Shown here one piece after another: positions 1 through 64,000 of a DNA stretch of 64,000 bases. Numbering within the stretch: the stretch's first letter is position 1; each line of letters opens with the position of its first letter. The position numbers were made by a program, and so were the translations under genes. The notes under the pieces are model-generated. The model was not told where the DNA came from, made no database searches, and was given only the letters and a program-made list of their open reading frames with translations. The stretch comes from Octopus vulgaris (taxonomy: Eukaryota), in assembly GCA_951406725.2 (NCBI GenBank), contig OX597819.1:32054001-32118000 (forward strand), written 5' to 3'.

Positions 1-561
1 CCGGAAAGTTCATGCCGATTTATAGTAGCTTAGCTTTCGATTTATTTTAGAACATGTTTGAGTCCATAAAATAGGATTTGACTACACCTCCATTTAGAGC
101 ACAGTTTAAGCTATCTTTTCGCGGAAGAAAATTTATGTTCCTATAACCTGTGTTAATTCTGTAACCCTTTAAAATGGAAGATAAGAAAGTTCATTTTCGG
201 CACTTGATGCGTTGTGAACCAGACAAAAATTGCTGCAGCTCGGCTGGTATGTGTTACCCCACCCTCCATATTCACCAGATATTGCTCCTTCGGATTTCCA
301 CTTATTCAGGTCTCTGCAGAATAGTCTTAATGGTAAAAATTTCAATTCCTTGGATGACGTAAAAAGATACCTTGACGAATTCTTTACCATGAAACCACCT
401 GAATTCTGGGAAGAGGGTCTTTTCAAGTTAAAGGAAAAATGGAGACGCATTGTGCAACAAAATAGTTCATATTTAGTTGATTAAAAATGTAATGGCAAGT
501 ATTTATTGACCCTTTTTCTTTCCTTTAAAAATCGGCACAAACTTTCCGGACAATCCATTAT
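1..561 (+). mobile_element. Internally deleted mariner-family DNA transposon; left TIR cut by window edge
   Basis: ORF 230-484 has the mariner C-terminal motif HPPYSPDIAPSDFHLF. 1-21 ccggaaagttcatgccgattt is the inverse of aaatcggcacaaactttccgg (~530-550). The N-terminus (MEDKKVHFRH) is joined almost directly to the C-terminus. Confidence 0.85.
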
Positions 562-730
562 ATGGTGTACAAGGTGACTGCATATCGTGTGCCAGCATGA
601 GAAAAAGTTGCGACTATTTTATTACAAGATGACTGCATAAATATAAGATTTGACTGTATAATTGTAAAGCGTTGCAGTAAAATATTTTGGTGACCGTATA
701 ATTGTGAATTATATATATAAAAGACCTTCT

Positions 731-1020
731 TCAGTCACGAATGACCATGGCATTGCACCTAAAATGCTCCCCTAGAAAGTTATAATCCAGACAAGGTTGT
801 TTGTGAAGACCAGCAGTCGCCCATACATACCAGCCTTCTCTCTCCTCGCCACCAACGTTGTCCGAGGGAAAGGCGAAGGCTGATACAGCTTGGCACCAGT
901 GACGTTGCAACTCTCTTCTACAGCTGAATGAAATAATGTGTTGCTTAAGAACACAACACACAGCCCAATCCGAGAATCGAACTCACAACCTAATGATTAT
1001 AAGCCTGATGCTCTAACCAC
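731..1020 (-). mobile_element. tRNA-derived SINE, family D
   Basis: Minus-strand tRNA-like head (gtggttagagc...gagttcgattc); homologous copy at 46278-46600. Confidence 0.7.
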
Positions 1021-1104
1021 GGATACTCTAACCATATTATATATTATAATCATATATTATATACTATAATTACATATCATATATTGCCATTATATATTTA
1101 TATG

Positions 1105-1490
1105 AAGACGGCGAGCTGGCAGAAACATTAGCACGGCGGCCGAAATGCATAGCCGTTCTGAGTTCAAATTCCGCCGAGGTCGACTTTGCCTTTCATCCTT
1201 TCGGTGTCGATTAAATAAGTACCAGTTACGCACTGGCGGGGTCGATATAATCGACTTAATCCGTTTGTCTGTCCTTGTTTGTCCTGTCTGTATTTAGCCC
1301 CTTGTGGGTAGTAAAGAAATAGGTATTTCGTCTGCCGCTACGTTCTGAAATCAAAATCCGTTGAGGTCGACTTTGCCTTTTGTCCTTTCGGGATCGATAA
1401 ATTAAGTACCAGGGAAACACTAGGATCAATGTAATCGAATCATTCCTTTCCCCAAAATGGCTGCCTTTGTAGCAAAATTTGAAGCCATTA
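1105..1490 (+). mobile_element. SINE family B, one near-full and one partial copy in tandem
   Basis: ggcgagctggcagaaac...gagttcaaattccgccgaggtcgactttgcctttcatcctttcg...agtaaagaaata, repeated more than 10 times in the window. Confidence 0.8.
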
Positions 1491-1494
1491 TATA

Positions 1495-2300
1495 TTTATA
1501 AGGTGTGATAGTATAATTTTAAGTCTTGACTTCTAATTACAATGCGTGACTACTATTGTAAGATGTGATTGTATAATTATATCATGTGACTAGGAATCGC
1601 AAGATAATTGTAAGGTGTGTCTGTATATTTGTAAGTTATGACTATAATTGCAATACGATTGTGAAGTATAATGTGCAGCTGTATCTCTGTAACGTGACTA
1701 CATAATTTATAATTTGTGACAATATAATTGCAACATGGCCGTATAATTGTGAAGCGCGGCGGTATATTTATAAACTGTGACAGTATAACTCTAAGTTGCA
1801 ATTTTGCATTTTCTAGTTGTTTGTATAATTATAATTATTGATCGTGTAATTTTAAAGTGCAATTTTTTACGTAGAAGATTATTGTATAGTTGTATATTTA
1901 TAAATTATGACAATATAATTGCAAGGTATAACTGCATTACTGTGAATTTTAACTGCATAATTGCAAGTCTACGGTAGAATTTTAAGACATAATTGCACAA
2001 TTATTTGGTATGATTGCATAATTGTAATGTGTAACTCTACAATTGTAAGTTGACTGTATTACTGCAAGGTGAACTTACAATTGTAATGTGTAACTTTATT
2101 ACTGTAAAATAATTGTATAACTGTAAGGTATCTGTATAACAGTGTATTTATATAATTCTAAGATGAATGTATAGATTTAAATAAGATTGTGGTTTTTAAG
2201 GTGTTACAGTATAATCGTTAGATGACTATGATAGTAAGATGTAACATTATGATTGTAAGGTGTCTTTATGATAATAAGGTGACTGTATAAATGTATTATG
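1495..2300. repeat. Degenerate AT-rich short-period repeat (tataattgtaag-like)
   Basis: Recurrent tataattgt/gtgactg motifs; similar tracts at 640-715 and 2730-3140. Confidence 0.55.
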
Positions 2301-2831
2301 ACTAGGGAGAATAAATATGCCAATATTATTAACACACGCGCTGGTTCAATTTCACTCCTTTATTATTTGTCAATTGCTTAAACATCCAACTATCTAATTG
2401 ATTATTTGTTTAATTTGGTTAAACAGTAAGACATTTGTTTTGTTTTTGTTTATCGAAGCTCTTTCGTTGCCACTTGCAACCTTTTCAATGACTTATTGTT
2501 TAACCAAGTTGAATAAACAATCGATTAGTTAACTGGACATGTAACCAATTGACTAATAGTAAAAGAAGGAGAATTGAACCAGTGCGTGTGTTAATAATAT
2601 TGGCATAATGTCTCTCCCTGGACATAGCAAAATTTGTTTCAACACACGAATTCACATAAAGAATCTTCCAAAACACATACAAAAACGATGTATGATGATA
2701 ATATGTTTGAAAAGTTATACGTAAGGGGAGACTGCATAATTGTATAATTTGATTATAATTAATTGCGATGTTTGGGTTGTAAGATGGTAACATATATAAT
2801 TGTGAATTATATATTATTTATTATAATTATA

Positions 2832-3045
2832 TACGAGGAGGTGCAGAAAAGTTCTTGGCTTTGGGTAAAAGAAAATACAGGAGGATCAGTTACTTATGAT
2901 TTTATTCAACATATTCACTTCTCAGATTCACACACTTATTGCAGCGATCCTTCAGTTTTACTAAGCCCTGTAAACGAATTCGGAAGTTTGGGCCTCCAAA
3001 CAGGTCATCTGCGTTACCCTTAAAGCCAGGACCTTTACAGCACCC
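2832..3045. mobile_element. Short mariner-type MITE
   Basis: Inverted ends ggtgcagaaaagttcttggcttt / aaagccaggacctttacagcaccc; starts tacgag after TA. Confidence 0.55.
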
Positions 3046-3186
3046 ACTGACTGCATAAACGCAAGGTGAGTGTATAAATGTAATTTGTGACTATACTTTT
3101 CTGGGTTGTAAAACGGGTTGTATAATTAATTGTAAGTTGAGACTATTTTGATTAGAGTTTCATTTGAATATTGTTTTTATTAAAAA

Positions 3187-3976
3187 CTAGCAGTATCGCC
3201 CGGCGTTGCTCGGGTTTGTAAGGGAAATAACTATATACGCATTTTTAGAGATGTAAAGTATAATAGCCATCTCAATATGGTTAACCACAAAGGAGTGGGG
3301 GGGGGGGTTACTGTAGCTTTTTACGTTCTGAGATTTAATAATACAGTTTTAGAGAGTTACTTCCCTTATATAAACCGAGCGAAAATGCATTAAAAATGCG
3401 GAAAAATTATGTTGATTTTTTTTTTAAATCGTAGACTCATCGTAGACGCGCGCTAATACCCAGAAGGGCTCGATATGAATCACGACTATAAGATACCCGC
3501 TTTTGGTTACAATGCACCGCAAAATGTGGGAGTAGTTAGGTATCTAAATCGTAGGAGACAGACACACAACTTGACTTTTATATATCTCTCTCTATATAAA
3601 CGGCAGTTTGTCTGTGCGTTTTCTGTGTGTCTGTTTTCTCGTACCCTCACTCTGACCACGGCTTTCAACTGATTCTGATGAAACTTGACACACACATAGC
3701 CCAATGTCATAATTCAAAACTAACGCAGCGAAAATTTTGAAAAGTTCCCCCAGTTCCGAAAAAAATCGATAAATTCGACATGGGGTCGAGAATCAGAAAC
3801 CCAAACCACAGACCGTCTAGGGGACGCAACTCCACCTTTTTTAACTCTCAAAAAAAAAATTTACCATCATTTTTTTCCCATTTTTTTGCTATTTTTGGGC
3901 TATAACTCTCTAAAAATGCTTTATAGTTATTTCCCTTACAAACCTGAGCAACGCCGGGCGATACTGCTAGTAAAGA
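3187..3976 (-). mobile_element. Non-autonomous Helitron, interrupted by a second Helitron at 3585-3970
   Basis: CTAG 3' end at 3187 with subterminal hairpin. Removing 3585-3970 restores the end cttttatatataaaga, identical to the copy at 57236-57614. Confidence 0.8.
3585..3970 (+). mobile_element. Non-autonomous Helitron, nested
   Basis: 5' TC, 3' hairpin cctgagcaacgccggg then CTAG; inserted between A and T with no TSD. Confidence 0.8.
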
Positions 3977-4280
3977 TATAAAAGCAACACAAATTTGTGA
4001 TTTGAACACAGAAACATAGAAAAAAACTAAATGCGGTCGATGTTCTTCTAAAATTTTTCTCCCAGTTTTCCATCACTTACATCCCATCAAAATCATTGAA
4101 GTAGAAAAAGGAAATAATGTTTTTGAAGGGGAAGATTGCTGTTTGTTTCCATTTTAAAACACGATAGCAACATAAATAATTTTTACTGAAGTGAAACCAT
4201 GTGGCGATCTCAGGTCTCTAAGGACTTCAAGTCTATCATTCTTGGCAGATACTACGACTAAATATCGATTTATCATACGT

Positions 4281-4322
<42 letters not shown>

Positions 4323-4687
4323 ACACACACAGATATAGGTTGCGTAGAGGCGATACCCTGGCAAATAAGGTGAATATGGAAGCGTGCTTATTGCTAGATG
4401 AAAAATATGTATACAAATATATACTGAATATATATGACACTGTGAAATACTCATAATACTCCCAAGGACATTAGCAATGGAAATAATGTAAACTGACTAC
4501 AATAGGGAATTGAAACCCTCTTGTAGACTAATTATATCAGAGGTTAACCTTTACGGTCTAATCTGCATATTGATACAGTGTGACGAGATAGGAAGGTTCA
4601 ATTTTTCAAGAGTGGGAGTATATCGGTTACCTGATTGTTAATTGATTCTTGTACATTGATTCTTGTATTTTAATGAGAGCCAAAAGG

Positions 4688-5054
4688 CTCTCTTTTACTC
4701 TCTTTTTTACTTGTTTCAGCACCACCTTTAGTCGAGCAAATCGACCCCAGGGCTTATTCTTTTTAAGCCCAGTACTTATTGTATCAGACTCTTTTGCCGA
4801 ATCGCTAAGTTACGGGGACATAAACACTCCAGCATCGGTTGTCAGGCAATGTTGTGGGGACAAACACAGACCCACAAACATATATACACACATACATGTA
4901 TATATAGAAGCATATATACGACGGGCTTCTTTCAGTTTCCGTCTACCAAATCCATTCAGAAGGATGTGGTCGGCCCGAAGCTATAATAAAAGACACTTAC
5001 CCAGAACCATGTGGTTGGTAAGCAAGCTACTTACCACACAGCCACTCCTGCGCC
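4688..5054 (-). mobile_element. SINE family A (tRNA-like head, internal microsatellite, (gtaaaaga)n tail)
   Basis: Matches the copy at 18374-18768. Confidence 0.8.
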
Positions 5055-5067
5055 TATGCGGCTAGAA

Positions 5068-5370
5068 AGAACGCGGTGAGGTGGAAGAAACGTTAACACG
5101 CTGGGTCAAATGCTTAGCGATATTTCGTCTGCCGTACTTAGTTCAAATTCCGCCGAGGTCGACTTTGCCTTTCATCATTTCGGTGTCGATAAATTAAGAT
5201 ATAATCGACTTAATCCTTTTGTCTGTCCTTCTTTGTCCTCTCTGTGTTTGGCCCCTTGTGGGTAGTAAAGAAATAGGTATTTCGTCTGCCGTTACATTCT
5301 GAGTTCAAATTCTGCCGAGGTCGATTTTGCTTTTCATCCTTTCGGGGTCGATTAAATAAGTACCAGTTGC
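5068..5370 (+). mobile_element. SINE family B, tandem partial copies
   Basis: Same central and 3' motifs as 1105-1490. Confidence 0.75.
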
Positions 5371-5473
5371 GCAAGCGATCTAAACACACTTCAATGTAAA
5401 ACAAAACAATTCTTGCCGTTTATGCTAGATCCGCCATCTTTTCTCATTTATTTTTTATCGGATTCACTCATTA

Positions 5474-5665
5474 GAATGTGGCCATGCTGGATCACCGCCT
5501 TGAAGAAATTTAAGTCGAGTGAATCGACCCCAGTACTCATTTCGTTTTAAGCCTGGTACTTATTCGACTGGTCTCTTTTTTGCCGAACTGCTAAGTTATG
5601 GAGACGTAAACAAGTCATCGCCAGTTGCCAAGCAGTAGTGGAGACAAATACACACGCACACACAC

Positions 5666-5731
<66 letters not shown>

Positions 5732-5890
5732 TCGCATATGTATATATACGGCGAGCTTCTGTCAGTTTCCGTCTACCAAATCACAAAGCTTTGTCGAGTA
5801 GAAAACACTTGGCCAAGGTGCCACGCAGTGGGACTGATCCCAAAACCTTGTGGTTGGTAAGGACGCTTCTTACAACACAGCTACGCCAGT
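5474..5890 (-). mobile_element. SINE family A, diverged, with internal (CA)n
   Basis: Homology to family A head and tail. Confidence 0.75.
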
Positions 5891-6724
5891 GTCTTTTGTC
5901 AGTTTCCGTGTATGTTAACCATGTCATTCATTCATCCATTCAGTTATCCATTGGTGAAACACCTTCAATTATTTACCTATCAAACACAACTTCCTGTCCC
6001 TGTCATGCTTTTCTCTATCTAACTTGTTTGTAGGTTTTCTTTCACAAAAGGAGCTACGGTGAAGACGCAGATGACCTTGTGGAATACACAGTACTTGCAG
6101 CTAAGTGAAGTTGGTGTTTGAAAGTTAAATGTCTTGGCCACGGACACAGAGCAACGTGGGTTGCAGGACACAAACAATTGACCGTTTGGCTGTTTATTAT
6201 ATATCCTGTAATCTATGACCTCATCTAACTGGAGCTGTCAAACCGGCAATGTCTTCGTATTAACCTTAATTGTCTCGCTGACAAGATTACTATGTAGAAA
6301 CGTTTTGCCGAAATTTTCTATCCAATGTTTCTAACGAAGTCATAATTTACCATAGTAATCAATTTATAATTATACTTCAAATCAATTACTTTGCAGTCAG
6401 TGCATTCAATTATGACAAATTGTTACAAATTTGAGTATATTATTGAAATATGAATGTTTTTTCTTTATACTTTCTATACCTTTTCTTTCAAAATTTTCCA
6501 GACCGAACATCTTATTAACAGTCGCATTATGGCAGCGTGCTGGGAGATCGTTAGCACGTCGGACAAAATGCTTAACGTCATTTCTTCCGACTCTATACGT
6601 TCTGAGTTCAAATACAGCTGGATAGGCTTCAAGTTCATTAGCTTCTAGGCTCGACGTAGATTGAGCTTCATCATTTTTAGAAAATGTGCTACAATCTAAC
6701 TAGTATCATATGAAATACTGCGTT

Positions 6725-6935
6725 GGCGACCAGGCAGAATTGTTACCGCGCTAGGCAAAATGGATGGCGATATTTTGTCCGTCTTTACGTTCTGAGTTCA
6801 AATTCCGCCGAGATCGACTTTGCCCTTCATCCTTTCGGTGTCGATAAAATAAGTACCAGTAGAGCACTGGGGTCGATCACATCGACTTAACCTTCCAACC
6901 CCACCCAACTTGTACCAAAATTTGAAACCAATATT
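6725..6935 (+). mobile_element. SINE family B, diverged
   Basis: Contains gttctgagttcaaattccgccgag...cctttcggtgtcgataaaataagtaccag. Confidence 0.7.
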
Positions 6936-7459
6936 ATATGAAGTATTGTGCCTCACAACTTTATCCTTGTAGTCTAAAGCATTCACCTTGAAACTAATTC
7001 TGTGTAGATTTCCAACCAAATAGATTGCTTTGTCAGCACAATGTCACACAGTTAAGTAGTTTTGTCTTCTTACTAAATCCACGATAGATGTTTCCCAAAG
7101 GATTTAAGCACTGTACTTTCTGCATACACGAATAAATAATAAAAGACTGCATTCCACCAATTTCTTAGCATTTGATAATATCTGCATCTCTGAAATAGCT
7201 GCAATCTAGATGTAGAGGACTTCAAAATGCCATGATTGCAGTTTGAAACAGAGTGACAACCAAATAAAATGAAACAAGGTGGGGTTAATCTGGACTATAA
7301 CCTATAACACGTATTGGTTTCAAATTTTGGCACAATGCCAGCTAGTTCGGGTGAGGGTATAAAAGGCATAGCGGATCACGGTAGAATTTGAACTCAGAAC
7401 GTACAGCCAGTCGAAATGTTGCAAATCCTTTTGTCCTATGCGCTATAAAACATATCCTA

Positions 7460-7660
7460 TTCTACTCTAGGCACAAGGCCCTAAATTTTGGGGGAGGGGG
7501 CCGGTCGATTATATCGAACCCAGTACGCAACTGGTACTTAATTTATCGACCCCGAAAGGATGAAAGGCAAAGTCTACCTCGGCGGAATTTGAACTCAGAA
7601 CGTAAAGACAAACGAAAAATGCCGCCAAACATTTTGCCTGGCGCGGTAACAGGTCTGACA
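7460..7660 (-). mobile_element. SINE family B
   Basis: Reverse complement of the family B core. Confidence 0.7.
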
Positions 7661-7986
7661 GATCTCCGTCCCAGTATTTCATACTATTAGGTAGATTGTA
7701 GCACATTTCATAAAAATGATGAAGCTCAATCTACCTCGAAACTAGAAGCTAATGAAGGTGAAGTCTATCCAGATTTTCAAGTTGTTTCAGCTGTATTTGA
7801 ACTCAGAATGTAGAGAGTCGGAAGAAATGACGTTAAGCATTTTGTCCGACCTGCTAACGATTCTCCCAGTACGCTGCCTTAACGCTTCCTTTAATACGAC
7901 TGTTAGTAAAATGTTCGGTCTGGAAAATTTCGCCCGGCATGCTAACGTTTTTGCCACTCCTACGCTTGATCATGTTTTACTGGTCA

Positions 7987-8399
7987 GGCGTAGGAGTGGC
8001 TGTGTGGTAAGTAGCTTTCTTACGAACCACAAGGTTCCGGGTTCAGTCCCACTACGTAGCACTTTGGGCAAGTGTCTTCTACTATAGCTTCAGGCTTCCC
8101 AAAGCCTTGTGAGTGGATTTGGTAGACGGAGACAGAAAGAAGCCCGTCGAGTATATGTATATATATGTATGTGTGTGTTTGTGTGTCTGTGTTTGCCCCC
8201 CCCTCCTACATCGCTTGATAACCGATGCTGGTGTGTTTATGTCACCGTAACCTAGCGGTTCGACAAAAGAGACCGATAGAATAAGTAGTAGGCTTACAAA
8301 GAATAAGCCCTGGGGTCGATTTGCTCGACTAAAGGTAGTGCTCCAGCATGGCCACAGTCAGATGACTGAAACAAGTAAAAGAATAAAAGTGTAAAAGAG
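7987..8399 (+). mobile_element. SINE family A, full length
   Basis: A-box-like tggctgtgtgg, B-box-like ggttcagtccc, tail gaaacaagtaaaagaataaaag. Confidence 0.85.
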
Positions 8400-10196
8400 C
8401 TCACCACCTTTCTGAGCTCAAATATCGCCGAGATCGAGTTCACCTTTCATCCTTTCGGCATCGAAAAAATAAGTACCATGTTTGAAATCAATAATTATTG
8501 ATGCTCCAAAGACGACGTTTTTTTTTTTTTTTTGTTTATGAGAAGAAAACTACAAAATCTTGAACCAACTCTAAGGACTTCTAATGTTTGAAGGAGATTT
8601 TTGTCGTCGTGATAACACAACAGGTGATGAACTCTGGAGACAATGATGGGACGAATTATGTGCTCCGTTCGTCATTGTGCTGGAAATAAGAAAAAGTTAT
8701 TAAGATTAATGATTTAAATTCTGTTGTAACTGGGATTGGTTTAACTCCGTTTTGAGTTTTGATCATTAATCAGCATGACAAACACATTCTATGTAATAAC
8801 TGAAAATATTCATGAAGATGGTTTTAGTCGAAATATCAACAGCCATAGCAAAACGTGTTGGTAAACAGCTATATATTATGGAACCGTCATTTCCCGTTGT
8901 TTATATTGCGTTCCTTTAAAAAAAAAAACCCCAGCTTCAAACCTATTTATAGAACAAATTCATAACACTTAGATGGAAAAATAACACTGCAGATGCTCTT
9001 TGCTCCAGGCAGAAACTGTAGGAACTACTCAGAGCTTTTGGGAGGTCTTCTAAATCCATCGCAATGTTGAAAGCCATTCCGTGTTGACAGCGGATATCTT
9101 AGGTTCACAAACATTTCACCCCTTTGCGTATACACTTTGCTTGAGTTGGGTAGCGAGGACTGAATTAGTCTTCCCTTTCAAAAGGGTGCCACTTGCCATC
9201 TCTTATCAACCACAGCCATCTTGAGCTGGTTTCAGCTGTTGTGCGTATCTCCTGGATGACTTTCAGATTTTCTAGTAATTATGGGTGATCATATCACAAG
9301 AAGCTCGTAGAGAGTTTTGTAGAATATTGGATTTAAAACTCTGCGCTGGAAACTCGTAAGGTGTTTCGTGAGCAAATGTGAAATGATGGTTTCCTAAAAA
9401 AAACAAATTTCAACAACAAAATGAGACACATAAGCGTCCGTGTAATTACTTGAGCTTCTCATTGTTGCAGCCCACAATAAACTCCTAGCTTCTGGATAAC
9501 CTATCAATCTCGTCATTGTAGCAGCCCCACTACATTTCCAGCTTCAGCAAAAATTCTCGATCTTCTAGTGGCAAACCTCAATAAATTGTTAACGCCCACA
9601 TAACCTCTCTTAACTTTTGGTTTTGACAGTCTTCAATGAACTACCAACTCAAATTCTGAAGAACATTTCAACCTCCTTCCTGTGGCAGCCCTCAATGAAC
9701 TCCCTGTTGCTTTTAGAATGGAAGCCATATGTTCTAAGTAAGCATGTCTTCTTATTCTTCTCCCTTTACTCCTGATAGAGAGCCCACAGTTACTCAGATG
9801 AAGCTTATTTTGTGCCAGCTGACTTACTTATTCTATTGTCTTTTCGGCCACCATGTTGTGTTCACCCACACAGGCTTGATTTTTCTCAGATCCTTTCTTC
9901 CGCAGAACGTGATCCAGAAGAAATTTACTTCCTGTGGTTGTCATCTTTCACCTTTTAAAGAAGAACATTAGCCGTGTCCATCTCATCAATCTTATCTATC
10001 TCACTTATTGAAATGGAAACAGACATAAATCTACGTTAGATGTCAGAACAAATAGAAATATGGCATATATAGTGTTACAGGAACAATTAGTTTAATCGAA
10101 GCTGTTGTTGTTATTACTTTTATTATAGTTGTTTAACTCTCGGTCTAAGCAAAATGTAGTCTTTTGACCAGGAATGACCAAACCAACTTACACGTA

Positions 10197-10613
10197 TACT
10201 CTTTTTACTCTCTTTTTACTTGTTTCAGTCATTTGACTGCGGCCATGTTGGAGCGCCGCCTTTAGTCGAGCAAATCGACCCCGGGACTTATTCTTTGTAA
10301 GCCCAGTACTTATTCTATCGGTCTCTTTTGCCGAACCGCTAAGTGACGGGGACGTAAACACACCAGCATCGGTTGTCAAGCAATGCTAGGGGAACAAACA
10401 CAGACACACAAACATATTCACACACACTTATATATATATATACATATATACGACAGGCTTCTTTCAGTTTCCGTCTACCAAATCCACTCACAAGGCATTG
10501 GTCGGCCCGGGGCTATAGCAGAAGACACTTGCCCAAGATGCCACGCAGTGGGACTGAACCCGGAACCATGTGGTTGGTTAGCAAGCTACTTACCAAACAG
10601 CCACTCCTGCGCC
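10197..10613 (-). mobile_element. SINE family A, full length, young
   Basis: Near-identical to 18374-18768 in reverse orientation. Confidence 0.88.
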
Positions 10614-10879
10614 TATATATCTACGATTACATTATTAAACGCACCAGTTTTTAAAGTAAGAAAAATACTTAACTGCTATACGTAGTAAGTCTCTTCATAC
10701 CGTTGTAGATGCTCTCTCGACGATTCATGTTTAATCAGGATAGTAGTTTAGTCGGGCGATTTATCAGAAACAGGCCGAGAAAAGCGGATGAGAAGTTGCA
10801 CAGTACCCAGAAGCGGTCTGATTGTGTAAAGGAACATGAGACAAAAGTAAAATAAATAGATCGCTACGTCAACGAAAAT

Positions 10880-12780
10880 TTTCTTTTTGTTCTGCCAAAT
10901 TGAAGTGTGGCAATTATTTCATTGTTTGATTGCTTTACTAATTGGTTGATTGAAGAATTGGATTGTTTCAATCGAAGTTAATGGTTTGTTTTTAATAAAT
11001 AATTCTAGAGGATTCAGGAGTGTTGAGGTGATGGCTGGCTGATGCAGTTGATGACATTTCGATTGTTTAATCTAGTTTATATTCCAAGTAAGCTGATACC
11101 ATTAATCTCACTAGTTTTAAATATAAATATAAAAGTTGACATCAGATAATGGACAGTACTAACAACACGGGGAATATCAACTGCGACTGTAATATTCTAG
11201 AATAACGTATGTATAGTAATAGCCGCAGTAACAATATTAAAATGAGTTTGGTGTAACATGCCTAGCCAGAAAGGAGTAAAGTAAATGGTGTTGGGTTCTA
11301 ATCACAGACGTTTACATCGTTCGACCAAACCAAGAGAAATAAGGAGTCAGTCTGTTTATATAGACAACACATCCAGTAGCTTCAGAGAACTGGGTGCTAC
11401 TAATTTGCATACTATAACAGGTGCTAAGATTACTTCTACAGGTGTTAAGGTTACCTCTACTGGTGGTAAGGTTACCTCTACAGGTGTTAAGGTTACTTCT
11501 ACAGGTGTTAAGGTTACCTCGACAGGTGTTAATGTTACCTCTACAGGTTTTAAGGTTACCTCTACAGGTGTTAAGGTTACCTCTACTGGTGTTAAGGTTA
11601 CCTCTATAGGTGTTAAGGTTACTTCTACAGGTGTTAAGGTTACCTCTACTGGTGTTAAGGTTACCTCTACAGGTGTTAAGGTTACCTCTACTGGTGTTAA
11701 GGTTACTTCTACTGGTGTTAAGGTTACCTCTATAGGTGTTAAGGTTACCTCTACTGGTGTTAAGGTTACCTCTACAGGTGTTAAGGTTACCTATACAGGT
11801 GTTAAGGTTACCTCTACATGTGTTAAGGTTACCTCTACAGGTGTTAAAGTTACCTCTACAGGTATTAAGGTTACTTCTACAGGTGTTAAGGTTACTTCTA
11901 CTGGTGTTAAGGTTACCTCTACAGGTGTTAAGGTTACTTCTACAGGTGTTAAGGTTACCTCTACTGGTGTTAAGGTTACTTCTACAGGTGTTAAGGTTAC
12001 CTCTACAGGTGTTAAGGTTACCTCTACAGGTGTTAAGGTTACTTCTACTGGTGTTAAGGTTACCTCTATAGGTGTTAAGGTTACTTCTACAGGTGTTAAG
12101 GTTACCTCTACAGGTGTTAAGGTTACTTCTACTGGTGTTAAGGTTACCTCTACAGGTGTTAAGGTTACCTCTGCAGGTGTTATGGTTACCTCTACAGGTG
12201 TTAATGTTAGCTTTACAGATTCTGTATAGAAATTATTGCCAACAGTGATTTTGTTACAACGTTTTATATACTTTCTAGTATATTATATTTTGCACAGGGA
12301 AATATGGTGTCCCTACACGTCATTGGCAATAGGTGTGTACTATAAGTGCTAAGTTTAGTTTACCAGTAAATCTCCGGTTTGAAGTATAACTAAGAATAGG
12401 TTGTGTTGAAGCTGCTTGTAAAAGATGGCTAGAACTGGTTCATCCTTGAGCGGGTAGATATATATTTAAAAGAAAAAAGAGAATGAACCAGCAAAGCGTA
12501 TGGTATCTTTTTTTAACCAATTCTCTCAAAATGTAATTATTTACGCCGACGTTACCCCCTTGATTTGGAAAGAAGAAAATCATTGATTCTTTGAATTCAA
12601 AAGGTTTATTGAGCCTATTTTATTGAATCTATTTATATGAAGCTATTTAGGTGTCCATTACATTGGACAGATGCAGTGTTGCCGCAAGAAAATTTTCTCC
12701 TGTAACAAGGAACACGTTTTTTATGTAATTTTACTTAAGCCTAGTGAGTCTTCATTTCCCCCAAGAATTTCATTTTTACT
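10880..12780 (-). pseudogene. Possible heavily degraded N-terminal part of a Penelope-like ORF surrounding the minisatellite
   Basis: Hand translation of the minus strand gives LLQEKIFLRQHCI...PK*LHI (~12720-12630) and NVINCISQP (~11060-11030), resembling PLE N-terminal FL..C...PK.L and VINLS motifs; many stops. Confidence 0.3.
11417..12207. repeat. 21-bp minisatellite (ACAGGTGTTAAGGTTACCTCT), about 37-38 units
   Basis: Directly visible; translates as (TGVKVTS)n in ORF 11285-12229. Confidence 0.97.
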
Positions 12781-12890
12781 CCGTTTAGGGTAATTTACCC
12801 CGGTTTAAACATAGTACGGAGTAGTTATAATAAATAGCTAAAGTATCTTACAGCTGTTTCTAGAATTATTAAGCACGTGGATCTTATATT

Positions 12891-13270
12891 GGAAGCACTC
12901 CGTCGGTTACGACGACGAGGGTTCCGGTTGATCCGAATCAACGGAACAGCCTGCTCGTGAAATTAACGTGTAAGTGACTGAGCACTCCACAGACACGTGT
13001 ACTCTTAACGTAGTTCTCGGGGATATTCAGCGTGACACAGAGAGTGACAAGGCCGGCTCTTTGAAATACAGATACAACAGAAACAGGAAGTAAGAGTGAG
13101 AGAAAGTTGTGGTGAAAGAGTACAGCAGGGATCACCACCATCCCTGCCGGAGCTGCGTGGAGCTTTAGGTGCTTTCGTTCAATAAACACTCACAACGCCC
13201 GGTCTGGGAATCGAAACCGCGATCCTACGACCGCGAGTCCGCTGCCCTAACCACTGGGCCATTGCGCCTC
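12891..13270 (-). mobile_element. SINE family C (tRNA-Arg-like head), full length
   Basis: Minus head gaggcgcaatggcccagtggttagggcagcggactcgcg...ggtttcgattccc; flanking duplication ttatatt; copies at 36951 and 54505. Confidence 0.88.
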
Positions 13271-13560
13271 TTATATTATTGAGTAAAGGTTTCCACGTCA
13301 GCTATGTATTCGGAGAGTAAGAAATAAGGAATATCCTTAATCCAGAATATTATTAGTTATCAGTTCATTGACAGCTAACATAGTCAGCTAACACGGAAAT
13401 CATAACGCAATAAAATAAGATCCACATGTTTAGCTAATCTCGAAACAGCCGTAAAAGACTTTACCTATTTGCTATAAGTATTCAGCACTATGTGTAAATT
13501 ATAAATCAACTACTCTAAAGTGATACAATATACTTTGCTTGTTGCTCTTCGGCTTTTAAT

Positions 13561-13599
<39 letters not shown>

Positions 13600-13739
13600 G
13601 AGGAAGTCAAACTGTTAGTATGACTAAATAACAATAAGAACTGCAAAAATGATAATGAAAAAAAGATTGTAAGAAATTTATAAGTCTTAAGGAATAAAGT
13701 AACGAGTGATGGGAATATGGACGTTTTTGGAAACACAGC

Positions 13740-13740
13740 A

Positions 13741-13804
<64 letters not shown>

Positions 13805-13805
13805 T
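13740..13805. repeat. (ACT)n microsatellite
   Basis: Direct. Confidence 0.97.
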
Positions 13806-13944
13806 AACAAAAACAACCACAAGTGAAGACAATTGAAAACAGAGCAAGTACTGCAATTACTACAAGAACAAGATATCCCAGACAGTAAGGCAGTCAACAA
13901 TAACAATATGGCTGAGAGCAGTTTTAAATATAAATATAACTGCG

Positions 13945-13976
<32 letters not shown>

Positions 13977-14478
13977 ACTCATTACTACCAGACATAATCA
14001 CAAAAAATAACAACAACAGCGGCAGGAGTAGCTGCAACAGCAACAGCAGCAACAACAAAGGTATATTACATAGCAACACCAACCACAGAGCGAACCGAAA
14101 GATCAATACATCACTTTTGGTGGAATACTCTACGCAGTCGGTCTACCTGCTAGAAATAGCAGTCAAATTTCCTTAAAAATTGTTCCTTGTTTTTTTTTTT
14201 ATTAGGAAAAAAAAAAAGACTGAGTTGATATGTATTCGTAGATAAACAAAAAATGACGGGATAGTCATGGATGAAACGCCTTTGATCCTAGATAAGCTCA
14301 ATCAGAGATGACCTAGAGTCAAACAACAACAGCAGGAACAACAACAACAACAACAACATAAACAAATACTATAAGCCAGAACGCTATTGTCAACTTCATG
14401 ACCATCAGCATCAGCATCAGCAACATCAACAGCATTAAATCTGTAGAAACATTAACGAAAGCAAAGCGCATTTAGCAA

Positions 14479-15011
<533 letters not shown>

Positions 15012-15542
15012 ACAGCGATTCACTACAACATCAACAGTAGCAATTGTATATTTGACGATGCAGGAGATAACTGTAGAATGTCTTTTCTTTTTTATTGTTA
15101 TTTTTCTCTCTCTTTAACATTAAACTGATGTGATATTGATTTTCAACGATGTGAAGTTATGATAAATCTATTTTATCAGGTAATAAAAATATAATCGCTA
15201 ATTGATGTGATATAATAACCACTTTCAAGAAGATATCATAACATACAATCATACGCTAAAATATGATAACAAGATATGCGTTATTTGAAATTTATGATGC
15301 AACTATTGTCTTAAGCTGAGATATGATCTGACCCTTTTATCAAAACATACGCCTAATCTTTTTGTGAACATGTCCTATACGAAGATATGATATAACGAGA
15401 GTCTATAAATAGAATATGACTCGTTTATAAAGAAATGATAACGGATTAAAAAAGAAAAAAAAACCCGGATATTACTAAATTATATGGACAGGGATAATGA
15501 TGTCATTATTTATATTAACTAATGATGTCACAATGTATATAT

Positions 15543-15819
15543 TCTTTCTTTTACTTGTTTCACTCATTTGACTGCGGCCATGCTGGAGCACCGCCTTAAA
15601 GGAATTTTTAGTCGAAGATATCGACCCCAGGATATATTCTTTGTAAGCCTAGTACCTATTCTATCGGTCACTTTTTTGGCCGAACTGTTAAGTTACAGGG
15701 GCGTAAACACACCAGCATCGGTTGTCAAAGGATAGTGATGGTGGGACAAACACACACACACAATTATATATATATGTATGAATGATATGTATATGTATAT
15801 ATGTATATGTATATATGTA

Positions 15820-15892
<73 letters not shown>

Positions 15893-16872
15893 CAGAGACG
15901 AATCCAGGTCATCAGCATCACTCGGGCTTATCACATAAGACACATGCCTGCTTGAAGAGTTTCACGTTTTTTCGCTTTATTTCTAGCCCCAAATGGCTTA
16001 TTTTTTATATTTAACACTATGTATTTCTCCATTTCTAAGTTAAGTGTAAAAATAAAGCAACTCTGCAAAACACAACTGATCTTTACACACAGATGCACAG
16101 AATAACACCAATCAGATAACCGCAACCGGAGTGTACAACAAACATCAGTGATCTGAGTGTCGCCTATACTCTTGACAAAAGATGCCAGTTAATCTTTTAT
16201 ACCTACCAGGCTTGTTTGTATTCGCCCGAGTTGCTGGATAATTTTTCGTTCCTTTAAGAATATTGTAGAACAGAAAATTAGCAAAGATTGGAATTTAAAT
16301 CCTAATCTCTACAGAAATTTATTGTTTCAAGAAAACATTGAATTTGAATTACCTTTAATTTTTACGGTTATAGATAACAACTTGAGCTGTAATTTCTGAG
16401 CCAGAGTCAGGCGCATGTGAACAATGTCGAGAGAACGTCTGCTACGAATGATATTACTTGACAAAGGGCAACTCTAAGATGACTGCACGACGCTGAACAA
16501 AAATAAACGAACAACGATCAGGCTCAATAGAAGGAACCCGAGTTATTGGCTGCAGTTTACACACTTGCAGTCAGTGTTGGCAGAAATTAAATCAGTTTGC
16601 AAATACATGTTCACTTTACTAAATTTATACGCGGGCTAAGCTCGAACAGCCCGAGTGCCGGAGTCGCTACTGATATACGTACACACACACACACACACAC
16701 ATGTATATGTATGACGGGTTTCTTTCAGTTTCCGTCTACCAAATCCACTCACAAGGCTTTGGTCGGTCCTAGGCTATATTAAAGGACACTTGCCCCTAAT
16801 GCCACCCAGTGGGAATGAATCCGGAATCATGTGGTTGGGAAGCAAGCTTCTTACCACACAGCCACGCCTGTG
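15543..16872 (-). mobile_element. SINE family A split by an ~790-bp insertion in its internal (TA)n
   Basis: 3' half at 15543-15770; 5' half resumes at 16712-16872. Confidence 0.7.
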
Positions 16873-16879
16873 CTTTCAT

Positions 16880-17258
16880 CTTTTAATTGTTTCAGTCATT
16901 AGACTGCGGCCAAGCTGGGACTGCTCTGAAGAATGTTAGTTGAGCGAATCGACCCCAGTACTAACTTTTTTGAAAGGCTGGCACTTAGTCTATCAGTCTC
17001 TTTCACCAGACCGCCAAGTTATAGGGACGTAAACAAGCCAACACCGGTTGTGAAGCGATGGTGAGGGACAAATACAGACACAAACTCACACACACACACA
17101 CAACGGGCTTTCTTCAGTTTTCGTTAACCAAATCCACTCACAAGATTTTGTTCGGCCCGAGGCTATAGTAGAAGACACTTACCCAAGATGTCTCGCAGTG
17201 GGACTGTAACCGGCAACTATGTGGTCGTGAAGTAAACTTCTTATCACACAGCTACGCT
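16880..17258 (-). mobile_element. SINE family A, diverged
   Basis: Homology to head and tail. Confidence 0.75.
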
Positions 17259-17519
17259 AAATGTGGCAGATTGATGGCAAGTTCTTGCCACTGAGTACTT
17301 TTTCCGGATTAACAGTACCAGTTTCTTCTTGAAACGTATCTGTAATGGTACTGGAAAACTGGCTACCCGACCTGCTAAAAATATTAGCTAGTTCTTCATG
17401 AAATTGCAGCCTACTGTCTTAAAGCAGAGAACGACACGCTAGATAATGCAGATCTAAATATAAAAAAAAATGTTGGAAAGGTCACAATAAGAATACCCTT
17501 AATCATAGGTTACCTGGAT

Positions 17520-17930
17520 CATCTATGTTGTTACTTTAACTAATAACTATCATGGTTTCTTAATTTGTAGATCTGTTGTCTTAACTGGTAAAATTATGAG
17601 CTAAAAGCTATGTAACCATAACCAGTTATTCTATTCTATGTAATTGTTGTGTTAACCGATAGCTGTATCATGGTGTTTTTTTATTGTCTTAACTAGTAGC
17701 GGTGTTGTGCTAACTAGTGAATCTGTTGTTTTAACTAGTATTTGTGCTGCTGTGTTAACTGGTAATTGCTTCGTTGAATTGTTGTCTAAATTAGTATATC
17801 CATTGTCTTAACTGATGCTCTCTTAACTAGTAGGTTTGTTTTCTTAACTAGAAGACCTATTGCCTTAACTAATGGTTGTGTTATCTAAATTAATAGCTGT
17901 TCTTGTCTTAACAGCTGTGTTGTTACCGGT
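17520..17930. repeat. Degenerate ~22-25-bp repeat (tgttgtcttaactagta)
   Basis: Recurrent ttaacta/ttaactg motif. Confidence 0.6.
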
Positions 17931-18086
17931 TTATTCATAATTTCTCTTAGACTCCGTGATTTTGGTAGGAGGCTTTCAATTTTTCTACTGATTTACATGT
18001 ACAAACACTAAAACACATACACACATACACACACACATATACACACACAGCTACACAGACACATGTATATATATATATATATATAT

Positions 18087-18300
18087 ATTTCTTTACTACC
18101 CACAAGGAGCTAAACATAGAGAGGACAAACTAGGACTGGCAAAGTAATTAAGTCGATCACATCGACCCAGTGCGAAACTGGTACTTTATTTATCGACCTC
18201 GAAAGGATAAACGGCAAAGTCGGCCTCGGCGGAATACGACAGATGAAATACCGCTAAGCATTTCGCCCAGCGCACTAACGTTTCTGCCAGCTCGCCGCCT
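18087..18300 (-). mobile_element. SINE family B
   Basis: tttctttactacccacaagg...tttctgccagctcgccgcc. Confidence 0.8.
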
Positions 18301-18373
18301 CAACGGTGGTGCATCAGCATGGCCGTAGCTCTGAGCTGAAACTAGAGAGAAAGTATATATATATATAAACATA

Positions 18374-18768
18374 GGCGCAGGAGTGGCTGTGTGGTAAGTA
18401 GCTTGCTAACCAACCACATGGTTCCGGGTTCAGTCCCACTGCGTGGCATCTTGGGCAAGTGTCTTCTGCTATAGCCCCGGGTCGACCAATGCCTTGTGAG
18501 TGGATTTGGTAGACGGAAACTGAAAGAAGCCTGTCATATATATGTATATATATATATATAAGTGTGTGTGTATATGTTTGTGCGTCTGTGTGTCTGTGTT
18601 TGTCCCCCTAGCATTGTCCCCGTCACTAAGCGGTTCGGCAAAAGAGACCGATAGAATAAGTACTGGGCTTACAAAGAATAAGTCCCGGGGTCGAGTTGCT
18701 CGACTAAAGGCGGTGCTCCAGCATGGCCGCAGTCAAATGACTGAAACAAGTAAAAGAGTAAAAGAGTA
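18374..18768 (+). mobile_element. SINE family A, young, small internal deletion
   Basis: Pol III A/B-box-like head, internal (TA)/(TG), tail (gtaaaaga)2. Confidence 0.88.
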
Positions 18769-19529
18769 TGCAAACGTAGACATACACGCATATACACGAA
18801 AACATATCTAAATAAGTATACGAATACATACATATGTATATGACCAACAAATAAATTAAAGTGCCCCTAAACTTCCACGTGGTGATAGGAAAATGTTAAT
18901 TATGCCGTACTTGTACGAAAGGTATCATCCACCCCATCATCCGCTCTCTAGAAATGTTCGCAAGTTACTATCGTCTCGTGAGATACGACAATGACGTTAA
19001 AATCATACGCCATGCTATACGCTGGAAGAAATGTCCTGAAGGCCTTACCCAAGGCATACCAGAACCAAAATGTATCCACACCTTTAAAAATTAATATAAA
19101 AAAATGACCGATGACACATTCCAATAAAAATATTAACCCTTTGTAAACGTTACAGAGCAGATAATATTATTTGGGACATGGAGAAAAACACGCTGTTTGG
19201 GAGAGATGAATTGTGTAGTGGATGAGGATGTCACGCCATATATTGAGGTAAAAGAAGGAGAACATGCGTATTGAAGAAATGAGGAACTCCCAACTCTTGT
19301 CTTTCATGTTTTATCTGTTATTTGTTTCAGCCATTAGATTGCGGCCATGCTGAGCACTGCCCTGAGAAATGTCTTTTAGTCGAATGAAATGGCCCAGTAG
19401 TTATTTTTCTTTTAAGTGTGGTTCTTAATCAGTCGAGGTCTTTTGTTGAACTTAGAGCAACACCGCTTGTGAAGCGGTGGTAGGAGATGAACAGACTTAA
19501 AAACACACGCACATAGGTATATATATGTA

Positions 19530-19735
19530 TATAGTTAATCCAAACATGAAAACACAAAGAGAAAACACAACAACACGAGGACGTGGAACAAGTATAGTAT
19601 TATTGGACGCACAGGAAAGAAGGAAAGAAGGAGGGTTTAACGTTTCGAGCGGAGCTCTTCATCAGAAACATAGGAAAAGGAAAGATCCGAAGAAGGGAAG
19701 ACGGAGGAAAAAAAATCACCAACCGTCATACGCGG
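19530..19735 (-). mobile_element. PLE terminal-repeat-like fragment containing a minimal hammerhead
   Basis: Homologous to 62358-62545 and related to the 3' end of the PLE at 25200-25645; flanked by (TA)n. Confidence 0.6.
19635..19669 (-). ncRNA. Minimal type I hammerhead ribozyme motif
   Basis: Minus strand GTTT-CTGATGA-A-GAGC-tcc-GCTC-GAAAC-GTT-AAAC: intact core, stems I and II pair, stem III is palindromic ACGT. Confidence 0.7.
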
Positions 19736-19789
19736 TTGGTAGACCGTATGTATGTATATATATATATATATATATTTATATATAAATTA

Positions 19790-20520
19790 ATAAATAAATA
19801 AAATATATGCATATATACATACATATATGTACGTACCTACCTCTACATGTATATATACATGCATATATGGGTACAGGACACCAAAAAAACGTCGAACACA
19901 TAAACATAAACACAAAACCAAGGAAATGGACATTTTTTTAAAACAACGAAAAAATAGAGTACAGGACATACAAAGCAAGGAAAATTCCCCTTCTTCAGTC
20001 GCCTTAATTTCATCTACTCCAGGTTTCGAAGGTCAAGGCGATACATGTCTTCAATGAAATTTTCCTTCCCGCGAAAATCAAATTAAATAAAATTTGAGAT
20101 TTTTTTGCGGAGGGGTAAAAATGGTAACAAAAACAGGATAGTAACGACAGTACAAAATATAAACAGTAAAAGACAGGACACGGAGAATAACAGTAACACA
20201 AACAAGAAGGGCTGTTAAGACAAACGAGATAAAAAAATTTTGCGAACGCTATTGTTTGAGACGCGAGAGAGAACAGATTAACGTCTCTACTTGACGGAGT
20301 CCAAGAAAGAAAAGACAGAAATAGCCGTATCATTACGTGACCGCGACGGGAGGGAGGAGGAGGAGTAAGAGAAGGGGAGAGAAAAGAAGAGAGAAAAGAT
20401 GGGGAATGGTGGTAGAGAAAAAGAAAAGAATGAAGAATGAGAGAGAGAGGGAGAGAGAGAGACAGTAAGTGGAAGAAAAGGAAAGCCCAAATAATGAAGG
20501 CTGAGAAAGGGAGAGGATAT
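19790..20520 (-). mobile_element. Putative PLE 3' region (CT-rich tract, structured motif, tail, (TA)n)
   Basis: Same layout as 24550-25660; tail homologous to 35263-35490 and 55512-55690. Confidence 0.5.
19983..20079 (-). ncRNA. Candidate permuted hammerhead-like structured RNA
   Basis: GTA, GAAA and CTGAAGA occur in that order, with complementary pairs GAAGG/CCTTC, ATTTCATT/GATGAAAT and TCGCCTT/AAGGCGA. Confidence 0.45.
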
Positions 20521-20542
20521 ATACATACGGTCTACCAACTGA

Positions 20543-20854
20543 CAGGACTTATTCTTTGTAAGCCCAGTACTTATTCTATCGGTCTCTTTTGCCGAGCCGC
20601 TAAGTTACGGGGACGTAAACACACCAGCATCGGTTGTCAAGCAATGCTAGGGGGACAAACACAGACACACAAACACACACACATATATATATACGACAGG
20701 CTTCTTTCAGTTTCCGTCTACCAAATCCACTCACAAGGCTTTGGTCGGCCCGAGGCTATAGTAGAAGACACTTGCTCAAGGTGCCACGCAGTGGGACTGA
20801 ACCCGGAACCATGTGGTTGGTTAGCAAGCTACTTACCACAGAGCCATTCCTGCG

Positions 20855-20856
<2 letters not shown>
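20543..20856 (-). mobile_element. SINE family A, 3'-truncated
   Basis: Homology to family A. Confidence 0.85.
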
Positions 20857-20894
<38 letters not shown>

Positions 20895-21473
20895 ATCTAA
20901 TTAAATCAATGATATGAAACCCTCTCAAAGGTATGTCAGCATCCAAGTTCCCCAGTTTTATCCAGTGTATCAGAGAAAAACCTAAGATGTTAACTTCGCA
21001 TTGATGGATATGGCTATTTTATTGATTAAATAATATTGATAAAATAAAACGGTGAAATTGAGATACAGACATCAAATTATTAGAACATAGAAAAACAAAC
21101 TCTTAGCACCTACAACTGTCTCTATGCCCAATTAATTCAATTTGAAAAATTAAATTCAATCAAATTAAATGAAGTTAAAGTTTCCTATAGAATATAGCTA
21201 ATTGGACATTTAGTCAGGGGAAGAATTTGATAGAAAGGAGCAACATTCTAATGTGTTGGTAAATCCTTGATAGACTCAGATATGTGAGATTTTGCATCCA
21301 ATGTATTTAAAAAAATACATCCAATGTATTTTAATTTAATGTAATTTAAATTAATTTTTCAAATTTCATTAATTGGGTATGGAAACAATTGTAAGTGCTA
21401 AGAGTTTTGTTTTGCTTGGATTTAAATATGTTCTAATAAATTGATGTCTATATCACAATTTCTCCGTTTCCTT

Positions 21474-21555
<82 letters not shown>

Positions 21556-21776
21556 GGTCTTCTTTCAATTACCTTCTATAAAATCCGCTCACAAAGCTTT
21601 GATCGGCATGAACCTTGAGTAGAAGACACTTGCCCAAGGTGCTACGCAGTAGGGCTGAACCCGGAACCATGTGGTTGGCAAGCAAGGTTCTTACCACATA
21701 ACCATATCTTGTATCTTATTTATATATAAATTTTCATCTGTATATATTATAAAGGCCGTTACTGGGTTGTTTGTGT

Positions 21777-21815
<39 letters not shown>

Positions 21816-23331
21816 CGTGTGTGTGTGTGTGTGTGTGTAAGTGCGTACGTATATTAGCTACACATTGTCTGACTAAAATAGTTCTACCATGGTCCTCTTT
21901 AGAATGCGTGAGTCATGAGATGCTGAGTAGCGACAGCGTGATTCTTTAACTTCGGATGGATCTAATAATAGAAAACACCTTATGTGACTGCGTTACCGTA
22001 TTCATCTGTAGTTAAACTTCTGTCACAAAAGAATGTGACCTTATCTGACGGACGCATTTTTTCATGTATTTATTTATTTATTCATTTGACCTTTCCTCGT
22101 GACATTAATATTTGGCAATAGTTATCGACGGTAACCATAAACAAAGATGTTCAAACTGTATTCACTAGGCCTGCAACAAACAGCAATCTAAATGTCCATC
22201 AAATCACATTCTATCATCTTAAAAAAAAAAAAAATCAGGGAAGGACACATTAAACATGGGAGTTCCTGATGTATAATTTAAAAAAATGAAAACCGGGATG
22301 GTCACGAGTGGAGCGTTTTTGACCATAGAGTTACCCGACACCACTGGCAACAACAAAGGAAATATTGACATTTTACTCGTAAAACAATGAAATGAAAATT
22401 GATCAAATGAATCAGAAGTTGAAAGTTGAATGTAAAAATACCCCGGATTGAAATAAGTATTATATTATGACACGGTCGCCATTTAAACGTAGTTTGTAAA
22501 GAGGTAATATTTATTTTATGGGTCGAATTCTCTAAACTTCTTTTAAATACTTTAACATACGTGTACACCAATTAAATTACATTATTCAACCACGTAAGAT
22601 ATTTTTACGGTTAACTTTTTAATGTCTTTCTTTAAATCTTTTTATTGTAAGGCGGTAAGTGGACATCAGTTTTTACAACGTAAGAACCATTTGGTTGACA
22701 TAAAAACCAACATTTCTAAACAATGTTATTTTACTTTTTATAAAATAAACAATATATTAAGACGTGATCAATATCAATTTAACAAATAAACGCATAAGCA
22801 AAGAAACGGAACACTTTTGTGACTATTGTTAATTTGATTTGTTTTGTTGCTGGTTGAAACATAATGATTCATAGGCCTGATATTCAACAGCGAATTCTAC
22901 TGAATTCTCTTGTATCTTCTCCCACTTGTTTCAGTCGATAGACTGCGGACATGCTGGGGCACCACCATGAAGAATTTCTAGTCGAATGAATTGACGCAAG
23001 TACTTGTTTATTTTAAACCCTGGTACTTATTCTATCGGTCTCTTTAGCCGAACCGCTAGTCAACTGGGACGTAAACACACAAGCACAGGTTGTCAAGCAG
23101 TGGTGTGGATCAAATGCAGATATAAACACATACATATTGATACGGTCGCAAATGCGGCGACGAAAAAGTTTTCTGGAATAAATAAAAGGAATAAATAAAT
23201 GAATAGAAATTAAACCAGTGTGTGTGTTATATCAAGGGACTATGACTATTACTGACTCTCTCCAGACATAACAAAATGTGTTTCAATACACGAATTCACA
23301 TAAGGAATCTTGATAACCAGATAGAAAAACG

Positions 23332-23395
<64 letters not shown>

Positions 23396-23397
<2 letters not shown>

Positions 23398-24549
23398 AGT
23401 GGCCATGGGAACGCGAATGGGCCCCAACTATGCGAACCTGTTCGTTGGCTATGTTGAGGCCCAAATATTCTCTATTTTTCACTGGTCCCACTCCCGAAAT
23501 ATACGGTCGTTACATTGACGACATTATCGGTGCCACCTCACTCTCCCGTGAACATCTAGATTCCTTCCTCTCTTTCGTTCAATCCTTCCATCCTGCCCTC
23601 CACTTCACCTCCACTATCTCCAACACCTCTGTCTCCTTCCTCGACATTTCGGTCAGCATTCATCACTCCACTCTTACCACCTCCATTCACTACAAACACA
23701 CAGACTCACACTCATACCTAAACTTCTCTTCCTCCCACCCAAAACACACCAAGCTTTCCATCCCCTATTCCCAATTCCTCCGTCTACGTAGGCTCTGTAG
23801 TGACGACCATGACTTTGAGACTCAGTCTCAACGCATGGCTCGCCACTTCATCCTACGTGGATACCCCCTCACCACTATCCACACCGGCCTTGCCAGAGCA
23901 CGTTCCGTAGACCATGCATCTGCTCTCTCCCCCCCCGAACCCACCCTATAGTCTCCCACCTCCCTTTTCCCCTCACTTACCACCCCACGACCCTACCTCT
24001 CCAACGCACCATTCTTCGAGCTTTCCGGCATCTCCAGTCCGACCCGTCCACTTCACACCTCTTCCCTAACCGACCCCTCCCCTCCTTCAAACGAGCCCAT
24101 AACCTACGAGACCTTTTGGTCCACAGCTCCTTCCCTGACCCTACCTCCCAACCTGGCTCGTTCCCCTGCTCCCGCCCACGTTGCCCACTTGCCCTTACCT
24201 CTCCAACACCACCCTCCTCACTGGCACCCATCATCGACCCTATCGCATCATCAACTCCTTCACCTGCACCTCCAGTAATATCATCTATTGCATCTCTTGC
24301 TCTCTCTGCCATTCCCTGTACATCGGACAAACGGGACGCCGCTTGGCTGACCGGTTCGCGGAACACCTCCGTGACATCCGCCTTGCCAACGACACACCGG
24401 TCTCACGCCATTTCCGCTCCACCGGTCACTCCTTGCAACACCTGTCTGTGTTCGGTTTGTCCTTGCACAGAGGCCATCCGGATTCCCGTTTGCGCCGTGA
24501 ACAGGGATTAATCTTCTCTCTTCGCTCTTTTACGCCATTTGGTCTCAAC
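23396..24549 (+). pseudogene. Frameshifted PLE reverse transcriptase plus GIY-YIG endonuclease
   Basis: GVAMGTRMGPNYANLFVG; YGRYIDDI; SFLDISV; HSYLNFSSSHP..SIPYSQFLRLRRLCS; NIIYCISCSLCHSLYIGQTGRRLADRFAEH...GLN. Frameshifts near 23475, 23940 and 24180. Confidence 0.92.
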
Positions 24550-25257
24550 TCTCCCCCCTCCTCATCTAACCTCCCCCCGACTCCTGCTTCTCTTCGGTCC
24601 TTCATCTTTTCACCCCTACTCTCTTTCCCTCATCTTCCCTCCTCTTCTTTCCTCTTTCCTCTTTCTTCTTCCCTCTTCCCCTTCTCTCTTTCTCTCTGCT
24701 CCCTCACTCCCCTTCTCTCCTCCCCTCCTCCTCCTTTCCCCCTCCTCCCCCTCTTCTCCTCTTTCCTTCTAACTCCCTCTCCCCCCCTCACTCATCCTCA
24801 CCCCTCCTTCTTTCCTTCTCCCCCAATTCTCCCCTCCCCCTCATCACACCCTCCCCACTCTCACCTTTCCTCTTCTCCCTCCTCCCTCCTCTTTCCTTCT
24901 CCCCCTCTCTCACCCCTCATCTTTCCCCCCTCTCCCCCTCATCTCCCCCTCCACTCTCCCTCCTCCGCCACTTCCCCCTCATCTCCTCTCTCTACACTAC
25001 ACCATACGACATTACACATCACATCATACATACACACCTCCAGACCTTTCATACGCATTCATACACACACGCACCCTTATGTTGGGGCGAAGTCATTTGA
25101 CGCTGTTATCTCCCCTATTTTCGCTCTTGCGTCTCACGTTTGATCTCTGACTTCTGGCCAGAATCAGATCGCCATGTTGAATCGCTAGCTTCTGCACGCA
25201 TTTTTTTTCTCACATTTTTTTCTCTCCTTGTTTCTCTCCGTGTTTCTTTTCTGTGTA

Positions 25258-25293
25258 TCTTTCTGTTGAAGAGCGTAGGCCCGAAACATAAAA
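25258..25293 (+). ncRNA. Degenerate minimal hammerhead in PLE terminal repeat
   Basis: CTTT-CTGTTGA-A-GAGC-gtag-GCCC-GAAAC-ATA-AAAG; same layout as 19635-19669 with core and stem mutations. Confidence 0.5.
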
Positions 25294-25312
25294 GACTTGT
25301 TTTATTTATATT

Positions 25313-25545
25313 TATTTCTTTACTACCCACAAGGGGCTAAACACAGTGGGGACAAACAAGGACAGACAAACAGATTAAGCCGATTACATCGACCCCAGTG
25401 CGTAACTGGTACTTAATTTATCGACCCCGAAAGGATGAAAGGCAAAGTCGACCTCGGCGGAATTTGAACTCAGAACGTAGCGACAGACCGAAATATGGCT
25501 ACACATTTCGCCCGGCGTGCTAACGTTTCTGCCAGCTCGCCGCCT
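25313..25545 (-). mobile_element. SINE family B, full length, inserted in the PLE terminus
   Basis: 13-bp TSD ttttatttatatt at 25300-25312 and 25548-25560. Confidence 0.9.
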
Positions 25546-25827
25546 TATTTTATTTATATTCCTGAGCGCCATACTAATACAATTATTTGTTTGTACTCCA
25601 CCTGCCTTCGTCTTTTGTTTATTTTCATAAAGCTTCCCGTTTTATATACATATATATATATATATATATACATATATATATGTACGATGAGCTTCTTTCA
25701 GTTTCTGTCTACAAAATCCACTCACAAGACTTTGGTCGGCCTGAGGCCATAGTAGAAGACACTTGCTCAAGGAACCATGTGGTTGGGAAGCAAACTTCTT
25801 AACACACAGCCACACTTGAGCTTATAA

Positions 25828-26720
25828 AACAATGCCAGAACAGGTGTTGATGTCACTATTTGCCAGTTAGCTAAAATAAATGTATATTAGCGACAGAGGT
25901 AGCATTAATCCCGAGAAGTAATATTCATCTCCATTTTAACGTAGATGTTCCGTTAGAACAAACTATACAGTGATTGCTATCATAAAAAATCTTATATTGG
26001 CTTTTGGTGCAAAATGCATTCTTGTTGATATCGCTAGCGGGAAGATAAACCCCCGCCATCTCCAGTGGCAAGACCACCAGATCACGTAATTTCGACCTTC
26101 CTTGGTCTCGTCAAGGATAGACGTTCAAGCACTAGAGATAGCAGCGATTCATCTCTCCACCAACGATATATAGAATAACAGTGCCAGAACAGGAGGTGGT
26201 CTCGCAATTAGCCAGTTAGCGTGTTACAAAAATGTATAGGAGCGAAAGAGGCGATATCAATACTGATAGGTAGAAGTTATCCATACTTAAAAATGGATGT
26301 TCTGTTAGAACAAACTATACTGCGATAGTTAACATGAAAGAAACTCTCATATCGGCATTTGGTTCTAAATTATTTCTTTACTACCTACAAGGGGCTAAAC
26401 ACAGAGGGGACAAACAAGGACAGATATCGACCCCAGTGCGTAACTGGTACTTAATTTATCGACCCCGAAAGGATGAAAAGCAAAGTCGACCTCGGCGGAA
26501 TTTGAACTCAGAACGTAACGGCAGACGAAATACGGCTACGCATTTCGCCCGGCGTGCTAACGTTTCTGCCAGCTCGTCGCCTTTTGGTTCTAAATGCACT
26601 CTTGTTTGTATTGATAGCGAAGACATAAATCCCCGATACCACCAGCGCCGCGACCACCAGATCAGGTGTTTTCGGCCTTCCTTGGTCTCGTCAATGATTG
26701 ACACTCGACCGCTAGAGAAT
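25828..26720 (-). repeat. Diverged ~350-bp tandem duplication, each unit with a hammerhead-like motif
   Basis: Units begin at ~25828 and ~26177 (aaca.tgccagaacagg); motifs at 26074-26120 and 26654-26700. Confidence 0.75.
26371..26582 (-). mobile_element. SINE family B
   Basis: 13-bp TSD tttggttctaaat at 26358-26370 and 26583-26595. Confidence 0.9.
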
Positions 26721-26989
26721 TCCATTAAAAGAAGAATGCTATACCTTTCGATATGTCGCTAGTTTATTTAAAGTAACTTTCCCTCAAGTTATAGTGGGAA
26801 GCTTACTTGGAATCGCAGCACAATTCCTAAGCGACTTTTGTATTCCTTATACACTGTCTGAGCCAATTATCAATACAAAGCTCATTATAATTTCTAATAA
26901 AACCAATATGAATCCCCCCTCCCCCAAGAAATATTCAGAAGTATGAATGCAGTAATGTAGAGTGGCATATAATTCTGGAGAGACGCTTT

Positions 26990-27262
26990 CGTTTTCTTTT
27001 TACTAGTTTCAGCTGGAGAGTTTTGGCCATGCTGGGGCACCGCCATTAGCTTTGCTACTCTTCTGCTACTTGAAACTACTTGAAACCACCGCCGATGTGT
27101 GATGAATGAGGGAGTTTGATGTTGCTGCCCTCATCTGCGTTTCTTGCCGCGAGGTCTGTTCATCAGGAACCCTTGACAGCTTTGTTTTGAAGACACCTAC
27201 ATCCATGCCATATCGGTCTCTCAGTCTTTTTGGCAGGGCACTGAAGTGTTGTATACATAGAA
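26990..27262 (-). mobile_element. 3' end of a CR1/L2-like LINE
   Basis: Translation FSALPKRLRD...VGVFKTKLSRVPDEQ...RAATSNSL resembles LINE ORF2 C-termini; followed by a tail shared with SINE A. Confidence 0.6.
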
Positions 27263-27361
27263 AACCTGATATGAAGAAAGTAGTTGCTTTTTTCTTAAAA
27301 CAGTAACAACTGCTTGAGGAATATTTTAAACTAGACAAACGGATAATCCTTTATTTTTACA

Positions 27362-27939
27362 CTAGCACTATGACCCAGCAACGTTGCCGGGTCATAGTGC
27401 TAGTGCATGCATATACAGCTGCGTGCGTGCGCACATACACGCGGGTACTGTCCAAATCTCCGACCAATCACATACAGCTAGCTGGCATTCAATTGGCGTA
27501 TCAAGTTTCGGGCATTTTGATTGGGTCTTGGATAGAAAATTCACAAAAAAGTCACTTCTATTAATTTTTTAATGGCTTTGTGGGGTGACTGGGGAAATGT
27601 AAAGATGTGTACGACCACCCTTGGACAGTTTTGAATGACCATAGAAAATGCGAGCCCTCTAACCTAAAAATTGTGGATTTGTATAAAGGACACACACACA
27701 GACACACGTTTATATATATATATTTCTTTATTGCCCACAAGGGGCTAAACACAGAGGGGACAAACAAGGACAGACAAAGGGATTAAGTCGATTATATCGA
27801 CCCCAGTGCGTCACTGGTACTTAATTTATCGACCCCGGAAGGATGAAAGGCAAAGTCGACCTCGGCGGAATTTGAACTCAGAACGAAACTGCAGACGAAA
27901 TACGGCTACGTATTTCGCCCGACGTGCTACCGTTAGAGA
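27362..27939 (-). mobile_element. Non-autonomous Helitron, second subfamily, with SINE B inserted near its 5' end
   Basis: CTAG terminus with long hairpin 27361-27404; tatatata...agagat 5' end split by SINE. Confidence 0.6.
27721..27934 (-). mobile_element. SINE family B, 5'-truncated
   Basis: Homology to family B. Confidence 0.85.
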
Positions 27940-28352
27940 TGTCTTTGTCATTGTAGGAATAACTACATAAATGAGACTTTTCTCAAAGTCAAGGATTACC
28001 AGCGAAAAATTATTGAGGGAAATAAAAGGCGCAACGTTAGATATCGCTGAGATTTGTAAGATCTTCACACGCAGAGGATGGTTGTAGAAACACCAGTCAG
28101 CTATGATTAATGATTTAGAAAAAAAAAGGACAAGAAAAAAAAAGGAAATTATGAAAGAGCATGTGACTAAGCGGGATAGAAAAAAATAAGTAAATAGAAG
28201 TAAATAGATTGAGACATATATGATGACAAATTGAAGGTTTTGCAACTGATATGATTAAATTGAGTTGATTCTTAAAGTTCATTCTTGGGATGGGGCGAAG
28301 AGACAAAAACATTTACTCATCTAGATTAAAAGTCTCTGGCTATCTCTCCTCC

Positions 28353-28395
<43 letters not shown>

Positions 28396-28519
28396 TCCCT
28401 CTCTCTTCGGCAAAAGAGACCAATAGAATAAGTACTAGGCTTACAAAGAGTAGTCGACTACAGGCGGTACTCCAGCATGGCCGTAGCCAAATGACTAACA
28501 CAAGTAACAGAGTAAATGA

Positions 28520-28617
<98 letters not shown>

Positions 28618-28997
28618 GCAAAGTAGCTGGTTGTAAAATCCCAAAAAGAGATGAGCGTAGTAACTATATACTAACAAGTAAAGTTAATCGCCACATCATT
28701 ATGGCTGTTCAATGTTACTACTGGTTTAACCCCAGGCAGATCATCAATCGGCTGGTTATAGGTGCACACTGCACCCTGTACATATATATTATCGGCAGGG
28801 AAACGAATCTCTACCATCCTCCAATAGACAACAGGATCGGGAGCTAGTTGGCTCATCCTCACTCGCGAACACCCAGTCGCCAGAGAGATGGCCAGAGTCC
28901 GCTCCGGTCTCCTCATTTTGATACATACATACATACATACATTAATACATACATACATGCATACAAACACACACACACACAGACATATATATATATT

Positions 28998-29065
<68 letters not shown>

Positions 29066-29277
29066 ATATTTATAAATATATATATATGTGAAATGTATGT
29101 ACGTATACGTATAAGTGTGGACGGATGTTTCATAAGAAATTTGCTTCTCAGACACCACATAGTTCCGAGTTCAGTCCCACTGCGTGACATTATTAGCAAA
29201 ACTCCTCTACTATAGCCTTGGGCCGACCAAAGCCTCGTGAGTGGATATTTGACTGCCGGAAACTAAAAGAAACCTGT

Positions 29278-29338
<61 letters not shown>

Positions 29339-29344
29339 CATTTT

Positions 29345-29510
29345 TTTTTTGTTTGTCTTAATAACTGACCAGATACCGGAGCAGATTTACGCCCCGACAT
29401 TCGAAATTCGAAGTTTATTATGCCAACCGAATAATTGTCACATATATTTATAGATAAATTCCTCTATTTACATAATACCGCGGTCTCTTTCATTCTTTTG
29501 TTGTCATGTT
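29345..29510 (+). mobile_element. PLE-terminal-like fragment with degenerate hammerhead
   Basis: Homologous to the reverse of 39320-39480; ataa-CTGACCA...GAAA-ttcgaa-GTT-tattat; follows (TA)n. Confidence 0.5.
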
Positions 29511-29516
29511 ATTACT

Positions 29517-30119
<603 letters not shown>

Positions 30120-30122
<3 letters not shown>

Positions 30123-30517
30123 TTATATATAAAAGAGAAGATTTGTGTCTGTCTCCTACGATTTAGATTCCTAACTACTCCCACATTTTGCGGTGCAGTT
30201 TAACCAAAAGCGGCTATCTTATAGTCGTGATTCATATCGAGCCCTTCTGGGTATTAGCGCGCGTCTACGATGAGTCTACGATTTAAAAAAATATTTACCA
30301 TCATTTTTTCGATTTTAATGCATTTGTTTCGCTATTATATAAGGGAAGTAACTCTCTAAAAATGTCTACGATGAGTCAACGATTTAAAAAAAAATTTACC
30401 ATCATTTATTTTCCATTTTTAATGCATTTTTTTGCTATTTTTTGGCTATAACTCTCTAAAAATGCTTATATAGTTATTTCCCTTACAAACCCGAGCAACG
30501 CCGGGCGATACTGCTAG
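30120..30517 (+). mobile_element. Non-autonomous Helitron, complete
   Basis: A|TCTTTATATA...cccgagcaacgccggg-cgatactgCTAG|T. Confidence 0.85.
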
Positions 30518-30521
30518 TTAC

Positions 30522-30556
<35 letters not shown>

Positions 30557-30940
30557 CGCTTTTGTGTGTGTATGTGTGTGTATGTTCTGAATATAAATAA
30601 GGGCGTGCGTTATATTTATTCTAAATATAAATACAAGTGAACGGGACAAAATATGCAGAGGAAATACATCAGTAACCAGGTCGTAGATGTACGATGACTG
30701 TTTATGATCTCCATAGTGTATAATGGTGTCAGAAAGCAAATCAAATATAATATAATGTTGTATATGCCAGTGTATGTACGTGTGTGTGTCTATGTGAGTG
30801 TATGTGTGTGTATATGTGTGTGCGTGTGCGTGTGTGTGCGTTTGTGTCTGTGCGGTGAACAATTAGCATGACTACTAGGATGTAATTATGAGTTTTTATA
30901 TAGTTTTATTTATTTATTTATTTAATTTTCTTTTATCTAT

Positions 30941-31143
30941 ATCAGTCATTTTGACTGCGGCCATGCTGGAGCACCACTTTTAGTCGAACAAATTGACCTC
31001 AGGATTCATTCTTTGTAAGCCTAGTACTTTATGTATGGGTCCCTTTTTGTCGAACCGCTAATTTTACGGGGACGTAAACACACCAGCAACGGTTGTCAAG
31101 CGATGGTGGGGGGACAAACACAGACATACAAACATATACATAC

Positions 31144-31213
<70 letters not shown>

Positions 31214-31255
31214 GACGGGCTTCTTTCAGTTCCCGTCTACCAAATCCGCTCACAA
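30941..31255 (-). mobile_element. SINE family A, partial
   Basis: Homology to family A. Confidence 0.75.
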
Positions 31256-31258
31256 GCG

Positions 31259-31566
31259 ATAAGCGTGGCCCTTTCCAAGCCTAGCCAGGCTCATGGGCCC
31301 GGTTTCCCGGTTTCTGTGGCGTATGTGTTCCCGCAGCTGGATGGGACGTCAGTCCATCGCAGCGTTACTCAAGAAACAGGAAGAGAGAGTGTGAGAAAGT
31401 TGTGGCGAAAGAGTACAACAGGGGTCACCACCACCCCCTGCCGGAGCCTCGTGGAGCTTTTAGGTGTTTTTGGTCAATAAACACACACAACGCCCGGTCT
31501 GGGAATCGAAACTGCGATTCTCCGACCGCGAGTCCGCTGCCCTAACCACCGGGTCATTGCGCCTCT
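31259..31566 (-). mobile_element. SINE family C head with alternative 3' tail
   Basis: 31372-31566 matches family C; 31259-31371 is unrelated to the usual tail. Confidence 0.75.
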
Positions 31567-31891
31567 ACAAATACACACACACACACACACACACACACGT
31601 ATGTATGTATGTATGTATGCATATATGCATGTATGTATGTATGTGTGTATGTATTTATGTGTATGTATGTATCTGTGTATATGTAGTCATTCAGACTTTT
31701 ACATTGTAACTAAAGGACATAAAGCTAATAACATTTGAATTATAATCTCGCTTTAAGTGACACATATAAAATATAGATGCCATTTATAAGAGTGGTATAT
31801 ATATAAATATTTACATTCATATATACATATATGTGCATATAATATATAAATAAAGAATCTCAGGTCTTTCGTTAGACATAGGTCGTTTTTC

Positions 31892-32312
31892 GGATCTTTT
31901 CGGTTTGAAGGGCAGTTTTTTCTAGCGGTGTCATATGAAATTGTCACCCATAATTATGACCCTAGTATCGATCTATTGCATTTCAATCTGTTTTAGGGTT
32001 AGGGTTAGGGGTGAGGGGAAGGGTATCTTTTTTTTCTTCAAAAATGTAAATAAACCCAATCTGTTTCTTAAACGAGGGACATATTCATACGGCACACAAT
32101 GTTTTTTTTTACCTCAGTAGACGTCAGTGATTGGTTGAAATTGCAGAAATTGAAGAAAAAAAGCAACAAATATCTTACAAACTATAGAATTTTCTCAATA
32201 AAGCCAAGAGAGAAAGATGTTTTATAAACACATTCTACCAGTATACGAAGTTTAAAACTTTATAGTTACCTAGAAATTATGTTAAAAACTGCCGTTCAAA
32301 CCGAAAAGATCC
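31892..32312. mobile_element. MITE with GG termini and 8-bp TSD (Merlin-like)
   Basis: TIR ggatcttttcggtttgaa.ggcagttttt; TSD cgtttttc; second copy at 61123-61551. Confidence 0.85.
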
Positions 32313-32584
32313 CGTTTTTCTAGATCATGAGTGTTACTCCCGATGCCCTAATCCGCGTCCTTCTACATGTATTTATGTATGTATGTATGTATGTATGTAT
32401 GTATGTATGTATGTATGTATGTATGTATGTATGTATGCATGTATGTATGTATGTATGCCTGATTGTATGTATGAATGTATGTATGTATGCATGATTGTAT
32501 GTATGAATGTATGTATGTATGTATATATGTATGTGTACATGCAGATTTGTATGTTTTGTTTTATGTATATATGTATGATAGATC

Positions 32585-32765
32585 GTTAGCCACTACACAC
32601 ATTTTTTCTCTCTCCTTGTTTTTTTCTGTGTCCCATTCTATAGAAGAGAGTAGGCTCGAAACGTAAAAGACTTTTTCTATTCCTGAGCGTTATACTAATA
32701 CATCTGTTTGTTTTGTACACCACCTGTCTTCGTCTTTTGTTTTTTTCGTAAACTCTCCCTAAAAA
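32585..32765 (+). mobile_element. PLE terminal-repeat-like fragment within (ATGT)n
   Basis: Homologous to 25185-25640; degenerate HHR ctatagaagagagtaggctcgaaacgtaaaag. Confidence 0.6.
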
Positions 32766-33548
32766 TGTATGTAATGTATGTATGTATGTATGTATGTATG
32801 TATGTATGTATGTATGTATGTATGTATGTATGTATGTGTACATGCAGATTTGTTTTATGTATATATGTATATATATATATATACGTGTGTGTGTGTGCGC
32901 GTTGTGCATGCTTGCGTGTGTGTGTAAACAATTGCGATATAAGAAAAAAGATAAACTGTGACCATCTCACCTTTGCTTATTATAATCATTGAATCTTAAC
33001 CAGCGTGTACACTTTTTTCAAACGATGCTGGATGATTTGAGTAAGATTTGCTTGTTATTCCTATCAGATCAAGCAAATCATCAAGACACTACTTTAAAAC
33101 AAAGCCACATCTCAATGACTGAAACTAATGCAACAACTATAACAGTGCACACCAAATTCCACATATTCTTCTATCTACGACACGAAAATGAAGTCCGATC
33201 TGGGCATTGTCTGGTTTTATTAACATTAATTATATTTCATTATTTTGAAGCAAAGTGTTGAAAGACTGGATAACCGTTCAACAAAATTCTGCTCACATAT
33301 TCCCAAAGTGGCTAAACTTGGCCAGAGAATATTTCAACAAGATTCCGACCACTAAAAACCCATCAAATCTTAACTTCCTGAGCTTCCAGTGAAGTGGTCA
33401 AGTATTTGAACAAGTATTAAATATCATTGACTTCGTCGTGAACATGAAGTTTTGAATGTCAGCAGACATGGACATATTGCTCATTTAGTATGGCTGGCAC
33501 GATGTCACAGTTAATTACTTGAGTTTAAGGACACACCAGCAAATAAGC

Positions 33549-33552
33549 TCTC

Positions 33553-33611
<59 letters not shown>

Positions 33612-33683
33612 AACACACATTTACACACAAGTAAGTAAGCTTACAGACCTCATCTGCACGTAATATTACGTGTTTATGTCAGC

Positions 33684-33760
<77 letters not shown>

Positions 33761-33833
33761 AAGATTATATATATATATATATGTATATATATACTATATA
33801 TATATATATATATATATAGTGAAAGATTATATA

Positions 33834-33923
<90 letters not shown>

Positions 33924-34078
33924 GTATACATACATGCATGCATACATATATACATATATACATACATATATATGTATATATATATACACACACGCATACA
34001 CATACACACACTTGTATATGCGCATGCGTACATATATACATATATGTATATATGTATGCATGCATGTATGTATACGTG

Positions 34079-34140
<62 letters not shown>
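33549..34140. repeat. Compound (CT)/(CA)/(TA) microsatellites
   Basis: Direct. Confidence 0.9.
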
Positions 34141-34144
<4 letters not shown>

Positions 34145-34686
34145 TGTTGAAATGGAAAGATGAATTATCTTGTTACAGATTATTCAAAAGTTTAACCGAT
34201 ACCTGGGTAGCAAAAATCACAGCGGAAAAAAACACGGTTGGAGATAAGACCATATGGTGTTGCAACCGTGCGTTGGTGCGGATAATTGAAGTTTAATATA
34301 ATTAGTGAATGGAAGAAATGAGAACAAGGGGTGTGGAGATGTTCTGTGTGACCAAAACTAATGTTCTGAATATTTAAAGAATACAGGGTGTATTTTTTAG
34401 GGGCGAGACAAAACCTACCTAAAAGCATGTATGTGTATACTAGCCTATGTTGGCGAGGGGCGCTGTTTTGGTCACACAGAACATCTCCACACCCCTTGTT
34501 CTCATTAATTCCTCACCTACTAGATTTGACCGCGGCCTGACCTGTAAGTATTCCAACGGACCTTTTGTCGGCCCCCACCAACGTACATTGATAAACAGTT
34601 TACCCATGGGCTCTTAAGGAGCGTCCTCGTTCGAATTGCTTTGCTGCGCCTCTGTTTTGTTTTGTTCTGACAACGTAATTCCTGGT

Positions 34687-34768
34687 TTTTCCTGAAGAGA
34701 AAGCTGCAATATGGTATCCTTATTTAATCAGAATTTGGAAAATTGTGGCCTTTGAAACATGTGTAGAA
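34687..34768 (+). ncRNA. Hammerhead-like motif with long stem II
   Basis: ttc-CTGAAGA-g-AAAGCTGCAAT...ATTGTGGCCTTT-GAAAC-atgt-GTA-gaa. Confidence 0.5.
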
Positions 34769-34859
34769 TGTAATAAAAGGAATTCTGTACAATCTTCGTT
34801 CAACTCCATTTCTTCCATTCACTAATTATATATATATATATATATATAACTTTCACCCA

Positions 34860-35083
34860 TTTACTCATTTACTTGTTTCAGTCATTTGACTGCAGTCATG
34901 CTGGAGCACCGCCTTTAGTTGAGCAAATCGGCCCCAGGACTTATTCTTTAGAAGCCTAGTACTTATTCTATCGGCTTTTTTGCCGAACCGCTAGATTACG
35001 GGGAGGTAAACAGACCACCATCGGCTGTCAAGCGGTGTTGGAGGGACAAACACAGACACATAAACATACACACACACACACAT

Positions 35084-35122
<39 letters not shown>

Positions 35123-35262
35123 CGACGGGCTTCTTTCAGTTTCCGTCTACCAAATCCACTAGGCTATGGTAGAAGACAGATACCCAAGGTGCCACGCAGT
35201 GGTAGTGAACCCGGAACCATGTGGTTGGTAAGCAAGCTACTTACCACACAGCCACTCCTGCA
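34860..35262 (-). mobile_element. SINE family A
   Basis: Homology to family A. Confidence 0.82.
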
Positions 35263-35498
35263 CCTTTCGATACGTAGAGTAGATGAAACCATGGCGACTG
35301 AAGAAGGGGTTTTTTCCTTGTGTTATTTGTCCTGTACTCTATTTTTTTGTTGTTTAAGAAAAATGTCCGATTCCTTGTGTTTGTGTCTATGTTTTCGTTT
35401 CTCATTGTGTTCGACGTTTGTTTGGTGTCCTGTACTCATATATGCGTGTATATATACATGTAGAGGTAGGTAGTACATATATGCATATGTTTTATTTA

Positions 35499-35536
<38 letters not shown>

Positions 35537-35681
35537 TATGTTTATATAGTCTATATGTATATATAATATATATACGTAATATATATTATACAGAGTGAGA
35601 GAGAGCTGAGGAGTAAATAGGCAGTTGAGTAATATACACACGTACGTATGTGCATATACCGGGGGTACATATTCAGATATA

Positions 35682-35895
35682 GGCGTGGTTTTGTGGTAAG
35701 AAGCATGTTTCCCAACCACATGGTTTCGGTTTCAGACCCACTCTGTGGCACCTGACTTCTACTATAGTCTCGGGTCAACTAAAGCTTTGTGAGTGGCTTT
35801 GATAGATGGAAACTGAAGAGACCCCATCGTATATATATATATGTATGTATGCATGTATGTATGTATATATGCATGTATATATATATATTTATATA

Positions 35896-35959
<64 letters not shown>

Positions 35960-36203
35960 TCTATATATATATAGATATATGTATATATATCTATGTGTGT
36001 GGCGTGTCTTTGTGTCTATGTTTGTTCCACCACCACCGCTTGACAATTGGTATTGGAGCGTTTCCGTCTTCGTAACTTAACGGTTCGGTAAAAGAGACCG
36101 ATGGAATAAGTACCAAGCTTCAAATAAAGCGTGGATTCATTTGACTAAAATGTCAAGGCGGTGCCCCAGCATGGCCGCAATCTAATGACTGAAACAAGTA
36201 AAA
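35682..36203 (+). mobile_element. SINE family A, diverged
   Basis: Homology to family A. Confidence 0.75.
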
Positions 36204-36226
36204 GGATAATTAATATATATACATAT

Positions 36227-36281
<55 letters not shown>

Positions 36282-36950
36282 GAGAGAGAGAGAGAGAGTG
36301 TGAATGTTAGTAATGGCCAGTTCATAGGGTTACCCAGGCTTTCGCCTCCATAAAGAGCTTAACTTTACAAGTTTTCGAACACAAAGGCCAAGCGTAAGGA
36401 ATTGTCTTCCTTAGACCACTATCTAAAATCCACCCTGTCAGCATACGGGTCCCAGGATTTCAGTGGGAACCATCTGAATTATGAAGAAGATCCGAAGATT
36501 TCTGTCCTGGAATTTAGGATGTTCCCCGGGTCAGGGGGGGGGGTTCTTTACTATCCTTGCCTGTTCCACTATCTACAGCTTGCAACGTTTGCTCTCATTG
36601 ATATAGGGACCTGGCTTTTCTAGAATTTTCCATGTGATAATGTGGAGTCCTTTCGTTGTTCAGGCACCAGGCGTGACTGGCCAAGAACGTGTCATAAGGT
36701 CTTTCCGGGATCCTAAACGAGGATTTGTGTCTGGAGAAGTAGTGCTTAAAGGTGTTTCCCGAACACCCGATGCATTTCCAAACACTGCTGTTTCTGTTGT
36801 TGTTGTTGTCGACGCTGTTACTTCTGTTGTTGTTGGTGCTGGTGTTGGCGTCGTTAATACTGGTTTAGGGGACATCATCTATGGCTAAGTTGGTGTTGAC
36901 GCTGTTGTTGTTGTCATTGTTGGTCTCTTCGTTGGTGCTACTATAACCGT

Positions 36951-37338
36951 GGAGGCGCAATGGCCCAGTGGTTAGGGCAGCGGACTCGCGGTCGTAGGAT
37001 TGCGGTTTCGATTCCCAGACCGGGCGTTGTGAGTGTTTATTGAGCGAAAACACCTAAAGCTCCACGAGGCTCCGATAGGGGATGGTGGTGATCCCTGCTG
37101 TACTCTTTCACCACAACTTTCTCTCACTCTTACTTCCTGTTTCTGTTGTACCTGTATTTCAAAGGGCCGGCCTTGTCACTCTCTGTGTCACGCTGAATAT
37201 CTCCGAGAACTACGTTAAGGGTACACGTGTCTGTGGAGTGCTCAGCCACTTACACGTTAATTTCACGAGCAGGCTGTTCCGTTGATTCGGATCAACCGGA
37301 ACCCTCGTCGTCGTAACCGACGGAGTGCTTCCATCCAC
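36951..37338 (+). mobile_element. SINE family C, full length
   Basis: 12-bp TSD gctactataacc at 36937-36948 and 37339-37350. Confidence 0.9.
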
Positions 37339-37429
37339 GCTACTATAACCATCGTCGATGTTTGAGCAGTTGTCGGCGCTATAGTGGTTGCTGTTGCTGT
37401 TATTACTGCTATCATTATCAACCTCAACG

Positions 37430-37560
37430 TTAGTGCCTACCACCTGTATATCATGAATACCATAAAGAAGAAATTCCCTTCAATCCTCTTTGGTCTCTGC
37501 AGAGATGACGCCCTGGCTATCTCCAGAAGGGCTAACGGGCACGCCCTAGATAGGGTTTGT
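37430..37560 (+). pseudogene. Remnant of PLE-type RT catalytic segment
   Basis: HLYIMNTIKKKFPSILFGLCRDDALAI resembles the GLYRDDGL signature of some PLE RTs. Confidence 0.5.
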
Positions 37561-38471
37561 GAATAAAAGTTCGAGAATGGAAGGAATGGAAAAATGTAAA
37601 TAAAGACAACAAAAGTTTCATAGCTAACACAATGTTTGTTACATAACTTATAACACATATTAGTTAATCTTCAGGTCCTATCATAGTCACGTAGAGATGA
37701 ATTATTTATCTTTTATCTTTTACTTATTTCAGTCATTTAACCAAAGAGATCCAAAATCTCTATAAGAGACGAAAGCAGTGTCTACGAAAGTTTAGGTGGC
37801 AATAAACAATACTTCTCGGTAAAGTACATGTTTCGTTCCCGTTACAGCACAACAGCGAAGTTGGTTTGGTTTTAAAATGATTAAGAAATAAAGGGAAAAT
37901 AGTAACGTTTACTATGAATGTATTTACCAACACCTAACTGTTCTGTGCTTATTTTCTCAGGGTTTTCTTTGAATTATCTCCCTTGTTTGCTTATATAGAA
38001 TTTGGAAACGTGCTGGCGGGGTTTTGTCAACTAATTGCAAGGATAAACTCACTCGAATCTTTGCTATTCATTGTATTGTGTACATAAAACTCTTACACCG
38101 CGAAGACTACATTACACATATGAAACTGCACTTTATATACATACATGTGTGTGTGTGCGTGTGTGTGTGCGTGCGTGTGTGTGCATGTATGCATGTGTGC
38201 GTGTTTCTGCATGTATACATCGGCAGAAAAATTACAAGAGTGACTGAAGAGGTAAAATTTTTGAGTATGACAAGAATACCATAAACGAAACTCTTGGCAC
38301 ACGAGCCACTTTTTTAAACTTTTCTGATAATTAATATATATATATGTATGTGTGTGTGTGTGCATGTGTTTGTGTGGTGTGGGTATGTGTGTGTGTGTGT
38401 GTATGTATACTCACTTATTGAGTGCTTTTTTACCGCTTTTTCCACCAAAACTCAATACGTACGTACATGCA

Positions 38472-38547
<76 letters not shown>

Positions 38548-38833
38548 CATAGTGGCACACAGATACACGTGCACATAGATGTGTATATATAAATATGTGT
38601 GTGTATGGATGGATGTAGAAATATGTATTTCCCTTTGTCTCTCTACTCCTCTTTCTGTGTACACAAACACACACACACACACGCACACATATATACATAT
38701 ATTCTATATTATATATCTATATATTTATATATATTTATATATATCTATCTATATATATATATCTATATCTATATATCTATATATATATATGTATGTATGC
38801 ATATATATATATGTACGTATATATATATATATA

Positions 38834-38900
<67 letters not shown>

Positions 38901-39379
38901 ATACATGTAAGAAGACGTTCTACTTTTTGTAATTTAGGTTTGTTCTTGACGTTTGATTTCATTACGTTCAAACCGCGCACACCCATGTGAAGTATTTCGT
39001 GGCAACGCCTTTTAGAATGCTCTAAATTTCGGTCATAAAACTAGGCACACCTCAGCCATCCCCTACATCGATGCTAAACATATATACGCGCACACACATG
39101 CACACTCACACACACACACACACACACACACAGGCGCGCCCGCATGTGTATATACATAAATGCACACACATATATACATACATGCATACACATACGCACA
39201 CGTATCTAATGTACATACCTTTCTCAGATATTTGATACTTCTCTGATAAAGTCACTACTCTGTTCTTCTGTCGTTTCCGAGTCCTGCTATATTTATATAT
39301 ATATATATATTGGTAAAAACGGTAAGATAACAAGAGAAAGAAAGAGGCCTCAATATTATGTAAATAGAGGAAATTTATC

Positions 39380-39786
<407 letters not shown>

Positions 39787-39836
39787 AAATATTGAATTTC
39801 TAAATCTCTCGTAGAGACATGTACGGTGGTGGGGCG

Positions 39837-40102
39837 ATAGAATGGTTGTATACTGTCAATCTAACAAGAACGTGACAGTAGGGGGTACACCACCGTTGTA
39901 TAGCCCTAGGAGGCATCGAACGCCTCCTTATAGCTTCGACACATTTTTTTCCCTGTGTCCTTATATACATATATATATGTATATAAGGACACAGGGAAAA
40001 AAATGTGTCGAAGCGATCAGGAGGCGTTCGATACCTCCTAGGGCTATACAACGGTGGTGTACCCCCTACTGTCACGTTCTTGTTAGATTGACAGTATACA
40101 AC

Positions 40103-40110
<8 letters not shown>
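39837..40110. repeat. Near-perfect spacerless palindrome centred on (AT)n
   Basis: About 3 mismatches; the same peptide MVVYCQSNK appears on both strands in the ORF track. Confidence 0.95.
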
Positions 40111-40139
<29 letters not shown>

Positions 40140-40301
40140 TGCTCCAGCATGGTCATACTCAAATGACTGAAACAAGTAAAAGAGTAATGATGAAACCGGA
40201 TGATAACTGTCCTTTGTTGAACAGCGAGCAACGAACCAAAATGACCTGGATAGCCTGCAGGGTGAATTGTGAAAAATCCTCCATAATTTCCAATCATAGT
40301 A

Positions 40302-42083
40302 CGGTAATCCCTCGCCGTATCCTGGTTCACCTATCATGCCCTCAGTACATCGCGTATTATTCTGGCTATTGTATGTAAATTTATATCGCGGACTTCTCAG
40401 TATATCGCAGATATTCTGTTGCCGATAGGTATTTGTATTCTTTTAGATTTTAATTATTTCTGTAGTAAAATAAGCATTTTCGCGCCTAAAAATCAATAAA
40501 TTGATAAATAAAAATGCAGTACAGTACTGCAATGTATAACACATTAATTAAAAAATATTAAAAGAAAATACGTAGTGTACCGTAGATTAGTAAACAAAGA
40601 ATCGCATATACTGTATGGAAAATGAATCTCGGGGGGCAAGTGTGTTGTGTTGCTTGGCATGTATAGTAAAATAAATAATATCAGGTTGAGTAAAAAGTAA
40701 GCAACGTTTTGAAACATGAAATTCATCACAATATATTTCAACAATGCGGATATTATATTTATCAAAATAAGTACCATTACAATCAGCACATTTTTGCCAA
40801 CGAGTTACAAGTTTATTTATTCCGGTAATATAAAAATCTTGAGTTCTGGAGCTTGATGGACTCTTTGAACGCACTTTCAGCATCGGTTTTATTTTTGAAG
40901 TCCTTATCTTGCAGGAAAACCTCGAAGTGCTTGGAAAAGTGCTAGTCGGTAGGAGAAAGGTCTGGGAAATAAACGGGGTATGGAAGAACTTCATAGCCAA
41001 GTTTCCTCAACCTCTGGAGCATTATTAGTGAAACGTGTTGTCGAGCATTGTTAGGAAGAATGATTGGAATTCTTCTGTTGACCAGTTTTGGGCGGAAGGG
41101 GCAAAAGCTTTTCGTTCATTTTGGTAATTCTATAGCAATATGTTTCTGCAGTAATGGTTTTCTCGGATTTTAAGAAGTTGTAGTGGATGAGTCCAGCAGT
41201 ACATTACCAAACAGTCACCATAACCTTCTTTTTGAAGAGCTTGGGTTTAGGGAAGGTTTTCGGTACTTCAATTTGGTCCAAGCACTGCGAGGAACGCTTT
41301 TTATTATTGTACAGAATCTACTTTTTGTCGCGAGTTACAATACAATCGAGAAATGGATCGGTCTGGTTACGGAGAAAGAGTGACAAGCAAATTTCATATC
41401 TGCGCATTTTCGGATTTTCATTCAAATCGTGTGGTACCCATTTGTTGAGCTTTTTTGATTTTCTGATGGTATGCAAATGGTTGCAGGCGGTTTTTTTTTT
41501 TGGCTAACTTGAAGTTCTTTTGCCAGTTCTCGGGTGGTTTTACGTAGATCTTTTTTAATGACGATCTGTAATTGACGGTCATCGATGACAGATGGGCATC
41601 CACTATGCTCACGATCTTCAAGGCTCAGGTCTCCACTGCGAAATCGTTTAAACCATTTTCGAGCTGACCACTCACTGGTCATTTCCTCACCAAACGTTTC
41701 GTTGATGTCACGAGCAGTTTAAGCTGCTTTACGTCCTTTTTTGATGTTGAATAGCAAAATTGCTCGAATATCGCTCTTTGACAGTTCCATTTCAGATGAT
41801 TTATAACAACGGTGAAAAAAAATATCCTTGTTAAATTATTGATGCCATTGGGCAAGTCTATGTCTGCATTATCAGACAATTGCAAAAAAGAAATGTTTTA
41901 AAAAATTCAAAACTCTGCAAAAATCCGCTACAAATTCATCATGGTTTAAAACGTTGCTTACTTTTTACTCAACCTGATACAAATTATAAAAATAATAATA
42001 AATATACTGTTCAGTACTGTTTCTACTTCACCTGTCGCGCGGGGTTTTGGAACGTAGTATCTTCGATAGTTGAGAGATTACTG
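40302..42083. mobile_element. Old pogo/Tigger-like non-autonomous element hosting a mariner
   Basis: TA|cggtaatccctcgccgtatc ... gatagttgagagattactg|TA inverted ends. Confidence 0.55.
40681..41977 (-). mobile_element. Full-length (~1.3 kb) defective mariner transposon
   Basis: TIRs tcaggttgagtaaaaagtaagcaacgtttt, TA TSD. Broken transposase MELSKSDIRAILLF...WFKRFRSGDLSLEDREHSG...GINKLVTRWQKC at ~41790-40757. Confidence 0.92.
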
Positions 42084-42439
42084 TAAACATCTGAGGACCA
42101 TTCTTCATGTTTGGTTTCTTTCGCAGAAACCTTAAGTTCATAGCACCGGCAACCTATTGTGACGTGCTTACTCAATAATTACATTTTTCGATTAGATGGA
42201 CTAAAGCTGTTTTGTCTTGGTTGAAGTCTTTCTCTCCACCTCTCTGTCTGTATATCTGTCTGTCTCTCTGTCTGTCTTTGTCTGTCTGTCTCTGTCTGTC
42301 TGTCCGTCTCTCTCTGTTCCAGGAATCGAAAGCATATCTCTGATCCAGAAATCGAAACCGTGAGCTCAATACCATTCACAACTGAGCTTGCGAGTAAATT
42401 TGGTAGATAAAAGTTGATATGGAATCCTTAGTGTGTATG

Positions 42440-42790
42440 TATGATTATGTGAAAGTATGTGCGTGCGTGAGGGTGTTTGTGTGTGCGTGTGTGTGTGTAT
42501 GCGTGTATGTGTGTGTGTGAGTGTGCATGCACGCGTGTGCGTTGTGTATGTGCGTACGTCTGTATATATGCGTCGTGTGTGTGTATTCGTGTGTGTATGT
42601 GTGTGGGTGTGTGTGCGTGCATGTGTGTGTACGTGCGTGTGTGTATGTGTGTGTACGTGTGTGCGTATGTATTTGTGTATGTGCGTATGTATTTGTGTAT
42701 GTGCGTGTGTGTGCGTGTGTGTGTGAGTGCTTGTGTGTGTATGCGTGTGTGTGCGTGTATGTGCGTGTGCGTGTGTGTGTGTGTGTACAT
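42440..42790. repeat. Degenerate (GT)n
   Basis: Direct. Confidence 0.9.
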
Positions 42791-43999
42791 GTTTGTCCAT
42801 ATCCCCATTTGATAACTGATGTTGGTTTGTTTATGACACTGTAACTTATCTCCGTAACTTATCGTCAATAGATAGAATAAGCACAAGATTTAAAAAAAAA
42901 ATGTGTAGCGAGATCGAGTTCTTCTACTAACCCCCTTCAAGACGCTCCCCAAGAATGGAAGATAAAAATATATTACATCCATCCCTCACCACATATATAC
43001 GATGATAGGGGTTGATTTTAGGGTGGTTTGTCTCTTATTTCTATCTGTTTGAGCAACCCGGTGATGACGCTTTTATTTGCTCAATGGTATTGCTCTTGTT
43101 CACTGTCGTGGAGGTACATGGATATACACCCAGGCGTGTATGTGTAACGTTGTGTATTTGCCTTATAGCGATTATGCATCCGCCATGTTATTGAACTGGT
43201 TTAAATTTGGCAATTTGATGTTGGAATATTACCTGCTTTATTGATCTTCTACTATGGTAGCCATTGTTGTGCTGAATTATCTAATATTGCTGCACACATC
43301 TTCTACCTCACCAATTCTCTCGTTGACTTAACCAACTCACCATATTTCTACTAGGTATGCCAATTTCACTATGACCAAATATATCAGCAACAATGAATTC
43401 ACAATTGCTGCCATCAGTATTAAATTTTCATAAGGAAACACCGCTACAAATTGATATCGAAAGTATGCTACAAACTTTTGGTCTCCAAGTGCAGATGATA
43501 TCTTGTAGGATCGCAAAACAACCGATGACGATAAATTCATCGACGAATCGAGGAAATGGTAGACAGACAATATAAGAGGTATTTTCAAAATTCATGCATC
43601 AGTCACTCTGGAATAGAAAATAAAATATTTGGCTGTGTATCTCGAAGAAGAAATCTATACACTTACGTAACAAAATATCAAGCCTCTACCGAAAGAGCAT
43701 TATAAGAAACGGAAGGACCCAGATATCATTATAGTGACGTCGTTGAAATGTTCAATCCCAAGAATCAGCAGTCGATCTTTTTAAAATCTTTTAAAAATCA
43801 GCAGTCGATCTTTTTTTTATCTTTTACTTGTTGAAGTCATTAGACTGTGGTCATGGTGGAGCACCGCAAATGGAGCTTTGCTCCAGCATTTTAGCGCCTA
43901 TTTGTAGCAATGTAGGTGTTATTCACACCCTTAGTCAAGTTTAGTTGACGACTATAATATATATTTGGAAATGAATGTGTGGCGTTCAATCAAATGATA

Positions 44000-44039
<40 letters not shown>

Positions 44040-44079
44040 TAGATAGATAGATATATACATATATATATATATATATGTT

Positions 44080-44146
<67 letters not shown>

Positions 44147-44148
44147 GT

Positions 44149-44208
<60 letters not shown>

Positions 44209-45320
44209 TAAAAAAACTTGATTTGGGGACGTTGGGCAGCTCGCGTAAGATAGCTATGGCAGCATCTGGCTACGCAGGCCCCCCTCAGACACAAGTATCC
44301 ACTGCCTGCTACTGTCGCTCACTCAGTCACTTTCAAGCATCAGTTAGTTGCGTTTCAATCAAAATAGTTGTTGAAAAATATAAATCCGACATACGACGAG
44401 ATCGACTTACGACCTGTCAGCCGGAACGGAGTTCGGTCGTCGGCTTCTCTCAGTTTCCATTTACCCAACCCACTCACAAGGCTTTTTGTCGTCTTGAGAG
44501 ACTACAGTAGAAGAGACTTGTCCAACGCGCCTGCAGTAGAACTGAACCCCTGGAACCACGTCGTTTGGAAGCATGCGTCATACCACACAGCCACGCCTAC
44601 GTATTTCTTTTCTTATTTTTCACTTGGTAGTTAGAGTAAGAAGGACATTACCCTAGTTACTGAGAATGTGGTGGTGGTGGGGGGAACAGACTAGAAATTT
44701 GCTCCGAATAATTTAACAGAATATATTCCTCCAAAAAACCCAAGGATCAGGTGTTGTTAAACCGGACTACGATTTAAGTCAGTCGTCTAAGAAGAGCAGC
44801 AGCCCAGTCAATTGGGACGGAAAGCAGCAGCCCAGTCAATTGGGACGGAAACCAGCACAGTTTCTATCTCATAACTTTGTCTCTTAAAGTTATTGTTAAC
44901 CTAATACTATGGTAGCATACACATCCTCAAAGTGGTGTGTATACAGATTAAATGTGAAATCCTGTAGTTCAACAACAAACATGTCTGTGCTGACAAAGAT
45001 TTTATGCCCCGCCCCCCAAAAAAAAAAACAAACAAACTGAAGAACCATGATGGAACCAACGCAGTCTTCTTTGTCGCTGAACTTGTTAGAAATAGAAGCC
45101 TAATCTTCCTCAACTAAATTTTTTCTGTCTTTTCTTTTTAAAAACTAAAGAGTATATCAGTAAAGTCCTTTGTACACTGAGCTTGAACAGGAGACACTGT
45201 TCACGGGTAGAATGTTTTTGCTGTTGATTTTACTTGAGCTGGTTCTAAACAATATAAAACGGGGAAACCATTATCGGTCAGTTAACCCGCAAGAAATAAC
45301 AACCAAATTCTTTGCAATCA

Positions 45321-45712
45321 GGTGTAGGAGTGGTTATGTGGTAAGTAGCTTGCTTACCAACCACATGGTTCCGGGTCAGTCCCACTGTGAGGTACCTTCT
45401 ACTATAGCCTCGGGCCGACCAAAGCCTTGTGAGTGGATTTGGTAGACGGAAGCTGAAAGAAGCCCGTCGTATATATATATATGTGTGTGTGTATATGTTT
45501 GTGTGTCTGTGTTTGTCCCCCCCATCAACATCGCTTGACAACCGATGCTGGTGTGTTTATGTCCCCCGTAACGCAGCGGTTCGGCAAAAGATATTGATAG
45601 AATAAGTACTAGGCTTACAAAGAATAAGTCCTGGAGTTGATTTGCTCTACTAAAGGCGGTGCCCCAGCATGGCCACAGTCAAATGACTGAAACAAGTAAA
45701 AAGGTAAAAGAG
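45321..45712 (+). mobile_element. SINE family A
   Basis: Homology to family A. Confidence 0.85.
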
Positions 45713-46277
45713 TAGAATAGTAATCACATCTTACTGTCTTTTAAACAGACAGAAATATCGTGCAATAATAATCATAGATTTACAAACAGACGGAATTGTC
45801 ATGGTTGAAACGCTGGTGATCATAACTATCAGCCACAGCAGTAGCAGCAGAAGCTGCAGCAACAACACCAATAACAACAACAACAACAACAATAATAATA
45901 ATGATTGTCAGAATCGGTATAATTATTGTGTTCACACCAACTGGACTCTGTTATATCAGCACCTTGTGGCTATGGAACGTTTCTCACATTTATGACATCG
46001 CTACTAATACCATGATAAAAAAAACATTCAGATTTAAAGTGTTCGTATTCAAATTGAAACCTTTCGAAAACGATTTTCTGTCAGAATCTTGTATTAAATT
46101 AGTATGGGAAAATGTAGTTAATTTTTTTTATTAAATCTCTCTAAATTCTATTAATTTGGCGACTTCAGTCGAGTCAGACATCACAATTCTCAGAAAGTAC
46201 AATCCTGCATTACGACAAGATAAAGCTCCCAATGATATTTGTGTTCTAGATCAATTAACTAAGAAAAAGGATTCCGT

Positions 46278-46602
46278 TTGGTCACGAATGACAATGGGAT
46301 TGCACCTAGAAACTTCCCCTTTGAGGCACAAGTCCAGGTAAGATTGTTTAGGGTAGACCAGCAGTCGCCCATGCATGCGAATCTCCCTTGTCCACGCGAC
46401 CATTGTTATCCAAGTGAAAGGCAAAGGCAGATACAGCTTGGCACTTGTGACATCGCAACTCATTCCCGCAACTGAGCTCTCTGGAGCAATATGGAATAAA
46501 GTGTCTTGCTCAAGAACACAACACACAACCTGGTCCGAGAATCGAACTCACTACCTCAGGATTGTGAGCCCGACACTCTACCCACTGAGCTATACGCCTT
46601 CA
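46278..46602 (-). mobile_element. SINE family D
   Basis: Homologous to 731-1020. Confidence 0.7.
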
Positions 46603-46687
46603 CTATCAATTAATAATAAAGCTTACCTTTTCATATCTAATTTATACAAATGCCCGCGTCACTGCGTCACATATAAATCATACAGTG

Positions 46688-47000
46688 AAGGCGCATGGCT
46701 TAGTGATTAGGATATTCGGATCACGATTGTAAGGTCATCAGTTCGATTCCCGGGAAAGTGTTGTGTCCTTGAGCAAGACACTTTATTTCACGTTGCTCCA
46801 GTCTACTCGTCTGACAAAAACGAGTAAAACCTGTAATTCAAAAGGGCCGATCATGTCACATTCTGTGTCACGCCGAATCTCCCTGAGAACTACGTTAAGG
46901 GTACGCGTGTCTGTGGAGTGCTCAGCCACTTGCACGTTAATTTCACTCAGTTCTGTTGGTCGGATCAATTGGAACCTTCGTCGTCGTAACCGACGGAGTC
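46688..47000 (+). mobile_element. SINE with D-like head (gtgtccttgagcaagacac) and family C tail
   Basis: The 3' ~170 bp matches the tail of 36951-37338. Confidence 0.7.
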
Positions 47001-47229
47001 CCAGTTCAATCATACGATTCACCATCAGTGTTTTCCTTTTTTCTGACACACCATCTCCAGGTGATTGTCAGTCAAGAACTCACTATCTGCCGGTGAGCCA
47101 TGTTCACTCTTTATTTCAACATTGCTTTTCATTGGGTATCCACGACCATTGATAGCGGTTCATTCTAGATACCATTAACGTGAAGGCACTGGGCTCGTAT
47201 CAGACTTGGTCATTACAACCTGAAATAAT

Positions 47230-47622
47230 GGTTTCAAGTTTTGGCCCAAGACCAGCAATTTCGGGGGTAGGGGTGGAAGGGGCTAAATCAATCATATCAA
47301 CCCCAGTATTTGACTTGTACTCAATTTATCGACCTTGAAAGGATAAAAAGCAAAGTGGTCCTGCCGGAATTCAAACTCAAAACGTAATGACAGACGAAAT
47401 GTCGCTAAGCATTTTGCCCGGTCTGCTATCGACTCTGCCAGCTCGCCGCCTTATTACGCCCTGAAATATTTGTTTCATATTTTGCAAAAAGGCGGCCATT
47501 TTGGAATAGGGGATGAGTCGATTAAATCGACCCCAGTGTTTCACCGGTAATTAATTTGACCTTGGCTGAATTTGAACTCAGAACGTAACGACGGGCGAAA
47601 TACCGCTAAGCATTTCGTCTGG
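47230..47622 (-). mobile_element. Two diverged SINE family B copies
   Basis: Homology to family B. Confidence 0.65.
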
Positions 47623-48299
47623 TGACAAATATTATACCCCATTAATTAACATTCCTTAGAATTATGGTAAGAAAACGGTTAAGTTGTCGGTTAAATACTG
47701 CTAGATACTGGTCAGAAAGCAGACCAGTTTTGTTACGAATCACTGATCACGTGACATTTCTGTTCCATTTTGAAAATTCGTTTTAGTCATTGTACATTAT
47801 TTATTCTGGATCAGCTGGTTTTATATAAAACATATTACCGAGTAAACTGAGTCATAGTACAAAAAGATTATAGGGTCGTCTCGCTTGAAAACTGGAATTT
47901 ATCAAAAAACTTTCTAAAGATTTTACGCTTAGATTCTGGCGCTATGATAAACCAACGGAACCAGAAACATTTAGATCACTTCTTTCTGTCTTCATTTCTT
48001 CCCTTTTACTTTCTTTCTTTCTATTTTTCTTTCCTTCTTTGTTTGTTTGTTTGTTTGTTTCTTTGTTTGTTTGTTTCTTTGTTTCTTTCTTTGTTTCTTT
48101 GTTTCTTTCTTAAAAATCGACTGTGGTCAAACCCGGAGAAGGACACCAAGACCTGCTGTATATTCGATTATATTTTAAATTCCATTGGTGGAAAAACTTT
48201 TTTGGTTTTGATGAGAGGGTATCAGAGGGAGAGAGGTCCGGGGAACAAGGCGAGTGAGGGATTTTTTCCCAGAAAATTCTTTTATTTTTTCTGATGTAA

Positions 48300-49219
48300 T
48301 CTTTGCAATGTGGGGTCTAGCATTATCACAAGGAAACACACCGTACGATTCGCAAAGCAGCCTTTTTTCCCTTCAAAGCAGCATCCAAACGCTTTAATTG
48401 TTGGCAGTAGATGTGAGTAGTAATTGTTTCATTAATTCTTAGCTGCTCAAAGTGGATGGCTCCAATGCAATCTCAACAAACAAAAAGAAAAACCTTTTCA
48501 CAGAGAGGTTCTTTTTGGGTTGTGGTTTAGTATATTCTCCACCACTAAGCCATTGCCTGCGTTGTTTAACATTTTCATAAAAATCAGTTTTTCATCATCA
48601 GTCACTAATCTGTCCAGAAGTGATGAGATATGTACACGAGAGTGAAAAGATGAGCAGTTGTCCACTCCTGATTTTCGGTTGTCTTCTGTCAAATCAGAGA
48701 TAACCCATTTTCCAAGTTTGAGCACTTTTCCAAGTTGCTGAAGATGGCAGTGAACTGTTGAATTGCTAGAATTGAGCTTCCTTGCTAATTCTTCAACTGA
48801 TACAGTACTATCCTTCTCAAGCTTATCATCAAATTCAATAGGGTGTCCTATTCGCGGCCTCTCTCTCTTAGGCTGAAATCGCCATTTCTGAACTTTGCAA
48901 ACCATCTGCAACTTCTTTCGTTTAAGCTCTCTTCCCCATAAACAGAATGGATATCTCGGGTTACTTATACTGCAGTGTTTCCGTTTTTGAACTCATAAAG
49001 CATTATGTGCCTTAAACGCTGCTTCGATACGTCCATCGTTGAGGGGTTAATATTAGCAATTAATTCAGTCAGATTATTCTGTAGAAAGAAATTATATTAA
49101 GTTAAAGGTTTCGAAAGTCGTATGAGTATCAACCAACACTATTTAACATTTCAGAGTACTGTAAAATTTGATAGAAATTACATATATATTTCTAGCATTA
49201 TTTATGGAATGACCTGATA
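48300..49219 (-). mobile_element. Degraded mariner transposon, 5' two-thirds
   Basis: VEELARKLNSSNSTVHCHLQQLGKVLKLGKWV...RLVTDDEKLI, a WVPHEL/TGDEKW-like region; TIR-like ttatggaatgacctgata. Confidence 0.8.
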
Positions 49220-49227
49220 TATATGCA

Positions 49228-49389
49228 GGTGTGTGTGTGTGTGTGTGTGAAGAAGCTTGCTTCCCAATCACATGATTCCGTGTTCAGTCCCGTTGAGTGG
49301 CATCTTGGGCAAGCGTCTTCTACTGTAGCCTCAGGCCGACCAAAGCCGTGTGAGTGGATTTGGTAGACGGAAACAGAAAGAAACCTGAC

Positions 49390-49423
<34 letters not shown>

Positions 49424-49655
49424 GGGGGTATATTTATGTGTGTCTTCGTGTCTGTTTTTGTTCACCTGCCATCGCTTGACAACCGATGTTGGTGTATTTA
49501 TATCCTCGTTACTTAGCGGTTCGGCAAGAGGAATCGATACAAAAAGTACCAGGCTTACAAAGAATGAGTCGTGGGGTCTATTTCTTCAATAAAAAAAACC
49601 CCTTTAGGGCGGCGCTCTAGCATGGCCAAAGTCAAATGACTGAAACACGAAAAAG
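49228..49655 (+). mobile_element. SINE family A, diverged
   Basis: Homology to family A. Confidence 0.78.
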
Positions 49656-50498
49656 ACTATTTATACACTGTTTGAATTGGAGGGACACGACTGGAATTAC
49701 ATTAAACCATATTGTTTGCTTGATCGGAACTGACCCGGGATTAAACAACAACAATAACAACAACAGATGATTCTCAAAAATAACGAATGAATTAAGCAGA
49801 TGAAGAGACAACGCATGATATCCTCCATTAAACAGACCGATATGATGGAAGATGTTAAAAGAGATAGAGAAAGTACAGCCAAGATATGAAACGTGTAATA
49901 CAAGTATCCACTTGGTGATAGATTACGCTTGACGGTTAACACTATTAATATAATGTTTATACCGGGGCTTATAGAGACATTATATTTAACAGTGACACTA
50001 TTAATATAATGTATACACAGGGGTTTTAGTCGGAGGTTAACTCGATATCTTGATGCTCTGCCTTCAACTGGAAACTGGTTAGGGTCAATGGTGTGACTCT
50101 TCTCTTCACCTTCTTGCTAAACCATAACAAATAGTTGCCAGTGCAGTGAAGGAAGACATAAGCAGATAGAGAGAATTCAATCCGCCATTCGTCTTTGATT
50201 TGTCTTTGCAAGTATTTCAGCTGCTTTGCTATTAGTATCGTATCTCCTAATGTTATATTCTCTCTGAGGTTAAATAGGAGCTAATCACCTATTGATGAGT
50301 GATGCCTTTGATCCCGAAAGGTCAATTGACTGATTCAACTTATTGCAATATCTCCCTGTATACACATATGATATGAAGATTTATATATATATGTACAAAT
50401 ATATGTATATACACACACATATATATATATATGTACAAATATATATATATATATATATGTACAAATATATGTATATACACACACATATATATATATGT

Positions 50499-50537
<39 letters not shown>

Positions 50538-51559
50538 TATACATATCTATACATATATATACATACCTACATATGTACATACTTATATGTATAATATATA
50601 CATACGTATGTATGTATATACATATATATTTTATATTATATTTATGTGTGCGTGTGTGTGTATGCACACATACACACACACAGACATATATATAAATATT
50701 TTCATAAGTATATGTACAAATGTACAAATGTACATATATATATATGTATATGTGTGTATGTATGTATGTATGTATATATATATATATGTACACACACACA
50801 TATACATATATATGTATGTATATATTCAAATATGTGTGTGTATGTCACCAAGTATCCATGCATAAATATGTATAGACAATATTTTTCCTACTGCTTATCC
50901 TACCTTCAGCTACACACCCACTGTGGATGAGTGCGTGTGTGTGTGTCCGTGTATACCCATCCTTTCCAGAAAGTCCCATGGCTAATCTGTGAATAATCTG
51001 ATTTCACGAAGACGAAATTTCTCCAGCTGAATATCAACGTATTCCATTGAATCTATTACCAGTAGAACATTGTTTAAAAAGTGTAATCCATTGCCATCTT
51101 TATCCGCTTCCTCCTCCTTCTCTACTGCCACCACAACCACCACCACCAAGACCATCATGATAATAATGATCATGATCGTTATCGTCGTCGTCGTAGCAAC
51201 TACGTAGATCCAAGTTCGATCCTTCTGTTCTGCACCTTGGGGTTAAGTGTCTTCTACCACAGTCTCTTGTCGGCTTTAGCCTTGTGGGTGAAATTTTCTT
51301 GTTGGATCCCTTGTGGAAGATCACCGCAGAAAAGCTGGGTATCTCTAGCTTAGGTGGTAGATTTTCTTTAGTCAGCCATTGTTACTCTAACACCTGATCC
51401 TTGGCTGTCTTTTTGAGAAGTCCAAGTTGTCGCAAGCGTTCGGGCTAAGTCTATGGTCTGGAATAATTTTCCTTCTCCCCGCTTGTTATGGTGCCTCCGA
51501 AGAATATCATGGACGGTGCCATTCCTCCTTTATGTAAATCTTTGGAAAATCCTCATTAA

Positions 51560-51594
51560 CGTCGTCGTAGTCGTCGTGAAAATCATCGTCGTTG

Positions 51595-51630
<36 letters not shown>

Positions 51631-51804
51631 CTGTCGTGTCGTCGTCTTTGTCATTGTCATCGTCATCGACGTTGTCTCAACGCTGTCGTCGTCATCATCA
51701 TAATCATCATCCTCATCAATACCTTCCCCTCCTCGTCCTCGTCCTCGTCCTCGTCATCGTCCTCCTCCACCTCCTCTTCCTTATCACCATCATCATTATC
51801 ATCG

Positions 51805-51856
<52 letters not shown>

Positions 51857-51875
51857 TACCCTCATCATCAACATC
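51560..51875. repeat. Compound (TCA)/(TCG)/(TCC) trinucleotide repeat
   Basis: Direct. Confidence 0.92.
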
Positions 51876-52529
51876 TTCAGTACTTATACTTTATCAAAAT
51901 AACTTTGTATATGCATGTGTGTACGCATGCATGTATGTATGCATGTGTGTGTCTGCATGCATATATGCACGTGTTGTATGAATTGTTTATTATTATTATT
52001 ATTATTTTAATTTGTCGTATACAGAAGGAGCTGGTTTGCAACACAGGCAGTAAACACCATCACTGAAATTTGAATTTAAAAAAAAAAGGTAAATGTTCTA
52101 CAAGGAACTTTCGAAAGACCTTGCATAATTTTACTATTCTGTTTACACACTCTATTTCTAAAGTGTTTGTTAGCTGGTTACTTCTTTATTTCTGAAAATA
52201 CTAGCTTGTGATTGTCACTTTAGACAGTCAAGCGAACTAATATTTATTATAAATTAATGTAAGCTCATAATTTGATTAGAGAAACGATAAGTTTAGAAGC
52301 ATCGGCCCATAAAAAATTTCCTTACCGATTTAAAAAAAAAATGTTCATTTCTGCCGGGCTGCTGACCTCTGTGACAGTAGTACATGATTTTTCATAACTG
52401 TATAACAATGCAACTATTTACACAGAAATTGTGATAGCTATGTTTCACCAAAATTCCTTGTGTTGATGTTGAAATGTGTGCTTTTCGGTATGAGCAGTAG
52501 ACTCTCTATTTATTTCAGAACAGACATTC

Positions 52530-52774
<245 letters not shown>

Positions 52775-52922
52775 AGTAAAAAAAACACAAATTTCCACAC
52801 GAAAGCACGTGATTTCTGCCCTTGGCATGTAGCTTCAACCGTGCTTTCTGACGTAAATTTGCTACCCGGGTATCGGTTAACCGAATTATCCATACTAGGA
52901 TATTTCATTCAACTACTTAAAC

Positions 52923-53003
<81 letters not shown>

Positions 53004-53079
53004 TTAGGGAGTATGGCTCCAAACTTACAGGGAAAAATTAGATTTAGGATTAAATCAAATTTCACAGTATAAATATATA

Positions 53080-53230
53080 AAATATGAGTTAGAGATAAAA
53101 CCACTACTAGGCAACTCAAACAGTGATAGACATAAACCAATACATAAATAAATAAATAATTATTTATTTATTTATTGGTTTATGTCTATCACTGTTTGAA
53201 TTGCCTAGTAGTGGTTTTATCTCTAATTCA

Positions 53231-53235
<5 letters not shown>
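53080..53235. repeat. Near-perfect palindrome next to (TA)n
   Basis: gagataaaaccactactaggcaa / ttgcctagtagtggttttatctc. Confidence 0.92.
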
Positions 53236-53273
<38 letters not shown>

Positions 53274-53502
53274 CCCACAGTTTTTGTGGGTTGCATCGAG
53301 CTGTACCGACATAATGTAGGATAAATATAACTCAACATTCGCACTGATCAAAAGGGGTAAAAGTCCCTCTGTTAAACATCCATTAATGTTATATCACCTG
53401 AACAAATTAATCTATGAAGATGATCAACCCACTGATACTACGGACTACACTGTAATCATCTCAGGAATACGGACTGTGAGCTTAAGAAACATGTGAATTA
53501 TT

Positions 53503-53690
53503 AGCGGTCCGGGCGAATGCAGTATTTCGTCTGCTGCTACGTTCTAAGTTCAAATTCCGCCGAGATTCGACTTTGCCTTTCATCCTTTCCGGATCGATAA
53601 ATTAAGTGCCAGTGAAACACTGGGGTCGATGTAATCGAGTAGATCCCTCCCACTTAAATTCAGACCTTGTGCTTCTAGCAGAATGGGTTA
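53503..53690 (+). mobile_element. SINE family B, partial
   Basis: Homology to family B. Confidence 0.7.
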
Positions 53691-53694
53691 TTAT

Positions 53695-53754
<60 letters not shown>

Positions 53755-53948
53755 CATAAATGAGGGCAAAGGAAAACATTTCTAATGCCAAATATGCCGA
53801 AAAATTGGACATATTGTCCATTAACCATATGATGGGCTGGAGTATTTCTATTTTGGATGTATTTGGGGTACTTAGTTGTGCCCATGACTTAGTATTTGCT
53901 TCTTCCATGGGTATGAGTAAGTATCTCATTTATTTCTTTTGCCACATG

Positions 53949-54001
53949 TATCACTGACGAAGAGAGGGCTCTTAGTAGCTAACTCTGAAATCGGTCCGAT
54001 A
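53949..54001 (+). ncRNA. Type I hammerhead-like motif between 80-bp inverted repeats
   Basis: TATCA-CTGACGA-AGAG...CTCT-GAAA-TCG-GTC-CGATA. Confidence 0.55.
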
Positions 54002-54255
54002 TGGTAATAATGGAATTTTTAGAAATTTCTGTCGACCTTTTTTCGAGTAGCGTGCGTATTGTGAAAAAATTATATGGTTAATGGACAATATGTCCAATTT
54101 TTCGGCATATTTGGCATTAGAAATTTTTTCCTTTGCCCTCATTTATGAATTGTTTATAAATTTAACCGTTAAAGGTATTTTTTAATATGCTGGCCATTGA
54201 TAAAATTTTTTTCGAGAAAATATTTTTTTCGAAAAGAATTTTATCCTCACATTTG

Positions 54256-54294
<39 letters not shown>

Positions 54295-54504
54295 TGATTG
54301 ATTGATTGATTCTAGTTTCAGCTTATGAGCCATATATATAAAAGTAGCTAAATGATACAAGGCACCAATATTTACTGGAAAATAGCAATCGATATAAATA
54401 CGACGCTAATGAATAGCTTCACTGCGTATATGCAAGCAAAGACGTGTGTGTGTGTGCGCAACAAACATGAAAAAAATTTGTATATGTATGTATATATATA
54501 TGAT

Positions 54505-54888
54505 GGATGGAAGCACTCCGTCGGTTCCGACGACGAGGGTTCCGGTTGATCCGATCAACGGAACAGCCTGCTCATGAAATTAACGTGTAAGTGGCTGAGC
54601 ACTCCACAGACACGTGTACCCTTAACGTAGTTCTCGGTGATATTCAGCGTGACACAGAGAGTGACAAGGCCGGCCCTTTGAAATACAGGTACAAGAGAAA
54701 CAGGAAGTAAGAGTGAGAGAAAGTTGTGATGAAAGAGTACAGCAGGGATCACATTATCCCCTGCCGGAGCCTCGTGGAGCTTTAGGTGTTTTCGCTCAAT
54801 AAACACTCACAACGCCCGGTCTGGGAATCGAAACCGCGATCCTACGACCGCGAATCCGCTGCCCTAACCACTGGGCCATTGCGCCTCC
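54505..54888 (-). mobile_element. SINE family C, full length
   Basis: Homology to family C. Confidence 0.88.
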
Positions 54889-54917
54889 ACGTATATATAT
54901 ATATACATACATACACA

Positions 54918-55489
54918 CAGTGTGACCCAAAAGTAGGTTTACAGTTATCACGTAGGCACTTTAATTTTCTTTTAAAACATTTTATTACATTTAAATTTCT
55001 ATCTTACAATTATATTGTTTATGCACACATCTTCAACAGACAATGTTTAATTTCTCAGAAGCTCAAAATATCCTCCTTCAACTTTCCAACATTATTCAAA
55101 CCTCTTCAGAAGATTCTTGCACACAGTGCGGCACAAATTCCGATCTCCATCAATTTCAGTGAATGAGTCAGAAATGTAATCTTTCAATTCATCAACTGTT
55201 TTGGGATTATTCTCATAAACCTTGTTCTTTACTTCACCCCTCCCAAAAAGAAATCCATTGGTGTCAGGTCAGGTGAACGTGGTGGTGGCCAATTGTTTTC
55301 CATGGCTCACACTTTACAGTACCTATAAAAAAAAATAACAATTACAAACTGAGAAAGGAGCTTGACAAAATTAGCTAAATTAGAATGAAATAATGGCTTC
55401 ATATTTTTCATAATTAAGATCTAAACTGTTAATATATGAATGTGAAAGAGATAGTTGAATAACAGTTAACCTACTTTTGGGCCACCCTA
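54918..55489 (-). mobile_element. Internally deleted Tc1/mariner-superfamily element
   Basis: TIRs cccaaaagtaggtt / aacctacttttggg. Minus translation WPPPRSPDLTPMDFFL...VKNKVYENNPKTVDELK...EGGYFE. Confidence 0.82.
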
Positions 55490-55801
55490 TATATATATAT
55501 ATATATATATATCTGTTTTTTCTTTGTAAAAAAAGGTTCGTTCCATGCTTGTTTTTACGTTTTCGTTCTTGTTGAGTTCTGCGTCTATTTGTGGTGTCCT
55601 GTACTCACGTATATATATTTATATATGCATGTATATATACATGTAGATGTAGGTACGTACATATATGTATGTATGTATGCATATATTTTATTTATTACAC
55701 TATTGTATGACTGAGCGCCTTCGCGTCGATTCGATTCGATTCGTTCCGTTCCGTTTCGTTTCGTTTCGTTTCTTCTTCTTCTTCTTCTTCTCCCAGTACA
55801 G

Positions 55802-55851
<50 letters not shown>

Positions 55852-56021
55852 TAAAACTTAAATAGCCGATACATCAATGAGAACTGGTAAACAGTTGATT
55901 ATCCAGTATATATATATATATATATATACAACGCCCGGTCTGGGAATCGAAACCGCGATCCGGCGACCGTGAGTCCGCTGCCCTAGCCACTGGGCCATTG
56001 CGTCTCCACATGTCGCATGTG

Positions 56022-56117
<96 letters not shown>

Positions 56118-56134
56118 TTATTTATTTATTTATT

Positions 56135-56170
<36 letters not shown>

Positions 56171-56179
56171 TGTGACATG

Positions 56180-56460
56180 TGGAGGCACAATGGCCCAGTG
56201 GCTAGGGCAGCGGACTCACGGTCGCTGGATCGCGGTTTCGATTCCCAGACCGGGTGTTGTGAGAGTTTATTGAGCGAAAACACCTAAAGCTCCACGAGGC
56301 TCTGGCAGGGGGTGGTGGCGATCCCTGCTGTACTCTTTCGCCACAACTTTCTCTCATTCTTTTTTCTGTTGGCCTGCTCGCTTAGCCAGCGGGGTGGCGT
56401 CATTTGAAGGCTAAAACAATGTGAAGCGCATTGTGACCAGCGATGTGTAGTCGGTCACGG
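56180..56460 (+). mobile_element. SINE family C head with a third type of 3' tail
   Basis: Matches family C to ~56370, then diverges. Confidence 0.75.
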
Positions 56461-56461
56461 T

Positions 56462-56526
<65 letters not shown>

Positions 56527-57235
56527 ATAAGTACGTCTGTGTTTGTGCTTGTGTGTTTTTGTCTGTGTGCAGCATGTGTGCATGTATGTGTGTGCGTATG
56601 GGTGTGTGTATATATTTAGTTATAAATATTTCTATGTATTCATCACCTAATGAACGTAAGTTTGTGTATATGGGTGCCGACGAATAAATCTCTTCCTGTG
56701 TGAAAGCGTCTATTAATGACTGATTAAGCAAATATCATGAGCACCAGGACAACTGAAATTAAGTTTTCCGAATGGACTGGCTGACAAGTTAGTATAACAG
56801 AGTGACCATGCGTCATTTGAAGAAAAACATTTTTACAGACAAAAGACATAACGAATACTTCTAAACTATATATCTTGACAGTTCAGAGTGTTAATCCACG
56901 TTCACAAAAGGCGAGACGTGCTTACGATAAACAAAGACAGAAATTTAGGTCTGGTTAATTTACATTTATTCTTTTGGTTTTTATTTCCATAAACTAATCT
57001 CGGTCTATTTGTTTTCTAATTTATATTCATGATTTTTACTACCATTACTTTATTTGGTATTGTTATGACATATGTGTATTTGAACCTATATATTACTCAG
57101 TACAGGGAGAATGCTAAAGATAGAGCATAGTAAAAAGTAATGGCAAACTGGACGTGATGCAGCTAACTATCACCGCCATTCACCTGACGACGTGGGATAC
57201 ACAGCTGTTGCTGCATCATATTTTATTATATAAGA

Positions 57236-57614
57236 CTAGCAGTATCGCCCGGCGTTGCTTGGGTTTGTAAGGGAAATAACTATATAAGCATTTTTAGAGA
57301 TGTAAAGTATAATAGCCATCTCAATATGGCTAACCACAAAGGCGGGGGTGTTACTGTAGCTTTTTACGTTCTGAGATTTAATAATAAATTTTTAGAGAGT
57401 TACTTCCCTTATATATGCCAAAAATGCATTAAAAATGGGGAAAATTGATGGGTAGACTCATCGTAGACGCGCGCTAATACACAGAAGGGCTCGATATGAA
57501 TCACGACTATAAGATAACCGGGTTTGGTTAAACTGCACCGCAAAATGTGGGAGTAGTTAGGAATCTAAATCGTAGGAGACAGACAGCACACAACCTCACT
57601 TTTATATATAAAGA
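57236..57614 (-). mobile_element. Non-autonomous Helitron, complete
   Basis: Same termini as 30120-30517. Confidence 0.85.
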
Positions 57615-58764
57615 TTTATGTAATTGTATGATATGGAAAACTCCACAACAGCTGGTACCAATGCACAGAAACAATTTTTGTGATTTGTGATTAAAGCCTG
57701 TTTATTTTGTCTTCTTCGTTTAAGAATTTTTATATTAACTTGTGGGACCTGTGGAAATTTCACAGAACGAAAAAAAATTAAGGGTAGCTATTTAAGCAAA
57801 AAATATTTTTATACTTATTTTATATTATATGATTTTAAAATTTACCCCTGTTAAGCACTTAATATTTCTCTCTTCCTCTTCCTCTTCAGCAAACTTTTTA
57901 ACCATTTAATTCCCCGCTTCATCTCTTTAACATGTTTCTCTTTCTCTTCACCTTTCCCTCCCCACCCTACAGCATGTCATTAACACTTCTCTCTCCCACT
58001 TTTCTCTCACCGTCTTTTTCTCTTGTCCTTCGTCTCTCCCTGCAATTAATCACATGATGCATTTGACCTTAGTGTATTATTATATTCCTCTCTTCTTTCT
58101 TCTCTACTCATGTTTCTTCAAAAACTACCTTAGCTTGTTGCATGATCAGGGGCTGATTGTCGCTTCTTTACTCATAAATTGCGAGTGGGGACGGATAGCT
58201 GCCAATGCTAGAAAACTAGTTTTCTTGATACAAAATATGTTTGCCAAATAGCAATAAACAGCATCTAAGGCAATATAATCCCATTTCCACTTTAATTTCT
58301 TTAGGAATGACTTCTGATATTTATTTCACCCTACCTACTTCTATAAATAGAAAAGCTCTTTTGTCTCCATTCAACTGAATATCCCTCCCCACTTTCTAGC
58401 AGTTCAAAATAACTTAAAGAATATTCTTCAGTCAGAAGATAAATTCTAATACCTTAACGTTCTTAACCTTCAAATCAACATCTCTGTCTATATATCTACC
58501 CTCTTTATAGTGTTATCAATTGACATGAAAATTTGTATTGATGGAAAACCTCTATAAATGGCTGATGATTGCTCAACATTTTAAAACTGTTGTAATATTT
58601 ACAATGTTTAATAAAATGATGTAGCGTGAAACGATCGTACCAAATTACCGAAGATATTCTTGTTGCTTACTTTGATATATATATATATATATATACATAC
58701 ATATTCCCTGTTATTTGCTCACATTGAAAAGTATACATACATTTATATATATGTATATATATAA

Positions 58765-59410
58765 AATATAAAATGGGACAAGAACGCAAAACATCCAGAC
58801 AGTTAGGTGATACAAAAAAGGGACAACAAAACATCCAGATACATGATACAAAGAAAGCAAGGACAGGTCATTCGAAGTTTTCTTTCCCCAGTGGAGTTCC
58901 AGATTATCTTTGCAATTTCGGCTGGTTATACTGGAGATTGTTCCAATCTGGCCAGCCCCAAGGGAAAACTAAGGTAAGAGCATTAGATTCCTTGGAAGAA
59001 AGCAGAGAATGTATACGAAAACAAGGATGAAAAAAAAAAACCGAGAAAGTTACACAAATAGAAATGACAGGACATAACAACAAGTGTCTTTCGACTAAGG
59101 ACAAATTGAATTAAGCTCGCATGTGTGGAAATAAAAGCTTACGGCAGGGTTACAAGATTTCACAGGCACATGGAGGAATATAGATGTTCCACGAACGACA
59201 CCCGAACCAAGGAAAGATCAGACTTAGCCGAACACCGGTCATGTGGGGAGAGAAGATAGAGACGTAGAGGCAGAGGGAAAGAAGAATTAAGGAGGGGCGA
59301 AAAAAAATGACAAGGACAAAGTGAAAGTAAAAGAGGAGGGAAAGTGAGCAAGAAGTGAAGGCAGGGAAATGTGAGAGAGGGGGAACGAAAGAACGAAGAA
59401 TAGAATGAAC
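58765..59410 (-). mobile_element. Putative PLE 3' region (CT-rich tract, structured motif, duplicated tail) between (TA)n tracts
   Basis: Layout parallels 19790-20520 without clear primary-sequence identity. Confidence 0.45.
58876..58970 (-). ncRNA. Second candidate permuted hammerhead-like RNA
   Basis: ATC, GAAA and CTGGGGA in the same order; pairs GGCTGG/CCAGCC, CCAGATT/AATCTGG, CAAT/ATTG, AGTTTTC/GAAAACT. Confidence 0.4.
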
Positions 59411-59524
<114 letters not shown>

Positions 59525-59725
59525 TTATGAATATTTATGGATGTGTCTTGGTGGGTCATTACGCCAGTAATAATAACACATGCACGTTTTCAAATTCCAC
59601 CTCAGTTGGTTAAATATCTACCCGGCTAACAATTTGCATTCTCACAAGACACAAGATTTGTTTCAAAAATGAATTCACATAAAGAATCTTGCAAACCAAA
59701 TACAAAAATTAAGTGCGTGTGTGTG

Positions 59726-59781
<56 letters not shown>

Positions 59782-60402
59782 TATATATAGTTGATAAGTT
59801 AAGAAAAAATTAAGATTTGGTTGAATTAGCTACTTAAGTTGAGGCAACAGTTCGGTATGGTCAGCACAGCTCGAAGTTAGGTAAATAAAAAACAACTAAT
59901 TGATGTAATGTTTTCATTGATCGAATAAATGGAACCGCTTGAAACGGCCGTAATGTACGATACCTGGACATCCTTGTTACTTATTTGCTATGTATGTATA
60001 TATGTATATATATATGTGTGTGTGTGTATGTATGTATGTATATATATATTTGTATATGTATATATGTATGTATGTATATATGTATGTATGTATGCATGTA
60101 TGTATTATGCATGGGTGGATGGATGGAGGATAGATGGATGGATGGATTTGTGAACAGATGACAGCTGCTAATTTGGAACTTCGAAGTCTCTGCCATATTC
60201 TTGTAAAGAAAAAGCATCCTTGTAAAAATCCAAATGTACTTTTCTAAAAAAGCGTATTTAGTAAGCATTCAGTTTAATACCCAAATTGCTGTTACATAAG
60301 ACTTCACACAATAACGAACATTAATACGTAAATATATATATGCTATTTATACATGTGTGTGCGTGTGTATGCGTGTGTGTATATGTAATATATATGAATA
60401 TT

Positions 60403-60444
<42 letters not shown>

Positions 60445-61122
60445 ATATTGTATATATATATATATATAATATATACGATTATATACTATGAACATATCCA
60501 TGTATACAGACATGTGCTTCCATGTGTGTTTGTGAGTGTTTGTGTGTGTCTGTGTGTGAAAACATGTATACGTATTCTCTATTTTTTATAAAAAAATACT
60601 ATAATCTGAAAATATTCGAGGAAAAAGAAAAAGAAAAAGCTATCGCACGTTTTTCAAGTATAATTATAGCTTTTAAAATATTTTCTAAAAATTTAGTTTC
60701 CACATTAAATCATGATATTCCTGTATGTCAAATTGCTTTCATTGGCTAAATTTTTATTTATGCATAACTGCAAGAATTTGCATTTTTGTTTCTGATATAC
60801 GTATATCCTTTTTTGATTTCAAAGTATTCGAATGTCATATCCTATAGTTCTGTTTTAAACATACATACATACATGCATACATACATAGACTCATGCATAC
60901 ATCATCAATATAAAAAGAAAATACCTGCGCTGAACTATTGAGAAATCTACAGTTACTCTACTCAGATTACAAATTGGGGCACTGGGTTATGTAACACACT
61001 GCCTCGATCTCAATCTTGGGAAATTAGACTTCTCAGAAAGAGAAAGATTATTCGAAGAGAACAGATCCAATCCCTTAGTGGAATTGTAGAAATTTGTAAA
61101 ACTAAAACTTGTCTGAAGTATA

Positions 61123-61551
61123 GGATATTTTCAGTTTGAACGGCAGTTTTTAACATAATTTCTAGGTAACTAAAAAATTTTAAACTTCGTATATTGGTAG
61201 AATGTGTTTATAAAACATATTTTTCTCTTGGCTTTATTGAGAAAATTCTATAGTTTGTAAGGTATTTGTTGTTTTTTTTCTTCAATTTCTGCCATTTCAA
61301 CCAATCAATGACGTCCATTGAGGTAAAAAAACATTCTCTACCGTATGAATATGTCCCTCGGTTAAGAAACAGATTGGGTTTATTTACATTTGTGAAGGAA
61401 AAAAATATACCCTTCTCCCCACCCCTAACCCTAACTAACCCTAATCCTAAAACAGATTGAAATGCAATAGATCAATACTAGGGTCATAATTATGGGTGAT
61501 AATTTCATATGACACCGCTAGAAAAAACTGCCGTTCAAACCGAAAAGATCC
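61123..61551. mobile_element. MITE with GG termini and 8-bp TSD (Merlin-like), opposite orientation
   Basis: TSD gaagtata at 61115-61122 and 61552-61559. Confidence 0.85.
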
Positions 61552-62296
61552 GAAGTATATATGTGCATGTGTAGATATGCAACTGTTTGCATGAGAATAC
61601 AAAACAAAACATACAAATCCGCACATGCACTGATTCTAAATACTGCACATATATACAGTTACATGCAAAAATACACTGTTGGTATTGTTGAAATTGCATA
61701 GAAAGGGACTTGGATCTATGTAGGTTATAAACCGAGATACTCTATCTATTAGCAAGACATTTTTCAAATAAACCTAAATAATGACATGCGTACATATAGA
61801 AAGAAGAAAGCACCAACAGACGTTCTAAGTAGCAATACTGGGTTTTGTTGGTTTAGTATATTAAGTGTTATATTGACTTGTAGCAATAATGATAGGAAAG
61901 AATCCACACGCACGCACACGCACGCAAACGCACACACACACACACACACATACACACACACACACACACTCATACAACGTATATATGCGCGTGTCTGTAT
62001 GTATGTGCATATACATGCAAACATGAAAGTTTACATGTCAAGAGACCAGCATTGAATGTGTATATACATATTAGCTCGGAGCACTGCTCTAGCTTACGTC
62101 TAGAGGTATTTTCATCAAGTGTTCATCTGAAAATTCACTTCAGAATTTCACTCGGTGTTAGAACTGTTATTATTATCACCAAAAACTTAAAACAAAACTG
62201 AGGGCCAGACAGTAGTTTGAGATCCCAGGATAGAAATGCTGTTAAATCTGTTACTGGTGTAAAAGGTATGCAATGAGGAAGTGGTTATATACACAC

Positions 62297-62357
<61 letters not shown>

Positions 62358-62361
<4 letters not shown>

Positions 62362-62545
62362 TAATCCAAACAAGAAAACAAAAAGACAACAACGCGAGGA
62401 TGTGGAACAATTAAAGTATTATTGGGCGCTCAGGAAAAAAGGGGGGAAGAAGGAGGGTATGACGTTTTGAGCGGAGCTCTTCGTCGGAAACATAGGAGAA
62501 AGAAAGATCCCGAGGTGGGAGGACAGAGGGAAAAAAATGCAAGTG
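62358..62545 (-). mobile_element. PLE terminal-repeat-like fragment with mutated hammerhead
   Basis: Homologue of 19530-19735; minus gtttCCGACGAaGAGCtccGCTCaaaacGTCatac; follows (TA)n. Confidence 0.6.
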
Positions 62546-62574
62546 GTCTTCACGAGGTCAACATGTTCTTCTAT

Positions 62575-62876
62575 TGTTTCAGTCAGTTGACCGCGACCAT
62601 GATGGAGCACCGCCTTTAGTCGAACAGATCGACCCCAGGACTTATTCTTTGTAAGCCTAGTACTTACTCTATTGGTCTCTTTTGCCGAACCACTAAGTGA
62701 CGGGGACGTAAACACACTAACATTGGTAGTCAAGCAATTGTGGGTGGGGGACAAACAAAAACACTCAAGCATACACACACACACACACACACACATATAC
62801 GACGGGCTTCTTTCAGTTTCCGCCTACCAAATCCACTTACAAGGCTTTGGTAGGCCCGAGGCTATAGTAGAAGACC
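62575..62876 (-). mobile_element. SINE family A, partial
   Basis: Homology to family A. Confidence 0.8.
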
Positions 62877-62883
62877 CAAGGTC

Positions 62884-62949
<66 letters not shown>

Positions 62950-63178
62950 TATGATAATACCCGTGTGTTTTTCTCCGTCACAACATATGAAAGAGAAAGG
63001 AAAGGGTGCTAGGTGAATAAGGAATGAAGGAAGGGGTGATGTCAAACTGGTAGTGGGATGATGGAAATTGTATGGTGAAAAACATCAAGCATCGTTCAAA
63101 CCCTGCATGAGTATATGTGTATATGTAAAAGAGAGGTACGTGAATGTGTGTGTATGTGTGTGTGTGTGTTTGCTTGTT

Positions 63179-63236
<58 letters not shown>

Positions 63237-64000
63237 TGCGTGCGTGTCTGTGTGTGTACGCAATGGAAGTGGGATGGTGAACATTCAACGTTGCAAAGAA
63301 AAATCAAACAGCGTTTCAGCCCTGTGTGAAGTATGTGTATGCGTGTACAAGTATATGAGTACAAGTATGTGAGTATGTGTGTGCGTGTGCAAGGGAAGTA
63401 TGTAAACGTTTGTATGTGTGAGCCAGCGTTCTTTCAGAAACAAACGATGTTCGATGTCACATCTCAAAGACAACCACTAGATAATATTGACAAGTGTATT
63501 AATTTGATTTACCATCCACATTCTGTTTTGCTAAAAATAATTATTACAATCACACACACCTACACAAGCATATACATATACAAACTCATTAGAGAAAATA
63601 ATTATTGCTTGAGTGTATCAAGAATATAAAATGACTGCAGTTGAAAGGTATATTATAAATTTGGTAATAAAAGAATTATTAAACTAAAAACTTGGTTTTG
63701 TACCTAATTTATATATAAAATACTACAATTAGCCGATCTTCAAAGGAAGAACTCTCTTCCGACAAGTATTTCAGCCCTTATACCTGACAATCTACAGGAA
63801 CCGGACCCACCCAGTTCGTGACTCCTAGGTGTGCTCCTGCTGCTTTTTAAAATCCTGTCTTCAGCGGGTTTTGAACCTGGAACGTTCTTTTGTTCCCAAG
63901 TCTGTGTTTTAGCCCACTAGGTCTCTCTGATTGACAGAAAGCAAAAAGAAGAGAGGTGAAGAAACAACGAGCAAGCGTATTAGTTTAACGCTCAGGAAGA

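What the first reader, a model, noticed from the sequence alone, without database searches (positions are those of the whole stretch)
19983..20079. Candidate new topology: non-circularly permuted, pseudoknotted hammerhead-like RNA
Seen on the minus strand: GATTTTC-gcgg-GAAGG-aaa-ATTTCATT-gaaga-CATGT-A|TCGCCTT-ga-CCTTC-GAA-ACCTG-gagta-GATGAAAT-t-AAGGCGA-CTGAAGA-ag-GGGAATT. The strand after GUA pairs with the strand just before CUGAAGA (stem I). The strand before GUA pairs with GAAA-CCUG (stem III, one mismatch). CCUUC before GAAA pairs with upstream GAAGG (stem II), and an extra helix extends stem III. Established: types I-III all keep the cyclic order CUGANGA, GAAA, NUH. Here the order is NUH, GAAA, CUGANGA. 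It sits where PLE 3' regions normally carry an HHR, after a CT-rich tract and before (TA)n. Inference: a knotted or domain-swapped dimeric self-cleaving RNA; I know of no description but cannot search.
Basis: partly seen in the sequence, partly recalled or inferred. Interest (0 to 1): 0.85.

Follow-up and report, generated by a model that had tools for sequence, protein, structure and literature searches.

The report
Rewired hammerhead ribozyme in animal retrotransposons
A hammerhead-ribozyme motif with its strands in a knotted order sits near the end of thousands of jumping-gene copies in this (likely octopus) genome and in several published Naiad retrotransposons; it likely cuts the element's RNA and is likely the ribozyme those elements were thought to lack.

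Summary
The motif is real. It lies near the 3' end of a ~770-bp non-coding, Penelope-like repeat with thousands of relatives in this genome. Its order (cleavage site, GAAA, CUGAnGA) gives 4279 genome matches against 342 for the reversed pattern. Non-circular hammerheads are published (type SGC, Eckert 2023), but from metatranscriptomes. This form differs: across 27 diverged families the strand before GAAA pairs with an upstream strand, not with the strand after CUGAnGA, which instead closes an extra helix. The backbone therefore opens between A9 and G10.1, a break Eckert assumed impossible. Read by eye, the same form ends 8 of 53 published Naiad consensus sequences (comb jelly, corals, box jelly, octopus, squid), and 6 nematode Naiads carry type CSG; Naiads were reported to lack canonical hammerheads. 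Genomic copies begin just 3' of the predicted cut (19 of 90 at +2..+13; 1.6 expected), indirect support for cleavage in vivo. Cleavage was not tested, and this window's copy has a private stem III mismatch. New variant of a known kind; interest 0.84.

The parts
19761..20517 (-). Non-coding Penelope-like repeat copy (CT-rich 5' part, ribozyme, ~220-nt 3' part ending in (TA)n)
   Evidence: Boundaries shared with full-length copies L004, L007, L014, L025, L027, L030; partial tandem and inverted copies; 2627 exact matches of a 20-nt downstream anchor in G000
20073..20079 (-). P0 5' strand (outer helix closing the break between A9 and G10.1); register uncertain in this family
   Evidence: Duplex -4.1 kcal; own versus swapped partners across 27 families 6/1000; only one-sided changes in the 38-copy alignment
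20064..20069 (-). Stem II 5' strand (G10.1 = 20068), preceded by a conserved G at 20069
   Evidence: Partner of the strand before GAAA across families, 0/2000 swaps; G20069 and G20068 invariant in 38 of 38 copies
20053..20061 (-). P4 5' strand = stem I-II interaction helix
   Evidence: 6 of 6 scored pairs with changes on both sides; 0/1000 swaps
20042..20047 (-). Stem III 5' strand and GUA triplet; predicted cut between 20042 and 20041
   Evidence: 5' ends of genomic copies pile up just 3' of this point
20035..20041 (-). Stem I strand following the cut
   Evidence: 4 of 5 pairs with changes on both sides
20028..20032 (-). Stem II 3' strand (C11.1 = 20028)
20020..20027 (-). G12-A13-A14-A15.1 and stem III 3' strand; private C at 20022 breaks one pair in this copy
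   Evidence: GAAAC invariant in 38 of 38 (part of the search pattern); private change
20006..20014 (-). P4 3' strand
19999..20005 (-). Stem I strand preceding the core
19992..19998 (-). Core C3-U4-G5-A6-N7-G8-A9 (CUGAAGA)
   Evidence: 0 departures in 210 cells among 30 close copies found by DNA search
19983..19991 (-). P0 3' strand (follows A9; does not form stem II in most families)
35262..35532 (+). Second, 5'-truncated copy of a sister subfamily; begins a few bases 3' of the predicted cut
   Evidence: 81% identity to the element; sequence

Best explanation
This is a hammerhead-ribozyme motif with non-circularly rearranged strands near the 3' end of a non-coding Penelope-like repeat, and it likely cleaves the element's transcript after GUA at 20042. 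Shown: the order P0a-IIa-P4a-IIIa-site-Ia-IIb-GAAA-IIIb-P4b-Ib-CUGAnGA-P0b, its covarying helices across many families, and a pile-up of genomic 5' ends just 3' of the site. Inferred: the helices assemble the usual hammerhead core as a double pseudoknot in one molecule; P4 does the job of the stem I-II tertiary contact; P0 is an extra helix inserted at the position between A9 and G10.1 where many hammerheads carry a bulged base. Closing the ends at P0 gives the same cyclic strand order as types SGC, CSG and GCS, so this is that fold opened at a fourth point. Inferred role: cutting read-through or tandem transcripts into 0.8-0.9-kb units, whose new 5' end limits reverse transcription by a Penelope-like reverse transcriptase supplied in trans. 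The window's own copy is probably weakened by a private stem III mismatch.
For: Pattern enrichment 4279 vs 342 and 1952 vs 574. In 27 family representatives the Watson-Crick run of the strand before GAAA averages 3.89 with its own upstream flank, 2.50 with swapped flanks (0/2000) and 1.11 with the strand after CUGAnGA; 18 of 27 have 5 or more upstream pairs, with at least eight different stem II sequences. P4 0/1000 and P0 6/1000 in swap tests. In 38 homologous copies 94.9% of cells pair, 13 of 25 pairs change on both sides, slid controls 45-51%. Same architecture by eye in 8 of 53 published Naiad 3' ends from three phyla, and type CSG in 6 nematode Naiads. In G000 a decayed Naiad-type RT lies upstream of the motif on the same strand in L176 and L177. 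In 90 copies picked by a downstream anchor, 19 start at +2..+13 after the cut (1.6 expected, Poisson 1.7e-14), 1 in the 59 nt before it (5.8 expected), 4 at +30..+50 where the strong helices are first met (3.1 expected). SGC and CSG forms cleave in vitro (PMC10085705).
Against: No cleavage assay and no RNA evidence. A9 is not linked to G10.1, and Eckert et al. state that no known alignment has more than 1-2 nt there; I found no tested hammerhead with a helix at this point. P0 is weak and multi-register in the window's family (-4.1 kcal; no two-sided change). In that family a rival helix of -13.5 kcal would sequester the stem II and P4 5' strands, and a weak SGC-type stem II (4 pairs, 2 of them G-U) is also possible in 6 of 27 families. 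Stems I and III were used to select the set (118 of 153 matches), so their scores are biased upward; stem II, P4 and P0 were not. 9 of 27 representatives have fewer than 5 upstream stem II pairs (decayed copies or false matches). No coding partner was found for the window's family. In another Penelope-like element, hammerhead cleavage was not needed for insertion in vitro and no reads ended at the site (PMC11167929).
Confidence: 0.8

Rival explanations
1. The window's family folds as an ordinary type-SGC hammerhead: stem II forms between the strand before GAAA and the G-run one base after CUGAAGA, and the upstream strand is only an alternative or inhibitory partner.
For: A 4-pair stem with G10.1-C11.1, a 1-nt insert and a 3-nt linker matches the published SGC-1 layout; possible in 6 of 27 families; swap test for this pairing 38/1000.
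Against: It rests on two G-U pairs (-3.1 vs -7.3 kcal); it is absent in the other 21 families and in the coral, octopus and comb-jelly Naiads; the SGC-position interaction helix is not supported (805/1000); the upstream strand is 97.9% paired in 38 copies.
Confidence: 0.07
2. The fold is conserved but does not cleave by itself: it is a binding site or stop signal for the Penelope-like protein, and copies begin there because reverse transcription stalls or the protein cuts the RNA.
For: The broken A9-G10.1 link is untested; Penelope-element hammerheads cleave weakly in vitro (PMC4209133) and are dispensable for insertion in one in vitro system; 5' ends centre some 6-10 nt 3' of the cut rather than at it.
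Against: The full catalytic core and an NUH triplet are kept in every family; no pile-up at +30..+50 where reverse transcriptase first meets the strong helices, and a sharp drop 5' of the cut.
Confidence: 0.08
3. It cleaves as a domain-swapped dimer or between tandem copies, like the minimal type I hammerheads of other Penelope-like elements, with strands from two molecules giving a knot-free canonical junction.
For: Tandem copies 810-926 nt apart occur; minimal Penelope hammerheads work as dimers.
Against: All partners lie within about 100 nt in one strand; stem III is long and mostly non-palindromic; single-molecule SGC/CSG ribozymes cleave.
Confidence: 0.05

Closest known systems
Type-SGC hammerhead ribozymes (HRIMA-1 and variants; Eckert et al. 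2023, PMC10085705; main text parts 1-6 of 8 and supplement parts 1 and 8 read)
   Same: 5'-to-3' order site, GAAA, CUGAnGA; short linker from stem I to stem II; helix joining the flanks of stems I and II; full core; two pseudoknots
   Different: Stem II 5' strand lies upstream of the site instead of after CUGAnGA; an extra helix P0 closes the gap after A9; found in an animal genome in thousands of copies, whereas SGC came only from metatranscriptomes; their search pattern required CUGAUGA(U)G followed by stem II and would miss it
Type-CSG hammerhead ribozymes (same paper)
   Same: Same cyclic strand order and interaction helix; by eye, six nematode Naiad consensus sequences carry this type
   Different: Block C intact in CSG; previously two metagenomic sequences
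Minimal type I hammerheads of Penelope-like elements (Cervera and de la Pena 2014, PMC4209133; part 2 of 4 read) and animal non-LTR retrozymes (Li et al. 2026, 10.64898/2026.07.22.740005; part 1 and passages read)
   Same: Position in the terminal repeat of Penelope-like elements, non-coding tandem copies, G10.1-C11.1, an extra base next to position 10.1
   Different: Canonical strand order, tiny palindromic stem III, dimer-dependent; one such ribozyme lies 330 nt downstream in a different element (19635-19669)
Naiad Penelope-like elements (Craig et al. 2021, PMC8557442; passages and supplement Files S1 and S5 seen)
   Same: (TA)n targets, partial tandem and inverted copies; Naiad_Obim and Naiad_Ovul end in this very architecture, with 538 matches of their core in G000
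   Different: The paper reports no canonical hammerhead and only flags 'HHR_core' or 'HHR_half_core'; the window's family has no open reading frame and no shown link to Naiad

Membership tests
Hammerhead ribozyme (fold) | Core C3-U4-G5-A6-N7-G8-A9, G12-A13-A14, A15.1-U16.1, H17 | tested here: met
   0 of 210 departures in CUGAAGA among 30 copies found by DNA search; later families were found with a pattern that requires the core
Hammerhead ribozyme (fold) | Stems I, II and III flanking the core, with covariation | tested here: met
   stem III has a private mismatch in the window copy
Hammerhead ribozyme (fold) | G10.1-C11.1 pair | tested here: met
   38 of 38; C at 11.1 in 26 of 27 families, partly forced by the pattern
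Hammerhead ribozyme (fold) | A9 joined to stem II by at most 1-2 nt | tested here: not met
   Stem II partner lies upstream; A9 is followed by helix P0
Hammerhead ribozyme (fold) | Self-cleavage after NUH | not testable with these tools
   Indirect only: 5' ends of copies pile up 3' of the site
Types I, II, III hammerheads | Cyclic order CUGAnGA, GAAA, site | tested here: not met
   Order is site, GAAA, CUGAnGA; no Rfam match
Type-SGC hammerhead | Block order S, G, C | tested here: met
Type-SGC hammerhead | Block C intact (stem II strand directly 3' of CUGAnGA) | tested here: not met
   Watson-Crick run 1.11 downstream vs 3.89 upstream over 27 families; a weak G-U version is possible in 6 of 27, the window's family among them
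Type-SGC hammerhead | Helix joining the 5' flank of the stem I strand to the 3' flank of the stem II strand | tested here: met
   P4; not at the SGC position 3' of CUGAnGA (805/1000)
Penelope-like element (non-autonomous) | Partial tandem terminal repeats, 5' truncation, inverted 5' pieces | tested here: met
   L005, L007, L013, L018, L025, L027 tandem; L003, L009, L025 inverted
Penelope-like element (non-autonomous) | Optional 3' tail and (TA)n target | tested here: met
   By eye: 3' extension in L025 and L013 against none in L005, L030; (TA)n at most junctions
Penelope-like element (autonomous) | RT plus GIY-YIG reading frame | tested here: not met
   None on the element's strand in 16 loci with up to 4.5 kb upstream or in the 30 first loci
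Naiad clade | N-terminal GIY-YIG, C-terminal RT upstream of the motif | tested here: inconclusive
   RT fragments matching the published octopus Naiad lie upstream of a related family's motif in L176 and L177; the endonuclease was not seen; no link for the window's family
Non-LTR retrozyme | Tandem non-coding units, each with a type I hammerhead | tested here: not met
   Tandem units of 810-926 nt exist but the ribozyme is not type I
Non-LTR retrozyme | Circular RNA of unit length | not testable with these tools
   Only contigs of runs guessed to be RNA were on offer

The most novel reading that the evidence does not exclude
Animal Penelope-like elements have carried active non-circularly permuted hammerheads since before comb jellies, cnidarians and bilaterians split, including a four-strand form opened between A9 and G10.1 that was thought impossible; these are the missing Naiad ribozymes, they cut the element RNA in vivo, and the cut is recorded in where genomic copies begin.
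Probability: 0.6. Interest if true: 0.9.

Novelty: new variant of a known kind. Interest (0 to 1): 0.84.

Why it matters
It would move non-circularly permuted RNAs from anonymous metatranscriptome contigs into named animal genomes at thousands of copies, add a strand order outside the published six-type scheme (the A9-G10.1 link can be replaced by a helix), and answer a stated gap: Naiads were reported to lack hammerheads. The 5'-end pile-up gives a genomic read-out for what Penelope ribozymes do in vivo, a question still open in the papers read. Dozens of natural families give ready substrates for assays and structure work, and ribozyme censuses that use canonical descriptors are missing these.

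Tried and rejected
Rfam at E<=10 on 15-25 kb and at gathering level on the whole window: no hammerhead. Nested folding of the single strand: no signal. My own first reading as plain type SGC: rejected. A degenerate type I reading using a second GUA at ~20016: rejected, because that stretch is not conserved across subfamilies. Search for a coding partner: a Neptune-like frame beside the motif in L111 shares no DNA with it; no permuted motif within ~1.5 kb downstream of 30 copies of that frame, 12 copies of a second frame or 30 GIY-YIG hits; longer 3' regions were not read. 10 loci of the octopus-Naiad motif were all 5'-truncated. Expression: no RNA holder listed; the four runs laid were contigs and cannot show ends or strand. 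TA microhomology as the cause of the 5'-end pile-up: no TA/AT dinucleotide at 0..+14 in L002, though sister subfamilies have one; not fully excluded. A genome count of the CSG order was not obtained. The last 10 of the 100 listed anchor matches were not fetched. Earlier scan notes: nothing found.

Full report
Observation. On the minus strand the order is: P0a 20079-73, stem IIa 20068-64, P4a 20061-53, stem IIIa and GUA 20047-42, cut, stem Ia 20041-35, stem IIb 20032-28, GAAA 20027-24, stem IIIb to 20020, P4b 20014-06, stem Ib 20005-19999, CUGAAGA 19998-92, P0b 19991-83. Rfam has no match and nested folding shows nothing.

The element. A DNA search of G000 gave 1766 first-look candidates, 40 scored, all 96% or more alike. 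The 30 loci taken define a ~770-bp non-coding repeat (20517 to ~19761) with a fixed 3' end in (TA)n, variable 5' truncation, partial tandem repeats and inverted 5' pieces, the layout described for Penelope-like elements (PMC8557442, passages). Same-strand tandem motifs lie 810, 898 and 926 nt apart in three loci. A 20-nt anchor 3' of the motif has 2627 exact matches. The stem III mismatch at 20022 is private to the window. The host is likely an octopus: a 23-nt motif from the published octopus Naiad has 538 matches at up to 1 mismatch and 0 in the control.

Is the order more than chance? The pattern site-GAAAC-CUGAnGA has 4279 matches against 342 reversed; a pattern excluding the commonest families has 1952 against 574. 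Overlapping matches may be counted more than once. From all loci held at that point I took 153 distinct matches, kept 118 with at least 7 of 8 pairs in stems I and III, dropped 5 truncated inside the motif, and clustered 113 into 27 families, each represented by a natural copy. Stems I and III are therefore selected; stem II, P4 and P0 are independent tests.

Which strand makes stem II? In published type SGC it is the strand just after CUGAnGA (PMC10085705), and I first read the window that way. The families say otherwise. The strand before GAAA pairs with an upstream strand, mostly 17-26 nt before the site, starting with G10.1: GAAGG/CCUUC, GGCCGG/CCGGCC, GGGCA/UGCCC, GCGCU/AGCGC, GCACCU/AGGUGC, GACACC/GGUGUC and others. 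Mean Watson-Crick run 3.89 upstream, 2.50 with flanks swapped between families (0/2000), 1.11 downstream. 18 of 27 reach 5 or more pairs upstream; 9 do not. Duplex swap tests: stem II upstream 0/1000, SGC-style stem II 38/1000, P4 0/1000, P0 6/1000, SGC-position interaction helix 805/1000. In an alignment of 38 of 61 distinct copies homologous to the window's motif, 94.9% of cells pair, 13 of 25 pairs change on both sides (P4 6 of 6, stem III 3 of 5, stem I 4 of 5), and sliding the partners gives 45-51%. Stem II is nearly invariant in that group and P0 varies on one side only. Related sequences can beat the shuffle control without structure, so I lean on the slid control and the cross-family swaps.

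How it relates to what is known. Eckert et al. 2023 divide the hammerhead into blocks C, G and S, assume block C cannot be interrupted, and show that SGC, CSG and one GCS RNA cleave in vitro; apart from the GCS candidate none came from a known organism's genome. Their descriptors need CUGAUGA(U)G followed by stem II. The present RNA has the same cyclic order and the same stem I-II helix (P4), but its ends fall between A9 and G10.1 and are joined by P0. That is the position where SGC-1 has an extra U and minimal Penelope hammerheads have a bulged base (PMC4209133). The passages of Perreault et al. 2011 (PMC3088659) list core insertions elsewhere, not a helix here.

Naiads. Craig et al. 2021 failed to detect canonical hammerheads in Naiads and flagged some as 'HHR_core' or 'HHR_half_core'. 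I read by eye about the last 300 nt of 53 of the 54 Naiad consensus sequences in their File S5. Eight end in the split form, on the sense strand: Bfor (stem I only 2 bp, P4 15 bp), Amil, Aacu, Anas (stem II 6 bp, P4 10 bp, stem III 13 bp, stem I 6 bp, P0 8 bp plus 6 bp), 2_Movir (AUC site), Obim, Ovul and Esco (decayed stem II). Six nematode Naiads (1-, 2-, 3_Nbra, Hcon, Hpol, Asuum) show a clean type CSG with its interaction helix. The other 39 show neither in the part seen; motifs further upstream would be missed. These readings were not computed. In G000, RT fragments of this Naiad lie 1.4-1.7 kb upstream of the motif on the same strand in L176 and L177 (RVT_1 E 1.3e-5, below the curated cut-off). 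The window's own family has no frame and its driver is unknown.

Does it cut in vivo? If transcripts are cleaved, copies made from the 3' product should begin at or just after the site. A first look showed 22 of 27 (TA)n-flanked loci beginning within 9 nt 3' of the site (by eye). I then took the first 90 matches on contig C1 of the downstream anchor, a sample blind to 5' ends, and mapped each 5' end on natural long copies. 19 begin at +2..+13 (1.6 expected from the background of 0.002 per base; Poisson 1.7e-14), 22 at 0..+19, all 22 checked as true truncations, best matching several subfamilies; 1 begins in the 59 nt before the site (5.8 expected); 4 at +30..+50 (3.1 expected); no other 14-nt window holds more than 5. 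Stalling at structure should pile up where the enzyme first meets stem I and P4, which it does not. The 14-nt window was chosen, two loci look like a duplication, and ends are good to about 2 nt. The window's second copy at 35262 also begins there. 48 of 90 copies extend past the site, so cleavage is partial or slow.

Against. No assay; no RNA data. The window's family has a rival helix of -13.5 kcal that would block stem II and P4, and the window copy's stem III is only -1.1 kcal. In a Poseidon element the hammerhead was dispensable for insertion in vitro (PMC11167929, passages).

Novelty. Ten full-text searches of the held library found non-circular hammerheads described only in Eckert 2023 and cited by a few others (passages of PMC13725137, PMC11662667 and two 2026 preprints checked), and nothing on such forms in animals or Naiads. 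Most subscription papers are not in that library; a 2017 paper on small hammerhead variants in Penelope-like elements is recalled, not seen. Supplements of the preprints could not be read. Verdict: new variant of a known kind, in an unexpected host, bearing on an open question; structure 0.9, self-cleavage about 0.8, interest 0.84.

Noticed in passing
window 19516-19765 (-), second copy 62344-62538 (-): A different (TA)n-flanked repeat directly downstream carries a canonical minimal type I hammerhead (core from 19665, palindromic stem III), as described for Penelope-like elements; relatives in at least 12 fetched loci.
   Followed up: partly
window 20517-20538: A 22-bp inverted match to the start of the downstream element sits at the 5' end of the ribozyme-bearing copy, so the two elements together are bracketed by an inverted repeat; may be one composite insertion.
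   Followed up: no
window 20543-20860 (-) and about 18500-18690 (+): Copies of an abundant SINE-like repeat flank the region in opposite orientation.
   Followed up: no
PMC8557442 File S5, nematode Naiads: Six consensus ends show type-CSG hammerheads, known before from two metagenomic sequences; read by eye.
   Followed up: partly
PMC8557442 File S5, Naiad-1_Movir: The 3' end looks like a twister ribozyme when set beside the twister alignment shown; not tested.
   Followed up: no
PMC8557442 File S5, bivalve, hemichordate and one hydrozoan Naiad: Many 3' ends share a GC-rich motif (GGCGGGTG ... GATGCTYACTC ... CACCTG) at the place where others carry a hammerhead; possible unrecognised ribozyme.
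   Followed up: no
PMC8557442 File S5, ostracod and spider Naiads: A CCCCTGANGA motif with an upstream G-rich partner recurs; could be a further hammerhead arrangement.
   Followed up: no
L111 4870-6378 (+) and 479-2068 (+): Two young, high-copy Penelope-like families with C-terminal GIY-YIG and long open frames (150 of 150 scored candidates match in each search); the first has a canonical-order hammerhead-like motif in an inverted piece near L111 4800-4890.
   Followed up: partly
window 48501-48992 (-): Frame with a weak helix-turn-helix match (Pfam E 6e-4, below cut-off), probably a DNA transposon remnant.
   Followed up: no
window 11417-12218: Tandem array of a 21-bp unit, 38 copies, 91% matches.
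   Followed up: no

What the first reader, a model, noticed from the sequence alone, without database searches (positions are those of the whole stretch)
58876..58970. Sequence-dissimilar second family with the same permuted hammerhead architecture
Seen on the minus strand: AGTTTTC-ccttgg-GGCTGG-CCAGATT-ggaa-CAAT-C|TCCAGT-ataa-CCAGCC-GAA-ATTG-caaagat-AATCTGG-a-ACTCCA-CTGGGGA-aa-GAAAACT. Segment order and lengths match 19983-20079 while every helix has a different sequence; four helices pair fully and NUH is AUC. Weak points: stem I has two C-C mismatches and the core reads CTGGGGA, so this copy is probably dead. It shares the context of CT-rich tract, duplicated tail and (TA)n. This apparent covariation is the main support for the motif.
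Basis: partly seen in the sequence, partly recalled or inferred. Interest (0 to 1): 0.78.

Follow-up and report, generated by a model that had tools for sequence, protein, structure and literature searches.

The report
Split-core hammerhead in Penelope-like retroelement tails
This is a decayed copy of a high-copy animal repeat whose majority sequence has every catalytic part of a self-cutting hammerhead RNA in a rearranged order with two extra helices inserted into the core; the same layout sits in published Naiad jumping genes thought to lack hammerheads, so it is likely their overlooked ribozyme, though cutting is untested.

Summary
In four DNA runs (three species labels) the family majority reads CTGAGGA at the core and TCGAGT/ACTCGA in stem I. 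All 6 majority differences listed inside the motif repair a pair or the core. This copy is probably dead.

One correction: the closing helix is likely not the one named. The core runs straight into a helix X, and a hairpin Z abuts the upstream stem II strand. The motif therefore spans 59001-58879 and puts a predicted four-way junction between A9 and G10.1. The 20-kb family has the same seven helices.

Read by eye, 7 of 30 published Naiad Penelope-like consensus 3' ends (four phyla) show this split form, and 7 more (two phyla) show a complete type-CSG hammerhead, although the source paper calls Naiads free of canonical hammerheads. The closest known RNAs are the non-circular SGC/CSG hammerheads of Eckert 2023, which assume an uninterrupted core-to-stem-II link and were not found in animal genomes.

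Untested: cleavage, and whether this family is itself a Naiad, since no ORF is attached.

The parts
58770..59413 (-). 5'-truncated repeat copy (family A), about 640 nt, between (TA)n/(CA)n runs; read as the 3' end of a Penelope-like element
   Evidence: Sequence; 7,656-10,199 contigs laid per run on 58775-59200; same layout as the GIY-YIG-bearing element at 23375-25620
59243..59410 (-). CT-rich tract
   Evidence: Sequence
58996..59001 (-). Helix X, 5' strand (pairs with the 6 nt directly after the core)
   Evidence: 6/6 pairs; X plus adjacent Z found in 269 of 100000 shuffles of the upstream 80 nt; weak duplex, and a register slipped onto the core is favoured in nested folding
58958..58995 (-). 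Hairpin Z, ending directly before the stem II 5' strand
   Evidence: Outer helix 7/8 in this copy, 8/8 with majority letter at 58964; inner pair repaired by majority letter at 58974; pair probability 0.96
58952..58957 (-). Stem II 5' strand (positions 10.1-10.6), displaced upstream of the cleavage block
   Evidence: 6/6 with 58925-58920; no variant at 15% or more listed
58944..58951 (-). Helix Y 5' strand (the stem I-stem II interaction helix of SGC/CSG hammerheads)
   Evidence: 8/8 with 58906-58899
58930..58941 (-). Block S: stem III strand, NUH = AUC with predicted cut 3' of 58936, stem I strand
   Evidence: Stem III 4/5 to 5/5 and stem I 4/6 to 6/6 with majority letters; H position varies C to A in 30% of one run, staying non-G
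58912..58925 (-). Block G: stem II 3' strand, GAAA, stem III strand
   Evidence: Sequence
58899..58906 (-). Helix Y 3' strand
58885..58897 (-). First half of block C: stem I strand and core (CTGGGGA here, CTGAGGA in the majority)
58879..58884 (-). Helix X 3' strand, directly after A9 where stem II normally begins
   Evidence: no variant at 15% or more listed there
58770..58878 (-). T-rich 3' tail with a roughly 40-nt internal duplication, running into (TA)n
19986..20116 (-). Family B copy 1: same seven helices with unrelated sequence and an intact CTGAAGA core
   Evidence: X 5/6, Z 8/11 plus 6/6, II 5/5, Y 8/8, III 4/5, I 7/7; X plus Z in 8278 of 100000 shuffles at the lenient setting used
35263..35445 (+). 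Family B copy 2, 5'-truncated inside block G; same core; its post-core hexamer pairs 6/6 with the X strand of copy 1

Best explanation
The locus is a decayed copy of a high-copy repeat, likely the 3' end of a Penelope-like retroelement of the Naiad type, whose family-majority RNA is predicted to fold into a self-cleaving hammerhead of non-circularly permuted order with a split core block. Shown: the strand order is X - Z hairpin - II(5') - Y - III/NUH/I - II(3')/GAAA/III - Y' - I/CUGANGA - X', and every helix and the core are intact in the majority letters. Inferred: helices X and Z would stack on each other and, with stem II and the A9-G12 end of the core, form a four-way junction that replaces the usual covalent A9-to-G10.1 link; the RNA would cut 3' of C58936 only after the core is transcribed, likely as a monomer because stem III is a real 5-bp helix; the two products would stay held by X, II, Y and III, so the cut would act as a nick. 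The likely role is processing of tandem retroelement transcripts, the role proposed for type I hammerheads at the same position in other Penelope-like clades. This particular copy is predicted inactive.
For:: majority letters restore core and stem I exactly as predicted beforehand, in 4 of 4 runs; all 6 listed majority differences within 58879-59001 are repairs, while only 11 of 369 possible substitutions would be (three of the six pairs were added to the model after seeing the data). The NUH position varies only to another permitted base; family B repeats all seven helices with other sequence., read by eye: split form in 7 of 30 Naiad 3' ends and complete CSG in 7 of 30. SGC and CSG hammerheads with the same Y helix cleave in vitro; an unpaired nucleotide 5' of stem II is tolerated in natural hammerheads; a type I minimal hammerhead holds the same position in a neighbouring GIY-YIG-bearing element.
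Against: No cleavage data for any split form. Eckert 2023 states that known alignments have no insertion above one or two nucleotides between the core and its adjacent stems. Helix X in family A is weak (-2.2 kcal/mol, pair probability 0.10) and nested folding slips it onto the last core bases; folding z is only -2.15 and cannot model the pseudoknots. Within family A, minor variants at 58930, 58945 and 58893 break pairs with no partner change listed, so covariation is between families, not within; 9 rows of the variant table were hidden. No ORF is attached, and four short motifs of families A and B were absent from the Craig supplement text, so Naiad membership is by analogy. Sixteen of 30 Naiad ends showed neither form. 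Hammerhead cleavage was not needed for insertion in vitro by a Poseidon element.
Confidence: 0.76

Rival explanations
1. The fold is real and conserved but no longer catalytic: a hammerhead-derived scaffold that the element's reverse transcriptase or endonuclease recognises.
For: A helix directly after A9 has no precedent in the papers read; cleavage was dispensable for insertion in vitro in another clade; many Naiads carry other motifs or none at this place.
Against: CUGANGA, GAAA and NUH are kept in families whose helices share no sequence, which is hard to explain without selection on catalysis.
Confidence: 0.13
2. It is catalytic only after a rearrangement (dimer, splicing or circularisation) or a register switch in X; the monomer as drawn is an off state.
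For: Minimal Penelope hammerheads are proposed to act as dimers, and one is completed by splicing; nested folding of family A pairs X with the end of the core.
Against: No dimer puts the stem II strand after the core, since the sequence after the core is the same in the majority; no GT donor follows the core; in other families X is 5-8 bp and in register directly after A9.
Confidence: 0.08
3. Chance pairing in a repeat tail, over-read as a ribozyme.
For: No Rfam family matches; the descriptor was post hoc and gave 17 relaxed hits in 671 shuffles; this copy has a stronger helix that sequesters the supposed core.
Against: Three letters predicted in advance were all met; the competing helix is broken in the majority; the layout recurs in family B and in 7 published consensi.
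Confidence: 0.03

Closest known systems
Type-SGC and type-CSG non-circularly permuted hammerhead ribozymes (Eckert et al. 2023, PMC10085705)
   Same: Same cyclic order of blocks S, G, C; short linker from the stem I strand to the stem II strand (4 nt here, typically 3); a helix joining the far sides of stems I and II; full core.
   Different: Block C is split: the stem II 5' strand lies upstream and two helices (X, Z) stand between A9 and G10.1. Eckert's RNAs came from metatranscriptomes and metagenomes, apart from one bacterial GCS candidate; this one is in a high-copy animal repeat.
Naiad Penelope-like elements, including those flagged HHR_core or HHR_half_core (Craig et al. 2021, PMC8557442)
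   Same: (TA)n insertion; motif 100-200 nt from the 3' end; the same seven-helix layout read by eye in the records taken as Naiad_Obim, Ovul, Amil, Plae, Bfor (short stem I), 3_Chem and 2_Movir.
   Different: The paper reports no canonical hammerhead in Naiads and does not describe the fold in the passages read. Families A and B do not match the Octopus Naiad consensus ends in sequence and carry no ORF here.
Minimal type I hammerheads of Penelope-like pseudo-LTRs (Cervera and De la Pena 2014, PMC4209133)
   Same: Same position in the element; examples at 19665 and about 25265 in this window; one unpaired base tolerated 5' of stem II.
   Different: Those are circular-order type I motifs with almost no stem III, proposed to work as dimers; this one has a 5-bp stem III and pseudoknotted order.

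Membership tests
Hammerhead ribozyme | CUGANGA core directly after a stem I strand | tested here: met
   Met in the family majority (98-100%) and in family B; not met in this copy (CTGGGGA)
Hammerhead ribozyme | GAAA between stems II and III; NUH between stems III and I | tested here: met
   H varies only C to A
Hammerhead ribozyme | Stems I, II and III fully paired | tested here: met
   6/6, 6/6, 5/5 with majority letters; stem I 4/6 in this copy
Hammerhead ribozyme | Site-specific self-cleavage after NUH | not testable with these tools
   Runs laid were DNA contigs only
Type-SGC hammerhead (Eckert 2023) | Order S, G, C with short I-to-II linker and an interaction helix | tested here: met
Type-SGC hammerhead (Eckert 2023) | Block C uninterrupted: core followed within two nucleotides by the stem II 5' strand | tested here: not met
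   The sequence after the core pairs upstream as X; the stem II strand lies about 65 nt upstream. Not filed as SGC.
Naiad Penelope-like element | ORF with N-terminal GIY-YIG endonuclease, CxC linker and reverse transcriptase | tested here: inconclusive
   The copy is 5'-truncated with no ORF attached; no genome held
Naiad Penelope-like element | Insertion into (TA)n with 5' truncation | tested here: met
   shared with Hydra-clade elements, so not diagnostic
Naiad Penelope-like element | Sequence similarity to a published Naiad consensus | tested here: inconclusive
   Four short motifs had 0 hits in the supplement text; ends seen look unrelated by eye; no alignment run
Minimal type I hammerhead of Penelope-like elements | Core, stem II hairpin and GAAA in circular order | tested here: not met
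   GAAA lies upstream of the core
Non-LTR retrozyme | Tandem repeat units each with a type I hammerhead | tested here: not met
   Single dispersed copy here, not type I

The most novel reading that the evidence does not exclude
Non-circularly permuted hammerheads are the overlooked ribozymes of many Naiad retroelements in at least six animal phyla, and the split-core form is a seventh natural hammerhead topology in which a four-way helical junction replaces the covalent link between the catalytic core and stem II, and which cleaves as a monomer.
Probability: 0.68. Interest if true: 0.88.

Novelty: new variant of a known kind. Interest (0 to 1): 0.8.

Why it matters
It would overturn two statements in print: that block C of the hammerhead cannot be interrupted, which limits the ribozyme to six permutations (PMC10085705), and that Naiads proliferate without hammerheads (PMC8557442). 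It would give the rare CSG/SGC permutations a home in animal genomes at high copy number, make the role of ribozymes in Penelope-like transposition testable across a clade that swaps ribozyme types at one position, and offer a natural site in the hammerhead core where helices can be inserted, which is useful for RNA engineering.

Tried and rejected
Rfam: whole-window scan gave only sub-threshold microsatellite artefacts among the 150 of 303 rows shown; the focused scan gave one chance hit at E = 8. No own genome is held. The metagenome pattern scan returned 18 loci, all chance matches with no similarity beyond the pattern. No RNA holder was listed for the stretch; four DNA runs of 24 listed were laid, so nothing bears on expression. 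Earlier-findings look-ups by sequence, place and a long word list were blank. The helix between the stem I strand and the core was rejected as an accident of decay. Reading family B as plain SGC with a downstream stem II strand was rejected: it gives 4 pairs with two wobbles against 5 Watson-Crick pairs upstream, and leaves Y, Z and X unexplained. A scan for intact CSG, SGC or GCS forms in the window found none, only one probable chance type I pattern at 53954. No covariance model was built: the window holds only two full motifs and the fold is pseudoknotted. The published Naiad sequences could not be brought into the computing tools, so their pairings are by eye and have no shuffle control.

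Full report
Observation. Stem II pairs 6/6, the helix I call Y 8/8, stem III 4 bp, stem I 4/6 with two C-C mismatches; NUH is AUC, and the core reads CTGGGGA. The comparator at 20 kb has the same order. A descriptor written after seeing both hit only those two places, against 17 relaxed and 0 strict hits in 671 block-shuffled windows. My first doubt was an 8-bp helix in this copy between the stem I strand and the supposed core, the strongest helix in the region.

The family majority. No genome is held, so I laid four DNA runs, of 24 listed and under three species labels, on 58775-59200 at 80% likeness. Each gave 7,656-10,199 contigs, so this is a high-copy family; summed contig depth is not a copy number. 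Three more majority differences lie inside the motif (58941, 58964, 58974; 93-100%). All 6 listed majority differences in 58879-59001 are repairs, where 11 of 369 possible substitutions would be; three of those pairs entered the model after I saw the data. The competing helix falls from -10.6 to -4.3 kcal/mol and stem I rises from +0.2 to -6.4. At the predicted cut site the only listed variant is C to A in 30% of one run, still a permitted NUH. Against this: minor variants at 58930 (5-27%), 58945 (0-34%) and 58893 (5-37%) break pairs with no partner change listed, nine rows were hidden, and contigs cannot be phased. Within-family covariation is therefore not shown.

Revised anatomy. The six bases directly after the core pair 6/6 with 59001-58996 (helix X). 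X runs directly into hairpin Z (58995-58958), which ends directly before the stem II 5' strand. X plus an adjacent Z arose in 269 of 100000 shuffles for this locus and 8278 of 100000 for family B at a more lenient setting. Family B has the same seven helices, and its second copy at 35263 supplies the base that completes X. The order is X - Z - II - Y - S block - G block - Y' - I - core - X'. A caution: X is weak in family A, and nested folding, which cannot model the pseudoknots, slips it onto the last core bases (pair probability 0.10; z = -2.15).

The host element. The copy is about 640 nt: CT-rich tract, about 240 nt, the motif, a T-rich tail with a 40-nt duplication, flanked by (TA)n. A neighbouring element at 23375-25620 has reverse-transcriptase-like and GIY-YIG frames (Pfam E = 0.001, below the curated cut-off; the RT frame had no Pfam hit) followed by the same layout, with a decayed minimal type I hammerhead in the motif's place. 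A related minimal hammerhead is intact at 19665. That the window is cephalopod is my recalled impression of its repeats and was not tested.

Related sequences in print. Craig et al. 2021 (PMC8557442; passages, supplement parts 1-2 and supplement passages) report that Naiads lack canonical hammerheads but flag eight families with half a core whose second half lies on either side. I read by eye the last 420-600 characters of 30 of the 54 Naiad consensi, identifying each by its place before a named record in the metadata order. Seven show the split form with X and Z: Obim and Ovul (near-identical to each other, X imperfect), Amil, Plae, 3_Chem, 2_Movir, and Bfor (short stem I), covering Mollusca, Cnidaria, Ctenophora and Acanthocephala. 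In Amil, Plae and 3_Chem, X is 8, 5 and 8 bp directly after the core, Z is 6, 8 and 8 bp, and stems I, II, III and Y pair fully. Seven show a complete type-CSG hammerhead: Parc, 1_Nbra, 2_Nbra, 3_Nbra, Hcon, Hpol (nematodes) and Smim (spider). Five share another motif (CGi, Olur, Pmar, 1_Chem, 2_Chem), one looks twister-like by recalled consensus (1_Movir), and ten showed nothing clear in the stretch seen. These readings have no computed control. Families A and B do not match the Octopus Naiad ends in sequence, so their being Naiads is an analogy that I put at about 0.65.

Mechanism. Shown: the catalytic nucleotides and all helices are intact in the majority letters and recur with unrelated sequence. 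From established work: Eckert et al. 2023 (PMC10085705; parts 1-6 of 8 read, supplement term search, figures not seen) showed that SGC and CSG hammerheads with the same interaction helix cleave at 0.004-0.19 per minute. Cervera and De la Pena 2014 (PMC4209133; part 1 of 4) describe an unpaired base tolerated 5' of stem II. Inferred: X stacks on Z and stem II stacks on the core, a four-way junction that stands in for the A9-to-G10.1 bond; the cut falls 3' of C58936, about 165 nt from the element's end; a 5-bp stem III should allow monomer activity; the products stay paired through X, II, Y and III. The role is likely processing of tandem precursor transcripts, as hypothesised for other Penelope-like hammerheads. 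In a Poseidon element, however, cleavage was not needed for insertion in vitro (PMC11167929, passages).

Comparison and novelty. It works like an SGC/CSG hammerhead but fails the SGC definition, which assumes an uninterrupted block C. Eckert et al. found no such RNA in genomes of known organisms apart from one bacterial GCS candidate. I found no description of the split form, or of permuted hammerheads in Naiads, in nine searches, in passages of the 2011 survey of hammerhead variants (PMC3088659), or in the 2026 retrozyme preprint (10.64898/2026.07.22.740005; part 1 of 5 and passages; its supplements are closed). The library omits most subscription journals, including a recalled 2017 paper on Penelope-associated hammerhead variants that I did not see. 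Rfam has no match. Earlier notes of this scan mention rearranged hammerheads and twister motifs in Penelope-like tails of other genomes; they are unchecked leads, not independent support.

Verdict. A real, decayed member of a conserved RNA motif: a new variant of the non-circularly permuted hammerhead, probably catalytic in its intact form (0.76). Interest 0.8.

Noticed in passing
window:19630-19670 (-), related copy near 62490 (-): Intact minimal type I hammerhead (core, one extra A, 4-bp stem II, GAAA) about 100 nt before a (TA)n run; the copy near 62490 is decayed.
   Followed up: partly
window:23375-25620 (+): 5'-truncated Penelope-like element with RT-like frame, C-terminal GIY-YIG after a Cys-rich linker (Neptune-like by recalled features), CT-rich tract and a decayed minimal hammerhead near 25265, interrupted by another repeat.
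   Followed up: partly
window:35263-35445 (+): Second family B copy, cut inside block G directly after a SINE-like repeat.
   Followed up: yes
Craig 2021 File S5: records taken as Naiad_CGi, Olur, Pmar, 1_Chem, 2_Chem, 1_Movir: Five share a different conserved motif at the ribozyme position and 1_Movir looks twister-like, so Naiads seem to swap ribozyme classes at one site.
   Followed up: no
Craig 2021 File S5: nematode and spider Naiads: Complete type-CSG hammerheads by eye in seven records; Eckert 2023 knew only two CSG sequences, both from metagenome DNA, which might be of such origin.
   Followed up: partly
window:58770-58878, 19870-19980: Tails of families A and B and of several published Naiads carry repeated TGTCC words, a possible recognition signal.
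   Followed up: no
window:55941-56247, 39879-40067, 39426-39614: Long inverted repeats around microsatellite runs; they cause sub-threshold Rfam microRNA hits.
   Followed up: no
window:48498-48992 (-), 40587-41006 (-): Frames resembling mariner-type transposase remnants (recalled resemblance, not searched).
   Followed up: no
window:11285-12282: Tandem array of a 21-nt unit that is open in several frames.
   Followed up: no
window:53954 (+): Loose type I hammerhead-like pattern, probably chance.
   Followed up: no
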